A stretch of DNA of 64,000 bases, from contig JBGAGQ010000005.1 of NCBI GenBank assembly GCA_044226625.1, positions 32,001 to 96,000 on the forward strand. The letters run 5' to 3'. A program made the translations under genes and the position numbers. Below are positions 1 through 64,000 of this stretch, one piece after another. Source of the stretch: Thermoanaerobaculia bacterium. Its GTDB lineage: Bacteria > Acidobacteriota > Thermoanaerobaculia > Multivoradales > UBA5704. The notes below the pieces were generated by a model. It did no database searches. It saw nothing but the letters and a program-made list of their open reading frames with translations, and was not told the origin of the DNA. Position 1 is the stretch's first letter; every line of letters begins with the position of its first letter.

Positions 1-415
1 GCGATCCGGCGACCGCCTCGGCGGCGAGTCTCCCTTTCTGCCCCCCGCCGCCGCTCGGCCGCAGAGCCTTTGCCGCCGCGAAGCTCGGTTGCTCCGCGGC
101 TGGAGCGGTTGCCGACATTGCGGCAGATGCCGCCCGGAGCGCTTCGTCCATCGTCAGGATCTTGCCGGCAACCGGGGCGAGGACCGGCGCCGCTGGTGTG
201 CCCTGCATCCGGACTGGTTCGTCGCCCGGCATCGGGACTCCGGTGGCGGGTGCGGAGATAGGCTGGCCCGGCTGGGCCTCGCCCTGTTTCGACTGGGCGC
301 CCGCGTCGGGCGGCGGTTCTTGGGCGGACGTGGGATAGGGCAGCAACGCCGCGGACCAGAGGCCGGCCACGAGGGCCAGGGTCGATACGCGCCGGGGTTT
401 TCTCGTTCGTTTCAT
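1..415 (-). CDS. Secreted Pro/Ala-rich hypothetical protein, partial (runs off window start)
   Basis: ATG at 415 with AGGAG RBS upstream; hand translation MKRTRKPRRVSTLALVAGLWSAALLPYPTSAQEPPPD... is signal-peptide-like and open to base 1; not in ORF track because no stop in window; directly downstream of the M64 gene. Confidence 0.6.
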   Translation of the reverse strand, partial: MKRTRKPRRVSTLALVAGLWSAALLPYPTSAQEPPPDAGAQSKQGEAQPGQPISAPATGVPMPGDEPVRMQGTPAAPVLAPVAGKILTMDEALRAASAAMSATAPAAEQPSFAAAKALRPSGGGGQKGRLAAEAVAGS

Positions 416-471
416 GACGAAGCTCCTCGATCTCGTCTCAGTTGCAGTCGCATCGGCCGGGGGGCGAACGA

Positions 472-2670
472 TCAGGGCAGGCTGTCCGACCAGGGTTTGG
501 CGTCGTAGAGCGGGCTCAGGATCCAGTGGTAGTAGTGGCGGTCCATCACGAAGCCGCCAGCCGCCTTACGGAGCAGGCCGAACCACTCGTTGTTGCGGAT
601 GAAGAGGTCGGCTTTACCGGCGCCTCCTTCGTAATTCGCCGCGGCGAGCTTGTCGACGTTGCCCAAGTTCCAGCCGCCGGCTCCCGGGATGCCGAGCACC
701 CAGTCCGACGACCAGCTACCCAAGAGAGCGGTGCCGTTGGAGATCAACGTCCCCAGGTATTCTGTCGGCCAATCGACTTTCGGGTTGAACACGAACAGGT
801 CGGCTTTGCCGTCCTTGTTGGCGTCGCTCACGAAGAAGCGGTCGCCCTTCTTCATCGTCCAACCCGGAATGTTCGGCGCCCAGCCGGTCGCCGGATCGTC
901 GTCGTAACGCTTCACGTAGGCGAGCGCGGCGCCGGTCGAACGGGTCATCTCGAAATAGGCGACGCTCCAATCCTGGCCGTTGAAGACGTAGAGGTCGTCC
1001 TTGTGGTCGCCGTCGAAGTCGCCGACCAAATGGCTGTCGTGGGCGCCCATGTTCCAGCCGGAGGGGAGCGTCCCCGTGTACAGCTTGATGTCCGAGAGGG
1101 CGGCGCCGGACGACTTGATCATGCCGAGATATTTGGGCGACCAGTTCGTGCCGTTGAAGACGTAGAGGTCGTCTTTGTTGTCGCCGTCGAAGTCTCCCAC
1201 CATGTACCGGTCGCCCGCCGCCATGATCCAGCCCGGGATCGAGGCGTCGTAGCGCCGGACCCCGGATATCGAGGTGCCGGACGACTTGAGCATGCCCAGA
1301 TACTTGGTGCTCCAGCTGGAGCCGGAGAAGAGGTAGAGGTCGTCCTTGCCGTCGCCGTCGAAGTCCGCCACGAACAGCTGGTCGGAAACGCCCAGATTGC
1401 CGTATCCGGGGATGCTGCCGTTGTAGTGGATGACCGTCTCGAGGCCGGTGCCGTTCGAGCGCAGGAGACCGAGCCATTTCGTGCCCCAGCTCGTCGTGTT
1501 GAGCACGTAGACGTCGTCTTTGCCGTCGCCGTTCCAGTCGGCGACGAAGAAACGGTCGCCCGAGGCGAGCGTCCAGTAATACGAGCTCGCCGGCGCCGAC
1601 GGAACCCGGTTGTTGGCGACCCATACCTCGTCCAACCGGTTAGGGCCCGGGCTCGCGCGGTAGATCGCGAGGTCGCCGCCGTTCTGCACTAGCACGTCGT
1701 CCCTGCCATCGCCGTTGAAATCGCCGTAGACCGCGTTGGCGAAAGTGTGGCCGAGGTTGGGATAGAGCGCCTTGCGCATCAAGGTCTGACAGACCGGACA
1801 GTAATCGGGCGTGTTGCCGCGCATGCGGCAGTTGTTCACCGGCCGATAGATGCCGCTGACCTTGGTACCGCACCCTTGGAAAATGCCCACCGTCCGGTTG
1901 CTGTCCATTCCGCCGCCGAACGTGGTCGGCACCGGAGTCGACGGGTTGATGAAGCGGTTCCAGAAGTTGTTCGCGCGGCTCGTATTGGTCGAGCAGTTGC
2001 GCTCGTTGGTCGCGCCGCCGGAATAGGCGCCGTCGACCGAGTACTCGTCCCAGAGGCCGCCGATGCCGTGGCCGTATTCGTGCGCCACGACGTCCCAGCC
2101 GACCGCCTTGGTCACGTGCTGCCGGCCGCCGCCGCCGCAACCGCCGAAACCGACCTCGTTGAGGAGGATCAGGACGTAGTCGTAATGGGAGACGTTCGCG
2201 GCCAGCGCGGCGAGGATCTTCGCGTCGGTGTCGCTCGAGTACTCCATCCAGCAATGCGCCCACGACCCCGAAAAGATCATCTTGAGCGCCGTGTTCTTCA
2301 CCGTCGTACTGGTGATCGTGTCATCGCTCGAGTCGGCCGGCGTCCCGTGCTCGTCATAGACGCGGCGGGTCACGCCGGATTGCGCCGAGACGAGATTCAG
2401 ACGATAGACGTTGAAGGCATTCTGCTCGGTGCGGTAGAAGTCGTGGTCGAAGACCCCCTTGAGCACCAGGTTGTCGACGTCCGTGTTGTAGGTCGCCTGG
2501 TCACCGGAGGCGTAGCCGTCGCCCAGGACCACCAAGATCTTCTTGCCGGCGTCCGAGCCGTTGTCGATCACCTTGGTGCACTGCGCGCCGATGCACGAAG
2601 CCCGGCCGGGGCTCGCAAAGACCAGGGCGCCGAACAGCATCGCCGCTGTCAAAGCAAACACTTTCTTCAT
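472..2670 (-). CDS. Secreted M64-family (IgA peptidase-like) metallopeptidase with C-terminal FG-GAP/VCBS repeats
   Basis: Signal peptide; LVVLGDGY, FNVY, HEYGHGIGGLWDEY zinc motif, CRMR and YCPVC typical of M64; about six DF(D/N)GDGKDDL-type repeats. Confidence 0.85.
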   Translation of the reverse strand: MKKVFALTAAMLFGALVFASPGRASCIGAQCTKVIDNGSDAGKKILVVLGDGYASGDQATYNTDVDNLVLKGVFDHDFYRTEQNAFNVYRLNLVSAQSGVTRRVYDEHGTPADSSDDTITSTTVKNTALKMIFSGSWAHCWMEYSSDTDAKILAALAANVSHYDYVLILLNEVGFGGCGGGGRQHVTKAVGWDVVAHEYGHGIGGLWDEYSVDGAYSGGATNERNCSTNTSRANNFWNRFINPSTPVPTTFGGGMDSNRTVGIFQGCGTKVSGIYRPVNNCRMRGNTPDYCPVCQTLMRKALYPNLGHTFANAVYGDFNGDGRDDVLVQNGGDLAIYRASPGPNRLDEVWVANNRVPSAPASSYYWTLASGDRFFVADWNGDGKDDVYVLNTTSWGTKWLGLLRSNGTGLETVIHYNGSIPGYGNLGVSDQLFVADFDGDGKDDLYLFSGSSWSTKYLGMLKSSGTSISGVRRYDASIPGWIMAAGDRYMVGDFDGDNKDDLYVFNGTNWSPKYLGMIKSSGAALSDIKLYTGTLPSGWNMGAHDSHLVGDFDGDHKDDLYVFNGQDWSVAYFEMTRSTGAALAYVKRYDDDPATGWAPNIPGWTMKKGDRFFVSDANKDGKADLFVFNPKVDWPTEYLGTLISNGTALLGSWSSDWVLGIPGAGGWNLGNVDKLAAANYEGGAGKADLFIRNNEWFGLLRKAAGGFVMDRHYYHWILSPLYDAKPWSDSLP

Positions 2671-2752
2671 GGCTCTCTCCTTTGCCTCGCAGGAGAGGGC
2701 GCTTTCGCCGGGAGAAAAGTTACAGGCGATTCTTAAACTGCCGAAACGATCC

Positions 2753-3621
<869 letters not shown>

Positions 3622-3625
<4 letters not shown>

Positions 3626-4679
3626 CGCCGTCCACCTCCCGCGGTGGTCCTTTCGCGCGCCCCCACCGCGACGAACAGGATGATCAGCGCCTGGAGCACG
3701 AAGATCAGGTCTTTCGAGACCTTCTCCGTGAAGATGTCAACGAACAGGCCGCCGCGCAGCAGGGCGCCGAACAGGAGCGCCGATAGGAGCACGCCGAGCG
3801 GCCGGTTGCGGCCGAGCAGCGCGACGGCGATTCCGGTGAAGCCGTAGCCGGCCGAGAAACCGTCGTAGTAGCGATAGCGGTAACCGAGCACCTCGGAGAC
3901 CGCGACCAGACCGGCGAGGCCTCCCGACAGCGCCATGGCGAGGACGATCTGGCGCGGCGTCGAGATGCCGCCGTACTCGGCGGCATCGGGGTTGGCGCCG
4001 GTCGCGCGGATCTCGTAGCCCCAGCGGGTGCGCTTCAGGAAGAGCGCGACCGCGACGCACATGGCAAGCGCGAGCAGGAAGGCGACCGACAGGGGGATCC
4101 GCTCCGGAAAGCCGGGCAGGAAACGGCCGAAGCGCGGAATCTGCGCCGCCGCCGGGATCGGCACCGTCTCGAGCAACGCGTCACCCGGCTTCTTGTAGTG
4201 GTATTCGGTGAAATAGCTCGCGATCGCCACGGCGACGAAGTTGAGCATGATCGTCGTGATCACCTCGTGCGCCCCGAAACGCGCCTTGAGCACGCCGGGC
4301 ACAGCTCCCCAGAGCGCTCCGGCGAGTACCGCGGCGGCGATACACAGCGGCACCAGCAGAAAGGCCGGCGCTCCGGCGAAGGTGATGCCGGCCCAGGCGG
4401 CGGCGAAGGCGGCGAGCGTGAGCTGCCCTTCGGCTCCGATGTTCAACAGGCCCGCACGCATCGCGAGCGCTACGGCGAGGCCGGTGAAGATCAGCGGCGT
4501 GGCGTAGAACAGCGTGTACCCGATGCCGTCGGGCCAGGTGAGGGCGCTGCTGATCAACAGGGTGAAGGTCTGGACGGGGGAGTCGCCGACCATCGCCACG
4601 ATCACCCCGCCGACGACGAAGGCGGCCAGGACGGCGAGGATCGGGGGCGCCCAGCCGGGCAGGTTCTTGGTCGGGTCCT

Positions 4680-4683
<4 letters not shown>
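3622..4683 (-). CDS. Nucleoside/simple-sugar ABC transporter permease (NupP/YufP-like)
   Basis: [32 protein letters not shown] motifs; ATG at 4683 overlaps upstream stop (ATGA). Confidence 0.9.
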
Positions 4684-6239
<1,556 letters not shown>

Positions 6240-6272
6240 GGAGTCTGGGGTCTCGGTTCGGAAAGGCGCCGG

Positions 6273-7280
6273 CTAGTTCGCCATCGCGTCGGTGACCTTG
6301 ATCTCGCCGCGGATGATCTTCGCCTTCGCGGCTTCGACCTCGACGATCACCGGGTCCGGGATCAGCCCGGCGTTGTACTGGTCCATGGCGTAGCCGATCC
6401 CCCCGTTGTCCAGGCCGTAGACGTGGATGCCCCCCTTGAAGCGACCTTGGACGCGATCCTCGATGATCTGGTAGACAGCGTTGTCGATCCGCTTGACCAT
6501 GCTGGTGAGCACGTGGCCGGGCTTCACCCAGTTCTGGTTGGAGTCGACGCCGATGATGAGCTTGTCGCGCTGCTCGACCGCGTCGAAGACGCCGAGCCCG
6601 GAGTTACCGGCGGCGGCGAAGATCACGTCCGCCCCTTTGCCGATCTGCGCCTCGGCCAGCTCCTTGCCCTTGCCGGGGTTGTTCCAGGCCGATTCGGTGA
6701 CCCCGACGTAGTTGGGAATCACCTTGACGTCCGGACGCACGGCGCGCGCCCCTTCCTCATAGCCGGTCGCGAAGCGGTGGATCAGGGGGATGTCCATGCC
6801 GCCGACGAAGCCGAGCACCCCGGTTCTGCTCTTGCGGGCGGCGATCATCCCGACCAAATAGGAGCCCTCGTGCTCTTTGAAGACCAGCGAGGCGACGTTC
6901 GGCAGGTCGAGCACGCCGTCGACGATCGCGAACTGGAGCTTCGGATAGTCGCGGGCGACGGCATCGACGATCGGCATCTGGGCGAAGCCGATGCCGATGA
7001 TCAGGTCGTAATTGCGCTCGGCGAACGCGCGCATCGCCGGCTCGAGGGAGGTCGGGTCGCCCGGCTCGGCGTCGCGCAGCACGATCGGGAAGTCCTTTGC
7101 CGCGCGCTGCACGCCCTGCCAGGCCGCGGCGTTGAACGACCGGTCGTCCTTGCCGCCGCTGTCGAACACGATGCCGACGTGGACCTTGCCGGCCTCGGCC
7201 GGCGGCGCTCCCGCCATACGGCAGCCCGCGAGCAGCAGGCCCGCCGCCAAGACCACCGACCCCACGTTCGTGCGCCACAT
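6273..7280 (-). CDS. BMP-family nucleoside-binding lipoprotein
   Basis: Start trimmed to MWRTNVG; lipobox LAGC; GGKDDRSFN, FKEHEGSYLVG, IGVDSNQ, TSMVKRID motifs. Confidence 0.9.
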   Translation of the reverse strand: MWRTNVGSVVLAAGLLLAGCRMAGAPPAEAGKVHVGIVFDSGGKDDRSFNAAAWQGVQRAAKDFPIVLRDAEPGDPTSLEPAMRAFAERNYDLIIGIGFAQMPIVDAVARDYPKLQFAIVDGVLDLPNVASLVFKEHEGSYLVGMIAARKSRTGVLGFVGGMDIPLIHRFATGYEEGARAVRPDVKVIPNYVGVTESAWNNPGKGKELAEAQIGKGADVIFAAAGNSGLGVFDAVEQRDKLIIGVDSNQNWVKPGHVLTSMVKRIDNAVYQIIEDRVQGRFKGGIHVYGLDNGGIGYAMDQYNAGLIPDPVIVEVEAAKAKIIRGEIKVTDAMAN

Positions 7281-7422
7281 GTTTCGGAGCGGCAGGCTAG
7301 CGCGAGCGACCGGGCGCGGGCAAGCGGCTGGCGGGAGAAAGACGAGAAATCCTCGCCGAGCTTTCGCGAGCGCGCGCCGGCCCGCCCCGACACCGGTTCG
7401 GGCTCGATCGTCGCGGACGGGC

Positions 7423-7980
7423 TTACTCGTCGCCTTGCGGTTCAATCTCCTCGGTCTCGGCGAGCAATCGGTCGAGCTCGGCGGTCTCGGAGAGGCGGTC
7501 GAATTCGCTGGTCTCGCCGCGCCGACGGCGCGGGCCGCCGGTGTGCTGGATGCGTTCGAGCGCGGTCTGGCCGCCGTACTTCTCGACGATCCGGTCGTCG
7601 TAGTCGTCGGCGACCGTCGCAACCGCGGTGATCGCACGCAGGAGGTCGCGCGGCTCGAGGTCGCGGCCGAACAGGGAGTGCGAGAAGAAGACGTCGTCGT
7701 CCACGAGCGAGAAATGCCCGAGGGCGAGGTTGTGGTTGAGCTCGAGCAGCCCTAGCAATAGGTCGTCGGCCGCGTCCACGCCCTGGACGCAGTAGGACAT
7801 GATGCGGACCATCACCTCGTCCGGCCCGTATGGCTCGACCGAGATCTCGAGCACGGTGGTCCCATAGCGGACGTAGAAATGACCCTCTTCGGGGTCGCAA
7901 TAGGGGTCGTCGAAGAACTCCGATAGGTACTCGCGGACCCGACGAAAGGTCTCCTCCTGGATCGCGTGCTTTCCTGACAT
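7423..7980 (-). CDS. YbjN / T3SS-chaperone-like domain protein
   Basis: Acidic 185 aa; LLELN...LGHFSL...VADDYDD pattern typical of YbjN family; RBS upstream. Confidence 0.7.
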   Translation of the reverse strand: MSGKHAIQEETFRRVREYLSEFFDDPYCDPEEGHFYVRYGTTVLEISVEPYGPDEVMVRIMSYCVQGVDAADDLLLGLLELNHNLALGHFSLVDDDVFFSHSLFGRDLEPRDLLRAITAVATVADDYDDRIVEKYGGQTALERIQHTGGPRRRRGETSEFDRLSETAELDRLLAETEEIEPQGDE

Positions 7981-8242
7981 AAGGCTCCCCTCTTCCTTCT
8001 AAAAGAGGAGTGTATCTCGCCCCGCGTAGCGAGCGCTTCCGAACGGCGCGGTCGAGCGCCGGCGAGGGAGCCCGAACGGGGTCTCGCCGCCGTTGACACC
8101 TCTAGACCCGTGGGCTAACGTTCATCATCGCCCTTTCCAGGCGCTTACAAATCTTTGAACGAGCAGATCTTGTCTCGATTGAACGATTGATGGACATACC
8201 ATCTCAAATCCAACGCAAATACCGGCAGCTTCTGCCAGGAGG

Positions 8243-9553
8243 ATGACAGGCATGCGCAGGCTAGGAACTTCTTTGATCGGCACCGCGCTCTCGGCTTTGG
8301 CCCTGGCCGCGGCGGCCGGCCCGTCGTACGCGGCGGGCTTCGGCATCTTCGAGCAGGGCACGAAGGCGATGGGCATGGCCGGCGCGTTCACCGCGCAGGC
8401 GGACGACGGCTCGGCGATGTTCCACAACGCGGGCGGGCTCGCGTTCGCCACCGAGCGGGAAATCTCGGGCGGCTTGGTCCTCTTCCACACCACCAAGGCC
8501 GATTTCGACGGCGCGTCGCCGTTCCCGGGACCGAATTCGCACGCGGAACAGAAGACTCTTTCGCAGCTCCTTCCCCACGCCTATTGGGTCCAGCCGATCA
8601 ACCAGACCTGGAAGTTCGGCGTCGGTCTGGAAGCGCCGTTCGGTCTCACCACGGAGTGGAACGCGAACACCTTCTCCGGCCGTTACCTGAGCACCAAAGC
8701 GGCGGTGCGCGCGGTCGACATCAACCCGACGATCGCCTGGCAGGTGACGCCGAGCTTCGGCATCGGCTTCGGCGCGATCGCACGCTTCTCCGACATCGAG
8801 CTCCGGCGCCGCGTTCCGGCGGTCAACCCGTTCACCCAGCAGGTCGTCGACGTGGCTTCGATCAAGCTCCAGTCCGACCTCGAGAACGCCTACGGTTGGA
8901 ACATCGGCATTCTGCACAAGTTCAACAATAGCTTCTCGTGGGGCCTCTCCTACCGGAGCAAAGTGAAGACCGATTACGAAGGCGACGGCCGCCTGACCCA
9001 GGTCTCGACCGGTAACGCCCAACTCGACGCGGTGCTCCGCACCCGCCTGCCGTTCGACCGCGACCTACCGATCGCCACCTCGATCGAGTACCCCGACATG
9101 GCGAGCCTCGGTCTCGCGTTCTCGCTGTCGCCGAGCCTTCTGCTCGAAACCGACGTCAACTGGACCGGCTGGAGCTCGTTCGACACCACCACGATCCGCT
9201 TCACCGGCGGCGACCTGCCGAACTCGACGATTCGCTCGGAGTGGAAGGACGTCGAGAACTACCGCGCCGGCCTGCGCTGGACCACCAGCGCCACCTCGGA
9301 ATGGCGCTTCGGCTACGTCTACGACGAAACGCCGCAGCCGGAAGAGGCGGTAACGCCGCTGCTCCCGGACGCCGACCGCAACGGCGTGACGATCGGTTAC
9401 GGCCACAAGGGGGCCTCGTACAAGGCCGACTTCGCGCTCATGTACCTCGACTTCAAGGACCGCACCCGCAAGAAGACCTTCGACGGCGAGAGCCCGTTCC
9501 TCGGCACGTACCAGACCAAGGCGCTGCTCGCTAGCGCGACCATCACCTTCTAA
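8243..9553 (+). CDS. fadL: FadL/OmpP1 outer-membrane long-chain fatty-acid transporter
   Basis: Signal peptide; AGFGIFEQG..AMGMAGA..AQADD...FHNAGGL hatch motif; PFGLTTEW; C-terminal Phe. Confidence 0.88.
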   Translation: MTGMRRLGTSLIGTALSALALAAAAGPSYAAGFGIFEQGTKAMGMAGAFTAQADDGSAMFHNAGGLAFATEREISGGLVLFHTTKADFDGASPFPGPNSHAEQKTLSQLLPHAYWVQPINQTWKFGVGLEAPFGLTTEWNANTFSGRYLSTKAAVRAVDINPTIAWQVTPSFGIGFGAIARFSDIELRRRVPAVNPFTQQVVDVASIKLQSDLENAYGWNIGILHKFNNSFSWGLSYRSKVKTDYEGDGRLTQVSTGNAQLDAVLRTRLPFDRDLPIATSIEYPDMASLGLAFSLSPSLLLETDVNWTGWSSFDTTTIRFTGGDLPNSTIRSEWKDVENYRAGLRWTTSATSEWRFGYVYDETPQPEEAVTPLLPDADRNGVTIGYGHKGASYKADFALMYLDFKDRTRKKTFDGESPFLGTYQTKALLASATITF

Positions 9554-9573
9554 GAGCTCGGAGAACCCAGCCC

Positions 9574-10941
9574 ATGCGTAGGTATTCGCTCGCTCTGCTC
9601 GCCCTTCTCGCCCTGGCGCTTCCCGCGCTCGGGCAGGCCGATTTCACCCGTTACGTCGCGCTCGGCGACAGCTTGACCGCCGGTTATCAGAGCGGCGGTC
9701 TCGCCGGCTCGATCTCCCGGAACAGCTATCCCGCCCTGATCAGCCGCCAGGCGCGTCCCGGCGCGGCGTTCGACCAGCCGCTGATCAGCGATCCGGGCAT
9801 CCCGGCGGTGATGGAACTGCGCAGCCTTTCCGGTCCGACAATCCTGCCGAAGGGCGGCGGTCCGGCGACGTTGACCAACCCGCTCCTCACCCGTCCGTAC
9901 AACAACCTGGGCGTTCCGGGTGCGAACGTGCGCGACACCGTCTCGACGGTGACCGGTAATCTCCACGATGTGGTTCTTCAGTCGTTCAGCCCGGCGTTGC
10001 GGGGTCGCTCCGCGCTCCAGCAGGCGATCCAGCAGAACCCGACGTTCGTGACGATCTGGATCGGCAACAACGACGTGCTCGGCGCGGCGACGTCGGGCGT
10101 CGTGATCGAAGGTGTCACGATCACCCCGGTCGCCCGGTTCGAGGCCGACCTGCGCGCCATCGCTTCGGCGATCGCAGCTACGGGCGCCCGGATGGCGTTC
10201 GGCAACATCCCCGACGTGACGACGATCCCGTTCGTCACGACGGTTCCCCGGTTCGTCGTCAACCCCGCCACCAGCCAGCCGGTCCTGGTCAACGGCCAGC
10301 CGGTGCCACTGATCGGCCCGAACGGTTCGCTCGTCGCGGGCGATCGCGTGCTGCTCACCGCGACCACCGAGCTGCGCGCGGGAAAGGGCATTCCGGTCGC
10401 TCTCGGCGGCACGGGACAGCCGCTGTCCAACACCTCGGTGCTGAGCGTGGCGGAGATCGCGACGATCTCGGCGCGCGTGGCGGCCTACAACAACATCATC
10501 GCCACCGTCGCTAACGAGCGCGGCGCGGCGCTGGTCGACGTCAACGGTGTGTTGACCCAGGCGGCGGCCCGCGGCATCTCGGTGGGCGGCGTCACCTTCA
10601 CCCCGTCGTTCCTTACCGGCGGCATCTTCTCGTATGACGGCGTCCACCCGACCTCGTTCGGCTACGCCTACATCGCGAACGTCTGGATCCAGGCGATCAA
10701 CGCGCGGTACGGCACGAGCGTCCCGCCCGTCGACCTTTCGCCGTTCATCTTCGGAGGAGCTTCGGAGGCGGAGGGTGGCGTCCTGGTCGGAGACGACACC
10801 GAAGGGGCGGAGTACTTCTCGGTCCTGTTCAGCGACGAGGCGAAGCACAACCTGTTCTCCAGCCTGAACATCCCGGAGAACCCGCAGGCCCCGCCCTCCG
10901 GCGGCGGCCGCGGCGGCCGTCGCGGCGGGCGCCGGCACTAA
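9574..10941 (+). CDS. Secreted SGNH/GDSL lipase/esterase
   Basis: Signal peptide; GDSLTAG, NNLGVPGA, IGNND, DGVHP blocks. Confidence 0.88.
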   Translation: MRRYSLALLALLALALPALGQADFTRYVALGDSLTAGYQSGGLAGSISRNSYPALISRQARPGAAFDQPLISDPGIPAVMELRSLSGPTILPKGGGPATLTNPLLTRPYNNLGVPGANVRDTVSTVTGNLHDVVLQSFSPALRGRSALQQAIQQNPTFVTIWIGNNDVLGAATSGVVIEGVTITPVARFEADLRAIASAIAATGARMAFGNIPDVTTIPFVTTVPRFVVNPATSQPVLVNGQPVPLIGPNGSLVAGDRVLLTATTELRAGKGIPVALGGTGQPLSNTSVLSVAEIATISARVAAYNNIIATVANERGAALVDVNGVLTQAAARGISVGGVTFTPSFLTGGIFSYDGVHPTSFGYAYIANVWIQAINARYGTSVPPVDLSPFIFGGASEAEGGVLVGDDTEGAEYFSVLFSDEAKHNLFSSLNIPENPQAPPSGGGRGGRRGGRRH

Positions 10942-10995
10942 GAGCCGAGCGTCGAGACGGTTCCCCTACGAGCTGCGGGGACAAAGACGAGAACG

Positions 10996-11020
10996 GGGGC
11001 GGAGCGATCCGCCCCTTTTT
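10996..11020 (+). terminator. Rho-independent terminator after fadL-lipase
   Basis: GGGGCGGA-GCGA-TCCGCCCC stem-loop followed by TTTTT. Confidence 0.8.
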
Positions 11021-11239
11021 CGTTGGCTACTAACTACGGCACTCCAGCCACGACCTTTTCGTTCGATCCGCTTGCGAGGGCCGCTTCGCAAGGCAAGATC
11101 GCTCGAGTCGCCGTTCCTGGGACCGCCGGCGTCCTCGCCGGCCTAACGCCTCGTCGGCGATGAACGCTCTCTCGCACTACGGCCCCGTGACTCCCTCGGG
11201 GAACCAGCCCGCTCGCACCATAGAATGCGCGCAATCATC

Positions 11240-14038
11240 ATGGCGAGCGTGTTCATCTCCTACAGCCACGTGGACGAGGTGTGGAAAGACCGCCTCCTCC
11301 GCCACTTCCGCGTCTTCGAGCGGCAGGGACTCGCGTTCTCCGCCTGGCAGGACCGCGAAATTCCGGGAGGCGGAGACTGGGAGGCGGAGATCCGCAAGGC
11401 GATGGCCGGGGCGGATGCCGCGGTGCTGCTGGTTTCGGCCGACTCGCTCGGGTCGAAGTTCATCAACGAGGTGGAGGTGCCGTACCTGCTCGGTCGCCGA
11501 GAAAGGGACGGGCTGCCGTTCATTCCGATTGTGGTAGCGCCCTGCAATTGGAAGGACCTACCGTGGCTCCAAAAGCTGAACTTGCGCCCCCGGGACGGGC
11601 ATCCCCTCTCGGGCGGAACCGATCACGAAATCGAGGACCAACTCGCGGCGATCGCGGCTGAGGTTTTCCGCCTCGCCACGAAGGTCCCGGGAACATCGGG
11701 CGGTCCGACTCGGGGAGGGGCCGTCGCCACCCGCGCCGACTGGCGTCTTGTCCATCCGTACGGCATGCCGCCGAACTTCACCGGGCGAGTGGCGGAACGT
11801 GGGCAGCTTACCGAGTGGGTGGAGGAGAACGGCCCGGCCCTGCTGGTGCTCCGGGCGCTGGGTGGCTTCGGCAAAAGCGCGCTCGCCTGGCATTGGTTGA
11901 TGAACGACGTCAATCCCTGCCGCTGGACGCGGGTGGTCTGGTGGAGTTTTTACGACGATTCCTCCTTCAATGAGTTTCTACGCGAGGTCCTGGGCTATCT
12001 CGGTGTGAATGCGGATGCGCTCTCCATTCGGGATGGAGTTCGCCAGTTGGTTGATCTGCTCCGCCGCTCGCCGGTCCTCCTCGTCCTCGACGGCTTCGAG
12101 CGTGCGCTGCGAGCATTCGCGCGGTTGGATGCCGCTTACCATTTGGACGAAGAGGAAAAGCTTTTGGGTAAGGAGGAAGACCGAGACTGCGTGAGCCTGG
12201 CGTCGGATGCGTTCCTTCGAACAGTGTCTTCCTTGCCGGGACTCGCAGGGCGCGTAATCCTAACAACGCGCCTCCGTCCGCGGCCGGTGGAGACGCGTGT
12301 GGGCGAGGTTCTTGCCGGATGTCGAGAGATCGAGCTGACAGCGCTGAGCAAAGCGGACGCAGTGGACTTCTTTCACGCGGAAGGCATCCGAGGCACGCGT
12401 GCCGAGATCGAAGCAGTCTGCGGTAGCTACGGCTTCCATCCCTTGAGTCTGCGTCTCCTGGCAGGGTTGATCGTGAAGGATTTCCGGAACCCACGAGACA
12501 TCGCCGTTGCCCAGCGGCTGGATGTTTCGGGCGATCTGGTCCAACGCAAACATCACGTCCTGGAACAGTCATACAAGAGCCTTCCCGTCAAAGACAGGCG
12601 CCTACTCTCGCGGATCGCCTGCTTTCGCGGCGCGGTGGACTACAAGGCGCTTTACGCAGCGGCGGGTGGCCTCGCGGAGAACGAAGTCGAGATCATCCTC
12701 AAGGATCTCCTCGAGCGGGGCTTGCTTCACCACGAGGAGCGCGATGGCCGCTTCGATCTACATCCCATTGTTCGGCGTTACTCCTATGACCGGCTGGGAA
12801 TGGAAGAAAAGGAAGACGCTCACAGGCGCCTCCGCGATTACTTCGCCGCGGTGCCTCCGCTCGAGAAGGTCAAGACCCTTACCGACCTCGCTCCAATGAT
12901 TGAGCGTTACCATCACATGGTACGGGCGGGAGACCTTGACAGAGCGCACGAGTTATTCCGCGATCGACTCCATGAAGAATTGTACTATCAGCTCGGCGCC
13001 TACGAGTCATGCATTGAACTCCTGCGCGCACTCCTCCCCGATGGCGGAGAATTCCAACCCCGCCTTACCAAGGAGATTGATCAGGGCTGGACACTGATTA
13101 CCCTCGCCAACTCTTACAGCCTTTCTGGTCAGCCGAAGTGGGCGCTTCCTCTTTTCGAACAGGCAGTGGCGCTCGTCCAGCGTCCGGGAGAGGAACGGAA
13201 CCTAGCAATCGCGCTTGGGAACCTAGCGTTCATGTCTCAGCATCGAATTGGTGCTTTCAGATCTGGCGAGGTCAATATTCGGCGAAGTATCGAGCTCTTC
13301 CGAGAACTCGGCGACACGCTGTATGCAGCATTTGGCTGCCAGGAGCTTGGTCGGATGCTCGGTTTTCGTGGATATTGGGAGGCAGCTGAGAACGAACTGG
13401 CGGAAGCGTTCTTGGAATTCGAAAAGAGCGAGCATGCTCAGAGGCAAGGATTTGTTTGGGCTAATCGTGCCCTTCTTTCCCTTCAGCGCCTTCGGGCAGA
13501 CGTGTCCGATAGTCAAGAAAAAATACGCCAGAGTGCCCTATTAGCCGCCCGCAGTGCCCTTGAGATGGCGAACGTATCTGCAAGGGCGGACGGCCCAAAG
13601 GAGCGCGACTTCGTCCAAGCCCACTGGCTGCTTGGCGCCGCCCTGGGCGAGAACAGAGACATCGGGCAAGCAGACCGGCATCTAACCGAAGCGCTGGAGC
13701 GCTGCCGTCGAATCAACCTCGTCGAGAAAGAAGCAGACATCCTGATCGAACTCGGCCGCCTTCGGCGGCTGCACGGTGAAAAGGCGGAAGCTCGGCGGTT
13801 AGGAGAGGAGGCGTCAGGGATCGCCGAGCGGTGCGGCTACGTGCTCCAAGGCGCCGACGCCCATCTTCTTCTCGCAGCCGTGGACCGCGACGCGGGAGAT
13901 CACGCCTCATCCTGCGAGCATGCTCTGGAAGCCAAACGCCTCGCGACCTGCGACGGCCCGCCCGATTACACGTATAAGGTGGCCTACGACGAGGCCGTAG
14001 CGATGCTAGCGGAGGGGGCACCTCCCGGCGCCCCCTAA
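11240..14038 (+). CDS. TIR - STAND (NB-ARC/NACHT-like) NTPase - winged helix - TPR protein
   Basis: VFISYSH TIR start; FTGR, Walker A LGGFGKSALA, Walker B LLVLDGFE, ILTTR, HPLSLRL, LHPIVR motifs; helical TPR C-terminus. Alternative ATG at 11225. Confidence 0.85.
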   Translation: MASVFISYSHVDEVWKDRLLRHFRVFERQGLAFSAWQDREIPGGGDWEAEIRKAMAGADAAVLLVSADSLGSKFINEVEVPYLLGRRERDGLPFIPIVVAPCNWKDLPWLQKLNLRPRDGHPLSGGTDHEIEDQLAAIAAEVFRLATKVPGTSGGPTRGGAVATRADWRLVHPYGMPPNFTGRVAERGQLTEWVEENGPALLVLRALGGFGKSALAWHWLMNDVNPCRWTRVVWWSFYDDSSFNEFLREVLGYLGVNADALSIRDGVRQLVDLLRRSPVLLVLDGFERALRAFARLDAAYHLDEEEKLLGKEEDRDCVSLASDAFLRTVSSLPGLAGRVILTTRLRPRPVETRVGEVLAGCREIELTALSKADAVDFFHAEGIRGTRAEIEAVCGSYGFHPLSLRLLAGLIVKDFRNPRDIAVAQRLDVSGDLVQRKHHVLEQSYKSLPVKDRRLLSRIACFRGAVDYKALYAAAGGLAENEVEIILKDLLERGLLHHEERDGRFDLHPIVRRYSYDRLGMEEKEDAHRRLRDYFAAVPPLEKVKTLTDLAPMIERYHHMVRAGDLDRAHELFRDRLHEELYYQLGAYESCIELLRALLPDGGEFQPRLTKEIDQGWTLITLANSYSLSGQPKWALPLFEQAVALVQRPGEERNLAIALGNLAFMSQHRIGAFRSGEVNIRRSIELFRELGDTLYAAFGCQELGRMLGFRGYWEAAENELAEAFLEFEKSEHAQRQGFVWANRALLSLQRLRADVSDSQEKIRQSALLAARSALEMANVSARADGPKERDFVQAHWLLGAALGENRDIGQADRHLTEALERCRRINLVEKEADILIELGRLRRLHGEKAEARRLGEEASGIAERCGYVLQGADAHLLLAAVDRDAGDHASSCEHALEAKRLATCDGPPDYTYKVAYDEAVAMLAEGAPPGAP

Positions 14039-14052
14039 AGCTCGACCGGCGA

Positions 14053-15243
14053 TCAGTAGTCGATGTACCCGTCCCGCGTCCGCACCCGGACTCCCGAAGC
14101 CTTCACGCGGACGTCGACCTTGTGCCAGCGGCCGTCGTTCTTGTTCGAGGTGCAGTAGTAGGAGAGGGCGTACTGCTCGCGGAGCTCTTCGAGGATGCCT
14201 CGGAAGGCGGAGGTGAAGTCTTCGTTCTTGGCGATGCGGACGATGCGGCCGCCGCTTTCGTCGATTGCCTTTTCGAGCTGGTCGAACTCGCGGTCGTTCG
14301 CCTTCCAGTTGCGCCACGCGGAGGTGAAGGACTTGTGTTTTCCGTCATCGTCGAGAGCGATCCAGTAGATCAGCGCTTGGCTCACCCGTGCCTCGCGGAG
14401 GACTTCCGACATCGGCAGCACGCTGTGGATGTCGGAGCCGTCGGAAAGCAGGACGACGACGCGGCGGCCCTGGTGCGATTCGAGGATTTTGAGCCCGGCG
14501 AAGAGGTAGTCGTTCACCGCCGAGCCGCCCGCCGCCTCGACCTTTTCCAGAGTCTTGTTGAGCAGAGCCTGGTCGTTCGTGATCGGCGTGCTCGCCATCA
14601 GGCGATCGGAGAACAGGAGGACGCTCGCCTGGTCCTCCGGGCGCATGCCCGCGACGAAGGCGCGCGCGCCCTTGAGCGCCGCGTCGATCCGCTCGCCGCG
14701 CATGCTCTCGCTGCTGTCGATCAGGAGGACCGCCGAGAGCGGCAGCTCGCCACGGTCGAAGGCGACCAGCTCCTGCTCCTGCCCATTGTCGAAGATCCGG
14801 AAATCGCTCGGGTTCAGGTTGAGCACCCGCTGGCGGTCGCGGAGCACGGTGGCGTAGAGCTGCTGCAGCTCGAGGTCGAGCCGCTCGTCGATCTGCACCG
14901 GCGAGGTGGTGAGGGCGTCTGAAGCGCTTGAGCCGGAGGCGCCGTAGGCGACGACCCGAAACTCGCGCGCAACGTTCTGGTCGCCGGCGTTCCAGGTCAA
15001 CTTGTACGGAGGCGTCGCGACCGAACCGACCGAGCGGCCGCCGACGAAGAACTCCACCCGGGAGATCGGCTCGTTGCCCGCGACCGCCGCGGTGAGCTCC
15101 GTGGGACCGAAGACCGGTTGGCCGGGCTCGGGGCTGGTGATCTTCACCTGGATCGTCGCGAAGGCGGCCTGGGCGGCGCCGAGCGCGCCAAGCCCGCAGA
15201 GCAGGAGACGAAGCGTGAGGGCGAGGTGGGGGGAACGATTCAT
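14053..15243 (-). CDS. Secreted Ig-like + VWA domain protein (acidobacterial VWFA-related type)
   Basis: Signal peptide; Ig-like N-terminus; MIDAS DSSESM, LSDGSD; C-terminal ELREQYALSY...DGRWHKVDVRV...RTRDGY. Confidence 0.85.
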   Translation of the reverse strand: MNRSPHLALTLRLLLCGLGALGAAQAAFATIQVKITSPEPGQPVFGPTELTAAVAGNEPISRVEFFVGGRSVGSVATPPYKLTWNAGDQNVAREFRVVAYGASGSSASDALTTSPVQIDERLDLELQQLYATVLRDRQRVLNLNPSDFRIFDNGQEQELVAFDRGELPLSAVLLIDSSESMRGERIDAALKGARAFVAGMRPEDQASVLLFSDRLMASTPITNDQALLNKTLEKVEAAGGSAVNDYLFAGLKILESHQGRRVVVLLSDGSDIHSVLPMSEVLREARVSQALIYWIALDDDGKHKSFTSAWRNWKANDREFDQLEKAIDESGGRIVRIAKNEDFTSAFRGILEELREQYALSYYCTSNKNDGRWHKVDVRVKASGVRVRTRDGYIDY

Positions 15244-16364
15244 CGCGCCACCCCGTCCGCGGCGGGGGCCGCGCTGACGCCGGAGGAGAGCGAAGAGGCG
15301 AGCGTCACCAAGCGGACCTTTCCCGCCGGTTCGACCACCCGGTCCGAGTCGTCGAACAGCTCGTCGGAGAAGCGGTTGTAGCGATAGCGTGAGTCGTCGC
15401 CCGGATCCGCGCCGATCTCGGCGAGGCGGTCGAGCACCGAGCGAGCTTCCTGTTGCGCCCCCTTGGCGTCCAGCACCGAGGCGAGCTGGAGCGTCAGCCG
15501 CGCCGAACCCGGGAATTTCTGGAGCGCCGCACGCAGGACCTTCTCGGCCTGCTCCGGGCGCTTGGCATCGACCTCGATCCGCGCGAGCTCCTGAGCCGCG
15601 AGCAGGCCGATCCAGGGCGCCGGGGGTACCTCGGCGAGGGGTGCCAGGAGCTTCTTCGCGTCCCCTCCGCGATCGAGGCGCGCGAGGCAGATGGCGAGGC
15701 GAAGGGCGGCTTCGGGATATTTCGAGAGGCTTTGCGGATCGCCCGAGCGCATCCTCTCGATCGCCGCGATCGCGTCCTCATAATTGCCGTTCTTTTCGAA
15801 CACGGTGGCGAGGCCGAGCAGCGAGACGCTGTTGCGTGCGTCGGCCTGCGCGGCGAGCTCGAACAGCTTCGCGGCTTGGAACGAGTCGGTCGAGACGCTG
15901 CCCAGACGGGAGATCAGGCGGCTCGCGAGCGCCGACGCTTCGGGGGTATCGACGTATTTCTTATAGAGGAGGGCTAGGTCGAGGGCGATCGTGCGGTCGT
16001 GGGTCGCAACCTGCGCGGCGCCGATGCCGCCGTGCTTCGTGTAGTAGCGGTAGGCCTCTTGGTGAAGGACCGACAGCGGAACCAGGACTTCGAGGTCGAC
16101 GGCGGCCACTTCGGAGATCACCCGCTGCTCGGCCTTGTGCAGCACCTCGCGGGTCTGCGGCGCTTCGTCGGAGATGATCGACGATTCGAACTTGACCAGC
16201 TCGGGCACAGCCCGCGCGTCGCCTGCCGCCCAGAGGCCGAGGACGGCGCGATACCCGCCTTCGAGGAGCGCCGGGTCTAGATCCGCCGCTCGGGCTCCCC
16301 CGGAAGTCAACAAGCAAAGAACGATCAGAGGCGCCCAGTTTGTGCGCGAGCGGTAAACAGCCAT
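15240..16364 (-). CDS. Secreted TPR protein
   Basis: Signal peptide after MAVYRS; TPR-like helices; stop overlaps the VWA gene start. Confidence 0.7.
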   Translation of the reverse strand: MAVYRSRTNWAPLIVLCLLTSGGARAADLDPALLEGGYRAVLGLWAAGDARAVPELVKFESSIISDEAPQTREVLHKAEQRVISEVAAVDLEVLVPLSVLHQEAYRYYTKHGGIGAAQVATHDRTIALDLALLYKKYVDTPEASALASRLISRLGSVSTDSFQAAKLFELAAQADARNSVSLLGLATVFEKNGNYEDAIAAIERMRSGDPQSLSKYPEAALRLAICLARLDRGGDAKKLLAPLAEVPPAPWIGLLAAQELARIEVDAKRPEQAEKVLRAALQKFPGSARLTLQLASVLDAKGAQQEARSVLDRLAEIGADPGDDSRYRYNRFSDELFDDSDRVVEPAGKVRLVTLASSLSSGVSAAPAADGVAR

Positions 16365-16485
16365 GTCGGATTTCCCCCGTAATGAGACGGGGAAAGAATC
16401 TCGCAATTCGGAAGGGCTCGCAACCGCCTGGGGACCGGGCCGGCCCGGAGTGCCGCCAAAGCCCGGGGAGGAGGGATGGCCGGCG

Positions 16486-16509
16486 AAAGGGGAGCGATCG
16501 CTCCCCTTT
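16486..16509. terminator. Perfect 24-bp palindrome, probable terminator of the TPR gene
   Basis: AAAGGGGAGC-GATC-GCTCCCCTTT, about 20 nt past the 16528 stop. Confidence 0.65.
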
Positions 16510-16527
16510 GGCGCATACCGGTCGAAG

Positions 16528-17835
16528 CTAGATGCTCAAATTCTCCTGCCGGCGCAAACGGCCGGACACCCTGCGGAGCAGTCGCGCGAGCTCGGACGTC
16601 GCTCGCTCGTGATCGATCGCCCGGCGCAGGACGAGCAGCGCTGCCACCGCCTCGCGGCGAATGCCGAGCGCTCGGAAGGTCTCGAGGATCTCTTCGACGC
16701 TCTCGAGAATCTCGGCGGTCCGTCCCTGCTGGAGCCAGAGCATCGCGAGATCGAGCGAAACCACGGCAGCTTCGATCGGCAGGCCGCGGCTCTCGAATTC
16801 GTCGTGGACCTCCCAGAGGCCGAGCTCGGCCGCTTCGAGGTCGCCGCGGCCCGCTTCGATCCGCCCTTCGAGCCAGCGCAGCTTCAACTGGTTGATCGCC
16901 GTCCCGCGCTGCTCGTACAGCGCCCGGCTCGCGGCGATCCAATGGGCGGCCTGTTCGTAGGCGCCCGCCTCGACCGCGCCGATCAAAAGGTTGTGGATCG
17001 CCGACAGGGCGAGGGCCGGCTCGCGGCTTGGGTCGATCTGCGCCAGGCCGTGGGCGATGTACCGGCTCGACTCCTCGAACTCGTTTTCATAGAGGAGCGC
17101 GATGCCGTGGCTGATCAGCGCGCGACCGGCGAGATGGCGCTCGCCCGCCGCCCGATGCAGCTCGTAGATCTCTTCGAGAAGCCGGCAGGCCTCGCGGAAC
17201 CGGCGCTGCGAGATGCGGAGCGACGCGGTGAGGTCGAGGATGCGGGCGTACAGCTGGCGGTCTCCGGTACCGCGCTCGGCGCGAAGCAGCGCCTCGGCGA
17301 ACGCGCTCTCCGAGCCCTGGACGTCGGCCGCGATGCGGAGGGCGTTGCCGAGCTCGGACCAGGCGCGCGCCTGGAAGTCGGCGCGATCGGCGGGGCTGCC
17401 GTCGGCGGAGCCGAGCGAGTCGGCCAGGTGGGCCGCCAGGCGGGCGAGGGTGACCATGCCGGCCGGATCGCTCGCGCGCAGGGCCCAGCTCTCGACCAGC
17501 AGGGTCGTGCAGCGCTCCCGTCCCTTGGTCAGAGGCGAGGCGAGGCGCGCCTGCTCGGCGAGCTCGATCTCGCGGTTCCTCTCGGAGATCTCCCGACGCG
17601 CCGAGGCGACGGCGCGATCGATCGGTCGATCGTAGGCCGACAGGTCGAAGGTCGGCTGCTCGCGCAGGGGGTGAAAGACCGAGCGGACCATGGGGGCGAG
17701 GAGATCCGCGCAGTGCGCGCAGCCGCGCAGGAGATGGGCGATGATCGGCTTGCCTTCACGGGGCGAGAGCTCGGCGCGCAGAAATGCCCAGAGTCGCTCC
17801 GGCTCCGGATGGGTCGTTTGAGATTCGAAGCTCAT
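16528..17835 (-). CDS. Cytoplasmic TPR protein with N-terminal ZAS-like zinc-finger (H-x24-H-x4-C-x2-C)
   Basis: HPEPERLWAFL...IIAHLLRGCAHC; rest is TPR helices (ARAWSELGNALRI, LAGRALISHG, LRWLEGRI, AAVVSLDLA); no signal or TM segment. Confidence 0.75.
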   Translation of the reverse strand: MSFESQTTHPEPERLWAFLRAELSPREGKPIIAHLLRGCAHCADLLAPMVRSVFHPLREQPTFDLSAYDRPIDRAVASARREISERNREIELAEQARLASPLTKGRERCTTLLVESWALRASDPAGMVTLARLAAHLADSLGSADGSPADRADFQARAWSELGNALRIAADVQGSESAFAEALLRAERGTGDRQLYARILDLTASLRISQRRFREACRLLEEIYELHRAAGERHLAGRALISHGIALLYENEFEESSRYIAHGLAQIDPSREPALALSAIHNLLIGAVEAGAYEQAAHWIAASRALYEQRGTAINQLKLRWLEGRIEAGRGDLEAAELGLWEVHDEFESRGLPIEAAVVSLDLAMLWLQQGRTAEILESVEEILETFRALGIRREAVAALLVLRRAIDHERATSELARLLRRVSGRLRRQENLSI

Positions 17836-17904
17836 CGAGTTGCTCCAGAACTGTCCCACCAGCGATTGAAGGATCTCACGAAATGTCCGGCCGCGTCACA
17901 ACGA

Positions 17905-17938
17905 AATCGAGATCGATCGAAATCGATCGATCTCGATT
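17905..17938. promoter_or_regulatory. 16-bp perfect inverted repeat (operator or RNA hairpin) between small-peptide and TPR genes
   Basis: AATCGAGATCGATCGA-AA-TCGATCGATCTCGATT. Confidence 0.6.
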
Positions 17939-17988
17939 CGGACCGCGACTCCGCCGAGCCTTTCGATCTCAAGGGATCCACTTGGATC

Positions 17989-18282
17989 TCAATGGACGGT
18001 TGGCGCGGACGGATTGGCGGACGCGTCGTGCGACGGCTGAAGCGGCACGTCGTTCGGGTCGATGGCGATGCCGTACTCGCCCCAGATCGAGGTGGCGGCC
18101 GACCGGCCCGTGTCCCATAGAGAGCCGAGCCAATGCGAGAGGGCGCTGGTGATCACCTCGGAAAAAGACGAATCCGCCGAAGCCGACAACGGCCGGCCCT
18201 CGAACGGAGCCGCCCAGGAGGGAGCCGAACCGAGGAACAACAACATCGCGAGTACCAGGGATCCCTTCGACTTGCTCGACAT
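17989..18282 (-). CDS. Small secreted protein / putative signalling pro-peptide (97 aa)
   Basis: GGAGGAG RBS then ATG at 18282; signal peptide MSSKSKGSLVLAMLLFLGSAPSWA; Trp-rich amphipathic segment; WGEYGIAIDPN core. Confidence 0.7.
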   Translation of the reverse strand: MSSKSKGSLVLAMLLFLGSAPSWAAPFEGRPLSASADSSFSEVITSALSHWLGSLWDTGRSAATSIWGEYGIAIDPNDVPLQPSHDASANPSAPTVH

Positions 18283-18458
18283 CGCGCAACTCCTCCCGCA
18301 GACCGGCCGGCCAGTTCCGACGTGGCGCGGAAAAATTCTACGTTCTGAGAAATGGGGTGCGGCCGCAAGCCATTCCGTGACAAGCAAATCGGCGCGAACG
18401 CAACGACGAAGCGACTTGGGTCAAATCTCCCGGGCCAGGGCGTTTTGCCCTGGCCTGA

Positions 18459-19127
18459 TCAGGTCGTTTTGGTCGCCAGCGGGTGGCGGACGTCACGCCC
18501 GTCGACGAAGTAGACGACATCTTCGCCGATGTTGGTCGCGTGGTCGGCGATCCGTTCCAGGTTGCGCGAGATCAGCAGCAGGTGGAGCGCCCGGCTGACC
18601 GTCTTCGGATCCTCGATCATGAAAGTCAGCAGCTCGCGGAAGATCTGCTTGTAGAGCGCGTCCACCTCGTCGTCCCGCCGACAGACCGCCTGCGCCAGCT
18701 CGGAATCACGCCGCACCAGGGCGTCGAGACTCTGGCGGACCATCTCCTGGACCAGCCGAGAGAGGTGGGGCAGGTCGATATACGGCTTGAGCGGCGGCTG
18801 GTCGACCAGCTGCTCGACCGACTGGGCGATGTTGACCGCCGAATCGCCGATTCGCTCGAGGTCGCTGTTGATCTTCATCACCGCGACCAGGAACCGCAGG
18901 TCGATCGCGATCGGCTGGCGCAGGGAGAGCGCCGCATGGCAGAGCTCGTCGATCTCGATCTCCATCCGGTCGATGTCCTGATCGCTCGCGATCACCTGGC
19001 GACAGAGCTCGCGGTCGCGCTCGAGCAGCGCCCGAGTCGCTCGCGCGACCATCTCCTCGACCTTGCCTCCCATGCGCAAGAGACTTTGGCGAATGCGGTC
19101 GAGGTCTTGATCCAATCGGCGTTCCAT
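18459..19127 (-). CDS. phoU: Phosphate signalling complex protein PhoU
   Basis: QPIAIDLR, DLERIGD, RDDEVDALY, LERIADHATNI motifs; start MERRLDQ with AGGAG RBS. Confidence 0.95.
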   Translation of the reverse strand: MERRLDQDLDRIRQSLLRMGGKVEEMVARATRALLERDRELCRQVIASDQDIDRMEIEIDELCHAALSLRQPIAIDLRFLVAVMKINSDLERIGDSAVNIAQSVEQLVDQPPLKPYIDLPHLSRLVQEMVRQSLDALVRRDSELAQAVCRRDDEVDALYKQIFRELLTFMIEDPKTVSRALHLLLISRNLERIADHATNIGEDVVYFVDGRDVRHPLATKTT

Positions 19128-19215
19128 GCCTTCTCCTGAACGTTCGGGCGAAGCCAACCGAGCCCAACGGCCGATCATGGTACTCCGCCGCCCGCCGCGG
19201 GGAAACCTCCGGGAG

Positions 19216-19233
19216 GTGAATCCCGCGTGACAG
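19216..19233 (-). promoter_or_regulatory. Putative Pho box upstream of phoU
   Basis: Minus strand CTGTCAC-GCGG-GATTCAC, half-sites 11 bp apart. Confidence 0.45.
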
Positions 19234-19264
19234 CGGGGTGGCAAACCGACTCGGAGGGGATCCC

Positions 19265-21067
19265 TCAGGCGGGCAGCCGGACGCGGAACGTCGAGCCCTG
19301 GCCCGGGCGGCTCTGCACTTCGACCTGGCCGCCGTGGGTCTGGGCGACGTGCTTGACGATCGAGAGGCCGAGGCCGGTCCCCCCCTCGTCCCGGGAGCGG
19401 CCTTTGTCCACGCGGTAGAAGCGCTCGAAGAGACGCGGGAGCGCCTCGGCCGGGATGCCGATCCCGGTGTCCTCTACCTCGAAGACGTACCCCGGGGGGC
19501 CGGCGTCGGGGGCGGCGCGGGCGAGACGGAGCCGGACCGACCCGCCGGGGCGGTTGTACTTGATCGCATTAGCGAGCAGGTTGGTGAGCATCCTCTCGAT
19601 CCCCTCGGCGTCGCAGACCAGGGTCCAGGTCCCGTTGGCCGAGGCCGGAGCCGGCTCGAGCGTCAGCTCGACCCGGCGCTCGTCGGCGACGGAGGCGAGC
19701 CCCTCGGTCGCACGGCGGGCGATCGCCAGAAGATCGGCGGGCGCGCGGCCGGTCCGTTCGCCGACGCTTTCGAGTCGGCCGAGCGTGAGCAAGTCGTCGA
19801 GCAGCGCCTGGAGCCGCCGGCAGTGCTCGAGGATGCGGAGGATGAAGCGCGCCGCCGTGTCGGGCTCGGCGAGCGCGCCGTCGCGTAGCGTCTCGGCGAA
19901 ACCCCGGATCGCCGAAAGCGGCGTCTTCAGCTCGTGCGAGACGTTGGCGACGAAATCCCGGCGCATCTCGTCGAGCCGCTTGCCCGCCGTCGTGTCGCGG
20001 GCGACCAGCACCGCCCCGGCCAGGCGGTCTTCGTCGAACAGCGCGTCGCTCCGCACCTCGATCGTCCGGCGCTCCGGCCCGTCGGAATCGAGCTCGAGCT
20101 CCAGGCTCGCGGTGCCACTCCGGTCCGCCCCCTGCAGCGTCGATTCGATCAGCCCCTCCACCTCCGGGCGGCGCAGGACCTCGAGCATCGCCCGCCCTTC
20201 GACGTCGCCGGAGAGGCCGAACAGGCGCTGGAACGCCGGGTTGGTCAACTGGGCGCGGCGGTCGGCGCCGACCACCAGGACCCCTTCCGACATGCTCGCG
20301 AGGATCGCGCGCAGATGGTCGCGCTCCTGCTCGATCATCGCGAGCTGGCGCTCGATCGCGCCGCCGAGGCGGTTGAGCGAGAGGGCGAGGGCCGAGAGCT
20401 CGTCGTCGTCGGGGACCACGACCCGATGGTCGTATCGCCCGTTGGCCAGCTCGCCCGCGCCGGCCGCGAGGAGGGAGAGGGGGCGGAAGAGCCGGCGGTC
20501 GTTCCACCAGCCGAGGCCCAAGCTGATCGCGAGGGCGGCGGCGAGTGCCAGCGCGAGGGCGGCGGCGAGATGGCCCGAGAGGGCCTTGAGCGCGTCGAGA
20601 GGCTGCGCGAGGCGGAGGACGATCAAGCGCCCGCCCCGGCCCGGCAGCGTACGCGCGGCGTAGACGTACGGGTCGCCGGTGGTCGCGCTCCACCGCGTCG
20701 ACCATCCTTCCCCGCGCGCGAGCGCCTCCACCACCTCGGGGCGATTCGCGTGATTCGAGAGGGTGCCCAGGGTCGCGAGGGTGCGGGTGCTCTCGGCGAT
20801 CACCCGGCCGTCCTCCGCGATCACCGTGACCCGCAGGTTCCCGCGCGTCGCCGCCTGCTCGGCCCAACTCTGAAGACCGGCGGGGGGGCGAAGGTCGGCC
20901 GCGGCCGCCTCGGGGCCGATCAATCGCAGGCTTTGGTAGAGGTCGTGCGCGGTGGCCTCTTCGAGCAGCCCGGGGAGCAGCCGCCAAAGCAGGAGGGCCG
21001 CCACGCCGAGGGCGGCCACGGCGGGCAGGAGCGGGGCGATGCGCAGCCGCCGGGCGCGGGGAATCAA
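19265..21067 (-). CDS. phoR: Phosphate regulon sensor histidine kinase PhoR (HAMP-PAS-HisKA-HATPase)
   Basis: NHANRPEV, FVANVSHELKTP H-box, NLLANAIKY, FERFYRVDKGRSR, GGTGLGLSIVKH; TTG start overlapping phoB stop. Confidence 0.92.
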   Translation of the reverse strand: MIPRARRLRIAPLLPAVAALGVAALLLWRLLPGLLEEATAHDLYQSLRLIGPEAAAADLRPPAGLQSWAEQAATRGNLRVTVIAEDGRVIAESTRTLATLGTLSNHANRPEVVEALARGEGWSTRWSATTGDPYVYAARTLPGRGGRLIVLRLAQPLDALKALSGHLAAALALALAAALAISLGLGWWNDRRLFRPLSLLAAGAGELANGRYDHRVVVPDDDELSALALSLNRLGGAIERQLAMIEQERDHLRAILASMSEGVLVVGADRRAQLTNPAFQRLFGLSGDVEGRAMLEVLRRPEVEGLIESTLQGADRSGTASLELELDSDGPERRTIEVRSDALFDEDRLAGAVLVARDTTAGKRLDEMRRDFVANVSHELKTPLSAIRGFAETLRDGALAEPDTAARFILRILEHCRRLQALLDDLLTLGRLESVGERTGRAPADLLAIARRATEGLASVADERRVELTLEPAPASANGTWTLVCDAEGIERMLTNLLANAIKYNRPGGSVRLRLARAAPDAGPPGYVFEVEDTGIGIPAEALPRLFERFYRVDKGRSRDEGGTGLGLSIVKHVAQTHGGQVEVQSRPGQGSTFRVRLPA

Positions 21068-21795
21068 GCGTGCCTCGGTCCGGCGGCGGCTTCCATCTCG
21101 TCCGTGCGTAGGCGGTAGCCGACTCCGATCACCGTTTCGATCCGGTCCGCCTCGTGGCCGAGCTTCCGGCGCAGGCGACGGATGTGGGTGTCGACCGTCC
21201 GGCTGTCGATGTCGTCGGCGTATCCCCAGACGTCGGAGAGCAGCTGGCCGCGGGTCTGGACCCGGCCGCCGCGCTCGATCAACAGGCGCAACAGGCGGAA
21301 CTCGGTGGCGGTCAGGGGAACCTCCTCGCCGGCGACCCAGAGCCGGTGTCCGGCGACGTCGAGCACGATGTCGCCGATCTCCAGGCGCTCGTCGCCCGAC
21401 GCCGGCTCGACCTCCGGGAGGCGGCGGCGCAGTACGGCCTTGACCCGGAGCACCACCTCGCGCGGCGAGAACGGCTTGCTGACGTAGTCGTCCGCCCCGA
21501 GCTCCAGACCGACGATCCGATCGACCTCCTCGCCGCGAGCGGTGATCATGACGATCGGCACCCGCGAGGTGGCCGACTCCCGCTTCAAGGCGCGCATCAC
21601 CTCGAGACCGTCCATGCCGGGAAGCATCAGGTCGAGCAGGATCAGGTCGGGCACGGGGTCGTGCCGGGCGGTCTCGAGACCGGCCTCGCCGCGCCCGGCG
21701 ATCTCCACCCGGAACCCCTCTTTTTCGAGGTTGTAGCGGAGGACCTCGGCGATGTCCGGCTCGTCCTCGACGATCAGAATTCGTTCTCTGATCAC
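21064..21795 (-). CDS. phoB: Response regulator PhoB/PhoP (OmpR family)
   Basis: ILIVEDE, LLDLMLPGMDG, GADDYVSKPFSPRE, RTVDTHIRRLRRKL; start approximate (GTG). Confidence 0.9.
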   Translation of the reverse strand: MIRERILIVEDEPDIAEVLRYNLEKEGFRVEIAGRGEAGLETARHDPVPDLILLDLMLPGMDGLEVMRALKRESATSRVPIVMITARGEEVDRIVGLELGADDYVSKPFSPREVVLRVKAVLRRRLPEVEPASGDERLEIGDIVLDVAGHRLWVAGEEVPLTATEFRLLRLLIERGGRVQTRGQLLSDVWGYADDIDSRTVDTHIRRLRRKLGHEADRIETVIGVGYRLRTDEMEAAAGPRHA

Positions 21796-21973
21796 GGTTT
21801 GCGAGCCTAGCACGCGAGAATCCGCAGAACCTGTGGAAAAAGCTGAGGAAAAGGCCCGTAAGCCGTTTGTTTTCAATCATGTCGATTTCTCCGCCGGGAG
21901 CCGGCCGAAGCGTCCGTCCCCTTTGCGCACGGCAGATTTCCACAGAATCGAGCGGCCGGCCGGTGAAGACCGT

Positions 21974-21991
21974 GTTAACTCTTTGTGACAG
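21974..21991 (-). promoter_or_regulatory. Putative Pho box upstream of phoB-phoR
   Basis: Minus strand CTGTCAC-AAAG-AGTTAAC, 11-bp spacing, same first half-site as the phoU site. Confidence 0.45.
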
Positions 21992-22093
21992 CGCGGTTTA
22001 CATCGTCGGTCCGGGCATTCTGTCCGGGGGCCGATCGGTCCGGGCGAGGAGGATTGGGGCGGACCGATGCCGCGCCCGGAGCTCCCTCGCGCC

Positions 22094-23713
22094 TCAGGAG
22101 AGGGCGGACTCGAGCCCTTGCCGGGCGGAAAGACGCCGGTCGAACACCTTCTCGAACAGCCGGCCGTGCGCGAGCGCCGCTTCGAGCTCGAGGTCGACCG
22201 CGTACGGAGAAATCACCTCGAGCTTCACCCGCTTCGGACGGATCGAGCAGAAGATCTGCTCGACGCGCGAGGCGTGGGTCCGGTCGAGCGCGTCGGCCAC
22301 TCGGAGGAGCGCGGCGAGGGTACGGATGGTCTTCTGTTGCCAGGGCTTCGCGCCCGCGAGCGCCGGGTGGCCCGGTTTCGGGGCTGACCCGCGATGGAAG
22401 CGCGCGACCAGCGCGACGATTTCGACCTCGCTGGGATCGAACGCGTCGAGCGCGGCGTTGCGGATCAGATAAAAGCTGTGCTCGTGATGCTTCTGGTAAT
22501 GGATCGAGTAGCCGATGTCGTGCAGCAGTGCGGCGTATTCGAGCCACTCGCGCTCGCGCCGTCCGAGGCCGTGGAGCGAGGTCGTCAGATCGAACAGCCG
22601 GACGGCGAGCCGGGCGGTCTGGAGGCTGTGGGGCAGAACGCTCTCGGTGCGCTCGGCGAGGCGAAGCACCTGGCGGCGGCGCAGGTCGTCCGGATCGGCG
22701 CCGCGCGGGATCGGCTGTCCGAGCGCGGCGAGCACCAGACCTTCGCGCAGCGCGCGGTCCGAGACCAGAAAGCGCCCGACGCCGGCATGGCGGGCGAGCT
22801 CCTCGAGCAGGATCGCCCCGGCGAGCAGCGATTCGGCGCGTGGCGGCCCGACCGAGGGGAGGGCGGCGATCTCGGCGCGCGACATCCGGGAGAGGCGCTG
22901 GAAGAGGCCCGAGAGGTCGCGGAGCTTGCACGCGCGCAGCCCCGATTTCGGCGCGCGGGCGGCGACGACCGGCGGCGCGGTCCGGGGCGGGGCCGCGAAG
23001 TGGGCGATCAGATCGGCGCAGCAGACTGCGGTTCCGGACGTCGCCACCAGGAGGCCGACCTTCCGCTTCGGAATTTCCCCGATCTCCTCGGCGAGGCGGG
23101 CTCGGATCGCGCGGCGCAGGCGCTCGATCGATCGCGGTCCCGGCGGATCGGCCGCTTTCTCCCCGATCACGGGGCCGGAGATCATCGCGGAGCAGCGGAG
23201 CGAGCCGAGCGCGAGGCTCGCGACCGACTCGAGCTCCCCGTCGCGCGCGGTCACCCATTCGGTGCTGCCGCCGCCGACGTCGACGATGACCGCGCTGCCG
23301 CCGCCGCTTCCGCCGCTGCCGAGATCGACCACCTCGCGGACCGCGCGGTAGATCAGCGCGCCCTCGTCCTCGCCCGACAGGCGCTGAACCTCGATGCCGG
23401 TCTGGGCGCGCACGCGGCCGAGAAACTCTTCGCCGTTTCTCGCCTCGCGAACCGCGCTTGTCGCCACCGCGACGATCCGCCCCGCACCGCGCAACGAGGC
23501 GAGGGTGATCATCTTGACCAAGGCGAGCAGGCCGTCTTCCATCGCTTGCTCCGACAGCTCGCCGCCGGACCCCGAGAGGCCGAACGCCGAGCGGCCGAGG
23601 CGCACCATCTCGCGCTCGCGGCCGAGCACCCGGTAGGAACCGTTCGCCTCCGGGGCAACCACGATCATGTGGATCGAGTTCGAGCCGACGTCGATCGCCG
23701 CGAGCGCGGGCAT
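22094..23713 (-). CDS. ppx: Exopolyphosphatase Ppx/GppA with HD-like C-terminal domain
   Basis: AAIDVGSNSIH, ATSAVREA, DVGGGSTE, ALREG, AALLHDIG, LRVADALD; next to pho genes. Confidence 0.92.
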   Translation of the reverse strand: MPALAAIDVGSNSIHMIVVAPEANGSYRVLGREREMVRLGRSAFGLSGSGGELSEQAMEDGLLALVKMITLASLRGAGRIVAVATSAVREARNGEEFLGRVRAQTGIEVQRLSGEDEGALIYRAVREVVDLGSGGSGGGSAVIVDVGGGSTEWVTARDGELESVASLALGSLRCSAMISGPVIGEKAADPPGPRSIERLRRAIRARLAEEIGEIPKRKVGLLVATSGTAVCCADLIAHFAAPPRTAPPVVAARAPKSGLRACKLRDLSGLFQRLSRMSRAEIAALPSVGPPRAESLLAGAILLEELARHAGVGRFLVSDRALREGLVLAALGQPIPRGADPDDLRRRQVLRLAERTESVLPHSLQTARLAVRLFDLTTSLHGLGRREREWLEYAALLHDIGYSIHYQKHHEHSFYLIRNAALDAFDPSEVEIVALVARFHRGSAPKPGHPALAGAKPWQQKTIRTLAALLRVADALDRTHASRVEQIFCSIRPKRVKLEVISPYAVDLELEAALAHGRLFEKVFDRRLSARQGLESALS

Positions 23714-23949
23714 CGCGGAGGGATCGCCGTCGCGTTCTCGAGCTCCCAAGCCGGCCGTCGGATGGCCGAGACGCTGGACCGCGAGTTGGACCGCGAAGGA
23801 CATACCTCCCATGCTAGTCCCGAATCGCTCGAGGCGGACATCGAGCACGAGATCCGCGAGAATCTCGTAACCCTCTCCAACCTTCGCCTTGCCTCGACGT
23901 ACGTCCAGGCAGCGAAACCCGAGAGCGGACGAACCCGAGGGACGAACGA

Positions 23950-24927
23950 GTGAGCATCGAAGAGCGAGGGCGAACGGCGGACGACGACGGAACGGGCGAA
24001 CCAGGGCCGCGGTTGCGATTTGCGCCCTTTACCTACGACGTCGCCACGGGGGAGCTGGTGGGCGATGAGGGTGGGGTCGTTCGCCTGGAGCCCCAGCCGG
24101 CGAAGGTCCTCGCCCTCCTCGCCGGCCGGGCGGGGCAGTTGGTGACCCGAGAGGAGCTCCAGCGCGAGGTCTGGCCCGACGGCACGTTCGTCGACTTCAA
24201 ACGGGGTCTGAACTACTGCGTGGCGAAGATCCGCGCCGCGCTCGGCGACGACGCGGCGCGGCCGCGCTTCATCGAGACGCTGCCGCGCCGGGGCTACCGG
24301 TTCGTGGCCGCGGTCGGTTCGGCGCGGGGAGCGCGCCCGGAACCATCCGGCCACGATCCGGACGAAATCCCGGCAGCCGACCCTGCCGAGCCGCTCGCGG
24401 TTCCCGCTTCGTCGCTGCCGTCGACGCGGCCCGCGACGCTGCCGCCGGGGGTAATTCTGGCGCTAGGGGTGGCGATCGCCACGGCGTTCGGCGTGATCGC
24501 TTGGCTTGCGCGCCATTCGGCGCCGGACAAGCCGACGATCGCCGTCGCGCGGTTCGATAACGAGACCCGGAGCGGTGAGCTCGAACCGCGGGCGCAGTCG
24601 GCCACCGATTCGATCGTGGTAGGGCTCAGCCAGCCGCCGGCGGCGTGGGAGGTGATCGGCAACGCGGCGATTCTCCGGACTTCGCGATCGTTTCGCGATC
24701 TCGCCGCGATCCGGAGCGCGCTCGACGCCGACGCGATCGTCCTGGGCCAGATTCAGGGGATCGACGGCCGTTATCGCGTCGTGGTGCATCTGATCCGGGC
24801 GCGCGACGAAAAGCACCTCTGGGCGGATCTGTTTCCGGTCGGAGAGGGTGGATGGGTGGGAGCCGAACAGAAAGCGGTTGCCGCGGTGCGCGCCGCGGTC
24901 GAGACCCACCACGGCGATTTTCGTTGA
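23950..24927 (+). CDS. CadC/ToxR-like winged-helix regulator with TM segment and TolB-N-like domain
   Basis: LVTREELQREVW, IRAALGDDAARPRFIETLPRRGYRF; TM helix; IAVARFDN...HLWA. Confidence 0.82.
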   Translation: MSIEERGRTADDDGTGEPGPRLRFAPFTYDVATGELVGDEGGVVRLEPQPAKVLALLAGRAGQLVTREELQREVWPDGTFVDFKRGLNYCVAKIRAALGDDAARPRFIETLPRRGYRFVAAVGSARGARPEPSGHDPDEIPAADPAEPLAVPASSLPSTRPATLPPGVILALGVAIATAFGVIAWLARHSAPDKPTIAVARFDNETRSGELEPRAQSATDSIVVGLSQPPAAWEVIGNAAILRTSRSFRDLAAIRSALDADAIVLGQIQGIDGRYRVVVHLIRARDEKHLWADLFPVGEGGWVGAEQKAVAAVRAAVETHHGDFR

Positions 24928-24935
24928 AGAGCGGT

Positions 24936-24962
24936 GGGTGAGGAGCGGGTTCCTCACCCTTT
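24936..24962 (+). terminator. Hairpin/terminator after regulator gene
   Basis: GGGTGAGGAG-CGGG-TTCCTCACCC then TTT. Confidence 0.45.
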
Positions 24963-25043
24963 CCTCACCGCGGATCGATCGATCGGCGGGGACTTTTCCG
25001 CCAATCTCCGCCTCCGAACGGACCGCTCGCCGGAGGAAACCGC

Positions 25044-25895
25044 ATGGCCCTCACACGCCGCACCTTGCTCGCCGCCGGATCGACCCTCTGCCTCGCCCGA
25101 ACTGCATTCCCCGATCCAGGCACCACGCCCCCGGAATCGCCTTCGCCGGTTTCCCCGGCCGTATCACCCCGTCCGGCGCCCCTTCCCGAGTCGTTCCCCG
25201 CTGAGCCGCCCGATCTGGTCGCGGAGACGGTCCGGGTGTCGCATTTCGATCTCGCCCGGGTCCGCGAGCTGGTCGAAGCGCGCCCCGCGCTCGCCCGGGC
25301 GACGTGGGATTGGGGATACGGCGATTTCGAGAGCGCGCTCGGCGCCGCGTCGCACGTCGGCAACCGCGAGATCGCGGAGTATTTGATCTCCCGGGGTGCC
25401 CGCCCCGATCTCTTCTCGGCGACCATGCTCGGCCAGCTCGACGTGGTGAAGGTCTGGGTGGCCACATCGCCCGGAGTGCAACGGATCGCGGGTCCGCACG
25501 GCATCACCCTCCTCTCGCACGCGCGCGCCGGCGGGGAGCGGGCGCTCCCCGTGCTCCGCTACCTCGAATCGCTCGGCGACGCCGACGCGAAGCCCGCCGC
25601 CGCTCCGCTCGCCGACGCCGATCGCGACGCGCTGCTCGGCACCTACCGCTTCGGGACGGGCCCGCGCGATCTCCTGGCGGTCGAGATGATCTCCGTGGGA
25701 AGCGGTGGCCAGAGCGTCGCGGTCCGGCGGGCGGACGGCGGACCCCGCGTGCTGCTCCATCGGGGGGAGCGCGCGTTCTCGCCCGCGGGAGCCGAGGCGG
25801 TGCGCCTGCGCTTCTCGGCCGAGAGCCCTGCCCTCACTCTCACCGTTTGGGACCCCGACCCGATCGTGACCGCCCGCCGGTCGGCGGCGAGGTAG
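25044..25895 (+). CDS. Tat-exported ankyrin-like hypothetical protein
   Basis: TRRTLL twin-Arg motif; WDWGYGDFESALGAASHVGNREIAEYLISRGA ankyrin-like segment. Confidence 0.65.
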   Translation: MALTRRTLLAAGSTLCLARTAFPDPGTTPPESPSPVSPAVSPRPAPLPESFPAEPPDLVAETVRVSHFDLARVRELVEARPALARATWDWGYGDFESALGAASHVGNREIAEYLISRGARPDLFSATMLGQLDVVKVWVATSPGVQRIAGPHGITLLSHARAGGERALPVLRYLESLGDADAKPAAAPLADADRDALLGTYRFGTGPRDLLAVEMISVGSGGQSVAVRRADGGPRVLLHRGERAFSPAGAEAVRLRFSAESPALTLTVWDPDPIVTARRSAAR

Positions 25896-25946
25896 CGCGC
25901 CGGGCGGAAACGGGATCGGGTCCGCTCGGCTACACTACCGGCCGCC

Positions 25947-26690
25947 ATGGCCGACCCGACCCCTTCCGCCCCGCCGATCACGCTCCCTCCGGCCGCGTTG
26001 GACAAATCGGGGCGCGCCGTCCAGGAGATGTTCGCCGGGGTGGCGCCGCGCTACGACCTCTTGAACCACCTGCTCTCCGGCGCGCTCGATCTGGTCTGGC
26101 GTTGGCGCTCGGCCCGGGCGCTCGCCGACGTGGCGGGCGCCCCGGTCCTCGACCTCTGTTGCGGCACGGGGGACCAGGCGCTCGCGGTCGCGAAGCGAGG
26201 AGCCAAGGTCGCCGCGGGCGATTTCTGCGTGCCGATGCTCGCGTTAGCGAAGAAGAAGAAGGCGCCGGCGCGCGCCCTGCCACCGGCCTGGCTGGCGGCC
26301 GACGCGCTCTCGCTGCCGTTTCCCGACGGTCATTTCGCCGCGGCGACCGTCTCGTTCGGCCTGCGCAACGTCGCCGATCTCGACCGGGCGCTCCGCGAGC
26401 TGCGCCGTGTCCTCCGTCCGGGCGGCGTCCTCTCGGTGCTCGAGTTCGCGCTGCCGGAAAACCGCCTGGTCAAGGGGCTCTACCTGTTCTACTTCCTGAA
26501 CGTCCTGCCGGCGATCGGCAAGCTCGTCTCGCCGCGCGGCTCGGCCTACAACTATCTGCCCAACTCGGTCCTTCCCTTCCCTCAGCGGCGCGAGTTCACC
26601 GATCGGATGAACGCCGCCGGCTTCGACGAATCCGAGTGGAAGAACCTGTCGTTCGGCACCGTCTGTCTCTATACCGGGAGGGTTCGATGA
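25947..26690 (+). CDS. menG: Demethylmenaquinone/ubiquinone methyltransferase MenG/UbiE
   Basis: MFAGVAPRYDLLN, LDLCCGTGD, SFGLRNV, RVLRPGG, YNYLPNSV. Confidence 0.9.
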   Translation: MADPTPSAPPITLPPAALDKSGRAVQEMFAGVAPRYDLLNHLLSGALDLVWRWRSARALADVAGAPVLDLCCGTGDQALAVAKRGAKVAAGDFCVPMLALAKKKKAPARALPPAWLAADALSLPFPDGHFAAATVSFGLRNVADLDRALRELRRVLRPGGVLSVLEFALPENRLVKGLYLFYFLNVLPAIGKLVSPRGSAYNYLPNSVLPFPQRREFTDRMNAAGFDESEWKNLSFGTVCLYTGRVR

Positions 26691-27634
26691 GCGCAGGAGT
26701 TTCGGCAAAGATCTTGGACGGCCGCGCGCTCGCGGCGAAGATCCGCGACGAGGTCGCCGTCGGCGTGGCCGAGCTGGTGGCAAAGGGCGGCCGGCCGCCG
26801 GGGCTCGCGGTGATCCTCGCGGGCGAGGATCCTGCGTCCCAAGTCTACGTCGGCAGCAAAGTCAAGGCGTGCGCCGAGGTCGGCATGGTAGGCAAGAAGA
26901 TCACGCTCCCCGCGAAACTGTCCGCCGACGAGCTGCACGCCGCTATCGGCCAGCTCAACGACGACCCGGCGATCGACGGTTTCCTGGTCCAGCTGCCGCT
27001 GCCGAACGGTCTGTCGGAACGCGACGCCCTGCTCGCGATCGATCCCGACAAGGACGTCGACGGCTTCCATCCGACGAACGTCGGCCGCCTCTGGGTCGAC
27101 GAGCCGGGGTTCACCCCGGCGACCCCTACCGGCATCATCCGGATGCTGCGCGAGCACTACCAGGAGGAGGGGGGATCGCTCCAGGGCAAAGAGGTGGTGA
27201 TCGTCGGCCGTAGCGCGATCGTCGGCAAGCCGATGGCCGGCCTCCTGCTGCGCGAGAACTGCACGGTGACGATCGCCCATTCGAAGACCCGCGACCTGCC
27301 GGCGGTCTGCCGCCGCGCCGACGTGGTGATCGCCGCGGTCGGCCGCCCGGGGTTGATCGGGGTCGACCACGTGCGGGAGGGGGCGGTGGTGGTCGACGTC
27401 GGGATCAACCGGGTGAGCGACCCCGAAATCGTCGGCCGCTTGTTCCCCGGTGACGCGAAGAAAGCCTCGCAGCTCGCCGAGAAGGGATCGATCCTCACGG
27501 GCGACGTCGATTTCGTCGCGCTGCTCGAGAAAGCCGGGGCGGTCTCGCCGGTGCCCGGTGGCGTCGGCCCGCTCACCGTGGCCATGCTCGTCGCGAGCAC
27601 GCTCGCCTCCTCACGGAGGCGGCAGGGGCTCTAA
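26687..27634 (+). CDS. folD: Bifunctional methylenetetrahydrofolate dehydrogenase/cyclohydrolase
   Basis: YVGSK, VQLPLP, KDVDGFHP, GRSAIVGKP, PVPGGVGPLT; ATG overlaps menG stop. Confidence 0.95.
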   Translation: MSAGVSAKILDGRALAAKIRDEVAVGVAELVAKGGRPPGLAVILAGEDPASQVYVGSKVKACAEVGMVGKKITLPAKLSADELHAAIGQLNDDPAIDGFLVQLPLPNGLSERDALLAIDPDKDVDGFHPTNVGRLWVDEPGFTPATPTGIIRMLREHYQEEGGSLQGKEVVIVGRSAIVGKPMAGLLLRENCTVTIAHSKTRDLPAVCRRADVVIAAVGRPGLIGVDHVREGAVVVDVGINRVSDPEIVGRLFPGDAKKASQLAEKGSILTGDVDFVALLEKAGAVSPVPGGVGPLTVAMLVASTLASSRRRQGL

Positions 27635-27653
27635 GCCCTTCCGCTCCCGAGAG

Positions 27654-28277
27654 ATGCCGGACTCGAAGGGCGCGCTCGCGGTCGGCCTCACCGGAGGACT
27701 GGCGGGCGGCAAGTCGACCGTGGCGCGCCTCCTCGCCGAGGGAGGATGCACGGTTCTCGACGCCGATCGGGTGGTCGCCTCGCTCTACCGCCCGGGCGAA
27801 CCGGGGGCGCTCGCGGTGCGCGACCTGTTCGGGTCGGAGATGCTCGCCGCGGACGGCGCGGTCGACCATCGCGCGCTCGGCGCGAAGGTCTTCGCCGATC
27901 CGACGGCGAGAAAAGCGCTCGAAGCCGCGATCCATCCGCTCGTCCGCGATCGCTTCGTGAAGATCGCGGGAGCTCTCCCCCTTGGTGCGATCGGCGTGCT
28001 CGAAGCGACGCTCCTCGTCGAGGCAGGCTACGGTCCGAGCTTCGACCGGATCGTGACCGTCGAGGCACCCCAAGAGATCCGCCTCGCTCGCGCCATCGCC
28101 CGCGGCCTCCCCGAGCAAGACGCCCGCGCCCGCCTCGCGGCGCAAGGCGACGGCCTCACCCGACGCCAAGGTGCCCACCGCGAGTTAGACAACTCGGGCG
28201 ATCTCGACCGGCTCGAGCGGGAGGTAAAGGTGCTGGTCGCCGATCTGAAAGCGCTCGCGCGGGGAGCGCAACGGTGA
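27654..28277 (+). CDS. coaE: Dephospho-CoA kinase
   Basis: VGLTGGLAGGKSTV, VLDAD, LEAAIHPLV. Confidence 0.92.
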   Translation: MPDSKGALAVGLTGGLAGGKSTVARLLAEGGCTVLDADRVVASLYRPGEPGALAVRDLFGSEMLAADGAVDHRALGAKVFADPTARKALEAAIHPLVRDRFVKIAGALPLGAIGVLEATLLVEAGYGPSFDRIVTVEAPQEIRLARAIARGLPEQDARARLAAQGDGLTRRQGAHRELDNSGDLDRLEREVKVLVADLKALARGAQR

Positions 28278-28837
28278 CGAGACCCCTTCACCTCCCGGCG
28301 TTCGTCTTGGTCACCGGCAACCCGGGCAAGCTCGCCGAGGCGCGGCGGCTGGCCGGTGTCGAGTTCGAATCGGTCGCGGTCGACTTGCCCGAGATCCAGT
28401 CCCTCTCGTACGAAGAGATCGTGCGAGAGAAGGCGGCGGAGGCGTGGCGTCTGCTCGGCCGGCCGCTCGTGGTCGAGGAGGCGGGTCTCGGCCTGCCGGT
28501 CCTCGGCGGCTTTCCCGGGCCGCTGGTTCGATGGATGCTCGAAGCGGCGGGAGCCGAAGGTCTCGCGCGCACCGGCCTCGCGCTCGGCGATCCGCGTGCC
28601 ACCGCCACCTGCCTGCTGCTCTACAAAGACGCCGATCGCGAGATCCTGGCGGAAGGCGTGACGGACGGCACGTTGATCCACCCCGGACGCGGCACGAACG
28701 GTTTCGGCTTCGACCCCGTGTTCCGGCCGGATGGAGCGGGCCTCACCTACGGCGAGCTCGAAGGAGCCGAGAAGGACGCAACCAGCCATCGCGGGAAAGC
28801 CTGGCGCGAGCTGCTGCGGCGTCTGAAGGGGAGCTAA
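28274..28837 (+). CDS. rdgB: Non-canonical purine NTP pyrophosphatase (Ham1/RdgB)
   Basis: VTGNPGK, LPEIQ, GFPGP, GFGFDPVF, SHRGKA; GTG overlaps coaE stop. Confidence 0.9.
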   Translation: MTRPLHLPAFVLVTGNPGKLAEARRLAGVEFESVAVDLPEIQSLSYEEIVREKAAEAWRLLGRPLVVEEAGLGLPVLGGFPGPLVRWMLEAAGAEGLARTGLALGDPRATATCLLLYKDADREILAEGVTDGTLIHPGRGTNGFGFDPVFRPDGAGLTYGELEGAEKDATSHRGKAWRELLRRLKGS

Positions 28838-28866
28838 TCCCGGCGGATCCATCGAAACGTGCGATC

Positions 28867-28895
28867 CCGTGAGGGGCCGGCAGCACCCCTCACGG
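28867..28895. terminator. Hairpin between convergent genes
   Basis: CCGTGAGGGG / CCCCTCACGG 10-bp stem. Confidence 0.5.
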
Positions 28896-28910
28896 TGGTG
28901 ATTGCGAGGC

Positions 28911-29423
28911 TCAGTTGGCCGGATTCTTCGACGTTGCCGCCGCAGCTTTTTCCGCTTCGGCGGTGAGGTTCGGGGACGGGCCGCAGGGCCCGACCCGGGT
29001 CGCCGCGGCCCGGATCCAGTTGACGAAGACGAAGTTGTCGCGCCATTCGACCCACGGCCCGGCCATCAAGTTGACGGTCACGAAGTCGAGCTGCATCGCG
29101 TCGTTGCCGACGTTGCCCGCGTAGTTGCCGAGCATGCTCACGTGATCGCCGTTGCCGCTCGCGTTGTTGCCTTTCTGAAACCAGAGCCCGTGCCATCCGG
29201 AAAAGGTGGGGCTGTACCAGGTGCCGTTGGCGAGGAAGCAGATCTGCTGCGATCCGACCGGTGCCATCCCGGGCGATTTGTCGACCGACCAATTGAGGGT
29301 CCATTTGCCGACCGGGTTGTTCGGGGCTTGCGCGTGACCGGGCGTGATCCCGGCCAGAGCGAGGACGAGGAAGACGGCGGCGAAAGTGGACAGGGGGCGA
29401 AGGGCGAGGGGGCGATCGTTCAT
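28911..29423 (-). CDS. Small secreted beta-rich hypothetical protein (170 aa)
   Basis: GGAG RBS, MNDRPLAL...PGHA signal peptide; Trp/Asn/Gly-rich mature part with two Cys. Confidence 0.7.
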   Translation of the reverse strand: MNDRPLALRPLSTFAAVFLVLALAGITPGHAQAPNNPVGKWTLNWSVDKSPGMAPVGSQQICFLANGTWYSPTFSGWHGLWFQKGNNASGNGDHVSMLGNYAGNVGNDAMQLDFVTVNLMAGPWVEWRDNFVFVNWIRAAATRVGPCGPSPNLTAEAEKAAAATSKNPAN

Positions 29424-29582
29424 GTCTTTCTCCATTGAAGGAAGGTCTAAGGAGGCGTTCGCCGTTCGGGCGCGGGATTGGACACTGCCGAAGCTCTGCC
29501 GCCGTCGAGAAGCGGCACCCGGGTAACGCCGGCCCGTTCGCAAACGCCGGAGGGAGAAGACGGCTCGCACGAGGAGACCCCC

Positions 29583-30599
29583 ATGGCCCCACTGAAAGGA
29601 ACCACCAACCAACCGAACGAGGTCGGAGTCCTCGGAGAGAGCGGCAAGTTCGAGGGGGTGCGCGGGGTGAGCCACGCCGGCTACCACGGCGGCGTCGTGG
29701 GCGTGAACGACAGCCCCGAGGCGTCGGCCGGGCCGGGGGTCTACGGCGAGAGCCGGGGCACGGGCGTGTGGGGCGTCAGCAAGACCTGGATGGGGGTGTA
29801 CGGACGCTCCGAAGGGCCCGGTGCGGGGGTGATGGGGGAGAGCGCGGGGCCGGGGGTGATCGGCAAGAGCTCCTCCTGGCACGGTGTGGCCGGCGAAAGC
29901 GAGAGCACCTCGGGCGGCGCGGCGGTCAGCGGCGAGGCGAAGAGCGGCGGCCCGGGCGTGCTGGGCAAGAGCGCTTCGGGAATCGGCGTCTGGGCGGTGA
30001 GCGAGACTTACGAAGGGTTGCGCGCCGAGACGAAGTCGGCCGACACCGCCGCGGCCGCTTTCTATCAGTTGAACGCGGGAAGCGACCGTCCGGCGCTCTA
30101 CGCGCGGCACATGGGCGGCCGCAACGCTGCGGTCTTCGAAGGCAGCGTGTTCGTCACCGGCGACGTCCTGCTCCAGAACGCCGACTGCGCCGAGGATTTC
30201 TCGATCGCCGCGGGCGCCGCGGCAGAGCCCGGAACGGTGATGGTGATCGACGAGGCGGGGAGCCTCGCCGAGAGCCTTCGCCCCTACGACAAGCGGGTGG
30301 CCGGCGTGATCTCCGGGGCGGGAGATTTCAAACCGGGCCTGATCCTCGACCGCCGGAAGGCGCCGTCCGTTTCGGAAGCCGGGCGCCGGCCGCTCGCGCT
30401 CCTGGGCAAGGTCTTCTGCCGGGTCGACGCGGGCGAGGCGGGGATCGAGGTGGGCGACCTGCTCACCACCTCCGCGGTCCCCGGCCATGCGATGAAAGCC
30501 GCCGATCCCGCGCGCGCGTTCGGCGCCGTGCTCGGCAAGGCGCTCCGGCCGCTCGCCTCGGGCCGCGGTTTGATCCCGGTGCTCGTCGCCCTTCAATAG
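29583..30599 (+). CDS. GVxGxS-repeat fibre-like protein with C-terminal intramolecular-chaperone-like (Peptidase G2-like) domain
   Basis: About 11 GV(Y/W/L)G(E/K)S-type repeats; ADCAEDF...RVAGVISGAG...ALLGKVFCRVDA...GDLLTTS..PGHAMKA...VLGKAL; GAGGAG RBS. Confidence 0.72.
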   Translation: MAPLKGTTNQPNEVGVLGESGKFEGVRGVSHAGYHGGVVGVNDSPEASAGPGVYGESRGTGVWGVSKTWMGVYGRSEGPGAGVMGESAGPGVIGKSSSWHGVAGESESTSGGAAVSGEAKSGGPGVLGKSASGIGVWAVSETYEGLRAETKSADTAAAAFYQLNAGSDRPALYARHMGGRNAAVFEGSVFVTGDVLLQNADCAEDFSIAAGAAAEPGTVMVIDEAGSLAESLRPYDKRVAGVISGAGDFKPGLILDRRKAPSVSEAGRRPLALLGKVFCRVDAGEAGIEVGDLLTTSAVPGHAMKAADPARAFGAVLGKALRPLASGRGLIPVLVALQ

Positions 30600-30621
30600 C
30601 GCGCCGTTGCGGAGGAGAGCC

Positions 30622-32160
30622 ATGTCCGATTTCGGTTTGCGCTCGTTGGAAGCGGCGCTCGAGCCGATCGCCGAGTGGCGGAAGCATCGGGCCCGGGAGC
30701 TCGCGCAGCGGATCCGCTGGGAGGACGGCTGGCAAGGCCATGGTCCGATTTCCCTCCGTGCGCTCGACCGCACCACGGGCAAAGGCACCCTCGGCGATTC
30801 GCTGGCCTCCCTCGGCGGCGGGCCTCTGAGCCTCGCGGCCGGTTATCGGAGCCTCGACTTTCCCGCCGGCCGCGGCGCGACCGAAACGCGGGGCGCGATC
30901 TCGCTGCGCGCCTCGTCCGAGCGGGTTCTCGACCGGGACGTCGTGAAGCTCCGATTTCTGTCGCAGAACACCTACCTGCTCCAGGGCCTGCAGATCCCGC
31001 TCGACCGGTGGATCGACGACGGTCCGCGGTGGGACGCGCTCGCCTGGTTCGGCATCCCCGGCGGTGGCGCTCTGCTCCTGCTGCTCGGGCTCACCTCGGT
31101 CGCGAATCTCGCGATCGCCGAGATCCTGGCACTGGCCGGCTGGACGCCGAGCAAGGTGATCCGCAAGCTGACCGGGATCGACCTGTCCGGCGCGAAGCTC
31201 GGCGCGAAGCCGGCGCTCGAAGATCGCGCCTCGGAATTCGGTCCGGCGCTGGCCGAATACGATCTCTGCTGTCTCTGCGAGGTCTGGACCGAGGACGCGC
31301 GGCGGCGCATCTTCGACGGGCTCGACCGGCATCTTTGGCGCTCCTCGGTCGGTCCCGACGGGTTGGACGATTGGATCTTGACCGGCAGCGGCCTGTTCTT
31401 CCTCTCGAAGCTGCCGATCGTCCGGACCGAGTCGATGATCTTCTCGGACCTTGGCAAGCGCAACCGCGACTCCGACGCCTGGTCGAAGAAAGGCGTGATG
31501 CTGAACGTCGTCGACCTCGGCTTCGGCCGGCTGGAGCTGTTCCAGACCCACCTCTACTACGGCGGCGGACTCCGCGACCAGGTGCCGGGTCCCCTCAAGG
31601 TGGCGTTCGAGGATCCGACGATCGACGATCGGCGCGGTGTCTGGCGCGCCGAGCTCGGCGAGCTCGCGGACTTCATCCGGCGCCATCACGAGCCGGAAAA
31701 CGTGGTCCTGGTGACGGGCGACTTCAACCTCCGCGGCGGCGACGCGCGCGAGTACGGGTTGATCCGTCGCGCCTTCGACCCGTTGGACCTCCACGACCTC
31801 TGGGCCTGGGACGTCTACGGCAACAATCCGAGCGAAGGGCTCACCTGCCGCTACACCGACGTCGAACCGCTGGTGCGCACTTTCGACCGCGAATGCCGTT
31901 ATCAGCCCTACCTGCCCGCGGGCGCCACAGCGCAGATTTGCGACGACCGGTTCGAGACCTTCCATTCCGCCGTGCCGCCGGCGGGCGTGGGGCGATTCGA
32001 CTATCTATTCGCCGAGCGGCCGAAGCGAGAGCATCGCTACACGCTGGAGGTCGCGCGGCCGTTGCGGCGACCGTTCCGCCGCTCGCGCATCACCGACGAC
32101 GAGCCGTTCCTCTCCGACCACCTGGGGCTCGACACGACGCTCTTCCTTCGGCCGCGGTGA
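30622..32160 (+). CDS. Endonuclease/exonuclease/phosphatase-fold enzyme, sphingomyelinase C-like
   Basis: QNTYL, LCEVW, GSGL, KGV, THL, GDFN, DYLF, SDH motifs in order; GGAGGAG RBS. Confidence 0.82.
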   Translation: MSDFGLRSLEAALEPIAEWRKHRARELAQRIRWEDGWQGHGPISLRALDRTTGKGTLGDSLASLGGGPLSLAAGYRSLDFPAGRGATETRGAISLRASSERVLDRDVVKLRFLSQNTYLLQGLQIPLDRWIDDGPRWDALAWFGIPGGGALLLLLGLTSVANLAIAEILALAGWTPSKVIRKLTGIDLSGAKLGAKPALEDRASEFGPALAEYDLCCLCEVWTEDARRRIFDGLDRHLWRSSVGPDGLDDWILTGSGLFFLSKLPIVRTESMIFSDLGKRNRDSDAWSKKGVMLNVVDLGFGRLELFQTHLYYGGGLRDQVPGPLKVAFEDPTIDDRRGVWRAELGELADFIRRHHEPENVVLVTGDFNLRGGDAREYGLIRRAFDPLDLHDLWAWDVYGNNPSEGLTCRYTDVEPLVRTFDRECRYQPYLPAGATAQICDDRFETFHSAVPPAGVGRFDYLFAERPKREHRYTLEVARPLRRPFRRSRITDDEPFLSDHLGLDTTLFLRPR

Positions 32161-32203
32161 GGGCCGGCCAGGCCGCCGACCGGCCCGGGCCCCTTCTGCG
32201 AGC

Positions 32204-33838
32204 TCACGCCCCCATGCCGAGCACGGCCGGATTGAAGATGAACATCCGGTCGCGGATCTTCTGTGGCGCTTCGGTGAGGCCCCACTGGATGGTGCGCGCG
32301 AGCTTCTCGGGGAGGTAATCGAGGTGGATGTCCTCGGCGTCGCCCCAGCGGCGGACGGGCATCATGCATTTTGCCTCGGCGAGGGAGGCGAGGATCGCCC
32401 GGGCGCCCCACTCGGCGTCGATCTCGCCGCTTTCGTACCGGGCGAGAACGTCCTCGGCGAAGTTGACCAGATCGGTCACCTCGTCCTCGCCCGGCGGGCT
32501 CATGCCGATCAGCGGATCCTGCTCCAGCCGGTCGAACAACGACCTGTCGCCCGTCTCCAGGTACTTCACACAGACGCTGAACAGGCGCAGGTCGCCATAG
32601 ATCTCGGCGATCAGCCAGACGCGGAGCCAGGCGTTGAACAGCTGGAAATCGGGAAACGATCGGTAGGAGTTGTTCACCACCCGGTCGCTCTGCCGGAGCA
32701 TCGCGTGCTGGAGCTTCTCGGCGTACTCGAAACGGCCGCGGTAGAACTCGTCCTCGTCGAGCGCCGCGAGCAGCGGACCGGCGAGCGCCGAGAGCACCTC
32801 GAAGGTCGTGATCATGCCGCGCGAATAGAGCGCGTCGATGAAGCCGTGGGCGTGGGCCATCAGGAAGTAGCGGTCGCCGGCGCCGCCGGTCGCCGAGTAC
32901 TGGAGGCGTCCGGTCTTCACCCAATCGCGGACCACCGTCGCCCCCTCGAACTGCTCGGCGATGCTCGGGAAACGGTTCACGTGGAAGAAGAACTCCTCCT
33001 CCGCGCTCATCCCGGTATCCGGCCAGCGCTTCATGTTGAGCGTCAGGCCGACGCTGCAGAGCGGGTTCTTCGAGTACGGCACGTTGTTGAACGGGATGAT
33101 CCAGAACCATCCCCCTTCGAACACGTGGTGGAGCGTCCCCTCGTACCATTTCGCCGAAAGCCCGGGCGCCTCCTCAGGGGTGAGGCAGTCGTCGTAGAAC
33201 CTCATGTTCTCGACGTGGGTGAAGATCGAGCGCGACTGGGTGCCGAGCGGACAGGGCTTTTCGCGCAGCTGGAAGCGTTCGGCCAGCGGTGAGCGGAAGC
33301 CCGCGCCGTCGACCAGGAACCGTGCCCTAAACGTCTCGCCCTGGTCCGTGGTCAGGCGGACACCGTCGTCATCCACCTCGAAATCGCGCACGTCGACGCG
33401 GTCGCGGTAAGTCGCGCCGTAGCGCAACGCGGCGTTCAGGAGATAGAGGTCGATGTCCTGACGAAACAGGTGGCTCTCGGTGGTAAGCGGCGTCGAAGGC
33501 GCGATCAGCAGGCTCGATTGGCGCGGATCCTGCCGCTTGCCGTCCTCGTGCCAGACGAAGCCGAGCGCGCGCTTGATGCCGCAGGTGGGACCCACGTGCT
33601 CGGAGATCGAATCGAGGCGGGTGAGGTGTTGGATTTCCGGCACGTCGAAGCGGTGCGCGAGGATCCACATCCAGAGCGTGCTCTGGGGGAGCAGCGCCTC
33701 GCCGACCGCGAACCGCGGATGGCTCCCTTTCTCGAGCAGCAGGACCTTCTTGCCGTGCCGCCCGAGGATCGCGGCCAGCATGGTCCCCCCGATCCCGGAC
33801 CCCAGGATCGCGACGTCGTAGGTTTCGGCGTTCCGCAT
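32204..33838 (-). CDS. Flavin-dependent halogenase, PrnC-like
   Basis: GSGIGG FAD motif, HPRFAVGE, GIKR, HLFRQDID, GWFWIIPFNN (WxWxIP), GFIDALYSRG. Confidence 0.88.
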   Translation of the reverse strand: MRNAETYDVAILGSGIGGTMLAAILGRHGKKVLLLEKGSHPRFAVGEALLPQSTLWMWILAHRFDVPEIQHLTRLDSISEHVGPTCGIKRALGFVWHEDGKRQDPRQSSLLIAPSTPLTTESHLFRQDIDLYLLNAALRYGATYRDRVDVRDFEVDDDGVRLTTDQGETFRARFLVDGAGFRSPLAERFQLREKPCPLGTQSRSIFTHVENMRFYDDCLTPEEAPGLSAKWYEGTLHHVFEGGWFWIIPFNNVPYSKNPLCSVGLTLNMKRWPDTGMSAEEEFFFHVNRFPSIAEQFEGATVVRDWVKTGRLQYSATGGAGDRYFLMAHAHGFIDALYSRGMITTFEVLSALAGPLLAALDEDEFYRGRFEYAEKLQHAMLRQSDRVVNNSYRSFPDFQLFNAWLRVWLIAEIYGDLRLFSVCVKYLETGDRSLFDRLEQDPLIGMSPPGEDEVTDLVNFAEDVLARYESGEIDAEWGARAILASLAEAKCMMPVRRWGDAEDIHLDYLPEKLARTIQWGLTEAPQKIRDRMFIFNPAVLGMGA

Positions 33839-33925
33839 GCGGTTCTCCTCGTAGTAGCGACGCTCTTTAGGAGAATCGGTGCGGTAGGGGGGCCCGAGCG
33901 GGCCGCGGATGGCGAACGGATTCGC

Positions 33926-34603
33926 CTAGGAAGGCTCCTTCCAGACCGCTTCGGCGGTGACGAAGCGAGAATCGGTCGCGCGTCTCGGGCGGAACAGGAC
34001 CTCGTAAACCGCCCTGCTGAAGGGTCCCACGGGACCGATCGAGATTTCGCGCGTCTCGGCCGGTTCGCCGTCGACCAGCAACGTGACGGTCGCCGTGGTC
34101 GCCGGAATGGTCCGGTTCCGCGGGTTGAGGACCTGGCCGGAGACGATCCACTGCCGGCCGAACGGCGCGCAGTGGGGCGAGCCGAGGAAACGTAGCGGAG
34201 TCGACGATCCGGCTTGCGCTTTGGGATCGTCTTGCGGGTCGGCCTCTCGTCGGGCCTCCGCCAGCTCCGTTTCGAGGTCGGATTGGAGCTTGTCCGCCTC
34301 GCGGCGGATTCGCGCCTCGTCGGTCTGGAGCGGGCCGTCCTCGGGTGGCGTCGCCGACGGGAGCGTCGGAAGGGGCGGCTGAGCGACCGGGGGCGACGCG
34401 GGAGCGCTCGCCGGCTCGGCTTCGTCGAGGGAGCGCAGGTCGCTCAGGAGATCGCGGGCGTTCGGATCGTCGCGAAGCCAGACATAGCCGCCGGCGCCGA
34501 GGAGCAGCAGCACGAGGAACGCCACACCTCCTGGCCCCAATCCTTTGGGCGCGATCGGTGAGAACGTCGGATCGGTTGAGGTCGAGATCTCGCCGTGTCG
34601 CAT
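33926..34603 (-). CDS. Single-pass membrane protein with C-terminal Ig/FxLYD-like domain
   Basis: TM helix VAFLVLLLLGAGGYVWL, Pro-rich linker, coiled segment, VSGQVLN beta domain. Confidence 0.55.
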   Translation of the reverse strand: MRHGEISTSTDPTFSPIAPKGLGPGGVAFLVLLLLGAGGYVWLRDDPNARDLLSDLRSLDEAEPASAPASPPVAQPPLPTLPSATPPEDGPLQTDEARIRREADKLQSDLETELAEARREADPQDDPKAQAGSSTPLRFLGSPHCAPFGRQWIVSGQVLNPRNRTIPATTATVTLLVDGEPAETREISIGPVGPFSRAVYEVLFRPRRATDSRFVTAEAVWKEPS

Positions 34604-34620
34604 GGTCTCGAACCTGGAGA

Positions 34621-34986
34621 TCAGCGTCCTCGGCGCCCGGAGCGCCGCCCGATCAACCAACCGATCGCGAGGCCGATCCCGAGCGCGGCGAGGCTTCTCT
34701 TCGGATCGGACATCGGCACGAACCGGGTCCCTTCCGGCGCGACCTCGAGCGCCCCGATCGGCCACGCTGCGATCACCCCGCCGCCGCCGCCCCCTCCCTG
34801 CTCCCGGGACCGGCTCTCGGCGCCCCCTTCGAGACCGCCGGCTCCGCCGCCGAACAGGCAGGCGACGCGAGCGACCGGGATCACCGTCCGCTCTCCTTGC
34901 GTCACCGGCTCGCCGAACGCGGCCTTCCCGCCGCCGGTCGCGGTCATCTGTTCGCCAAGGCTTCGAATCAGTGTGTCGGGTTGCAT
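34621..34986 (-). CDS. YtfJ/GerW-family protein
   Basis: AFGEPV...TVIPVARV...FGGGAGG...GGGGGGG...PIGAL motif; C-terminal hydrophobic anchor. Confidence 0.8.
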   Translation of the reverse strand: MQPDTLIRSLGEQMTATGGGKAAFGEPVTQGERTVIPVARVACLFGGGAGGLEGGAESRSREQGGGGGGGVIAAWPIGALEVAPEGTRFVPMSDPKRSLAALGIGLAIGWLIGRRSGRRGR

Positions 34987-35121
34987 GGGCACCTCCGCAG
35001 GGTCGTTGGGAGTCGTTCCGCTAACTCTACCCAACCGGCGCCGCAATACGACGAGCCGCCCGGAAAGGCCGAAAAGCGTCCCGCGAGGTCGACCTCTCAT
35101 GCGTTCCTGTTTGGGCCGAGG

Positions 35122-35499
35122 CAGGGAGTGCTTCGCCCAACGCAGCGAACTCGTTTCCCTCCATGGGGAACTCACTTCCCTGGGCAGGGAAGTCACTGCC
35201 CAGGCCAGGGAACTCGATGCCTCATGCAGGGAACTCACTTCCCTGGGCAGGGAAGTCACTGCCCAGGCCAGGGAACTCGATTCCTCGTGCAGGGAACTCA
35301 CTTCCCTGGGCAGGGAAGTCACTTCCCAGGCCAGGGAACTCGATTCCCCATGCAGGGAACTCACTTCCCAGGGCAGGGAAGTCACTTCCCAGGCCAGGGA
35401 ACTCGATTCCTCGTGCAGGGAACTCACTTCCCTGGGCAGGGAAGTCGCTGCCCAGCCCAGGGAACTCGGTTCCCCATAGCGGGAATCGAGTTCCTCGCG
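35122..35499. repeat. Tandem array of 18 x 21-bp self-complementary units with 63-bp higher-order period
   Basis: Consensus CAGGGAACTCACTTCCCTGGG; variants A/B/C cycle five times between 35164 and 35478; degenerate edge units. Confidence 0.95.
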
Positions 35500-35571
35500 G
35501 GCGGCTCCGGCTTTCTGGATCGAGCTGGTCTCCGGCCGCGCGGCGGGCTTACTGTCTCATGGGTCTGAGCT

Positions 35572-37032
35572 TCACTCCGCCGGGATCGGCGGCGGACCGT
35601 CTGGGATGTACCCCTTGTAGACGACGCCTTTCGTCTTCTCCTCGAACTCCTTGCGGATCTCCGTCCGCTTCTCCGGCTGCTCGAACAGGTCGACCATCGT
35701 GGCGGCGAGGGTCTTCGCCGCGAAGGTCATCCCTTTGTGGCCGATCGACATGCCGCCGGAGGCGACGACCGGCCAGGCGTGCCAGGGGGCGGCCAACGGG
35801 GCGGTCGTGACCGAGACATGGAGGGTCGGCACGTTCCAGCTCACGTCGGCGACGTCGGTCGAGCCCCCTTCCGGATCGCCGGGGTTCTCGTCGATCGGCT
35901 GGATCGAGCCGTCGACGCCTTTCGGCTCGACGCCCGTCTCGCGCTGGATCGCCTTGGCGAACTCTTGCTCTTCCGCGGTGAACTCGATCGGTCCCAGCCA
36001 TTCCATGTTCGCGTGGAGCACCCGTTCCCCGGCTCGATTCACCAGCATCTCGTAGTCGCCCGACTGCACCCGGAGCGTGCTCTCGACGCCGGTCGCGAGC
36101 GCGGCGCCTTCGGCGATCTTCTTCACCCGCTCGAGCAATTCGTCGACCGAGGCGTGCTTCGTGTCGCGCACCCAGGCCCAGACCTTCGCGTGATCGGGGA
36201 CCACGTTCGGCACGTCGCCGCCGTCGGGAATGACGTAGTGAATCCGCACGCTCGGCCGGACGTGCTCGCGCATCAGGTTGAGCGCGTGGGTGAAGATCTC
36301 GAGGCCGTCGAGCGCGCTGCGGCCGTTCCAGGGGTCGAAAGCCGCGTGGGCCGCCTTGCCGTGGAACTCGACCGTGAAGTCGACCAGCGCCTGGCTGCTC
36401 GTCGTGTCGGCGCGCGTCTCGTCGGCGGGATGCCAGGCGAGCGCGACGTCGACGTCCTTGAACAGCCCCTCGCGAACCATGTAGAGCTTGCCGCCCACCG
36501 ACTCCTCGGCCGGCGTCCCGTAGAACCGGATGGTCCCGCGGAGCTTGCCGGCGGCGATTTGCTCCTTGATCGCCACCGCGGCCCCCAGGCTCGCCGCGCC
36601 GAACAGGTTATGGCCGCAGCCGTGACCGGGAGCGCCGGCGACCAACGGCTCCTTCGTCGGCTGCGCTTTCTGCGAGATCCCGGGAAGCGCGTCGTACTCT
36701 CCGAGGATGGCGATCACCGGCTGGCCCTCGCCGTAGCTCGCGACGAACGCCGTCGGCATCCCCGCCACCCCGCGTTCGACGCGAAATCCCTGCGCCTCGG
36801 CGTAGTCCGACAGGATCTTCGCCGAACGCGTCTCCTTGAGCGCTGTCTCGGCGAACCCCCAAACCTGGTTCGCGAGGTCGACCAATTGCGCCCGGTGGGC
36901 GTCGACCGAGGCGACGGCGGCCGTCTTGGCGGCGCTCGGAACCGGTTTCGCGGCGACCCGCGGTTTGGCAGCGGCGAAGCCAGGGAGGGAAAGAAACAGC
37001 GACAGCGCGAACGCCGATCGGCGGAGGTTCAT
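35572..37032 (-). CDS. M20 amidohydrolase, AbgB-like, with signal peptide
   Basis: GEYDALPG, GHGCGHN, GTPAEE, WHP, GGSTDVADVSW; N-terminal signal peptide from MNLRRSAF. Confidence 0.88.
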   Translation of the reverse strand: MNLRRSAFALSLFLSLPGFAAAKPRVAAKPVPSAAKTAAVASVDAHRAQLVDLANQVWGFAETALKETRSAKILSDYAEAQGFRVERGVAGMPTAFVASYGEGQPVIAILGEYDALPGISQKAQPTKEPLVAGAPGHGCGHNLFGAASLGAAVAIKEQIAAGKLRGTIRFYGTPAEESVGGKLYMVREGLFKDVDVALAWHPADETRADTTSSQALVDFTVEFHGKAAHAAFDPWNGRSALDGLEIFTHALNLMREHVRPSVRIHYVIPDGGDVPNVVPDHAKVWAWVRDTKHASVDELLERVKKIAEGAALATGVESTLRVQSGDYEMLVNRAGERVLHANMEWLGPIEFTAEEQEFAKAIQRETGVEPKGVDGSIQPIDENPGDPEGGSTDVADVSWNVPTLHVSVTTAPLAAPWHAWPVVASGGMSIGHKGMTFAAKTLAATMVDLFEQPEKRTEIRKEFEEKTKGVVYKGYIPDGPPPIPAE

Positions 37033-37115
37033 CGGATGTCTCCCGTTCGAAAGTCGGGAGATCTTACGCGATCCGGTCCGCGGCGCCCGGCGAAGGTTCG
37101 GCTTCTTACCCTCGC

Positions 37116-37712
37116 TCAGACCGCGAGGGATCGGACGACGAGCCCCACACCGGTACCGACCAGCGAGCCCGCGAGCACGTCGAGCGGATAGTGCGCGCCC
37201 AGATAGACGCGCGAAACGGCGATCGCGGGGGCGAGCGCCAAGAGCAGGGCACCCAATCCCTGCCCCGCGCCGGCCAGGGCGACCGCGATCGCGAACGCCA
37301 CGGCGGTGTGGCCGGAAGGGAACGAGAAAGCGTCCGGGCTCTCGACCAACGCGGAGAATCCCTGAAGGCCCGAAGCCGCGGGTCGCGGCCGGTTCCAGAG
37401 CCGCTTCAGGGCTTGGGAGAGGACCAGGGCGGCGATCGCCGCCTCGGCGAGCCGGCGGGCATGGATCGGCCCCTCGCCTCCGGAGCCCGCGAGCACGAGG
37501 CAGACGACCGCCCAGCTCGCCGGATCGCCCAGCCTCGTGAGGGCGGAGAAGATGCGCGTCGCGAGCCGCGACTGGAACCGGCAGACGGCGAGCAGGAGAT
37601 GGCGATCGAGCCGATCGAGCCGGTCGCGGAAGGTGCGCGGCCCGAGCGGATCGACCGCTTCGGTCGGCGGTTCGATCGGTGAAACGCGATCGGAAAGGGC
37701 GGGGAGCGGCAC
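37116..37712 (-). CDS. PAP2-family phosphatase
   Basis: KRLWNRPRP, SFPSGH, SRVYLGAHYPLDV; start uncertain. Confidence 0.88.
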   Translation of the reverse strand: MPLPALSDRVSPIEPPTEAVDPLGPRTFRDRLDRLDRHLLLAVCRFQSRLATRIFSALTRLGDPASWAVVCLVLAGSGGEGPIHARRLAEAAIAALVLSQALKRLWNRPRPAASGLQGFSALVESPDAFSFPSGHTAVAFAIAVALAGAGQGLGALLLALAPAIAVSRVYLGAHYPLDVLAGSLVGTGVGLVVRSLAV

Positions 37713-37878
37713 GAGGGCACGATCGCAGCCCGCGATGTCGGATCCGTGACGGCCGCCGCACGGAATCGCGAGAGGCTCGTGGCGAAGAGGTGACGGCGAG
37801 CGGGGCGGGGTTCCCGCCGATTCCTCGATAGACTTTGCCCTCCCGTCGCTCCTTTCCTTCGCCACGAGGCCGCCGACC

Positions 37879-39114
37879 ATGGACTTCGCCCCGTCTCCGC
37901 GCGCCGTCGACTTCAGCTCCCGCGTCCGGACGTTCATCGCCGAGAGGATCCTGCCGGTCGAAGAGAGGCTGCTCGCCGCCGGTGCCCCGCGTGCCGGGGC
38001 CGATTGGACCTCTTGGACCGAGCCGCCCGAGATCGCGGCGCTCACGGCCGAAGCGCGGTCCGAGGGGCTTTGGAATCTCTTCTTGCCGGATCCGGAGCAC
38101 GGCGCCGGGCTCTATACCGTCGAGTACGCGACGCTTGCCGAGGCTATGGGCCGGAGCGTCCTCGCGCCCGAGGTCTTCAACTGCAACGCGCCGGACAGCG
38201 GCAACATGGAGGTGCTCGCGAAATATGGATCACCCGAGCAGAAGGAGCGCTGGCTCGCGCCGCTCCTGTCCGGCGAGATCCGCTCGGTCTTCTGCATGAC
38301 CGAGCCGGAAGTGGCGTCCTCGGACGCCACGAACCTCCTCGCCACGGTCGAGGAGGACGGGGATCACCTGATCCTCACCGGCCGTAAGTGGTGGGCGACC
38401 GGGCTCGGGCATCCGCGTTGCCGGCTCGCGCTCTTTCTCGGCAGGTCCAGCACCGAGGCGGCGCGCCATCGGCAGCACAGCCTGGTGCTCGTGCCCCTCG
38501 AGACCCCGGGCGTCTCGATCCGCCGCATGTTGCCCGTTTTCGGCGAGTACGACGCGCCGTACGGCCATGGCGAAGTGGAATTCGATCGCGTTCGCGTTCC
38601 GCGGGAGAACCTGGTGCTCGGCCTCGGGCGGGGTTTCGAGATCGCCCAGGGGCGTCTCGGCCCCGGGCGGATCCACCACTGCATGCGCTGCCTCGGCGCC
38701 GCCGAGCGGGCGCTCGAGCTGCTGATCCGGCGCGGTCTCTCCCGCGTCGCGTTCGGCAAGCCGTTGATCGACCTCGACGGCAACCGCGAGCGGATCGCCG
38801 AGTTTCGGCTGGCGATCGATCAGGCGCGGTTGCTCACGCTCCACGCCGCCTGGCGGATCGACCAGGTGGGAGCGCTCGCCGCGCTGGCGGAGATCTCGGC
38901 GATCAAGGTCGTCGCCCCGAACGTGCTCGAACGGGTAGCCGACGCCGCGATCCAGATCCATGGCGGCGCCGGTCTTTCACACGACACCCCCCTCGCCTCG
39001 CTCTTCGCGCTCGCTCGCATCCTGCGGATCGCCGACGGCCCGGACGAGGTGCATCGGGCGCTCATCGCCAAGGCGGAGATCGCAAAGCACACCGGCGAGC
39101 GGAAGGGGGCATGA
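37879..39114 (+). CDS. Acyl-CoA dehydrogenase (ACAD10/11 / LvaC-like)
   Basis: GLWNLFLP, FNCNAPDSGNMEVL, MTEPEVASSDATN, GFEIAQGRLGPGRIHHCMR, RIADGPDEVH. Confidence 0.92.
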   Translation: MDFAPSPRAVDFSSRVRTFIAERILPVEERLLAAGAPRAGADWTSWTEPPEIAALTAEARSEGLWNLFLPDPEHGAGLYTVEYATLAEAMGRSVLAPEVFNCNAPDSGNMEVLAKYGSPEQKERWLAPLLSGEIRSVFCMTEPEVASSDATNLLATVEEDGDHLILTGRKWWATGLGHPRCRLALFLGRSSTEAARHRQHSLVLVPLETPGVSIRRMLPVFGEYDAPYGHGEVEFDRVRVPRENLVLGLGRGFEIAQGRLGPGRIHHCMRCLGAAERALELLIRRGLSRVAFGKPLIDLDGNRERIAEFRLAIDQARLLTLHAAWRIDQVGALAALAEISAIKVVAPNVLERVADAAIQIHGGAGLSHDTPLASLFALARILRIADGPDEVHRALIAKAEIAKHTGERKGA

Positions 39115-40175
39115 GCGCCGCCGCAGTTCCCAAGCGGCCCGTCCGGGCTGAGGAGGCGCTCGACGTCCCCGCGGTCGACACCTGGCTCAAGGCTCGCGTG
39201 CCCGGCCTGGTCGGGACGCCGGAGGTGACCCAGTACACCGGCGGCGCTTCGAACTGGACCTACCGGCTCCGCTATCCGGAGCACGATCTGGTCCTCCGCC
39301 GGCCGCCCGCTGGGACCAAGGCGAAGTCTGCGCACGACATGGGACGCGAATACCGGGTGCAGGCGGCTCTCCAGGGCCGCTATCCGGTGCCCGAGATGAT
39401 CGGCCTGTGCGAGGAGCCCGAAGTGCTCGGTGTGCCGTTTTACGTCATGCGCCGGGTTCCCGGGCTCATCCTGCGCGCGAAGCTCCCCCGCGGCGTTTCG
39501 CTCTCTCCGGAGACCGCCCGCGCGCTTTCGGGCCACGCGATCGACCACCTCGCGGCCCTCCACCGAATCGACCCTTCCGCCGCGGGTCTCGGCGCGCTCG
39601 GGCGCGGACCGGGCTATTGCCGCCGGCAGGTCGAAGGGTGGAGCGAGCGCTATGTCAGAGCGCGGACGCCGAACGTACCGCGCTTCGAGAAGGTGATCGG
39701 CTGGCTCGCCGAGAACGTTCCGGACGACGCCGGCATCGCGTTGATCCATAACGACTTCCGCCTCGACAACCTGGTCCTCGACGAAGGCGATCCGGCGCGG
39801 ATCGTCGGCGTGCTCGATTGGGAGATGGCGACGCTCGGCGATCCGCTGATGGACCTCGGAAACTCGCTCGCCTACTGGGTGGAGGCGGCCGACGGGCCCC
39901 TGTTCCGCGCGCTCAGGCGCCAGCCGACGCACCTTCCCGGAATGCTCACGAGGCGCGAGGTGATCGCCCGATACGCCGAACGCACCGGCTACGCGCCGCG
40001 AAGCTGGACGTTCTATGAGGTGTTCGGCCTTTTCCGGCTCGCCGGGATCGCGCAGCAGATCTACTATCGCTACCACCGGAAGGAAACCCGAAACCCGGCG
40101 TTTCGGTTTTTCTGGATCTACGTCCACCTGCTTCACCGGCGCTGCCTGAAACGGCTGCGCCGCTCGATCCCATAG
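39111..40175 (+). CDS. APH-family phosphotransferase (ACAD10/11 N-domain / LvaA-like)
   Basis: GGASNWTY, LVLRRPP, AHDMGRE, HNDFRLDN, VLDWEMATLGDPLMDLG; ATGA overlap. Confidence 0.9.
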   Translation: MSAAAVPKRPVRAEEALDVPAVDTWLKARVPGLVGTPEVTQYTGGASNWTYRLRYPEHDLVLRRPPAGTKAKSAHDMGREYRVQAALQGRYPVPEMIGLCEEPEVLGVPFYVMRRVPGLILRAKLPRGVSLSPETARALSGHAIDHLAALHRIDPSAAGLGALGRGPGYCRRQVEGWSERYVRARTPNVPRFEKVIGWLAENVPDDAGIALIHNDFRLDNLVLDEGDPARIVGVLDWEMATLGDPLMDLGNSLAYWVEAADGPLFRALRRQPTHLPGMLTRREVIARYAERTGYAPRSWTFYEVFGLFRLAGIAQQIYYRYHRKETRNPAFRFFWIYVHLLHRRCLKRLRRSIP

Positions 40176-40199
40176 AACGTCCCCCCGAGGGTTTTGCCG

Positions 40200-40745
40200 A
40201 TGCCTTTCTCGATCGAAACCGACCGCCTGCGAATCCGCCCCTGGGAGCCCCGCGACCGCGCGCCGTTCGCCGCGCTCGCGACCGACCCCGAGATGATGCG
40301 TTTCATGACCGACGGCCGACCGTGGACCGACGAGGAGATCGACGGCTACTTCACCCGCCAGGCTGCGACGCTCGCGGCGAACGGCTTTTGTCTCGGCGCC
40401 GTCGACGAGAAGGCGAGCGGGCGGATGATCGGCCTCGCCGGCCTCCAGCTCCTCGGCTCGACCGGCGAGCTCGAAACCGGCTACTGGATCGCCCGCGACC
40501 TGTGGGGGAGGGGCTACGCCTCCGAGGCCGCGCGCGGCGCGCTCCGCCACGCCTTCGAGGTGGTCGGCGGCGCTCGGGTCCTCGCGATCACCGACCACGA
40601 CAACCGGGCCTCCCGCCGAGTGATGGAAAAGATCGGAATGATCTACCTCCGCGACACCAACGGCGTCGAGCTCGGCCACCGGATGCCGGAAATCGAGGTC
40701 GTCCTCTACGGCATCGAGCGCGCCGCCTGGGAGGCGGGGCGCTAA
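40200..40745 (+). CDS. GNAT acetyltransferase, RimJ/RimL type
   Basis: IETDRLRIRPW, ETGYWI, WGRGYASEA, NRASRRVMEKIGM. Confidence 0.9.
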   Translation: MPFSIETDRLRIRPWEPRDRAPFAALATDPEMMRFMTDGRPWTDEEIDGYFTRQAATLAANGFCLGAVDEKASGRMIGLAGLQLLGSTGELETGYWIARDLWGRGYASEAARGALRHAFEVVGGARVLAITDHDNRASRRVMEKIGMIYLRDTNGVELGHRMPEIEVVLYGIERAAWEAGR

Positions 40746-40920
40746 GCCCCCTGAGCCCCGGCAATTCGCCCTCCCCGGCGCGTCCCGAGCGCCGGAAGCC
40801 TCCTCTTCGCACGCCCACCCGTTCGCGCGGGCCGCGCCACTCCGTCGGGGTATGGGTCGGTCCGCGGCCGCCTTCTAGGCTTCGCCGGAATCCCGCCCGA
40901 GGGAAAAAAGGAGAAGGGCA

Positions 40921-41064
40921 ATGGAGGACAACGGCGCAGCTGAGGTTCCCGAACATCCGAAAGGGACGTTCGCGATCCTCGCGCTGTACATCGTGCTGTT
41001 CACGCTCGGTTTCTTGGCGCTTTATTTCTTCGAGTTCCTGGGTCGCGGCGCGCCGCATCCCTGA
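40921..41064 (+). CDS. cbaD: ba3-type cytochrome c oxidase subunit IIa (47 aa)
   Basis: Not in ORF track; hand translation MEDNGAAEVPEHPKGTFAILALYIVLFTLGFLALYFFEFLGRGAPHP; PKG + single TM + RG; AGGAG RBS; directly upstream of subunit II. Confidence 0.8.
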   Translation: MEDNGAAEVPEHPKGTFAILALYIVLFTLGFLALYFFEFLGRGAPHP

Positions 41065-41106
41065 GCCGTCGCCCGCCACCCCGTAGAACTGGAGGAGAAC
41101 CAAAAG

Positions 41107-41598
41107 ATGAAGATCGATTTATACGAGCGGATCTGGATGGGCCTAGGAGCGGTGCTGATCGCGCTGTTCCTCGGCATCATGATCGTGATGAACACCGCGC
41201 ACGCGGTCCAGCCGCCTAGCCATGTCGAAACCGTCGACCCGAAGACCATCTGGGACGATCCGCGCTTCGCCGACCTTGGCGTCACGCCGACGCCCGAGGG
41301 CGCGAAGGTGGAGATGATCGGCCAGATGTACGCCTTTCTGCCGGCGGAAATCGAGGTCCCCGTAGGCAAGCCGGTCACCTTCCGGATGTCGAGCGCGGAC
41401 GTCGTGCACGGCTTCCAAATCGTCGGCACGAACGCGAACGCGATGCTCGTCCCCGGGTACATCTCGGAGTTCACGATCACCTTCCCGAAGGCAGGTGAGT
41501 ACTTGATCGTCTGCAACGAGTTTTGTGGCATCGGCCACCACGGCATGTACGGCAAGGTGATCGCCGGCGACAAGCCCGCGGAAGGGGCGGAATCATGA
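41107..41598 (+). CDS. cbaB: ba3-type cytochrome c oxidase subunit II (CuA)
   Basis: Single N-terminal TM; DVVHGF and CNEFCGIGHHGM CuA ligands. Confidence 0.92.
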   Translation: MKIDLYERIWMGLGAVLIALFLGIMIVMNTAHAVQPPSHVETVDPKTIWDDPRFADLGVTPTPEGAKVEMIGQMYAFLPAEIEVPVGKPVTFRMSSADVVHGFQIVGTNANAMLVPGYISEFTITFPKAGEYLIVCNEFCGIGHHGMYGKVIAGDKPAEGAES

Positions 41599-43217
41599 AG
41601 CGCGAAAACAAACTCGCTTTCGCCCACATCCTGGTCGCGATCGTGGCCTTCGGTCTCGGCGCGACGGTCGCCGTCATGCAGGCGTTGTCGCGCGCCAGCA
41701 TCGCGCTGCCGCTTCGCTCGCCGCGGATCTTCTACATCTCGGTTACGGCCCACGGCGTATTGATGGGCTTGGTGTTCACGACGTTCTTCATCATGGGACT
41801 CGGCTACGCGTTCTCCCGGGCGGCCTTTGGGCGGGTGACGGGGGAGAAGACCGCGTGGGCCTCGTTCTGGCTCGCGGTGGTCGGAACGGCGGCCGCGGCG
41901 GCGATGATCCTCTCGGGCAAGGCGACGGTTCTCTATACCTTCTACCCGCCGCTTCAGGCGCACCCGGTGTTCTACCTCGGCGCCACGGGTTTGGTGATCG
42001 GCTCGTGGGGCTGGTGCGGCGTGATGATCGCGAGCTACCGCTCGTGGCGGAAAGACAATCCGACCCTGCCCGTTCCGCTCGCGATGCACGGCATGCTGAC
42101 CACCGTCATCGTCTGGCTGCTCGCGACCTTCGGCCTCGCGATCGAGGTCGTGGTGCTGATCATCCCTTGGTCGCTCGGCCTGACGAAGACGATCGACCCG
42201 ATGCTCTGTCGGACCTTCTTCTGGTGGTTCGGTCACCCGCTGGTCTACTTCTGGCTGCTGCCCGCCTACGCGATCTGGTATTCGGTCCTGCCTCGGGTGG
42301 TGGGGGGCAAGCTGTTCAGCGACGGCCTCGGCCGGATGGTGTTCGTCCTGTTCATCCTGTTCTCGACTCCGGTGGGCTTCCACCATCAGTTCTCCGATCC
42401 GGGCATCTCGGCGGGTTGGAAGCTCGCGCACACCGTGACCACGTTCCTGATCCTCTTCCCGAGCCTCGTGACGGCGTTCACCCTGATCGCCTCGCTCGAG
42501 CTCGCGGCGAGGGCGCGGGGCGGCAAAGGACTTGTCGGTTGGGTCAAGGCGCTCCCTTGGGGACAGCCGTTCTTCGCTTCGGTCGGCCTCGCGATGCTCA
42601 CCTTCGCGATCGGCGGATTCGGCGGCGCGGTCAACGCGGCCTACGCGATGAACGCGATGGTCCACAATACGGCCTGGATCCAGGGACACTTCCACCTGAC
42701 GGTCGGCACCGCGGTGGCGCTCACCTTCATGGGCATCACCTATTGGCTGCTGCCCCGATTGACCGGGCGCGAGCTGCGCCTGTCGGGCGCCGCGGCCGTC
42801 CAGCCCTATCTCTGGTTCATCGGCATGATGATGTTCGGCGTGGTGAACCACGTGACCGGCGTGATGGGCATGCCGCGCCGCATCTACGACGCGGCCTACG
42901 GCGGCTCGGAGATCGCGGCCCGGTGGGCGCCGTGGACGGCGGTGAGCGCGGTGGGTGGGGTGGTGCTGTTCATCAGCTCGGCGCTGTTCCTCTCCGTGGT
43001 GATCGCGACTCTCCGTTACGGGCGGAAGATCGAAGCTCCCGAGATCGTGTTCGCCGAGGCGTACGACATGTCCGCGAAGCCAGTGCGGGGGATTTGGGAC
43101 CGTTGGCCGCTCTGGACTTCGATCGCGGTTGCCTTGGTCCTCGCCGCGTACGCGATGCCGATCATGCATCACCTGATGATGGAGCGGTTCGGCTCGATCG
43201 GATTCAAGCCCTTCTAG
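41595..43217 (+). CDS. cbaA: B-family (ba3) heme-copper oxidase subunit I
   Basis: TAHGVLM, YTFYPPL, FWWFGHPLVYFWLLP, GFHH, HNTAWIQGHFH, GMPRR. Confidence 0.93.
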   Translation: MKRENKLAFAHILVAIVAFGLGATVAVMQALSRASIALPLRSPRIFYISVTAHGVLMGLVFTTFFIMGLGYAFSRAAFGRVTGEKTAWASFWLAVVGTAAAAAMILSGKATVLYTFYPPLQAHPVFYLGATGLVIGSWGWCGVMIASYRSWRKDNPTLPVPLAMHGMLTTVIVWLLATFGLAIEVVVLIIPWSLGLTKTIDPMLCRTFFWWFGHPLVYFWLLPAYAIWYSVLPRVVGGKLFSDGLGRMVFVLFILFSTPVGFHHQFSDPGISAGWKLAHTVTTFLILFPSLVTAFTLIASLELAARARGGKGLVGWVKALPWGQPFFASVGLAMLTFAIGGFGGAVNAAYAMNAMVHNTAWIQGHFHLTVGTAVALTFMGITYWLLPRLTGRELRLSGAAAVQPYLWFIGMMMFGVVNHVTGVMGMPRRIYDAAYGGSEIAARWAPWTAVSAVGGVVLFISSALFLSVVIATLRYGRKIEAPEIVFAEAYDMSAKPVRGIWDRWPLWTSIAVALVLAAYAMPIMHHLMMERFGSIGFKPF

Positions 43218-43355
43218 CTCCTTTCCAAAGGTTGAATTCCGGGCCGGCTTCGGCAAGGTGTTGCCGCCGCCGGCCCCTGTTCGTAGACTCAAGGCTCGGA
43301 GAATCCAGGATGATCCGGACTCCGAATCGAAAACGACCCTAAGAGGTGACGCTTC

Positions 43356-43838
43356 GTGAAGATCCATAAGGACCGTTTCACCCGCCGCTCGCTCGCAGTG
43401 CTCGCATTGGCCGCTCTGGTGGTTTTCTCCGTCGCTCCCGCGCAAGCGGCCCCGCGCGTGATCAAGATGAACGGCACCGACGCGATGAAGTTCAGCGTCG
43501 CTCAAATCAATGCCAAGCCGGGCGAGGAGCTGACGGTTCAGCTCACCGCCGTGAGCACCCAGGACAAAGCCGTGATGGCTCACAACTTCGTCCTGCTCGC
43601 GCAGGGCACCGACGTCAACGGTTTCGTCGTCGCCGCCTCGGTCGCCCGCGCGACCCAGCACATCCCGAAGCAGGAGAAGTGGAAGAAGGCGATTCTCGCG
43701 TCGACCGGCCTCGCCGGCGGCGGCCAGACCGTCACGGTGACCTTCAAGGCGCCGACCACGCCGGGCAACTACACCTACGTCTGCACGTTCCCGGGCCACT
43801 ACAACGGCGGCATGAAGGGCATCCTGACCGTCAAGTAG
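43356..43838 (+). CDS. Azurin/auracyanin-like blue copper protein
   Basis: Signal peptide; DAMKF, MAHNFVL, YVCTFPGHYNGGMKG type-1 Cu ligands. Confidence 0.9.
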   Translation: MKIHKDRFTRRSLAVLALAALVVFSVAPAQAAPRVIKMNGTDAMKFSVAQINAKPGEELTVQLTAVSTQDKAVMAHNFVLLAQGTDVNGFVVAASVARATQHIPKQEKWKKAILASTGLAGGGQTVTVTFKAPTTPGNYTYVCTFPGHYNGGMKGILTVK

Positions 43839-43855
43839 CCTCTCTGTCGCTCGAA

Positions 43856-43897
43856 AAGAAGAACGCCGGCTCGCTCGCGCGGGCCGGCGTTTTCTTT
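43856..43897. terminator. Bidirectional terminator
   Basis: AACGCCGGCTCGC / GCGGGCCGGCGTT stem flanked by A- and T-rich tracts between convergent genes. Confidence 0.8.
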
Positions 43898-43930
43898 AGC
43901 TTGGGCCTCGACCGGGCCCTTCGATTCTGC

Positions 43931-44860
43931 CTAGATCTCGATGCCGCCCATCAGCCAGAGCATGACCGCCTTCTGGGTGTGGAGCCGGTTTTCGGCCTGA
44001 TCGTAGATACGGCTCTGCGGACCGTCGCAGACCTCGGCCGAGACCTCTTCGCCGCGGTGGGCGGGGAGGCAGTGGAGGAAGACCGCGTCCTTCTTGGCGA
44101 GCGCCATCATCGAGGCGTCCACCTCGTAGCCCGTGAACGCTTTGAGGCGGATCTGCGCCTCGGATTCCTGGCCCATCGAGGCCCAGACGTCGGTGGTCAC
44201 GCAGTCGGCGTCGACCACGGCCGCGCGTGGATCCTCGTGCAGCTCGATCGTGGTGCCCGCGGCGGCGGCGTCCTCACGCGCCTGGGCGAGGTACTTGTCC
44301 TGCACTTTGTAGCCTTCCGGCGAGGCGATCGCGATGTTCATGCCGCACTTGGCGGCGCCGAACATCAGCGAGTGGGCCATGTTGTTGCCGTCACCCACGT
44401 AGGCGATCTTCCGCCCCTTGAGATCGCCGAAGATCTCCGTCAAGGTGAAGTAGTCGGTGAGTCCCTGGCACGGGTGGAGGTCGTCGGTGAGGCCGTTGAT
44501 CACCGGCACCGAGCCGTACTTCGCGAGATCGGTCACGGTCTGATGCGCGAAGGTGCGGGCCATGATGCCGGAGACGTAGCGCGAAAGGACCTGCGCGGTG
44601 TCGGAGATCGGCTCGCCGCGGCCGAGCTGGATGTCGCGGCTCGACAGGAACAGCGCATGGCCGCCCATCTGGAAGGTTCCCACCTCGAACGAGACGCGGG
44701 TGCGGGTGGAGGATTTCTCGAAGATCATGCCGAGGGTCTTGCCGGCGAGCGCGGAGGCATATTTCGCCGGGTTCGCCTTGACGTCGGCGGCGAGGCGGAA
44801 CAGGCCGGCGACCTGGGACGCGGAAAGGTCGTGGATCGAGATGAGGTGGCGGGGAGACAT
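43931..44860 (-). CDS. argF: Ornithine carbamoyltransferase (ArgF/ArcB)
   Basis: SSTRTR, HPCQ, GDGNN, DVWASMGQE, HCLP, QAENR. Confidence 0.95.
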   Translation of the reverse strand: MSPRHLISIHDLSASQVAGLFRLAADVKANPAKYASALAGKTLGMIFEKSSTRTRVSFEVGTFQMGGHALFLSSRDIQLGRGEPISDTAQVLSRYVSGIMARTFAHQTVTDLAKYGSVPVINGLTDDLHPCQGLTDYFTLTEIFGDLKGRKIAYVGDGNNMAHSLMFGAAKCGMNIAIASPEGYKVQDKYLAQAREDAAAAGTTIELHEDPRAAVVDADCVTTDVWASMGQESEAQIRLKAFTGYEVDASMMALAKKDAVFLHCLPAHRGEEVSAEVCDGPQSRIYDQAENRLHTQKAVMLWLMGGIEI

Positions 44861-44966
44861 GGGAGCCGCTCCTGAAGGGAAGGCGCGCCGATCGGGATGA
44901 CGCGCCGGAGTTTTCGTTTCGTTGTCGACGTTCTTGGGTAGGTTTGAAGGACGGTCGGTGGGCGGT

Positions 44967-46061
44967 CTAGGGAACGAGCCGCGTGCCGCTCTCCCCTTCG
45001 AGCGCCGCTTCGAGATGTTCGATATTGGTGATCAGGGCCGGGCGGCCGGTCGAGGCGACGAAGTCGATCGCCGATTCGATTTTGGGCCCCATGCTGCCGG
45101 CCGGGAACTGGCCTTTGTCGTAGAGACGGCGCGCCTCGGACAGGGGCAGGACCGGCAGCGGCTCCTGGTCTTTTCGGCCGAAGTTCTTCACCACCTGGGG
45201 CACGCCCGTGAGCAGGATGAACAGATCCGCTTTCAAATCGCGCGCGAGCAGGGCGGAGGTGCGGTCCTTGTCGATCACCGCCTCGACGCCGACCAGCCGG
45301 CCGCTCCCCTTGCGCACGACCGGGATGCCGCCGCCGCCGCCCGCGATCACGAGATGCCCGTGGTCGAGCAGGCTACGGACCGCGCCGACGTTGACGATCT
45401 CGAGCGGGCGCGGGCTGGGGACGACCTTGCGCCAGCCGCGGCCGGAGTCCTCGACCATCTTCCAGCGCAGCCGCCGCTGCAGCTCGAGCGCGCGATGGCG
45501 GGCGAAGAACGGGCCGATCGGCTTGCTCGGCGTACGGAACGCCGGATCGTCGCGATCGACCGTGACGAGGGTGAGGACGGTCGCCACCTGACGCTTGATG
45601 TGCTGCGAGGCGAGCCGATTGCGGATCGCGAGCTCGAGCAGGAAGCCCATGCCCCCTTCGGTCTCGGCGACCGCGAAGTCGACGGTCCCGGGCGGCACCT
45701 TGGCCGCCGCCTCTTCCATCTGGATCAACACCTGGCCGACCTGCGGGCCGTTGCCGTGCACGCAGACCAGATCGTAGCCACGCCGGGAAAAGTCGGCGAG
45801 CCAGACCGCCGCGCCTTCGGACCGGCGCAGCTGCTCGGCGACCGTGCCGTCGTCCTCCGGGCGTAGGAGCGCATTGCCGCCGAACGCCACGACCGCGAGC
45901 GGGCGATGCGCCTTCTGGGTCGCGATCGGCGCCAGGTTCTCGTCCGGGCTGGCGGCAGAATTGGCTGCGGTCTTGGCGGGGGCCGCGGGCTTCGCGGTGG
46001 CCCTCCGGGGCTTGGCCTTTTTGCGTGCGGCCGATGGGGTGGCCGATTTTTCCGGGCTCAC
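44967..46061 (-). CDS. arcC: Carbamate kinase
   Basis: FGGNAL, HGNGPQVG, PSKPIG, GRGWRKVVPSP, EAVIDKD, GSMGPK; GTG overlaps arcA stop. Confidence 0.93.
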   Translation of the reverse strand: MSPEKSATPSAARKKAKPRRATAKPAAPAKTAANSAASPDENLAPIATQKAHRPLAVVAFGGNALLRPEDDGTVAEQLRRSEGAAVWLADFSRRGYDLVCVHGNGPQVGQVLIQMEEAAAKVPPGTVDFAVAETEGGMGFLLELAIRNRLASQHIKRQVATVLTLVTVDRDDPAFRTPSKPIGPFFARHRALELQRRLRWKMVEDSGRGWRKVVPSPRPLEIVNVGAVRSLLDHGHLVIAGGGGGIPVVRKGSGRLVGVEAVIDKDRTSALLARDLKADLFILLTGVPQVVKNFGRKDQEPLPVLPLSEARRLYDKGQFPAGSMGPKIESAIDFVASTGRPALITNIEHLEAALEGESGTRLVP

Positions 46062-47326
46062 AGGGGATCCCTCTCGAGCGGCATGGTCATGCAACGCGGA
46101 CCGCCGCGGGCGCGCGACAGCTCGTTGTCGAGCAGGCTCACGACCGTGGGGCCCTGGCCGAACAGCGCGGTCCGGCCGGCGAGGAGGTCCTCGGCCTCGA
46201 CGATCCGCCAGCCGCGCCGGGCGAGCTCGTCGAAGGTCCGTCGATTGCGGTGGTAGAGGAGGATGACGCCCGGGGCGAGCGCGAACGCGTTTGCGCCGTC
46301 GGTCCACTGCTCGCGCTCCTGATCGAGGCGGTCCGTGCCGCCGCAGGGGACAACCTCGAGCTCCATGCCGAGATCGGCGAGCGCGGAGAGCAGCGACGGC
46401 CGCACGGCGAACGTGAGCTCCTTGGCGTAGAGGTCGACGTAATAGACGTGCGCCGATTCCGCCCGGCCCGGGGCGATGACCGGCAGGTGGGCCAGGCAGG
46501 TCTCCCGGTCGATCTGGGTGAACACGGTGTCGAGGTGCATGTAGGAGCGCGAGCGCGGCAGCTCGACCAGGATCAGGTGGCGGAACGTCGTCTCTTCGAG
46601 GCGCAGGTACTCGGCGAGGACCTCGACGCCGCGGCGGTTGGTCCGCTCGGAGACGCCGACGCAGACGATCTCCGGGCTCACCACCAGGACGTCCCCCCCT
46701 TCGAGCGTCGGGTAGGGATAGGAGGGGTCGTGATGGCGAGCACCGGACGGGGGCACCTCGATCTCGAACGTCGCGGCGAGCCCCGAGAACTCCGAGTGGT
46801 GGCGGACGACGAGCCCGGACAGGAGAGGCTCGCGCTCGCGCGCCTCGGTCGCCATCGACGAGATCACGGCGCGGTTGCCGAGGATCAGCATCGGATCGCG
46901 CTGGAAGAAGTAGTTGGGCAGCGGGGTGAGATCGAAGATCTTCCGCAGCCGCAGATCGGGCGAGGCCGAAAGGGTGCCTTCGATCAGGGCGCTCGCGAGC
47001 GCGCCGGGCGCGAGGTCGCCGAGCGCGAGAACGACGTCGCGCGCCACGCCGTATTCGGTCTCCAGGTCGAGCAGCAGCTTGGCGTGGGCCTCGTCCTCGG
47101 CGAGCAGCTCGGCCAACAGGTCGCGCGGATCGAGGACCGCGACGCCCGCGCTCGCGAGCACGTCGCGGAACGAGTCATGCTCCTCGCGCGCGCCGTCGCC
47201 GAACAGGATGTCGTCGAAGAGAAGGGTCTCCATCATCGAGGGGACCATCCGGTCGATCTCCCGGCCGGGGCGGTGCACGAGGACGCGCCGAAGGCGTCCG
47301 ATCTCCGAATCGACGTGAATCGACAT
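46058..47326 (-). CDS. arcA: Arginine deiminase
   Basis: VDSEIGRL, LLFDD, PNYFFQRD, LEGGD, MHLDTV, EQWTDG, ELSRARGGPRCMTMP. Confidence 0.95.
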   Translation of the reverse strand: MSIHVDSEIGRLRRVLVHRPGREIDRMVPSMMETLLFDDILFGDGAREEHDSFRDVLASAGVAVLDPRDLLAELLAEDEAHAKLLLDLETEYGVARDVVLALGDLAPGALASALIEGTLSASPDLRLRKIFDLTPLPNYFFQRDPMLILGNRAVISSMATEAREREPLLSGLVVRHHSEFSGLAATFEIEVPPSGARHHDPSYPYPTLEGGDVLVVSPEIVCVGVSERTNRRGVEVLAEYLRLEETTFRHLILVELPRSRSYMHLDTVFTQIDRETCLAHLPVIAPGRAESAHVYYVDLYAKELTFAVRPSLLSALADLGMELEVVPCGGTDRLDQEREQWTDGANAFALAPGVILLYHRNRRTFDELARRGWRIVEAEDLLAGRTALFGQGPTVVSLLDNELSRARGGPRCMTMPLERDPL

Positions 47327-47450
47327 AAAGGCTCTTGAAATCCGAAATACCGCGGGTGAATCGAGGGGCGACGGGATGGGTCCGTCTCCGGACCGGGCGC
47401 AGATTGTAGCAGACGGGAAAAACCGGGTTTGAACGATAGACTCCGCCCCC

Positions 47451-48896
47451 ATGGCTCCCACCCCCGACGACTCCCCGCAGAACCCCCTCTACGAACGATA
47501 CGCCTCGCGCGAGATGATGCGGATCTTCTCGGCGAAACACCGATACGGCACCTGGCGGACGCTCTGGATCGCGCTCGCCGAAACGCAGCGCGAGCTCGGC
47601 CTGCCGATCTCGGAGGACCAGATCGCGGCGCTCCGCGCAACGGCGGACGACCTCGATCTCTCCCGGGTCGCCGAGCTCGAGCGGCGGACGCGTCACGACG
47701 TGGTCGCCCATCTCCGTCACTACGCGGAGCAGGCCGACGCGGTCTGCCCAGGGGCGGGGGGAATCCTCCACCTCGGCGCGACCTCGGCGTTCCTCACCGA
47801 CAACACGGACGCGGTCCTGATGCGCGACGGGCTTCGGCTCCTCGCCCGGCGGCTTGGCGCGGCGGCCCGCGCGCTCGCGGCCTTCGCCCGGCGGACGCGG
47901 GCGATTCCGACGCTCGCCTATACCCATCTGCAACCCGCGCAGCTCACCACCGTGGGCAAGCGCGCGAGCCTCTGGCTCCAGGACCTGCTCGAGGATCTGA
48001 CGGAGATCGACCGCCGTCTCGATCGACTACGCTGCCGCGGCGCCAAGGGGACGACCGGTACGCAAGCGAGTTTCCTCACGCTCTTTGCGGGCGATCACGA
48101 GAAGGTCCGCGCGCTCGACCGCCGTCTCGCCGAGAGGCTCGACTTCGCCGGAAGCTTTCCGCTCACCGGCCAGACTTACACGCGAAAACAGGACAGCCAG
48201 GTCCTGCAAACGCTGTCGGGTATCGGCGAGAGCTGCCATAAGTTCGGCACCGACCTGCGGTTGCTGCAGGGGATGGGTGAGCTGTCCGAGCCGTTCGATG
48301 CCGAACAGGTCGGCTCGTCGGCGATGGCCTACAAGCGGAATCCGGTGCGCTCCGAGCGGATGTGCGGACTCGCGCGCCGGTTGATCACGGATGCGCTCAA
48401 CGGTCCGCTCAACACCGCGACGCAATGGCTCGAGCGAAGCCTCGACGACTCGGCGAACCGACGCCTGGTGATCGCTGACATGTTCCTAACCGCCGACGCG
48501 GTGTCGAGTCTCGCGGCACACGTCGCGAGCGGCCTCGTGGTGCGGGAAACCTCGATCGCCGCACGGATTTCCCGCGAGCTTCCGTTCATGGCGACCGAGA
48601 CGCTGTTGATGGAATCGGCATTGCGCGGCGGCGACCGGCAAGAGCTGCACGAACGCATCCGGCGCTACAGCCTCGACACGCAAGCCGAGCTCGAACAGGG
48701 CGGAACGAATCGTCTTATCGAGCGGATCGCCGCGGATCCCGATTTTCGTTTGAGCCGCGAGGAGATCGAGCCCTGGCTCGATCCGCTCGCTTTCACCGGC
48801 CGCGCGGCCGAGCAGGTGGACGATTTTCTCCGCGAGGTCGCCGAGCCGCTCCTCGCCGACGTTGTCGAACAAGAGGTGGAAGCGCCGCGGATATAG
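47451..48896 (+). CDS. purB: Adenylosuccinate lyase
   Basis: RHDVVAH, HLGATS, THLQPAQ, GSSAMAYKRNP signature. Confidence 0.95.
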   Translation: MAPTPDDSPQNPLYERYASREMMRIFSAKHRYGTWRTLWIALAETQRELGLPISEDQIAALRATADDLDLSRVAELERRTRHDVVAHLRHYAEQADAVCPGAGGILHLGATSAFLTDNTDAVLMRDGLRLLARRLGAAARALAAFARRTRAIPTLAYTHLQPAQLTTVGKRASLWLQDLLEDLTEIDRRLDRLRCRGAKGTTGTQASFLTLFAGDHEKVRALDRRLAERLDFAGSFPLTGQTYTRKQDSQVLQTLSGIGESCHKFGTDLRLLQGMGELSEPFDAEQVGSSAMAYKRNPVRSERMCGLARRLITDALNGPLNTATQWLERSLDDSANRRLVIADMFLTADAVSSLAAHVASGLVVRETSIAARISRELPFMATETLLMESALRGGDRQELHERIRRYSLDTQAELEQGGTNRLIERIAADPDFRLSREEIEPWLDPLAFTGRAAEQVDDFLREVAEPLLADVVEQEVEAPRI

Positions 48897-49160
48897 CGGG
48901 CCGTGGGCTATCGGCGGGCGAGTGAGGTGCCGCCGCGAGGCTGAAAATTCGCCTGTGTTACACTTTCGACGCTCGCCGTAGTCGTGCGTAGGCATCAAGC
49001 CGTGGGACTCGTCTCCGGAGTCGCTCCGGGCGAACGAGCGAAGTGCATGTCACACGACCCGCACGTTGGACCCGACCGCGTGGCGCGATCGGTGTCGCGA
49101 AACTCTTCGCGATGCATATCGGATGCCGCGGCCGCTTCTCTCCGAGGGCGAGGGCGGCGC

Positions 49161-49784
49161 ATGCTTCAGGCCGCGATCCTCCTCCTGGGACCGTGGCTCT
49201 TCTTTGGCTGCTCGGGTCTGCGTAAACCGATCTCTCCTCCCGCCTCACCTTCGATCGGGCCTTTCTACTCCAAGGGCGTTGCGTCCTGGTATGGCCGCGA
49301 ATTCCATGGCCGGCGGACGGCGAACGGCGAACGCTACGATCAATACGGATTCACGGCTGCGCATCGCACGCTGCCTTTCGGCACTCGGCTTCTGGTCACC
49401 AACCTCCAGAACGGGATGAGCACCGTGGTCAAGGTGAACGACCGCGGGCCGTTCGCCAAAGACCGCATCCTCGATCTGTCGTACGGCGCGGCGAAGGCGA
49501 TCGGCATGGTGGGACCGGGAACGGCGAGCGTTCAGCTCGAGCTCGTCGACGGTCCGGCGCCGCCGCCGCGCTATACCGTGCAGGTGGGCGCGTTCGCGGC
49601 GGCCGAGCGCGCGACGGAGTTGCACGATCGGTTGATGGGAACGTTTCCCGAGGTGAACGTCCAGACCGACGGCACGTGGTATCGCGTGCGCGTCGGCACG
49701 TTCGGCGAACGCGATCAGGCCGAAGGGATGCGGCGCGAGCTCGCCGCGCTCGGCATGTCGGCGTTCGTGATCGCGGCGCAGTAG
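49161..49784 (+). CDS. rlpA: Septal ring lytic transglycosylase RlpA (DPBB + SPOR)
   Basis: Lipobox FFGC; GVASWYG, TAAHRTLPFG, NDRGPF, DLS; SPOR YTVQVGAF. Confidence 0.92.
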   Translation: MLQAAILLLGPWLFFGCSGLRKPISPPASPSIGPFYSKGVASWYGREFHGRRTANGERYDQYGFTAAHRTLPFGTRLLVTNLQNGMSTVVKVNDRGPFAKDRILDLSYGAAKAIGMVGPGTASVQLELVDGPAPPPRYTVQVGAFAAAERATELHDRLMGTFPEVNVQTDGTWYRVRVGTFGERDQAEGMRRELAALGMSAFVIAAQ

Positions 49785-49871
49785 CCCGACGTTTTCAGCA
49801 CCGTTTCGATCTCCCCGCCTTCCTTCGCGCAGGGCTCGGTGAAGATCTTCGCCGTGGAAGGAATTGGGTTG

Positions 49872-49909
49872 AAAAGAAGAAGAGCCTCGCGGTAACCCAC
49901 GCGAGGCTC
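49872..49909 (-). terminator. Terminator of HU gene
   Basis: GAGCCTCGCG / CGCGAGGCTC stem, T-rich tract on minus strand. Confidence 0.7.
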
Positions 49910-49947
49910 GAGATTTCTTCGGCGAACGGGCGCCGGAAAAAAACCGC

Positions 49948-50247
49948 CTACCGCTTGCGGCTCTTCTTGTTGACGGCTTCCTTGAGCTCTTTGCCCGCCT
50001 TGAAGCGGACGCTCTTGCTGGCCTTGATCGTGATCGTGGCCCCGGTGGCGGGGTTGCGACCCTTGCGCGACGCGCGCTCGGAGATCGAGAAGCTTCCGAG
50101 CCCGGTCACTTTCACAGTGCCGTCGGCGTGAAGGTGCCTGCGCACCGACGCCACGACCGCCTCGAATGCCTCGGCTGCTTGACGCTTGGTCAACCCTTCG
50201 ACGGCACCCGCGATATCTTCAACGATTTGCGCCTTACCAGCGGCCAT
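49948..50247 (-). CDS. hup: HU/IHF-family DNA-binding protein
   Basis: GLGSFS, RKGRNPATG, FKAGKELKEAVN. Confidence 0.95.
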   Translation of the reverse strand: MAAGKAQIVEDIAGAVEGLTKRQAAEAFEAVVASVRRHLHADGTVKVTGLGSFSISERASRKGRNPATGATITIKASKSVRFKAGKELKEAVNKKSRKR

Positions 50248-50352
50248 ACTGTCTCCTCCTTGGATTTCGCTCACTCAGGTGAAACGGTGGTCACAACATA
50301 AGTCAACACCGACGGCCTGTCAAGGCGCGTCGGCGGCACGAAAACCCGCATC

Positions 50353-51768
50353 TTACGGGGCTTTTTCGAGCACGTGGACGGAAAAACCGTCATGCTCGTC
50401 GGCGGTTAGCAGGCGCCAGAACCCGGGTCCGAGAACGCCGCGCGCGATCTGCGGCGAGACCAGCGCGGCGAGGTCGAGCGGCTTGAAATCCGGCCTGCCC
50501 GCGAGGAACCGGGCGATCACGTGCTCGTTCTCTTCCTCCTCGAGCGAGCAGGTGATCGCGACCAGCAAGCCGCCGGGCGCTACCGCCTCCGCACTCCCTT
50601 CGAGCAGGCGGTGCGCCTGATGCGCGAGGCGTCCGATCTCCGACTCGCTGATCCGCCACTTGAGCTCGGGGTTCTTGCGTAGCGTGCCCGTGCCCGTACA
50701 CGGAAGGTCGAGGACGACGCGGTCGAAAGCGCCCGCGGTGAACGGTGGCGCGCCCGCGTCGCCGATCAGGCCCGGCATCTTGCGGCCGAGCCGCCGGAGG
50801 TTCGCGGCGAGCGTGCCGAAGCGTCCCGGCGAGATGTCGGCGAGCGTGAGCCGGACGGTAGGTTCCCAGGCGAGCAGGGAAAACGCCTTGCCGCCGGGCG
50901 CCGCAGCGGCGTCGAGGATCCGCTCGCCTGGACGCGGCGGCGGGATCAGCGCGGAGGCCTGGCTCGCCTCGTCTTGGACGTAGAAGTTGCCGGCGCGGAA
51001 CGCTTCGGTCGCGAACGGCTGGCCGCTGCGCACGGTGAGACCGAGCGTCGAGAGCGGCGTCGGCTCGACCTCGAGACCGGCGTCGATGAGCTCTTCGGCG
51101 AGCAGCTCACGGCCGCCGCGATCGCGAAAGGCGAGGATCTGGATCGGCCGCTGGCGATTGTTCGCCGCGAGCAGGGCGCGAGTCTCCTCTTCTCCAAAGC
51201 GAGCGAGCCAGCGGCGGACCAGGAAGTCGGGATGACTGAGCTCGATCCCCAATCGGCGGACCGGATCGGCGTCGTCGATCCGCCATTCCTCCAATCGGGG
51301 GGCGCGCGCGATCCGGCGCAACACCGCGTTGACGAACCCGGCGGCACCGCGGTGCGCGAGATGGTGCACCTGCTCGACGGCCTCGTGGACCGCGGCGTGC
51401 GCCGGCACGCGGTCAAGGAACAACAGCTGGTAGGCGCCGATCCGCAGCGGTGACCAGAGCGCGGCTTCGATCTGTTCGAGCGGCCGGTTCGCCGCGCGGG
51501 CGACCACGTGGTCGAGCAGCCGAAGCCAACGCAGGCTGCCAAGCGAGAGCTCGGTGAGCAGCGCCTGATCGCGCTCGTCGAACCGGTCGAGCGCGCTCGC
51601 CAGGAAGGTGTCGACGGGGGCGTGCGAGGCGAGCACCCGATCGAGAACCCACGCGGCGGCGATGCGCACGTTGTCCTGCGGCGTCCGGCGCGGCGTGAGC
51701 CTGCGGCTGGGGGGTGGTCCGGCCGAGGAGGCGCGTGCGGACGGCGCGATGGGACGATGTCGGCTCAA
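50353..51768 (-). CDS. rsmB: 16S rRNA m5C967 methyltransferase RsmB/Sun
   Basis: NusB-like N-terminus (GFVNAVLR), SHP, VQDEASQ, AAPGGK, DLPCTGTG, TCS; follows fmt; start approximate (TTG). Confidence 0.9.
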   Translation of the reverse strand: MSRHRPIAPSARASSAGPPPSRRLTPRRTPQDNVRIAAAWVLDRVLASHAPVDTFLASALDRFDERDQALLTELSLGSLRWLRLLDHVVARAANRPLEQIEAALWSPLRIGAYQLLFLDRVPAHAAVHEAVEQVHHLAHRGAAGFVNAVLRRIARAPRLEEWRIDDADPVRRLGIELSHPDFLVRRWLARFGEEETRALLAANNRQRPIQILAFRDRGGRELLAEELIDAGLEVEPTPLSTLGLTVRSGQPFATEAFRAGNFYVQDEASQASALIPPPRPGERILDAAAAPGGKAFSLLAWEPTVRLTLADISPGRFGTLAANLRRLGRKMPGLIGDAGAPPFTAGAFDRVVLDLPCTGTGTLRKNPELKWRISESEIGRLAHQAHRLLEGSAEAVAPGGLLVAITCSLEEEENEHVIARFLAGRPDFKPLDLAALVSPQIARGVLGPGFWRLLTADEHDGFSVHVLEKAP

Positions 51769-51790
51769 TACGGTCTCCGGATCGGAGGGA

Positions 51791-52783
51791 TTACGAGAAA
51801 CGAGCGCCGGCCGAGAGCCGCTCGCCGTTGGCGAAATCGGCGGCCGGAAGCGGGCGACGTCCGGGGCGTTGGAGCTCCAGGATTTCGAGCACCCCTTCGC
51901 CGCAGGCGACTCGCAGCGCCCCGTCCGCGACGCCGAGGATCGTGCCTGCCGTCGAATCGACAGAGATCTCACGATCCACGCCGTCCATGCTCGCACCCAT
52001 CGACGTGGCTTCTGGCGTCCGGCGTGCCCGCGCGCGGACGATTTTAACCGGCTCGCCGGAAAGCTGCGCCGTAAGCCCCGGCCAGGGGGTGTACGCGCGC
52101 AGGCGGTCGGCGAGGGCGCGCGCCGAGAGGGACCAATCGACGCGCCCGGCCTCTTTGGCGATGCGCGGCGCGTAGGTCGCGCGCTCGTCGTCCTGGCGAA
52201 CGGGTTCGAGATCGCCCTCCTCGAGGCGCTCGAGCGTCGTGAGAATCAACTGGGCGCCAACCTCGGCGAGGCGTGGCGCGAGCTCCCCGGCGGTCTCGTC
52301 CGGGCCGATCGCCAAACGCTCGATGAGCAGGATCGGGCCGCTGTCGAGCCCCTTCTCCATCCGCATCGCGGTGACGCCGGTCTCCGCGTCGCCCGCGGCG
52401 ATCGCGGCTTGGATCGGGGCGGCGCCGCGATAGGCCGGAAGCAGCGAGGCGTGGAGGTTGACGCAGCCGAGCCTGGGGGCGTCCAGCAGGCGCACGGGAA
52501 AGATCTGACCGAAGGCCACGACGATCGCGACGTCGAGCTCGAGCGCCTCGATCTTCGCCAAGAACTCCGGATCGCGGACCTTCTCCGGTTGGACGAGCGG
52601 CAGACTCGCGGCGACCGCATAGCGGGCGACCGGAGGCTGCGCAAGGCGGCCGCCGCGCCCAGCGGGCCGATCGGGTTGGCAGACCACGAGCAGCGGCGCC
52701 CGCCCCGCGCGCACCAGCGCGTCGAGGGTGGGAACCGCGAAATCGGGGGTACCGAAGAAGGCGAGACGGCGGACCGGCGGCAT
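51791..52783 (-). CDS. fmt: Methionyl-tRNA formyltransferase
   Basis: FFGTPDFA, QPDRPAGRG, NLHASLLPAYRGAAPI, GLDSG. Confidence 0.95.
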   Translation of the reverse strand: MPPVRRLAFFGTPDFAVPTLDALVRAGRAPLLVVCQPDRPAGRGGRLAQPPVARYAVAASLPLVQPEKVRDPEFLAKIEALELDVAIVVAFGQIFPVRLLDAPRLGCVNLHASLLPAYRGAAPIQAAIAAGDAETGVTAMRMEKGLDSGPILLIERLAIGPDETAGELAPRLAEVGAQLILTTLERLEEGDLEPVRQDDERATYAPRIAKEAGRVDWSLSARALADRLRAYTPWPGLTAQLSGEPVKIVRARARRTPEATSMGASMDGVDREISVDSTAGTILGVADGALRVACGEGVLEILELQRPGRRPLPAADFANGERLSAGARFS

Positions 52784-52869
52784 TCGGGCGCGATGGTAAC
52801 ACCCCGGCCCGAAACGGAACGCGCCCCGCGGGGCGGGGCGCGTCCGACCTCACGGCACGGGGAGGAAGC

Positions 52870-54093
52870 CTAGAGCGGGTTGCCGATCTGAATGTCGCGC
52901 TCGCCGATCAGGATCGAGACTCCGTGATCGTCGATCACCACCACGTTGATCGAGTGCCGGCCGTTGGAAAACTGCGTCGTGTCGAGCGAGAAGGACCAGT
53001 TGGCGATCGTGCTCTCGGGATAGCCCGGGTACTGGACGTTGACCCCGGGGCTCGAGATGCCGCGAATGGCATGACCCTGGAACGCGCCGTCCACGTAGAC
53101 TTGGATCGTATCGATCCCTTCCCAGTCGAGCGCCCAGCCGCGCGCCTCGACGGTGCCGGCGTAGGTGAGACCCTTCGTGGGATAGCCGATCAGGCCGAAC
53201 GAATTTTCGTTTCCGAGGTCCTCGTCGCAGCTGAAGTTGACCGGCATCTCGGCGATGTTGACCACCTGGCCGAACAGGTCGCCGGCGCGAACGGTGAGCG
53301 TGTGCGCGCCGGGGCCGTAGCCGAACGCCATCAGCTGGCCGATGTCGAGCACGAAGCGCCAGCCCGCGTGCGGGCTGTTGGGCAGGCCCGGAAACTGATT
53401 CTCGATGTCGAGCCGGCGCACGCCGTAGCACTCGGTCAGGCCGCCGGTGGCGGTCTGGTAGAAGCAGTCGGACTGGGTGTTGTAGAGCACTGCGCGGTCG
53501 AGCAGGAGCTCGACGTATCCGATCCCCGTGTCGTCGACTTGAACCCCGGAGTCGAGCGCCCAGCCGGTGACGGCGTAGAGCCTCCGAGGACCGCTGTCGA
53601 GCGCGCAGCGGCCGCGCATCTCGGCGTTCTGGTTCGGGAACTCGATCTTGCCGAACGGGATCAGGTTGTGCGTCACGTTGTTGAACGTGAAGACCTTGCT
53701 GTTGAGCAGGGAGACCTCGCCGCTCCGCGACAGCACCCGCGGCTGGACGCGGTGGGTGCCGTTCAAGAAGCGGGTGGTGTCGAGCTGGTAGGCGAACCCG
53801 GGCAGATCCGAATCGGGATAGCCCGGAAACTGCCGCGTCACCTGGGGCCGGCTGCGACCGTAGGTGGTGCGGCCGACGAGGATGCCGTCGACCATGATGT
53901 CGACCGCGGCGATCCCGTTGTCGTCGAGCGCCCAGCCGAACAGCGGCATCTGGCCCGAGCCGGCGTTGCCGCCTCCGACCTTGCCTCCGAACGAGCCGAA
54001 CGGGGCCGCGGCGTGCGCCGGCAGAGCGCCCATGAAGGCCACGAGGGCGATCGAGGCGAAGATCGCCCCGGCGAGGATTCGATTGCGCTTCAT
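52870..54093 (-). CDS. Secreted protein with three tandem Ig-like 'GWALD' domains
   Basis: Signal peptide; three repeats of FG...GWALD...(F/Y)PG.P.S...LD. Confidence 0.75.
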   Translation of the reverse strand: MKRNRILAGAIFASIALVAFMGALPAHAAAPFGSFGGKVGGGNAGSGQMPLFGWALDDNGIAAVDIMVDGILVGRTTYGRSRPQVTRQFPGYPDSDLPGFAYQLDTTRFLNGTHRVQPRVLSRSGEVSLLNSKVFTFNNVTHNLIPFGKIEFPNQNAEMRGRCALDSGPRRLYAVTGWALDSGVQVDDTGIGYVELLLDRAVLYNTQSDCFYQTATGGLTECYGVRRLDIENQFPGLPNSPHAGWRFVLDIGQLMAFGYGPGAHTLTVRAGDLFGQVVNIAEMPVNFSCDEDLGNENSFGLIGYPTKGLTYAGTVEARGWALDWEGIDTIQVYVDGAFQGHAIRGISSPGVNVQYPGYPESTIANWSFSLDTTQFSNGRHSINVVVIDDHGVSILIGERDIQIGNPL

Positions 54094-54322
54094 CGCTCTA
54101 CCTCCAGGATGGTTCGAGCCCTACTCACCGTCCGGCCCGGACGCTCCCTCCTTGATCCCAGACGAAACTTCAGACGACAAAAGAACGACAAAAAGGGTCG
54201 GGGCAGCGAAAGTACGGTCGTGTTTCAGCCAGAAACGGGCTTGAAAACCGTGAGTCTTTGCCGGGATCGTACGGCAGCCCCGCGAAAAAAGTCAATTTGG
54301 ATCGGGACTTAAGCGTCGGATT

Positions 54323-55327
54323 TCAGCCCTGACCGGCGGCCTCCGCGCCGGGAGCGGGTTTGGCCGGGTCCTCGGCGAGCCCGCCGAGGAATTCTTCGAC
54401 GAGCGACGGGAGCCTTTCGACGTCGTAACCCCCTTCGAGGACCGCCAGGAGCCGCCCTCCCGCCACCTCGCGGGCGAGCGCGGCGAGCTGTCGCCCCCAG
54501 GCGGCGAAGCCTTCCGCCGAAACCGCCATGCCTCCCAGAGGATCGTTCCGCCAAGCGTCGAATCCCGCGGACAGCAGGAGCACGTCGGGGCGAAAGGTCG
54601 ACAGCGCCGGAAGGATCTTCGCCGCGAACGCCTCGGCGAACTCGGGATCCCCGGCCCCCGCCGGCAGCGGAACGTTGAGGGTCGCGCCGAGCCCGGCGCC
54701 GCGGCCGATCTCGCCCGCCGCGCCGGTTCCCGGATAGAACGGAAACTGATGGGTGCTGGCGTAGAAGACGTCCGCCCTCGCCTCGAACAGGTGCTGGGTG
54801 CCGTTGCCGTGGTGGACGTCGAAGTCGAAGATCGCCACCCGCTCGAAGCCCTTCCGTCGGAGGTGCTCCGCGGCGACCGCCACGTTGTTGAAGTAGCAGA
54901 AACCCATGGCGAGCGCGCGCTCGGCGTGATGTCCGGGCGGACGCACCGCGGCGAAGGCGCGGCCCCCCGCCGCCGCGTGATCCGCCGCGGCGAGCGTCGC
55001 CGAGACCGCTCCCCAGGCGGCTTCCCAGGTCCCCTCGGACAGGGGGTTGTCGGCCGAATCGAGCAGAGCGTCGCCGCGCTCGGACGCGCGGCGAAACCGC
55101 TCGACGTACGCCGGATCGTGGACCGCGGCGACGGCCGCCTCGGCGGTCGCGCGATCCGCCCCGATCTCGTCGATCGGCCAGCCGCGCGAGCGCAGATGCT
55201 CGACGACGCGAGCCAGGCGATCGGATCGTTCGGGATAGCCGCGCGGGGGCCGATGCTGGAGGCACCGGGGCTCGGTGAAGATCCGCACTGGGGACCGTCC
55301 CGACGGTTCGCTCTGGGGCTCGCTCAT
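54323..55327 (-). CDS. Histone deacetylase family (class II-like) amidohydrolase
   Basis: RPPGHHA, GFCYFNNVA, DFDVHHGNGT, SAGFDA, LEGGY. Confidence 0.93.
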   Translation of the reverse strand: MSEPQSEPSGRSPVRIFTEPRCLQHRPPRGYPERSDRLARVVEHLRSRGWPIDEIGADRATAEAAVAAVHDPAYVERFRRASERGDALLDSADNPLSEGTWEAAWGAVSATLAAADHAAAGGRAFAAVRPPGHHAERALAMGFCYFNNVAVAAEHLRRKGFERVAIFDFDVHHGNGTQHLFEARADVFYASTHQFPFYPGTGAAGEIGRGAGLGATLNVPLPAGAGDPEFAEAFAAKILPALSTFRPDVLLLSAGFDAWRNDPLGGMAVSAEGFAAWGRQLAALAREVAGGRLLAVLEGGYDVERLPSLVEEFLGGLAEDPAKPAPGAEAAGQG

Positions 55328-55382
55328 GGGGTCTCGGGGCCTTTCCGTGCTGCGTGAGGCGTCGCTGGATTCAGCGGGCTGA

Positions 55383-56252
55383 TCATACCGGAGCGGCCTC
55401 TTGCCTCCGGGGTTGGGACGGTGGCCCGGCGTGGCGCTTCGGCTCGGCGAGGGCCGCGCCGCGACGGGTGCCGTGGACGCCCCGGGCGCGTACGGGCAGG
55501 TCGATCCCCGCCTCGGCTAGACGGAGCCGGGTGCGGCCGACGATCGAGTCGATGGTTTCGGGCCGCAGGCGACCCGAGCAGGCGTCCGAGATCTGCCGGC
55601 TGCTCCAACCCGCGAGGCCGAGGCTTACGATCACGACATCCCGTCCGGGCGTCCTGCCGCCGACGATCTCGCGCCACGACCGGGCGGTCTTGCGCCAAAG
55701 GTCGAGCGCGAGGAGGGCGCGCTCCTGCGTGGGCGCGCGGTCGGCGACCGTCGCGAGGCTCTCGACGGCGATGTCGGAGAGGCCCCTAAGGCGGCCGCAG
55801 CCGCGCTTGAGCGCCCGCTCCTTGCGGACGGCGTCGAACGCCAACCGCTCGCCGACCCGGGCGAGAAAACCCGAGAGCCCTCGCTCACCGCCGTTCTCCG
55901 GCGCCAGACGGCCGCAGACCAGGAGGCGGCAATAGCTCTCCTGGGCGATCTCCTCCACGTCTTCGGACTTGGGTTCGACCCCCGCTCGACGGAGCGCGCG
56001 ATGGATCGAGGCGCGGAGGCGCGGCGAATGGCGCTCGACGAGGGCCCGCCAGCGCTCCTCGGTCGCGTCGCGTTCCGCGAGTCGCGGACAGGGCGTCGGT
56101 CGGCGCGGCCGGTGGGGGAGACCGCGATCGAGGCGAGCCGGGCTCGCGACCGGCGAGGAGGATCGACCGGAGGTCGGGGACGGCGAAGAAGGCTGGGTCG
56201 GGGTGCGTCGCGAGGACTTCGCGGAAGGCGCTTCGGGCTTCGTGGGTTTCAT
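55383..56252 (-). CDS. Divergent ECF-type sigma-70 factor-like protein
   Basis: Region 2-like (WRALVERH...EDVEEIAQESYCRL, FLARVGERLAFD) and region 4-like (GWSSRQIS...TIDSIVGRTRLRL); GGAG RBS; long S/P-rich N-tail. Confidence 0.65.
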   Translation of the reverse strand: MKPTKPEAPSAKSSRRTPTQPSSPSPTSGRSSSPVASPARLDRGLPHRPRRPTPCPRLAERDATEERWRALVERHSPRLRASIHRALRRAGVEPKSEDVEEIAQESYCRLLVCGRLAPENGGERGLSGFLARVGERLAFDAVRKERALKRGCGRLRGLSDIAVESLATVADRAPTQERALLALDLWRKTARSWREIVGGRTPGRDVVIVSLGLAGWSSRQISDACSGRLRPETIDSIVGRTRLRLAEAGIDLPVRARGVHGTRRGAALAEPKRHAGPPSQPRRQEAAPV

Positions 56253-56463
56253 CGGCCGCTCCAGGGAAGGGAGCGGGAAGTGGCGTGAGCGCTTTAGCGG
56301 GAGCGACGAAAACGCCGGAAACGAAAAGCCCTTCGGTCCTCGTGGCGATCCGACGAACGGACCGTGCCGCGAGGAGCGAAGGGCAAAGAGATCTTACTCG
56401 AAAGCTCTTGGCTGCGGAAGCCCCGCGCCGGAGCGGGGCCATTCCGTGGGAAAATGACAGCCT

Positions 56464-57168
56464 ATGACTCGGCTCTCGGTCGTCATCCCGGCCTACAACG
56501 AACGCGCCACGATCCACAACCTGCTCCAGAAGGTCGCGGCGGCCCCGTTGCCGCCCGAGGTTGCGCTCGAGATCGTCGTGGTCGACGACGGCTCCAAGGA
56601 CGGAACGCGCGAGCTGCTGCGCGAGATCGCGACGAACGGCGAACCGCCGCTCCTCTTGATCGAGCAGCCGGAAAACCGTGGCAAGGGCGCGGCGATCCGC
56701 ACCGGCTTCGCCGCCGCGACCGGCGACGTCCTGCTGATCCAGGACGCGGATCTCGAGTACGACCCGCGCGACTACCCGGTCCTGCTCCAGCCGATCCTCG
56801 ACGACGAGGCGGACGTGGTCTACGGCTCGCGTTTCCTCGGCGGGCCGCACAGGGTGCTCTTCTACTGGCACTCAGTGGGGAACAAATTCCTCACCATGCT
56901 GTCTAACATGATGACCGACCTGAACCTGTCGGACATGGAGACCTGCTACAAGGTGTTCCGCCGCGAGGTCCTCGACGGCATCGTGCTGCGCTCGAACCGC
57001 TTCGGCATCGAGCCCGAGCTGACCGCCAAGGTGGCGAAGCGGGGCGCCCGGGTTTTCGAGGTGCCGATCTCGTATCGCGGTCGGACCTACGCGGACGGCA
57101 AGAAGATCGGCTGGAAGGACGGCTTTTCCGCCATTTGGTCGATCCTCCGCTACAATTTCTCGGACTAA
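56464..57168 (+). CDS. GT2 glycosyltransferase (DPM1-like)
   Basis: [42 protein letters not shown]. Confidence 0.93.
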
Positions 57169-57244
57169 GCCGTTCCCCGACCGCCACCTCCTTCGCGCTC
57201 CAGGGCAAGACGAATCGGCACGCGGTCCCGTACCAAGAGGGCGC

Positions 57245-58252
57245 ATGGAAACGACCCTGATGATGCCGCCAACCGCAGCCGAACCCCCCGTCTCCGAGCC
57301 TCCCCCTTCGCCCGTCTCCGCCGCCGAGGTCGCGACCGCGATCCGCCGGCTGGAGGAGAACATCGCCGAGGTCGTGCGCGGCAAATCCGAGGTGATCCGC
57401 CTCGCGACCGTCTGCCTGCTCGCGCGCGGCCACATGCTGGTCCAGGACGTTCCCGGAGTCGGCAAGACGACGCTCGCTCAAGCGCTCGCCCGCTCGCTCG
57501 GGCTCGGCTTCCAGCGCATCCAGTTCACCAGCGACCTGCTCCCCTCCGACATCGTCGGGGTGTCGATCTTCAATCAGCAGTCGCAGAGCTTCGAGTTCGT
57601 ACCAGGCCCGCTCTTCGGCCACGTGGTGCTCGCCGACGAGATCAACCGCGCGACGCCCAAGACGCAAAGCGCGCTCCTCGAGGCGATGAGCGAGCGGAAG
57701 GTCTCGGTCGACCGCAAACGCTACGCCTTGCCGCAGCCGTTCCTGGTCCTCGCGACGCAGAACCCGCACGAGTACCACGGCACGTTTCCGCTTCCCGAGT
57801 CGCAGCTCGACCGTTTCCTGATGTCGCTGTCGCTCGGCTATCCACCGAAGGACGACGAGCGCGGTCTGCTCCTTTCCGGCGGCGTCGAGGATCGTTTGGA
57901 GCATCTCCCGGCCGTGCTGGATCGCGCTCGACTGCTCGACCTCCAGGCGGCGGTCGACCGGGTGAAGACCTCCGAAAAGCTCGCCGACTATCTGATCGCG
58001 CTCGCCGAAGCGACGCGCGCCGACTCCGAGTTGCTGCTCGGCGTCTCCACCCGCGGCCTCCAGGGACTTTCCCGCGCCTCGCAGGCGCTCGCGCTCTGCG
58101 AGGGACGAGCCTTCGTCCTGCCCGACGACGTCCAACGGCTCGCGCCCTTCGTCCTCGGCCATCGCGTCATTTTGAAGCGCGGCGGCGGCGACCTCGCGAC
58201 GGCGCGCCGGGCGATCGAGCGGATCGTCGCGGCGACCCCGGTGCCGGTCTAG
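57245..58252 (+). CDS. moxR: MoxR-family AAA+ ATPase
   Basis: DVPGVGKTT, RIQFTSDLLPSD, LADEINRATPKTQSALLEAM, ATQNP, PLPESQLDRF. Confidence 0.93.
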   Translation: METTLMMPPTAAEPPVSEPPPSPVSAAEVATAIRRLEENIAEVVRGKSEVIRLATVCLLARGHMLVQDVPGVGKTTLAQALARSLGLGFQRIQFTSDLLPSDIVGVSIFNQQSQSFEFVPGPLFGHVVLADEINRATPKTQSALLEAMSERKVSVDRKRYALPQPFLVLATQNPHEYHGTFPLPESQLDRFLMSLSLGYPPKDDERGLLLSGGVEDRLEHLPAVLDRARLLDLQAAVDRVKTSEKLADYLIALAEATRADSELLLGVSTRGLQGLSRASQALALCEGRAFVLPDDVQRLAPFVLGHRVILKRGGGDLATARRAIERIVAATPVPV

Positions 58253-58347
58253 GCGGGGCAGATGGCCTTGCAGCCCTCCTCCGCGGTCCCTCTCTCTTTG
58301 AGAGAGGTGAGCCAGCGCGCGCCCGTGGGCGCCAAGAGGTAGGCCCC

Positions 58348-59352
58348 ATGCCCCGGCGCGAGATCCCCGAGGGCATCCGGATCACCAAGGTCGGGGTCTG
58401 GTTCGTCCTCTTCACCCTGGTGGTGGCGGTCGCGGCGACCAACACGGGCAACAACGCGCTCTACATCACGCTGTCGGTGATGTTCGGCGCCCTCACGATC
58501 TCGGGCATCGCCTCGCGTCAGAACGTGCGAGGCCTCGTCGTCGGGCTCGAGCTTCCTGGCGAGGTCTTCGCCAAGCAGATGTTCCAAGCGACCTTCTCGC
58601 TCGCGAGCCGGCGGCGTTTCCTACCGCGCTGGTTCCTGCTCTTTTCGCTCGACGGCGGCGGCCCGCCGCTTCTCGTTCCCTACCTGCCGCGCGGTGGTAA
58701 GAGCCGCGGCCGCATCGATCTGATGCTCAAGGCGCGCGGCCGCCATCGCGTCCCGGACGCTCACGTCTCGAGCCTCTTCCCCTTCGGCCTCTTCTCCAAG
58801 GGGGCGCGGTATCGGTTGGAGTCGGAGGTGCTCGTCTTCCCCGAGCTGTTCCCCTCCGAAGGGATCCACCTCGCCGAGGCCGAGCCGATGGGCGACGATC
58901 CGTCGCGTCGCATCGGCTGGGGGCACGACCTCCATTCCCTGCGCGCCTTCCGGCGCGGCGACGATCCACGAAGCATCCACTGGAAGCAGACGGCGAGGAC
59001 GGGAAGCCTCGTGTTCATGGAGCGCGAGAGCGAGCGCAACCGGCGCCTCTCGATCCTGTTCGACAACGGCGTCGGCCCCTTGGATCCCGTCGAGCAGCAG
59101 CGATTCGAACGCTTGGTGAGCGAGGCCGCGACCGCCGCGGTCGAGCACCTCACCCGCGGTTACGAGATCGAGCTGGTCGCGCGCGACGGCCGCTGGCCGT
59201 ATGCCGCGGGCTCGCGGCAGCGGCTCGCGGTGCTCGAGGCGCTCGCGCTGATCCAACCGGTCGAGCCGGGAGGCGATCCGCTCCAGGCGAGCGATCCCCG
59301 CGCCCCGGTGCTAGCGCTCGGACTCGGGTTCGACGGGGAGCGCGCGGCATGA
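58348..59352 (+). CDS. DUF58 domain protein
   Basis: N-terminal TMs with NTGNN; FPFGLF; LRAFRRGDDPRSIHWKQTAR. Confidence 0.9.
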   Translation: MPRREIPEGIRITKVGVWFVLFTLVVAVAATNTGNNALYITLSVMFGALTISGIASRQNVRGLVVGLELPGEVFAKQMFQATFSLASRRRFLPRWFLLFSLDGGGPPLLVPYLPRGGKSRGRIDLMLKARGRHRVPDAHVSSLFPFGLFSKGARYRLESEVLVFPELFPSEGIHLAEAEPMGDDPSRRIGWGHDLHSLRAFRRGDDPRSIHWKQTARTGSLVFMERESERNRRLSILFDNGVGPLDPVEQQRFERLVSEAATAAVEHLTRGYEIELVARDGRWPYAAGSRQRLAVLEALALIQPVEPGGDPLQASDPRAPVLALGLGFDGERAA

Positions 59353-61445
59353 AGTTCGCGCGCGGCAAGCGGATCGCGCTCGGGTGGCTCGCGCTGCTCG
59401 CCCCGGTTCCCCTGCCCTTCAACGACGTCCTCGAGTGGCCGGTCTTCGTCGTCTACGGCGCCCTGGTGGGGCTGTTCCTCCGGCGCGCCGCGCGCGATCC
59501 CGAGCGTTGGCTTCCGCCCTGGGCGATGAACGTGATCGGCCTCTCCTACCTGCCGCTGTTCTACATCGACCTCACGGTGCTCGGCGGCGGCCGGCTGGTC
59601 GGCCCGGTCCTCCATCTCGGCCTGTTCGCCCTGGTGGTCAAACTGTTCGCGCTCAACAAAGAGCAGGACAAGTGGCAGGCGGCGATCGGCATCTTCTTCC
59701 TCTTCCTCGCCGCGATGGGCACCAGCGTCCATCCGTCGATCGTGCTCTACCTGGCGGCCTTCGTCGCGGTGTCGCTCGCCTTGCTCGCGCGGTTCGCTTG
59801 GTTCCACGTGCTCGCGCAGTACGGCCGCGGCGAGACGGAGCTCGGCCGGGTGCCGCTCGGCGGCTTTCTCACGCTCGCGACGCTCGGCGCGCTGGTGCTC
59901 GCGGCGCCGTTCTTCGCGCTTTTGCCTCGTGTCCGCTCGCCCTACATCGTGGGGCGCGGCGCGAGCTTCGGTGCGGAGCTCGAATCGGCCGGGTTCACCG
60001 ACGACGTCACGCTCGATTCGATCGGCCAGATCCGCAACAGCCGTGACGTCGCGCTCCGGCTCCAGTGGCAGCAAGGTGCGCCGGAAGATCCGGACAACAT
60101 GCGTTGGAAGGCCGCTACCTTCGACCTGTTTTCCGGAGCCTCCTGGCGGCGCTCGCCGGGCGCAGGCTCACTGCCGCGCCGCCGAGGCTTGAGCTACACC
60201 CTCCGGTCGGTGCCGCCGGTGCGTTGGGCGACGGTCTGGCTCCGGCCGCTGCGCAGCACGAGCCTGCCGCTGCCGGTCGAGGCCGCCGTGGTCGAGCCGG
60301 GCGTTCTGTCGCTCTCGATCGACCGCGGCGGGGCGGTGTCGCTGCCGCACGGGATCCTCGAGACGTTCCAATATCGCGTCGGCCTCGCGCGCCAGCCGGT
60401 GCTGCTCGGCGAACCCCCGCCGCCGGTCGGAGGCGAGACGCTCGATACCGGTGGGGTCACACCGCGCATGCGCTCGCTCGCCGCCCGGGTGATGGGGCAG
60501 GGGAGCGCGGCCGAACGGGCGTCGCGGCTCGAGACCCACCTGGTGCAGAAGTTCGATTACACGACCACCCTTCTGGGCGCGGGCCCCAGCGGCAACCCGC
60601 TCGACCGCTTCCTGTTCGAGACGCGGCGCGGCCACTGCGAGCTGTTCGCCTCGTCGATGGTCCTCCTGCTCCGATCGCAAGGGATTCCGGCGCGCCTGGT
60701 CACCGGATTCCTGGGCGGCGAGTACAACCCGTTCGAAGGGTACGTGATCGTCCGCGACAGCAACGCCCACGCCTGGGTGGAGGCCTACGTCGGCTCGGGG
60801 CCGAACGAGGGTTGGAGGATCTTCGACCCGACGCCGCCGGCCGGTCGTCCCAGCGCGGCCGACGAAGGTTTCTGGCGCCTTGGCCAGCAGGCCTGGGACT
60901 ACCTGCTCTTCCGGTGGGACCGCTACGTCCTCACCTTCGGCATCGGCGATCAGGCGGAGATCCTGCGCCGGCTCTACTCGGCATGGTCGTCTCTCCGTCG
61001 ACTCTTCTCGGGAGGCAAGAAGTCGGATACGTCCGCCTCCGACCCCGCCGAGCCGGTCGCCATTCCTGCGTCAACCCCGGCCGCTCACGAGGTGCCCGCC
61101 GCCTCGCCGCTTGCGATCGCTGGGGCGGTGCTCGTTCTGCTCGTCACGATCGCGCTCATCCTCTGGTTCGTTCTTCGCCACCGCCCGTTGACGCCGGACG
61201 CCGCCTATCGGCGTCTGCGACAAAGGATGGCGCGTGGCGGCGTCGCCTTGCCCCTATCGATGCCGCCGCTCGCGGTGCGCAAGCTCGCCGACGCGCGCTA
61301 TCCCGAAGCCGCGGCACCGGCGGCGAGGGTGATCGACTTCTACGTCCGCGAGACCTTTGCCGGAGAGCCCCTCCAAGAGCCTGAGCGAGAAGAGCTGCGC
61401 ACGGCGCTCAAAGAGGCCGAAACGCTCCTGCGGAAAGCCGGGTGA
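59349..61445 (+). CDS. TgpA-like membrane transglutaminase-domain protein
   Basis: Multi-TM N-terminus; GHCELFASSM, GIPARLVTGF, HAWVEAY, FDPTP catalytic triad. Confidence 0.9.
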   Translation: MKFARGKRIALGWLALLAPVPLPFNDVLEWPVFVVYGALVGLFLRRAARDPERWLPPWAMNVIGLSYLPLFYIDLTVLGGGRLVGPVLHLGLFALVVKLFALNKEQDKWQAAIGIFFLFLAAMGTSVHPSIVLYLAAFVAVSLALLARFAWFHVLAQYGRGETELGRVPLGGFLTLATLGALVLAAPFFALLPRVRSPYIVGRGASFGAELESAGFTDDVTLDSIGQIRNSRDVALRLQWQQGAPEDPDNMRWKAATFDLFSGASWRRSPGAGSLPRRRGLSYTLRSVPPVRWATVWLRPLRSTSLPLPVEAAVVEPGVLSLSIDRGGAVSLPHGILETFQYRVGLARQPVLLGEPPPPVGGETLDTGGVTPRMRSLAARVMGQGSAAERASRLETHLVQKFDYTTTLLGAGPSGNPLDRFLFETRRGHCELFASSMVLLLRSQGIPARLVTGFLGGEYNPFEGYVIVRDSNAHAWVEAYVGSGPNEGWRIFDPTPPAGRPSAADEGFWRLGQQAWDYLLFRWDRYVLTFGIGDQAEILRRLYSAWSSLRRLFSGGKKSDTSASDPAEPVAIPASTPAAHEVPAASPLAIAGAVLVLLVTIALILWFVLRHRPLTPDAAYRRLRQRMARGGVALPLSMPPLAVRKLADARYPEAAAPAARVIDFYVRETFAGEPLQEPEREELRTALKEAETLLRKAG

Positions 61446-61449
61446 CCCG

Positions 61450-61818
61450 ATGCGTCTCACGCTCTACGAAAGCCGCTTCGCCATCTGCCGCCTCGACGCC
61501 CTCGACCCCGTGCCCGACTGGGCCGATGGCGCGCTGCTCTCGATCACCCGAACGCCTCGCGAGCTCTCGATCCTTTGCGCCGAAGGCGCCATTCCCGAAG
61601 GCATCCGAGCCGAGAAAGGCTTCCGCGCCCTCGAAGTGCTCGGCCCCCTCGATTTCTCCGCCGTGGGAATCCTCGAAAGCCTCGCCCGCCCGCTCGCCGA
61701 AGCGGGCCTCTCGATCCTCGCCATCTCGACCTTCGACACCGACGTCCTTCTGGTGCGGGAAGAGGATCTCGAGAAAGCGGTGGCGGCGCTCGGCGCGGCT
61801 GGGTGGGCGGTCGGGTAA
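61450..61818 (+). CDS. ACT-domain protein (CASTOR/ACT_7-like)
   Basis: SITRTPRELSI, GPLDFSAVGIL, AISTFDTDVLLV. Confidence 0.85.
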   Translation: MRLTLYESRFAICRLDALDPVPDWADGALLSITRTPRELSILCAEGAIPEGIRAEKGFRALEVLGPLDFSAVGILESLARPLAEAGLSILAISTFDTDVLLVREEDLEKAVAALGAAGWAVG

Positions 61819-61900
61819 GAGCGAGGGTCGAGCCTCCGAGTCCGAACGGCTCGTACTAAGACTCAGCCGCCGATTCGCCTCAAGAAGCCCGAGTCAAGCG

Positions 61901-63202
61901 CTACCGTAGCCCCGAAGGCAGCCGCGGCGAGGAGATCAGCTCTCCGAACACCTTCCACCGCTTCTCCCCGTCTCCGCCGCTTTTCGCCTCGACGTACTTC
62001 CGGACGAAATCGCGGCCCAGGTTGTAGTTGATGACGTAGCTCCGGTAGGTGTCGAAGAAGGTGACGCGCTGCTTCGCTCGAGCGGGAGAGGAGAGGGCGT
62101 AATGGACGAGCCAGTCGGCCGCTTGGCCGGCGTCGATCTCTCCATCGAGGTAGCGACGGGCCGCGGTGTTTCCGGCGTAGTCCAGCTTGCCCACGAGGTG
62201 GAGAATCTCGGTGTAGCGCTCGGCTTCTTTCGGATCGAGGCCGGCGATGGGGTAGAGGACGTCGCGTTCAAACGCGGTCCGCTGCTCGCCGGGGAAGGCG
62301 ACCTCGATGCCGTAATTCGCGGTCCCCTCGGCGATCAGCGACTGCGGCGAGAAGAGCGGGTAGACGGTGAATTCCACCCAGCCGCGGTCGCGGACCAGGT
62401 TTTTTTCGAGCAGGGCGTTGTAGACGTGATGCCCCGGATACCCCTCGTGGCAGGCGAGGTCGATCGCGCGATCGATCAGGATCGGCAGCTCGGTGTTCAC
62501 CTGGATGAGGCTGTGGAGATCGCCTTTGTACCAGTTGTAGGCGCTCCAGGGCTTGCCCGTGACGTAATCGACCTCGAAGCTCTCCCCTTTCGGCAGAGGG
62601 AGATGGGCCGCCGTCCGGGCGCGGCATTCGTGGATCGCGGCGCGGAAGACGGCGTCCACCCGATCGGCGGGAATCGCGAAACGGTCTCGGTAGGCCTGGA
62701 TGCGCTCGGGGAGCGGCCCGCTTCCCGGTACTTTCTGCTCCAGCTCGGCGAGCACCGGCTGGAAATCCTTCTCGTCCTGCTTCGGAGCCACCGCGTCGTA
62801 GAGCGCAAGCGACTCCTCGTCGAAGCTGCGCTTCTTCCCTTCCAAACGCTCGACGTGGGCGACGAGCGAACCGAGCTGGCGTTCGAGATAGGCGTGGCGG
62901 AGCTCGACCAGCGGATCGTCTTGGGCGGGCCGGATCCCGGCAAGACCAGAGCGAAGCGTCTCGGCTCGCTGACGGATCTCCTCGAGCGGCAGCTTCTCGG
63001 CCTCCACCTCGGCGCGCACCTCCGCGGGACCGTAGTAGGCGTCGACGTAATTTCCGTCGTGGACTCCGACGGCGAGCACGAGGCGAACATAGGCGCGGGC
63101 GGTGTCGTCCATCGTGGCAGCTCCTTTAGGGGAAGGGGCGGGGGCCGAAGAGGTGCAAGCGGCAAGGAGAGCCAGGGAAATGGAGAACAGGAACGGTCGC
63201 AT
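61901..63202 (-). CDS. Lipoprotein, DUF885-like putative metallopeptidase
   Basis: Lipobox LAAC; CHEGYPGHH and downstream AEG motif. Confidence 0.7.
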   Translation of the reverse strand: MRPFLFSISLALLAACTSSAPAPSPKGAATMDDTARAYVRLVLAVGVHDGNYVDAYYGPAEVRAEVEAEKLPLEEIRQRAETLRSGLAGIRPAQDDPLVELRHAYLERQLGSLVAHVERLEGKKRSFDEESLALYDAVAPKQDEKDFQPVLAELEQKVPGSGPLPERIQAYRDRFAIPADRVDAVFRAAIHECRARTAAHLPLPKGESFEVDYVTGKPWSAYNWYKGDLHSLIQVNTELPILIDRAIDLACHEGYPGHHVYNALLEKNLVRDRGWVEFTVYPLFSPQSLIAEGTANYGIEVAFPGEQRTAFERDVLYPIAGLDPKEAERYTEILHLVGKLDYAGNTAARRYLDGEIDAGQAADWLVHYALSSPARAKQRVTFFDTYRSYVINYNLGRDFVRKYVEAKSGGDGEKRWKVFGELISSPRLPSGLR

Positions 63203-63276
63203 GGCTCGCGATTGTAGCCCGCGGGCGGCGCCGGGTCGCTCGCGCGAGGTAGGATCGCCGCACTTTGCCGCGCTCC

Positions 63277-64000
63277 ATGTGGACCCCAGGCCGGATCGTT
63301 GGCCTCGTTGCCGGGCTTCTCGCCTTCGGCTTGTTCCTTTTCGTCGACTCCCCCCTGCATCACGATCCGGGGACCGGAGCGCGGCCGGCCTACGCGGCGG
63401 CGATCACCGCCTTGATGGCGATCTGGTGGCTCACCGAAGCGCTGCCGATCTACGTCACGGCCTGCGTGCCGCTCGTTGCCTATCCCCTGTTGCGCCCGTT
63501 CGGCACCGGCGTCCTCGGGAATCTGGGGTCTACCGTCGGCGCCTACCTCGACCCGTATATCTTCCTGTTCGCGGGCGGCATGGCGATCGCCGCGGCGATG
63601 CAGCGCTGGAACCTCCATCGGCGCATCGCGCTCAACATCATGGCGGCGATCGGCACCGATCCGAAGCGGCTGCTCGCCGGGTTCCTCGCCGCGACGGCTT
63701 TCATCTCGCTCTGGATCTCGAACACCGCGACGGCGACCATGATGGTGCCGATCGGCATCGCGGTGCTCGCGCAGATCGAGCACTCGCGCGGCGGCGAGCG
63801 GCTTCGCCACTACGGGATGGCGATCATGCTCGCGATCGCTTACGGCTCGAACGTCGGTGGCATCGGCACGAAGATCGGTACCGCGCCGAACGCCCAGTTC
63901 GCCGGGTTCGCCGAGCGGTTCGGGATCGAGGTGTCGTTTCTCCAGTTTATGGCGGTCGGCCTGCCGTTCGTGATCCTCTTCCTCCCCATCGTCTGGTGGG
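63277..64000 (+). CDS. DASS/SLC13 sodium:dicarboxylate/sulfate symporter, partial
   Basis: Hand translation MWTPGRIVGL...AIWWLTEALPI, FLFAGGMAIA, WNLHRRIAL, SLWISNTATA, IGTAPN; runs off window end. Confidence 0.9.
   Translation, partial: MWTPGRIVGLVAGLLAFGLFLFVDSPLHHDPGTGARPAYAAAITALMAIWWLTEALPIYVTACVPLVAYPLLRPFGTGVLGNLGSTVGAYLDPYIFLFAGGMAIAAAMQRWNLHRRIALNIMAAIGTDPKRLLAGFLAATAFISLWISNTATATMMVPIGIAVLAQIEHSRGGERLRHYGMAIMLAIAYGSNVGGIGTKIGTAPNAQFAGFAERFGIEVSFLQFMAVGLPFVILFLPIVWW

Follow-up and report, generated by a model that had tools for sequence, protein, structure and literature searches.

A widely duplicated gene pair of Thermoanaerobaculia, a small exported-type DPxG protein and a soluble anti-sigma-TPR protein, as a candidate peptide-receptor module

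The stretch of DNA analysed here (the window) comprises 64,000 nucleotides of a Thermoanaerobaculia genome. On its reverse strand lies a small ORF for a putative exported protein and, co-oriented and downstream across a spacer of approximately 153-156 nt, the gene for a soluble protein with an N-terminal domain of the zinc-binding anti-sigma (ZAS) type and a TPR superhelix. The features of this pair, from upstream to downstream, are as follows.

18317..18390, minus strand: conserved upstream block, candidate promoter/regulatory region, containing GAAC-N19-CGTC (ortholog comparison)
18290..18297, minus strand: ribosome-binding site GGGAGGAG of the small ORF (read from the sequence)
17989..18282, minus strand: small ORF, 97 aa plus stop, putative exported pro-protein of the DPxG family (family HMM, E 4.6e-21)
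18211..18282, minus strand: signal-peptide-like N-terminus of the small protein, residues 1-24 (hydropathy heuristic)
18043..18087, minus strand: conserved linear core IWGEYGIAIDPNDVP of the small protein, residues 66-80 (ortholog and paralog alignments)
17879..17965, minus strand: intergenic hairpin, candidate attenuator between the small and TPR genes (folding)
16528..17835, minus strand: gene of the soluble ZAS-TPR protein, 435 aa plus stop (ORF, homologs, AF2 model)
17542..17835, minus strand: N-terminal anti-sigma domain, residues 1-98, with putative zinc ligands H9, H34, C39 and C42
16543..17523, minus strand: TPR superhelix, residues 105-431, candidate sensor domain (AF2 and Foldseek)
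16483..16512, minus strand: palindrome (hairpin) at the end of the pair, 16 nt past the TPR stop codon (folding)

The start codon of the small ORF is preceded by GGAGGAG, 7 nt 5' of the ATG, and the encoded protein begins with MSSKSK, followed by a hydrophobic run and SWA/AP, an arrangement that is Sec-signal-like by heuristic, with no dedicated predictor behind the call. Tryptophans are found at W51, W56 and W67, and the core reads IWGEYGIAIDPN (WGEYGIAIDPN). An earlier note on this DNA had described these elements, as well as a co-oriented cytoplasmic TPR protein starting with H-x24-H-x4-C-x2-C and a palindrome closing the pair; all are present, the signal peptide as a heuristic call. The small protein has no family match in Pfam, NCBIfam or PADLOC, and its matches in the ESM Atlas are confined to unnamed Acidobacteriota clusters (scores 0.89-0.90). 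RNA-library contigs extend over both genes of the pair; the small ORF is covered at 18020-18306, and a further contig (17401-17974) spans the intergenic hairpin. In RNA run X2, depth was 0 over 15200-16468 and 0.49 in the 18302-18442 bin; gaps between contigs prove nothing here.

In the TPR protein the ligand motif takes the form H9-x24-H34-x4-C39-x2-C42, with H34, C39 and C42 invariant across 51 homologs and H9 at least 90% conserved. The H-x4-C-x2-C spacing of the window copy and its clade is one residue longer than in the canonical (C/H)-x23-26-H-x3-C-x2-C, and the canonical x3 spacing is present in distant relatives. The Pfam model zf-HC2, applied to this TPR protein alone, stays below its cut-off of 22.2 (14.6 bits, E 0.037). 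A profile built from 28 N-termini and searched against the PDB retrieves ChrR (2q1z_B) at E 1.9e-8 and 38 bits, with profile positions 5-96 (92 positions) aligned to chain residues 2-94 and all four ligands aligned with a one-residue gap, and further matches RslA (3hug_B, E 1.5e-4), DdvA (8rlz, 5e-4) and RsiW (0.022). The profile of the whole family also matches ChrR (E 2.9e-4), as well as RapF (E 1.6e-4), the latter across one TPR stretch only. By sequence homology, then, the N-terminus is a genuine anti-sigma domain of the ZAS type, as the earlier note had supposed, and binding of zinc and of a sigma factor is predicted for it; AF2 models the domain with one long and three short helices. No transmembrane segment was detected, the highest 19-residue hydropathy mean being 1.44 in this protein and at most 1.51 across all 18 zinc-finger paralogs. 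The neighbourhood of the window copy contains no sigma gene, the upstream genes encoding PhoU and a histidine kinase.

The TPR domain is modelled as a superhelix of about nine repeats (AF2 pLDDT 87.6; blocks along residues 111-380 reach 91-98). Foldseek places LGN/Pins first (E 1e-7), followed by RapF (3e-5) and RapI (5e-5); RapJ (4.8e-5) is also among the significant Rap matches. The closest folds of the modelled domain are peptide-binding superhelices; the likeness is generic to TPR superhelices. Kinship by fold with the RRNPP receptors was considered and rejected, as Rap and PlcR rank below generic TPR proteins. None of the RRNPP families (Rap/NprR/PlcR/Rgg/PrgX/AimR) occurs among the Pfam and NCBIfam matches of the receptor, and the relation to RRNPP systems is one of analogy, not membership.

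Several non-coding elements accompany the pair. The upstream block 18317..18390 is nearly identical in the ortholog locus of the same genus (L039), with divergence setting in further upstream, and it may represent a promoter or regulatory region. Its GAAC-N19-CGTC element is conserved in the ortholog and was not found as a family-wide motif; over all small genes no family-wide promoter motif emerged, only class-specific elements, and a scan of 16300-18600 for the sigma-70 consensus returned 0 sites. The spacer of about 153-156 nt folds at -66.4 kcal/mol (z -2.56; 2 of 200 shuffles as good), and its hairpin, a 16-bp perfect stem (17904-17939) followed by UUUCGUUGU, may serve as an attenuator. 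At the end of the pair, the arms of the palindrome (16483-16497 and 16498-16512) are 93% complementary and form a hairpin of -26.4 kcal/mol (z -2.81; 1 of 200 shuffles as good). A terminator scan did not list this palindrome, and because no U-tract lies behind it, it is not a canonical intrinsic terminator.

The window pair belongs to a two-gene module that is duplicated many times in Thermoanaerobaculia. Full-length TPR paralogs number 22 in the genome and small-protein paralogs 19, the latter being the ORFs detected by the small-family HMM (E<1e-4) among 85,574 genomic ORFs of at least 35 aa, and the pair is repeated about 20 times. Sixteen of the 19 small ORFs have one of the 25 TPR-family genes within approximately 1 kb, a 17th adjoins a TPR fragment where a contig ends, and the remaining two are orphans (C60 and C125:105990; orphan sigma genes occur on C6, C123 and C1). 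Viewed from the TPR side, 17 of the 22 full-length paralogs have a small ORF and five are without a detectable small partner. The small gene may be positioned upstream, downstream, divergently or convergently relative to the TPR gene, and a GGAG-type ribosome-binding site precedes the chosen start codon in 18 of 20 small-family members, the exceptions being C8, with GAAAGG only, and C60, for which the upstream sequence was not captured. The earlier note had expected small ORFs with a signal peptide and a GxxΦDPxG motif to be enriched beside TPR homologs, and had named GxxIDP(N/D)G proteins as recurrent beside TPR genes in Thermoanaerobaculia; such ORFs are strongly enriched there, both in this genome and in relatives, and that statement was therefore correct. 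No third gene recurs with the module: clustering of 119 coding-like ORFs situated up to 5 kb from the 25 loci gave no family that occurred in more than three loci, and no maturase, radical-SAM enzyme, protease, transporter or ABC exporter was recurrent.

Conservation within the small family is concentrated in two short regions. An alignment of 19 orthologs shows invariance in the signal peptide and the DPxG core only: eight of the nine positions F16-A24 in the former (residue 22 being the exception), and I66, W67, Y70, G71, I72, A73, I74, D75, P76 and P80 in and around the latter. The proposal that the IDPN core would be better conserved than the rest is thereby borne out, as only the core is invariant in the mature part. 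Across 20 paralogs D75 never varies, and conservation at G71, P76 and G78 reaches at least 90%, leaving G-x-x-(I/L)-D-P-x-G as the sole strongly constrained mature segment of the family; the small protein of the window departs from this with Asp at G78, a position occupied by Gly in at least 90% of orthologs and paralogs. The DPxG motif is identical in all paralogs and therefore cannot itself encode specificity. The protein is mostly disordered, with a pLDDT of around 40 as a partner in complex prediction. Beyond the genome, 18 public-metagenome homologs with 46-66% identity are listed, all named hypothetical, and 1377 clusters at 50% identity match the family (E<=0.001). Among the best 150 of these 1377 representatives, 135 carry two to six tandem DPxG units, the last of which ends a median of four residues from the C-terminus, 114 have Cys-closed loops, and three match Pfam DUF6799 (PF20606) at E<=0.001, a model that the window protein does not match. 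A comparison of nine other family members with the family libraries gave one real match (DUF6799 for P0129), and one representative weakly resembles a defensin family. Judged from sequence, the tandem units near the C-terminus look like a multi-copy pro-peptide.

Small, Cys-rich and repeat-bearing precursors in many diverged copies per genome could also be those of a RiPP or bacteriocin, with the TPR protein as maturation, immunity or scaffold factor. We regard this explanation as very improbable: the signal peptides are of the classical Sec type and not leader peptides, no maturase, protease or exporter recurs around the 25 loci, no relevant PADLOC or NCBIfam match was found, and the partner carries bona fide output domains, either anti-sigma or HTH_XRE.

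The latter domain (HTH_31/HTH_3) is present in place of the anti-sigma domain in four of the 22 TPR paralogs. The TPR domains of the zinc-finger and HTH classes are homologous (hhalign probability 100%, E 3e-71, 362 columns), and in some copies an HTH_XRE DNA-binding domain has taken the place of the anti-sigma domain, with the TPR scaffold retained. A fold search with a model of the HTH type places PlcR 43rd (E 1e-3), a weak likeness. All four HTH paralogs, and all seven HTH loci in relatives (11 of 11 together), have a convergent small gene for a protein with Cys-closed DPxG loops, in this class nine-residue loops arranged in tandem, and a palindrome overlies the -35 region of the small-gene promoter. 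The same operator-like element also precedes, at another place in the genome, a 56-aa ORF that is unrelated. Both the promoter palindrome and its second occurrence suit the main alternative, in which the small exported protein is a regulated product, such as an antimicrobial, a metal- or calcium-binding protein or a surface-active effector, and the TPR protein senses some other cytoplasmic ligand or protein. We consider this alternative possible but on the unlikely side. It would fit the Cys-closed loops of the 114 representatives, which are compatible with an extracytoplasmic function, the weak defensin-like resemblance, and the lack of an importer or protease linked to any pair among the neighbours of the 25 loci; MalT-like TPR domains, moreover, can sense small molecules, and PF17874 is detected on several homologs. 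Against it, a short linear motif conserved in a fast-evolving disordered protein is unlike a folded effector or an arms-race bacteriocin, and the tandem units resemble pro-peptide polyproteins.

Relatives provide a view of the history of the module. Pairing of small and TPR genes was observed at 17 of 25 loci in one search and at 18 of 28 loci in a search of the order, and the small and TPR genes are passed on as a unit. Loci from other families of this order have an ECF-type sigma gene between the two, which gives small-sigma-TPR triads; among the non-HTH loci of the order search a sigma ORF is present in 14 of 21, eight of which are such triads. At distant-family loci the sigma gene is directly upstream of the TPR gene in 12 of 15 cases, and these distant relatives have the sigma-TPR arrangement only, a small partner being detected in 0 of 15. 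The ancestral context is that of an ECF-sigma/ZAS-TPR anti-sigma operon, which the small gene joined in this order to give small-sigma-antisigma triads, and most copies in the present family have since lost the adjacent sigma gene. In the genome itself, five of eight close sigma paralogs (three on C76 and one each on C6, C123, C1, C20 and C124) still adjoin TPR-family genes, their stop and start codons overlapping, and the sigma-linked TPR paralogs are located on C76, C20 and C124. The link to ECF sigma control proposed in the earlier note finds support in the ECF-type sigma genes that relatives carry inside the module; since about 15 zinc-finger-TPR paralogs of this genome are without a sigma gene, the window copy included, the anti-sigma activity of the latter is an assumption. 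The triads have a bearing on the regulated-product alternative as well. The small gene heads them, and so it would be co-transcribed and autoregulated, as expected of a product under control of the switch; yet the pairing persists where the sigma gene has been lost or the orientation has changed, so that co-transcription alone does not explain it.

Whether the two proteins interact was approached through complex prediction and co-variation. The TPR protein with the mature small protein obtained a score of 0.41, as against 0.01 for the best control, with at least 36% of contacts agreeing between runs and a partner pLDDT of at least 38. In calibration, 58 of 80 solved complexes and two of 110 mismatched pairs pass at this mark, but only seven of those 80 complexes, together with both mismatches, have scores of 0.60 or below. 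The binding that the earlier note put up for checking scores above the control, although a score of 0.41 falls within the range rated wrong more often than right where a strong prior is lacking, and the prediction lends weak support both to a peptide-TPR complex and to the case against a mere regulated product. The co-variation expected from that note did not materialise at fine scale: in a mirror-tree comparison, distance matrices of the partners correlate weakly over all pairs (Spearman 0.216, 159 of 10,000 permutations as high), but among the zinc-finger-type paralogs no such signal is detectable (Spearman 0.10, 2137 of 10,000 permutations as high).

A peptide signal acting in this way would have to return to the cytoplasm. 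The genome encodes one OppA-type binding protein, which permits peptide import and is no proof of it, and no uptake route across two membranes is encoded near the pair. Among the points that speak against the peptide-signal reading are that a Sec-exported protein with a cytoplasmic receptor requires uptake across two membranes, and that Cys-closed loops suggest an oxidising compartment and would be reduced on import. The DPxG motif common to all paralogs, the paralogs lacking a small partner, and the missing sigma gene, longer ligand spacing and Asp at G78 of the window copy count against it as well. Uptake would be dispensable if the TPR protein sensed the unexported precursor, as a chaperone-like protein or secretion monitor whose sigma or HTH activity reports export flux. 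TPR proteins are common chaperones for unfolded clients, the signal peptide is unusually conserved among the 19 orthologs, and the weak support from the predicted complex was obtained with the mature part only. We nevertheless judge such a role improbable, because a general secretion monitor would hardly need 20 or more diverged copies per genome and the Cys-closed loops point outside the cytoplasm.

We favour an RRNPP-like peptide-receptor module with sigma-factor control as its output, an explanation to which we would give even chances. In such a module the TPR domain would be the sensor and the N-terminal domain the output. A peptide containing the DPxG core would be cut from the exported pro-protein, return to the cytoplasm and bind in the TPR groove, and its binding would alter the hold of the anti-sigma domain on an ECF-type sigma factor, which for the window copy may be encoded elsewhere in the genome. 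The switch would then change transcription, probably including that of the small-TPR pair itself. By analogy, the logic would be that of the Firmicute RRNPP systems wired to a sigma switch in a diderm. Of the RRNPP-analogous circuit put forward in the earlier note, the genetic and structural parts are in place, but the likeness of the TPR domain to RRNPP receptors is generic.

Several known systems share parts of this module. The nearest for the output domain are the ZAS anti-sigma factors of class I, such as ChrR, which controls sigmaE in Rhodobacter sphaeroides: homology extends over the N-terminal domain of some 95 residues, the His/His/Cys/Cys ligands are kept, and the TPR gene of relatives likewise lies directly downstream of an ECF-type sigma gene. 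RsrA is a soluble ZAS anti-sigma factor, in which respect it resembles the ZAS-TPR protein. The proteins described here differ in their TPR superhelix sensor, where ChrR has a cupin, RsrA nothing and others a transmembrane-periplasmic domain, as well as in the H-x4-C-x2-C spacing, the sigma-less state of most genome copies and the linked gene for a small exported protein. DdvA of the DdvA-DdvS system of Myxococcus xanthus also combines a ZAS domain (E 5e-4) with a TPR-containing sensor; it spans the membrane, carries a periplasmic TPR-CHAT protease-like domain and acts through regulated proteolysis (PMC11506125), whereas the ZAS-TPR protein is soluble, without CHAT, and has a linked small gene. 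MalT and AfsR share the use of a TPR superhelix as sensor of a transcription regulator, PF17874 being weak in the paralogs and the NCBIfam AfsR TPR region matching weakly (E 6.5e-8, far below cut-off), but differ in having STAND ATPase or SARP domains, which are absent here, in the output domain and in the linked small gene.

With the Rap-Phr systems of Bacillus the module has in common an all-helical cytoplasmic TPR receptor beside a small gene with a Sec signal, the many diverged pairs, and a conserved part near the C-terminus of the small protein. The output in Rap is a phosphatase or anti-activator surface as opposed to an anti-sigma domain, the host here is a diderm acidobacterium, the DPxG motif is common to all paralogs, and export, processing and import are putative. 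PlcR-PapR, NprR-NprX, Rgg-SHP and AimR-AimP have the same domain order as the four HTH_XRE-TPR paralogs and their relatives, not as the window copy, and the adjacent gene for a small secreted peptide and the palindrome at its promoter also recur in the HTH paralogs. These differ from the known systems in the Cys-closed tandem loops of the small proteins and in a TPR domain homologous to that of anti-sigma proteins.

Release of ECF sigma factors is known to proceed through proteolysis, redox change, partner switching or protein contacts. It is not known to be brought about by a gene-encoded peptide, and a literature search gave no counter-example. Peptide signalling through cytoplasmic TPR receptors is regarded as particular to Firmicutes, their phages and plasmids (PMC10075063). 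No description of the module was found in full-text searches of the literature, a scope beyond which lie the supplementary tables of the ECF reclassification (PMC7826278) and of RRNPP_detector.

If our reading is right, the module joins TPR peptide signalling and ECF sigma control. A broader version, which we consider possible but rather doubtful, is that Thermoanaerobaculia run some 20-50 private peptide channels per genome, in which DPxG peptides, some of them disulfide-cyclised, would re-enter the cell and bind TPR sensors, leading to ECF sigma release (ZAS-TPR) or DNA binding (HTH-TPR). Peptide quorum sensing of the RRNPP type would then have evolved independently in a diderm phylum, and the ZAS-TPR proteins would be the first anti-sigma factors under a genetically encoded peptide ligand. 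Even if the small protein were instead a regulated product, the data reveal a large uncharacterised family of exported proteins, barely covered by Pfam and NCBIfam. Should the peptide-receptor reading be true, the pairs would form a natural series of orthogonal sensor-output combinations, because one TPR scaffold serves either an anti-sigma or an HTH output, and the Acidobacteriota, abundant and poorly understood members of soil and sludge communities, would gain a peptide language operating from cell to cell or from envelope to cytoplasm.

The gene pair lies on the minus strand of the window, downstream of a PhoU gene, in the following setting.

Gene pair and surroundings in the window
18459-19244, minus strand: PhoU gene (Pfam PhoU, 1.2e-53)
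17989-18282, minus strand: small ORF of 97 codons, 177 nt after the PhoU stop codon
17904-17939: hairpin between the small and TPR genes, with a perfect 16-bp stem followed by a U-rich run
16528-17835, minus strand: TPR-protein gene of 435 codons, separated from the small ORF by a 153-nt spacer
16483-16512: palindrome (15+15 nt) closing the gene pair
11225-14038, plus strand: TIR-TPR protein of 937 aa, with N-terminal TIR_2 (3.8e-13) and C-terminal TPRs

The small ORF is preceded by the ribosome binding site GGAGGAG, 7 nt 5' of the ATG, and its product begins like a Sec signal peptide (Lys-rich start, hydrophobic run, then SWA/AP), the remainder being of low complexity except for three Trp and the stretch IWGEYGIAIDPN. 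The earlier note had described this 97-aa ORF, the co-oriented TPR gene downstream and the palindrome at the end of the pair, and its description agrees with the sequence on every checkable point. Folding of the spacer predicts a long hairpin (z -2.56), and the hairpin at 17904-17939 may adjust how much peptide transcript is made relative to receptor transcript. The 3' neighbours encode a secreted TPR_19 protein and a VWA protein (Pfam); neither these nor the TIR-TPR protein, whose architecture is of a defence or signalling STAND-like type, are kin to the pair. Metatranscriptome contigs cover 16510-16939, 17023-17358, 17401-17974 and 18020-18306, with DNA carry-over possible and neither ends nor levels readable from such contigs; of six pieces, five match the window at 99% identity or more and the sixth at 95-99%.

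Pfam recognizes little in the TPR protein, namely TPR_12 (7e-6, sub-threshold) and zf-HC2 (E 0.037), and NCBIfam gave no meaningful match. Alignment with 50 homologs shows H34, C39 and C42 to be invariant, with H9 and P10 at least 90% conserved. Searched as a profile, 28 N-termini hit the ChrR anti-sigma domain (E 1.9e-8; 92 positions, in which the His/His/Cys/Cys ligands line up), as well as RslA (1.5e-4), DdvA (5e-4) and RsiW (0.022). Because of these matches and the ligand alignment with ChrR, the N-terminus is, at the level of sequence, a ZAS-type anti-sigma domain with an H-x-C spacing one residue longer, and the zinc-anti-sigma-like character noticed earlier holds. None of the TPR paralogs examined has a transmembrane stretch, which makes the protein a soluble, cytoplasmic one. 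In the AlphaFold2 model (pLDDT 87.6, pTM 0.71) three short helices and a long helix (65-98) precede a TPR superhelix (105-431). The closest folds to this TPR part are LGN/Pins (E 1e-7, TM 0.55-0.60), then RapF (3e-5), RapI (5e-5) and the phage phi3T Rap (1e-4), and also kinesin light chain; the grooves of these proteins hold extended peptides, but the likeness is one generic to TPR superhelices.

The small protein belongs to a family of which an HMM search (E<1e-4) found 19 members among 85,574 ORFs of the source genome (6.6 Mb, 133 contigs, 97.9% complete). A GGAG-type ribosome binding site precedes the chosen start in 18 of 20 small genes, the exceptions being those on contigs C60 (upstream sequence not captured) and C8 (GAAAGG only). 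Past Met1, D75 is the sole invariant residue in an alignment of 20 paralogs, with G71, P76 and G78 at least 90% conserved, giving the unit G-x-x-(I/L)-D-P-x-G. Searching 1.84 billion representatives with a profile returned 1377 proteins at E<=0.001, 46 of them at E<=1e-10. Among the best 150 of the 1377, all but one are 81-166 aa long (the exception has 1331 aa and seven matched stretches), 135 carry two to six DPxG units, 114 close the unit with two Cys as C-x-(I/L)-D-P-x-G-x-C, the C-terminus lies a median of 4 residues past the last unit, and only three match a Pfam family, DUF6799. In 19 orthologs of the window's small protein (46-66% identity), the signal-peptide core LFLGSAP-W-A and a second block, I-W-x-x-Y-G-I-A-I-D-P followed by Gly (except in the window copy) and then P80, are invariant, while the intervening 40 residues and the tail vary freely, as the earlier note would have expected of a conserved core. 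The pattern fits a short linear motif on a disordered carrier; as a partner in complex prediction the small protein reached a pLDDT of about 40. Residue 78 (18049-18051), Gly in each of the 18 remaining orthologs and in 90% or more of paralogs, is Asp in the window copy, which may be a variant or weakened one.

The two genes travel together. The source genome encodes 22 full-length and three short TPR paralogs; 17 of the 22 come with a small partner, four lack one and the last shares that of its neighbour. Conversely, of the 19 small-family ORFs, 16 have a TPR paralog as neighbour and one has a TPR fragment at the end of a contig; the other two are orphans. At relatives' loci, a small-family ORF (E<=0.01) was found near the TPR homolog in 17 of 25 cases and, in a second set, 18 of 28, three of which repeat loci of the first. 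The neighbouring peptide ORFs proposed in the earlier note are thus borne out in both settings. Public records label homologs as Thermoanaerobaculia or Acidobacteriota; the TPR family was detected in 9 of 121 sampled genomes of the class (query P0001), in 11 of 301 of the phylum, all inside the class (profile search, five candidates scored per genome), and in 26 of 41 of the order (HTH-type query).

A link to sigma factors is evident in relatives. At 15 loci of the two most distant families the TPR homolog carries the canonical H-x3-C-x2-C; a sigma-70 r2/r4 gene stands immediately 5' of it in 12, and a small ORF was detected at none of the 15. At non-HTH loci of other families of the order, a sigma gene is present in 14 of 21 and the triad small-sigma-TPR in eight. 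In three triads of one family (L044, L045 and L119, family f3) the small ORFs end in G-A-(R/K)-(I/L)-E-D in place of DPxG, a sister-family variant motif. In the source genome, five of eight close sigma paralogs adjoin TPR-family genes, and the arrangement has persisted in one cluster (C76:151000-161600), which reads sigma-TPR, sigma, small, sigma-TPR. Stop and start codons overlap there, and the cluster holds three ECF-type sigma genes that are paralogs of one another, ZAS-TPR genes in two copies and a single small DPxG-like gene, whose motif is IQIDADG. Upstream of it lies an ORF which, read from its sequence alone, is sigma-54-activator-like. The simplest history, in its inferred order, would have an ancestral pair of ECF sigma and soluble ZAS-TPR anti-sigma factor, which gained the small gene, after which small-TPR pairs without sigma multiplied in the source genome's family.

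In four paralogs (contigs C57, C13, C5, C46) the anti-sigma domain is replaced by HTH_XRE (HTH_31 8e-11, HTH_3). The TPR domains of this HTH class and of the zinc-finger class, which has the ZAS N-terminus, are homologous (hhalign probability 100%, E 3e-71 over 362 columns, common GNARR motif), so one sensor scaffold bears two alternative output domains, each class with its own flavour of small protein: all four HTH paralogs, and all seven HTH-type loci of relatives, have a convergent small gene downstream with Cys-closed loops. The HTH-type model (pLDDT 91.7) again best matches LGN and Rap proteins, with PlcR at rank 43. Nothing argues more strongly for the TPR domain being a sensor linked to the small protein than this swap, with its class-specific small proteins. 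An HTH-TPR query gave 23-29 matches per genome (E<=1e-25) in the sister genomes G041, G419, G065 and G097 of the same family versus 7 listed for the source genome, and HTH-type copies seem far more numerous there than its four.

Putative control elements precede the small genes. Those of the HTH class have a promoter-like element in common, in which a GGGGA..TCCCC palindrome overlaps the -35 region and is joined by a CCATACT box (C57:129 and C13:11009; relatives' loci L095, L096, L120, L122). One further copy in the source genome, at C40:41146(-), precedes a 56-codon ORF (without signal peptide, Trp-rich helix) that may be an additional target of the C57 regulator. An element of some 35 nt, GCGTTGCC..CGCGGGC..GGGGCCAATACCG, is conserved 45-55 nt 5' of the start codon in four zinc-finger-type pairs (small genes at C76:29418, C109:45720, C39:4935, C125:67621) and could be a promoter, operator or leader structure. 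At the window copy, 18317-18390 is near-unchanged in a same-genus ortholog, the flank beyond having diverged, and includes GAAC-N19-CGTC, at a guess an ECF-like promoter with a long spacer.

In our reading the module couples a sensor to an output, and the small protein is its input. The small protein would be exported and then cut, and a DPxG-bearing peptide would re-enter the cytoplasm and bind the TPR groove, and so modulate the anti-sigma domain or, where the output domain is HTH, the binding of DNA. The main alternative is that the small protein would be a secreted product under regulation, a doubtful though serious possibility which explains the operon position and operator-like sites equally well but is a poorer fit to pairing kept in every orientation and to conservation limited to the motif. 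Less likely than such a product are a precursor-sensing device, which we consider improbable, and a RiPP or bacteriocin cluster, which we consider very improbable. Against a role as input stand the disulfide loops, a DPxG motif common to all, no importer gene linked to the pairs, and the missing sigma gene at the window copy, for which a sigma partner would have to be encoded elsewhere; the co-variation of small protein and TPR protein for which the earlier note proposed a test is also absent at fine scale. In a complex prediction from the TPR family alignment and mature residues 25-97, scores were 0.45, 0.41 and 0.38 (best control 0.01; at least 36% contact agreement between runs), the output naming no interface. 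In calibration, 58 of 80 solved complexes attained the mark, as against 2 of 110 mismatched pairs; at <=0.60 it was passed by only 7 of the 80 and by both mismatches. The prediction lends a complex weak support.

Through its N-terminal domain the TPR protein belongs to the ZAS anti-sigma class, with a variant spacing. The module would resemble in its working the RRNPP systems of Firmicutes, the model of the earlier note, but its receptor is not a member of the RRNPP families. A full-text literature search found no published description of it. The reclassification of ECF sigma factors predicted soluble anti-sigma factors in 10 ECF groups and expected undetected variants, and in the part of that paper drawn on here TPRs appear only as ECF42 extensions and in an ECF267 FecR-like protein (PMC7826278). 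The identities of the domains, the joint inheritance of the pair, its link to sigma genes in relatives, the swap of output domains and the conserved linear motif are established. The module is real, conserved and uncharacterised, joining two known kinds of system in a putative signalling function.
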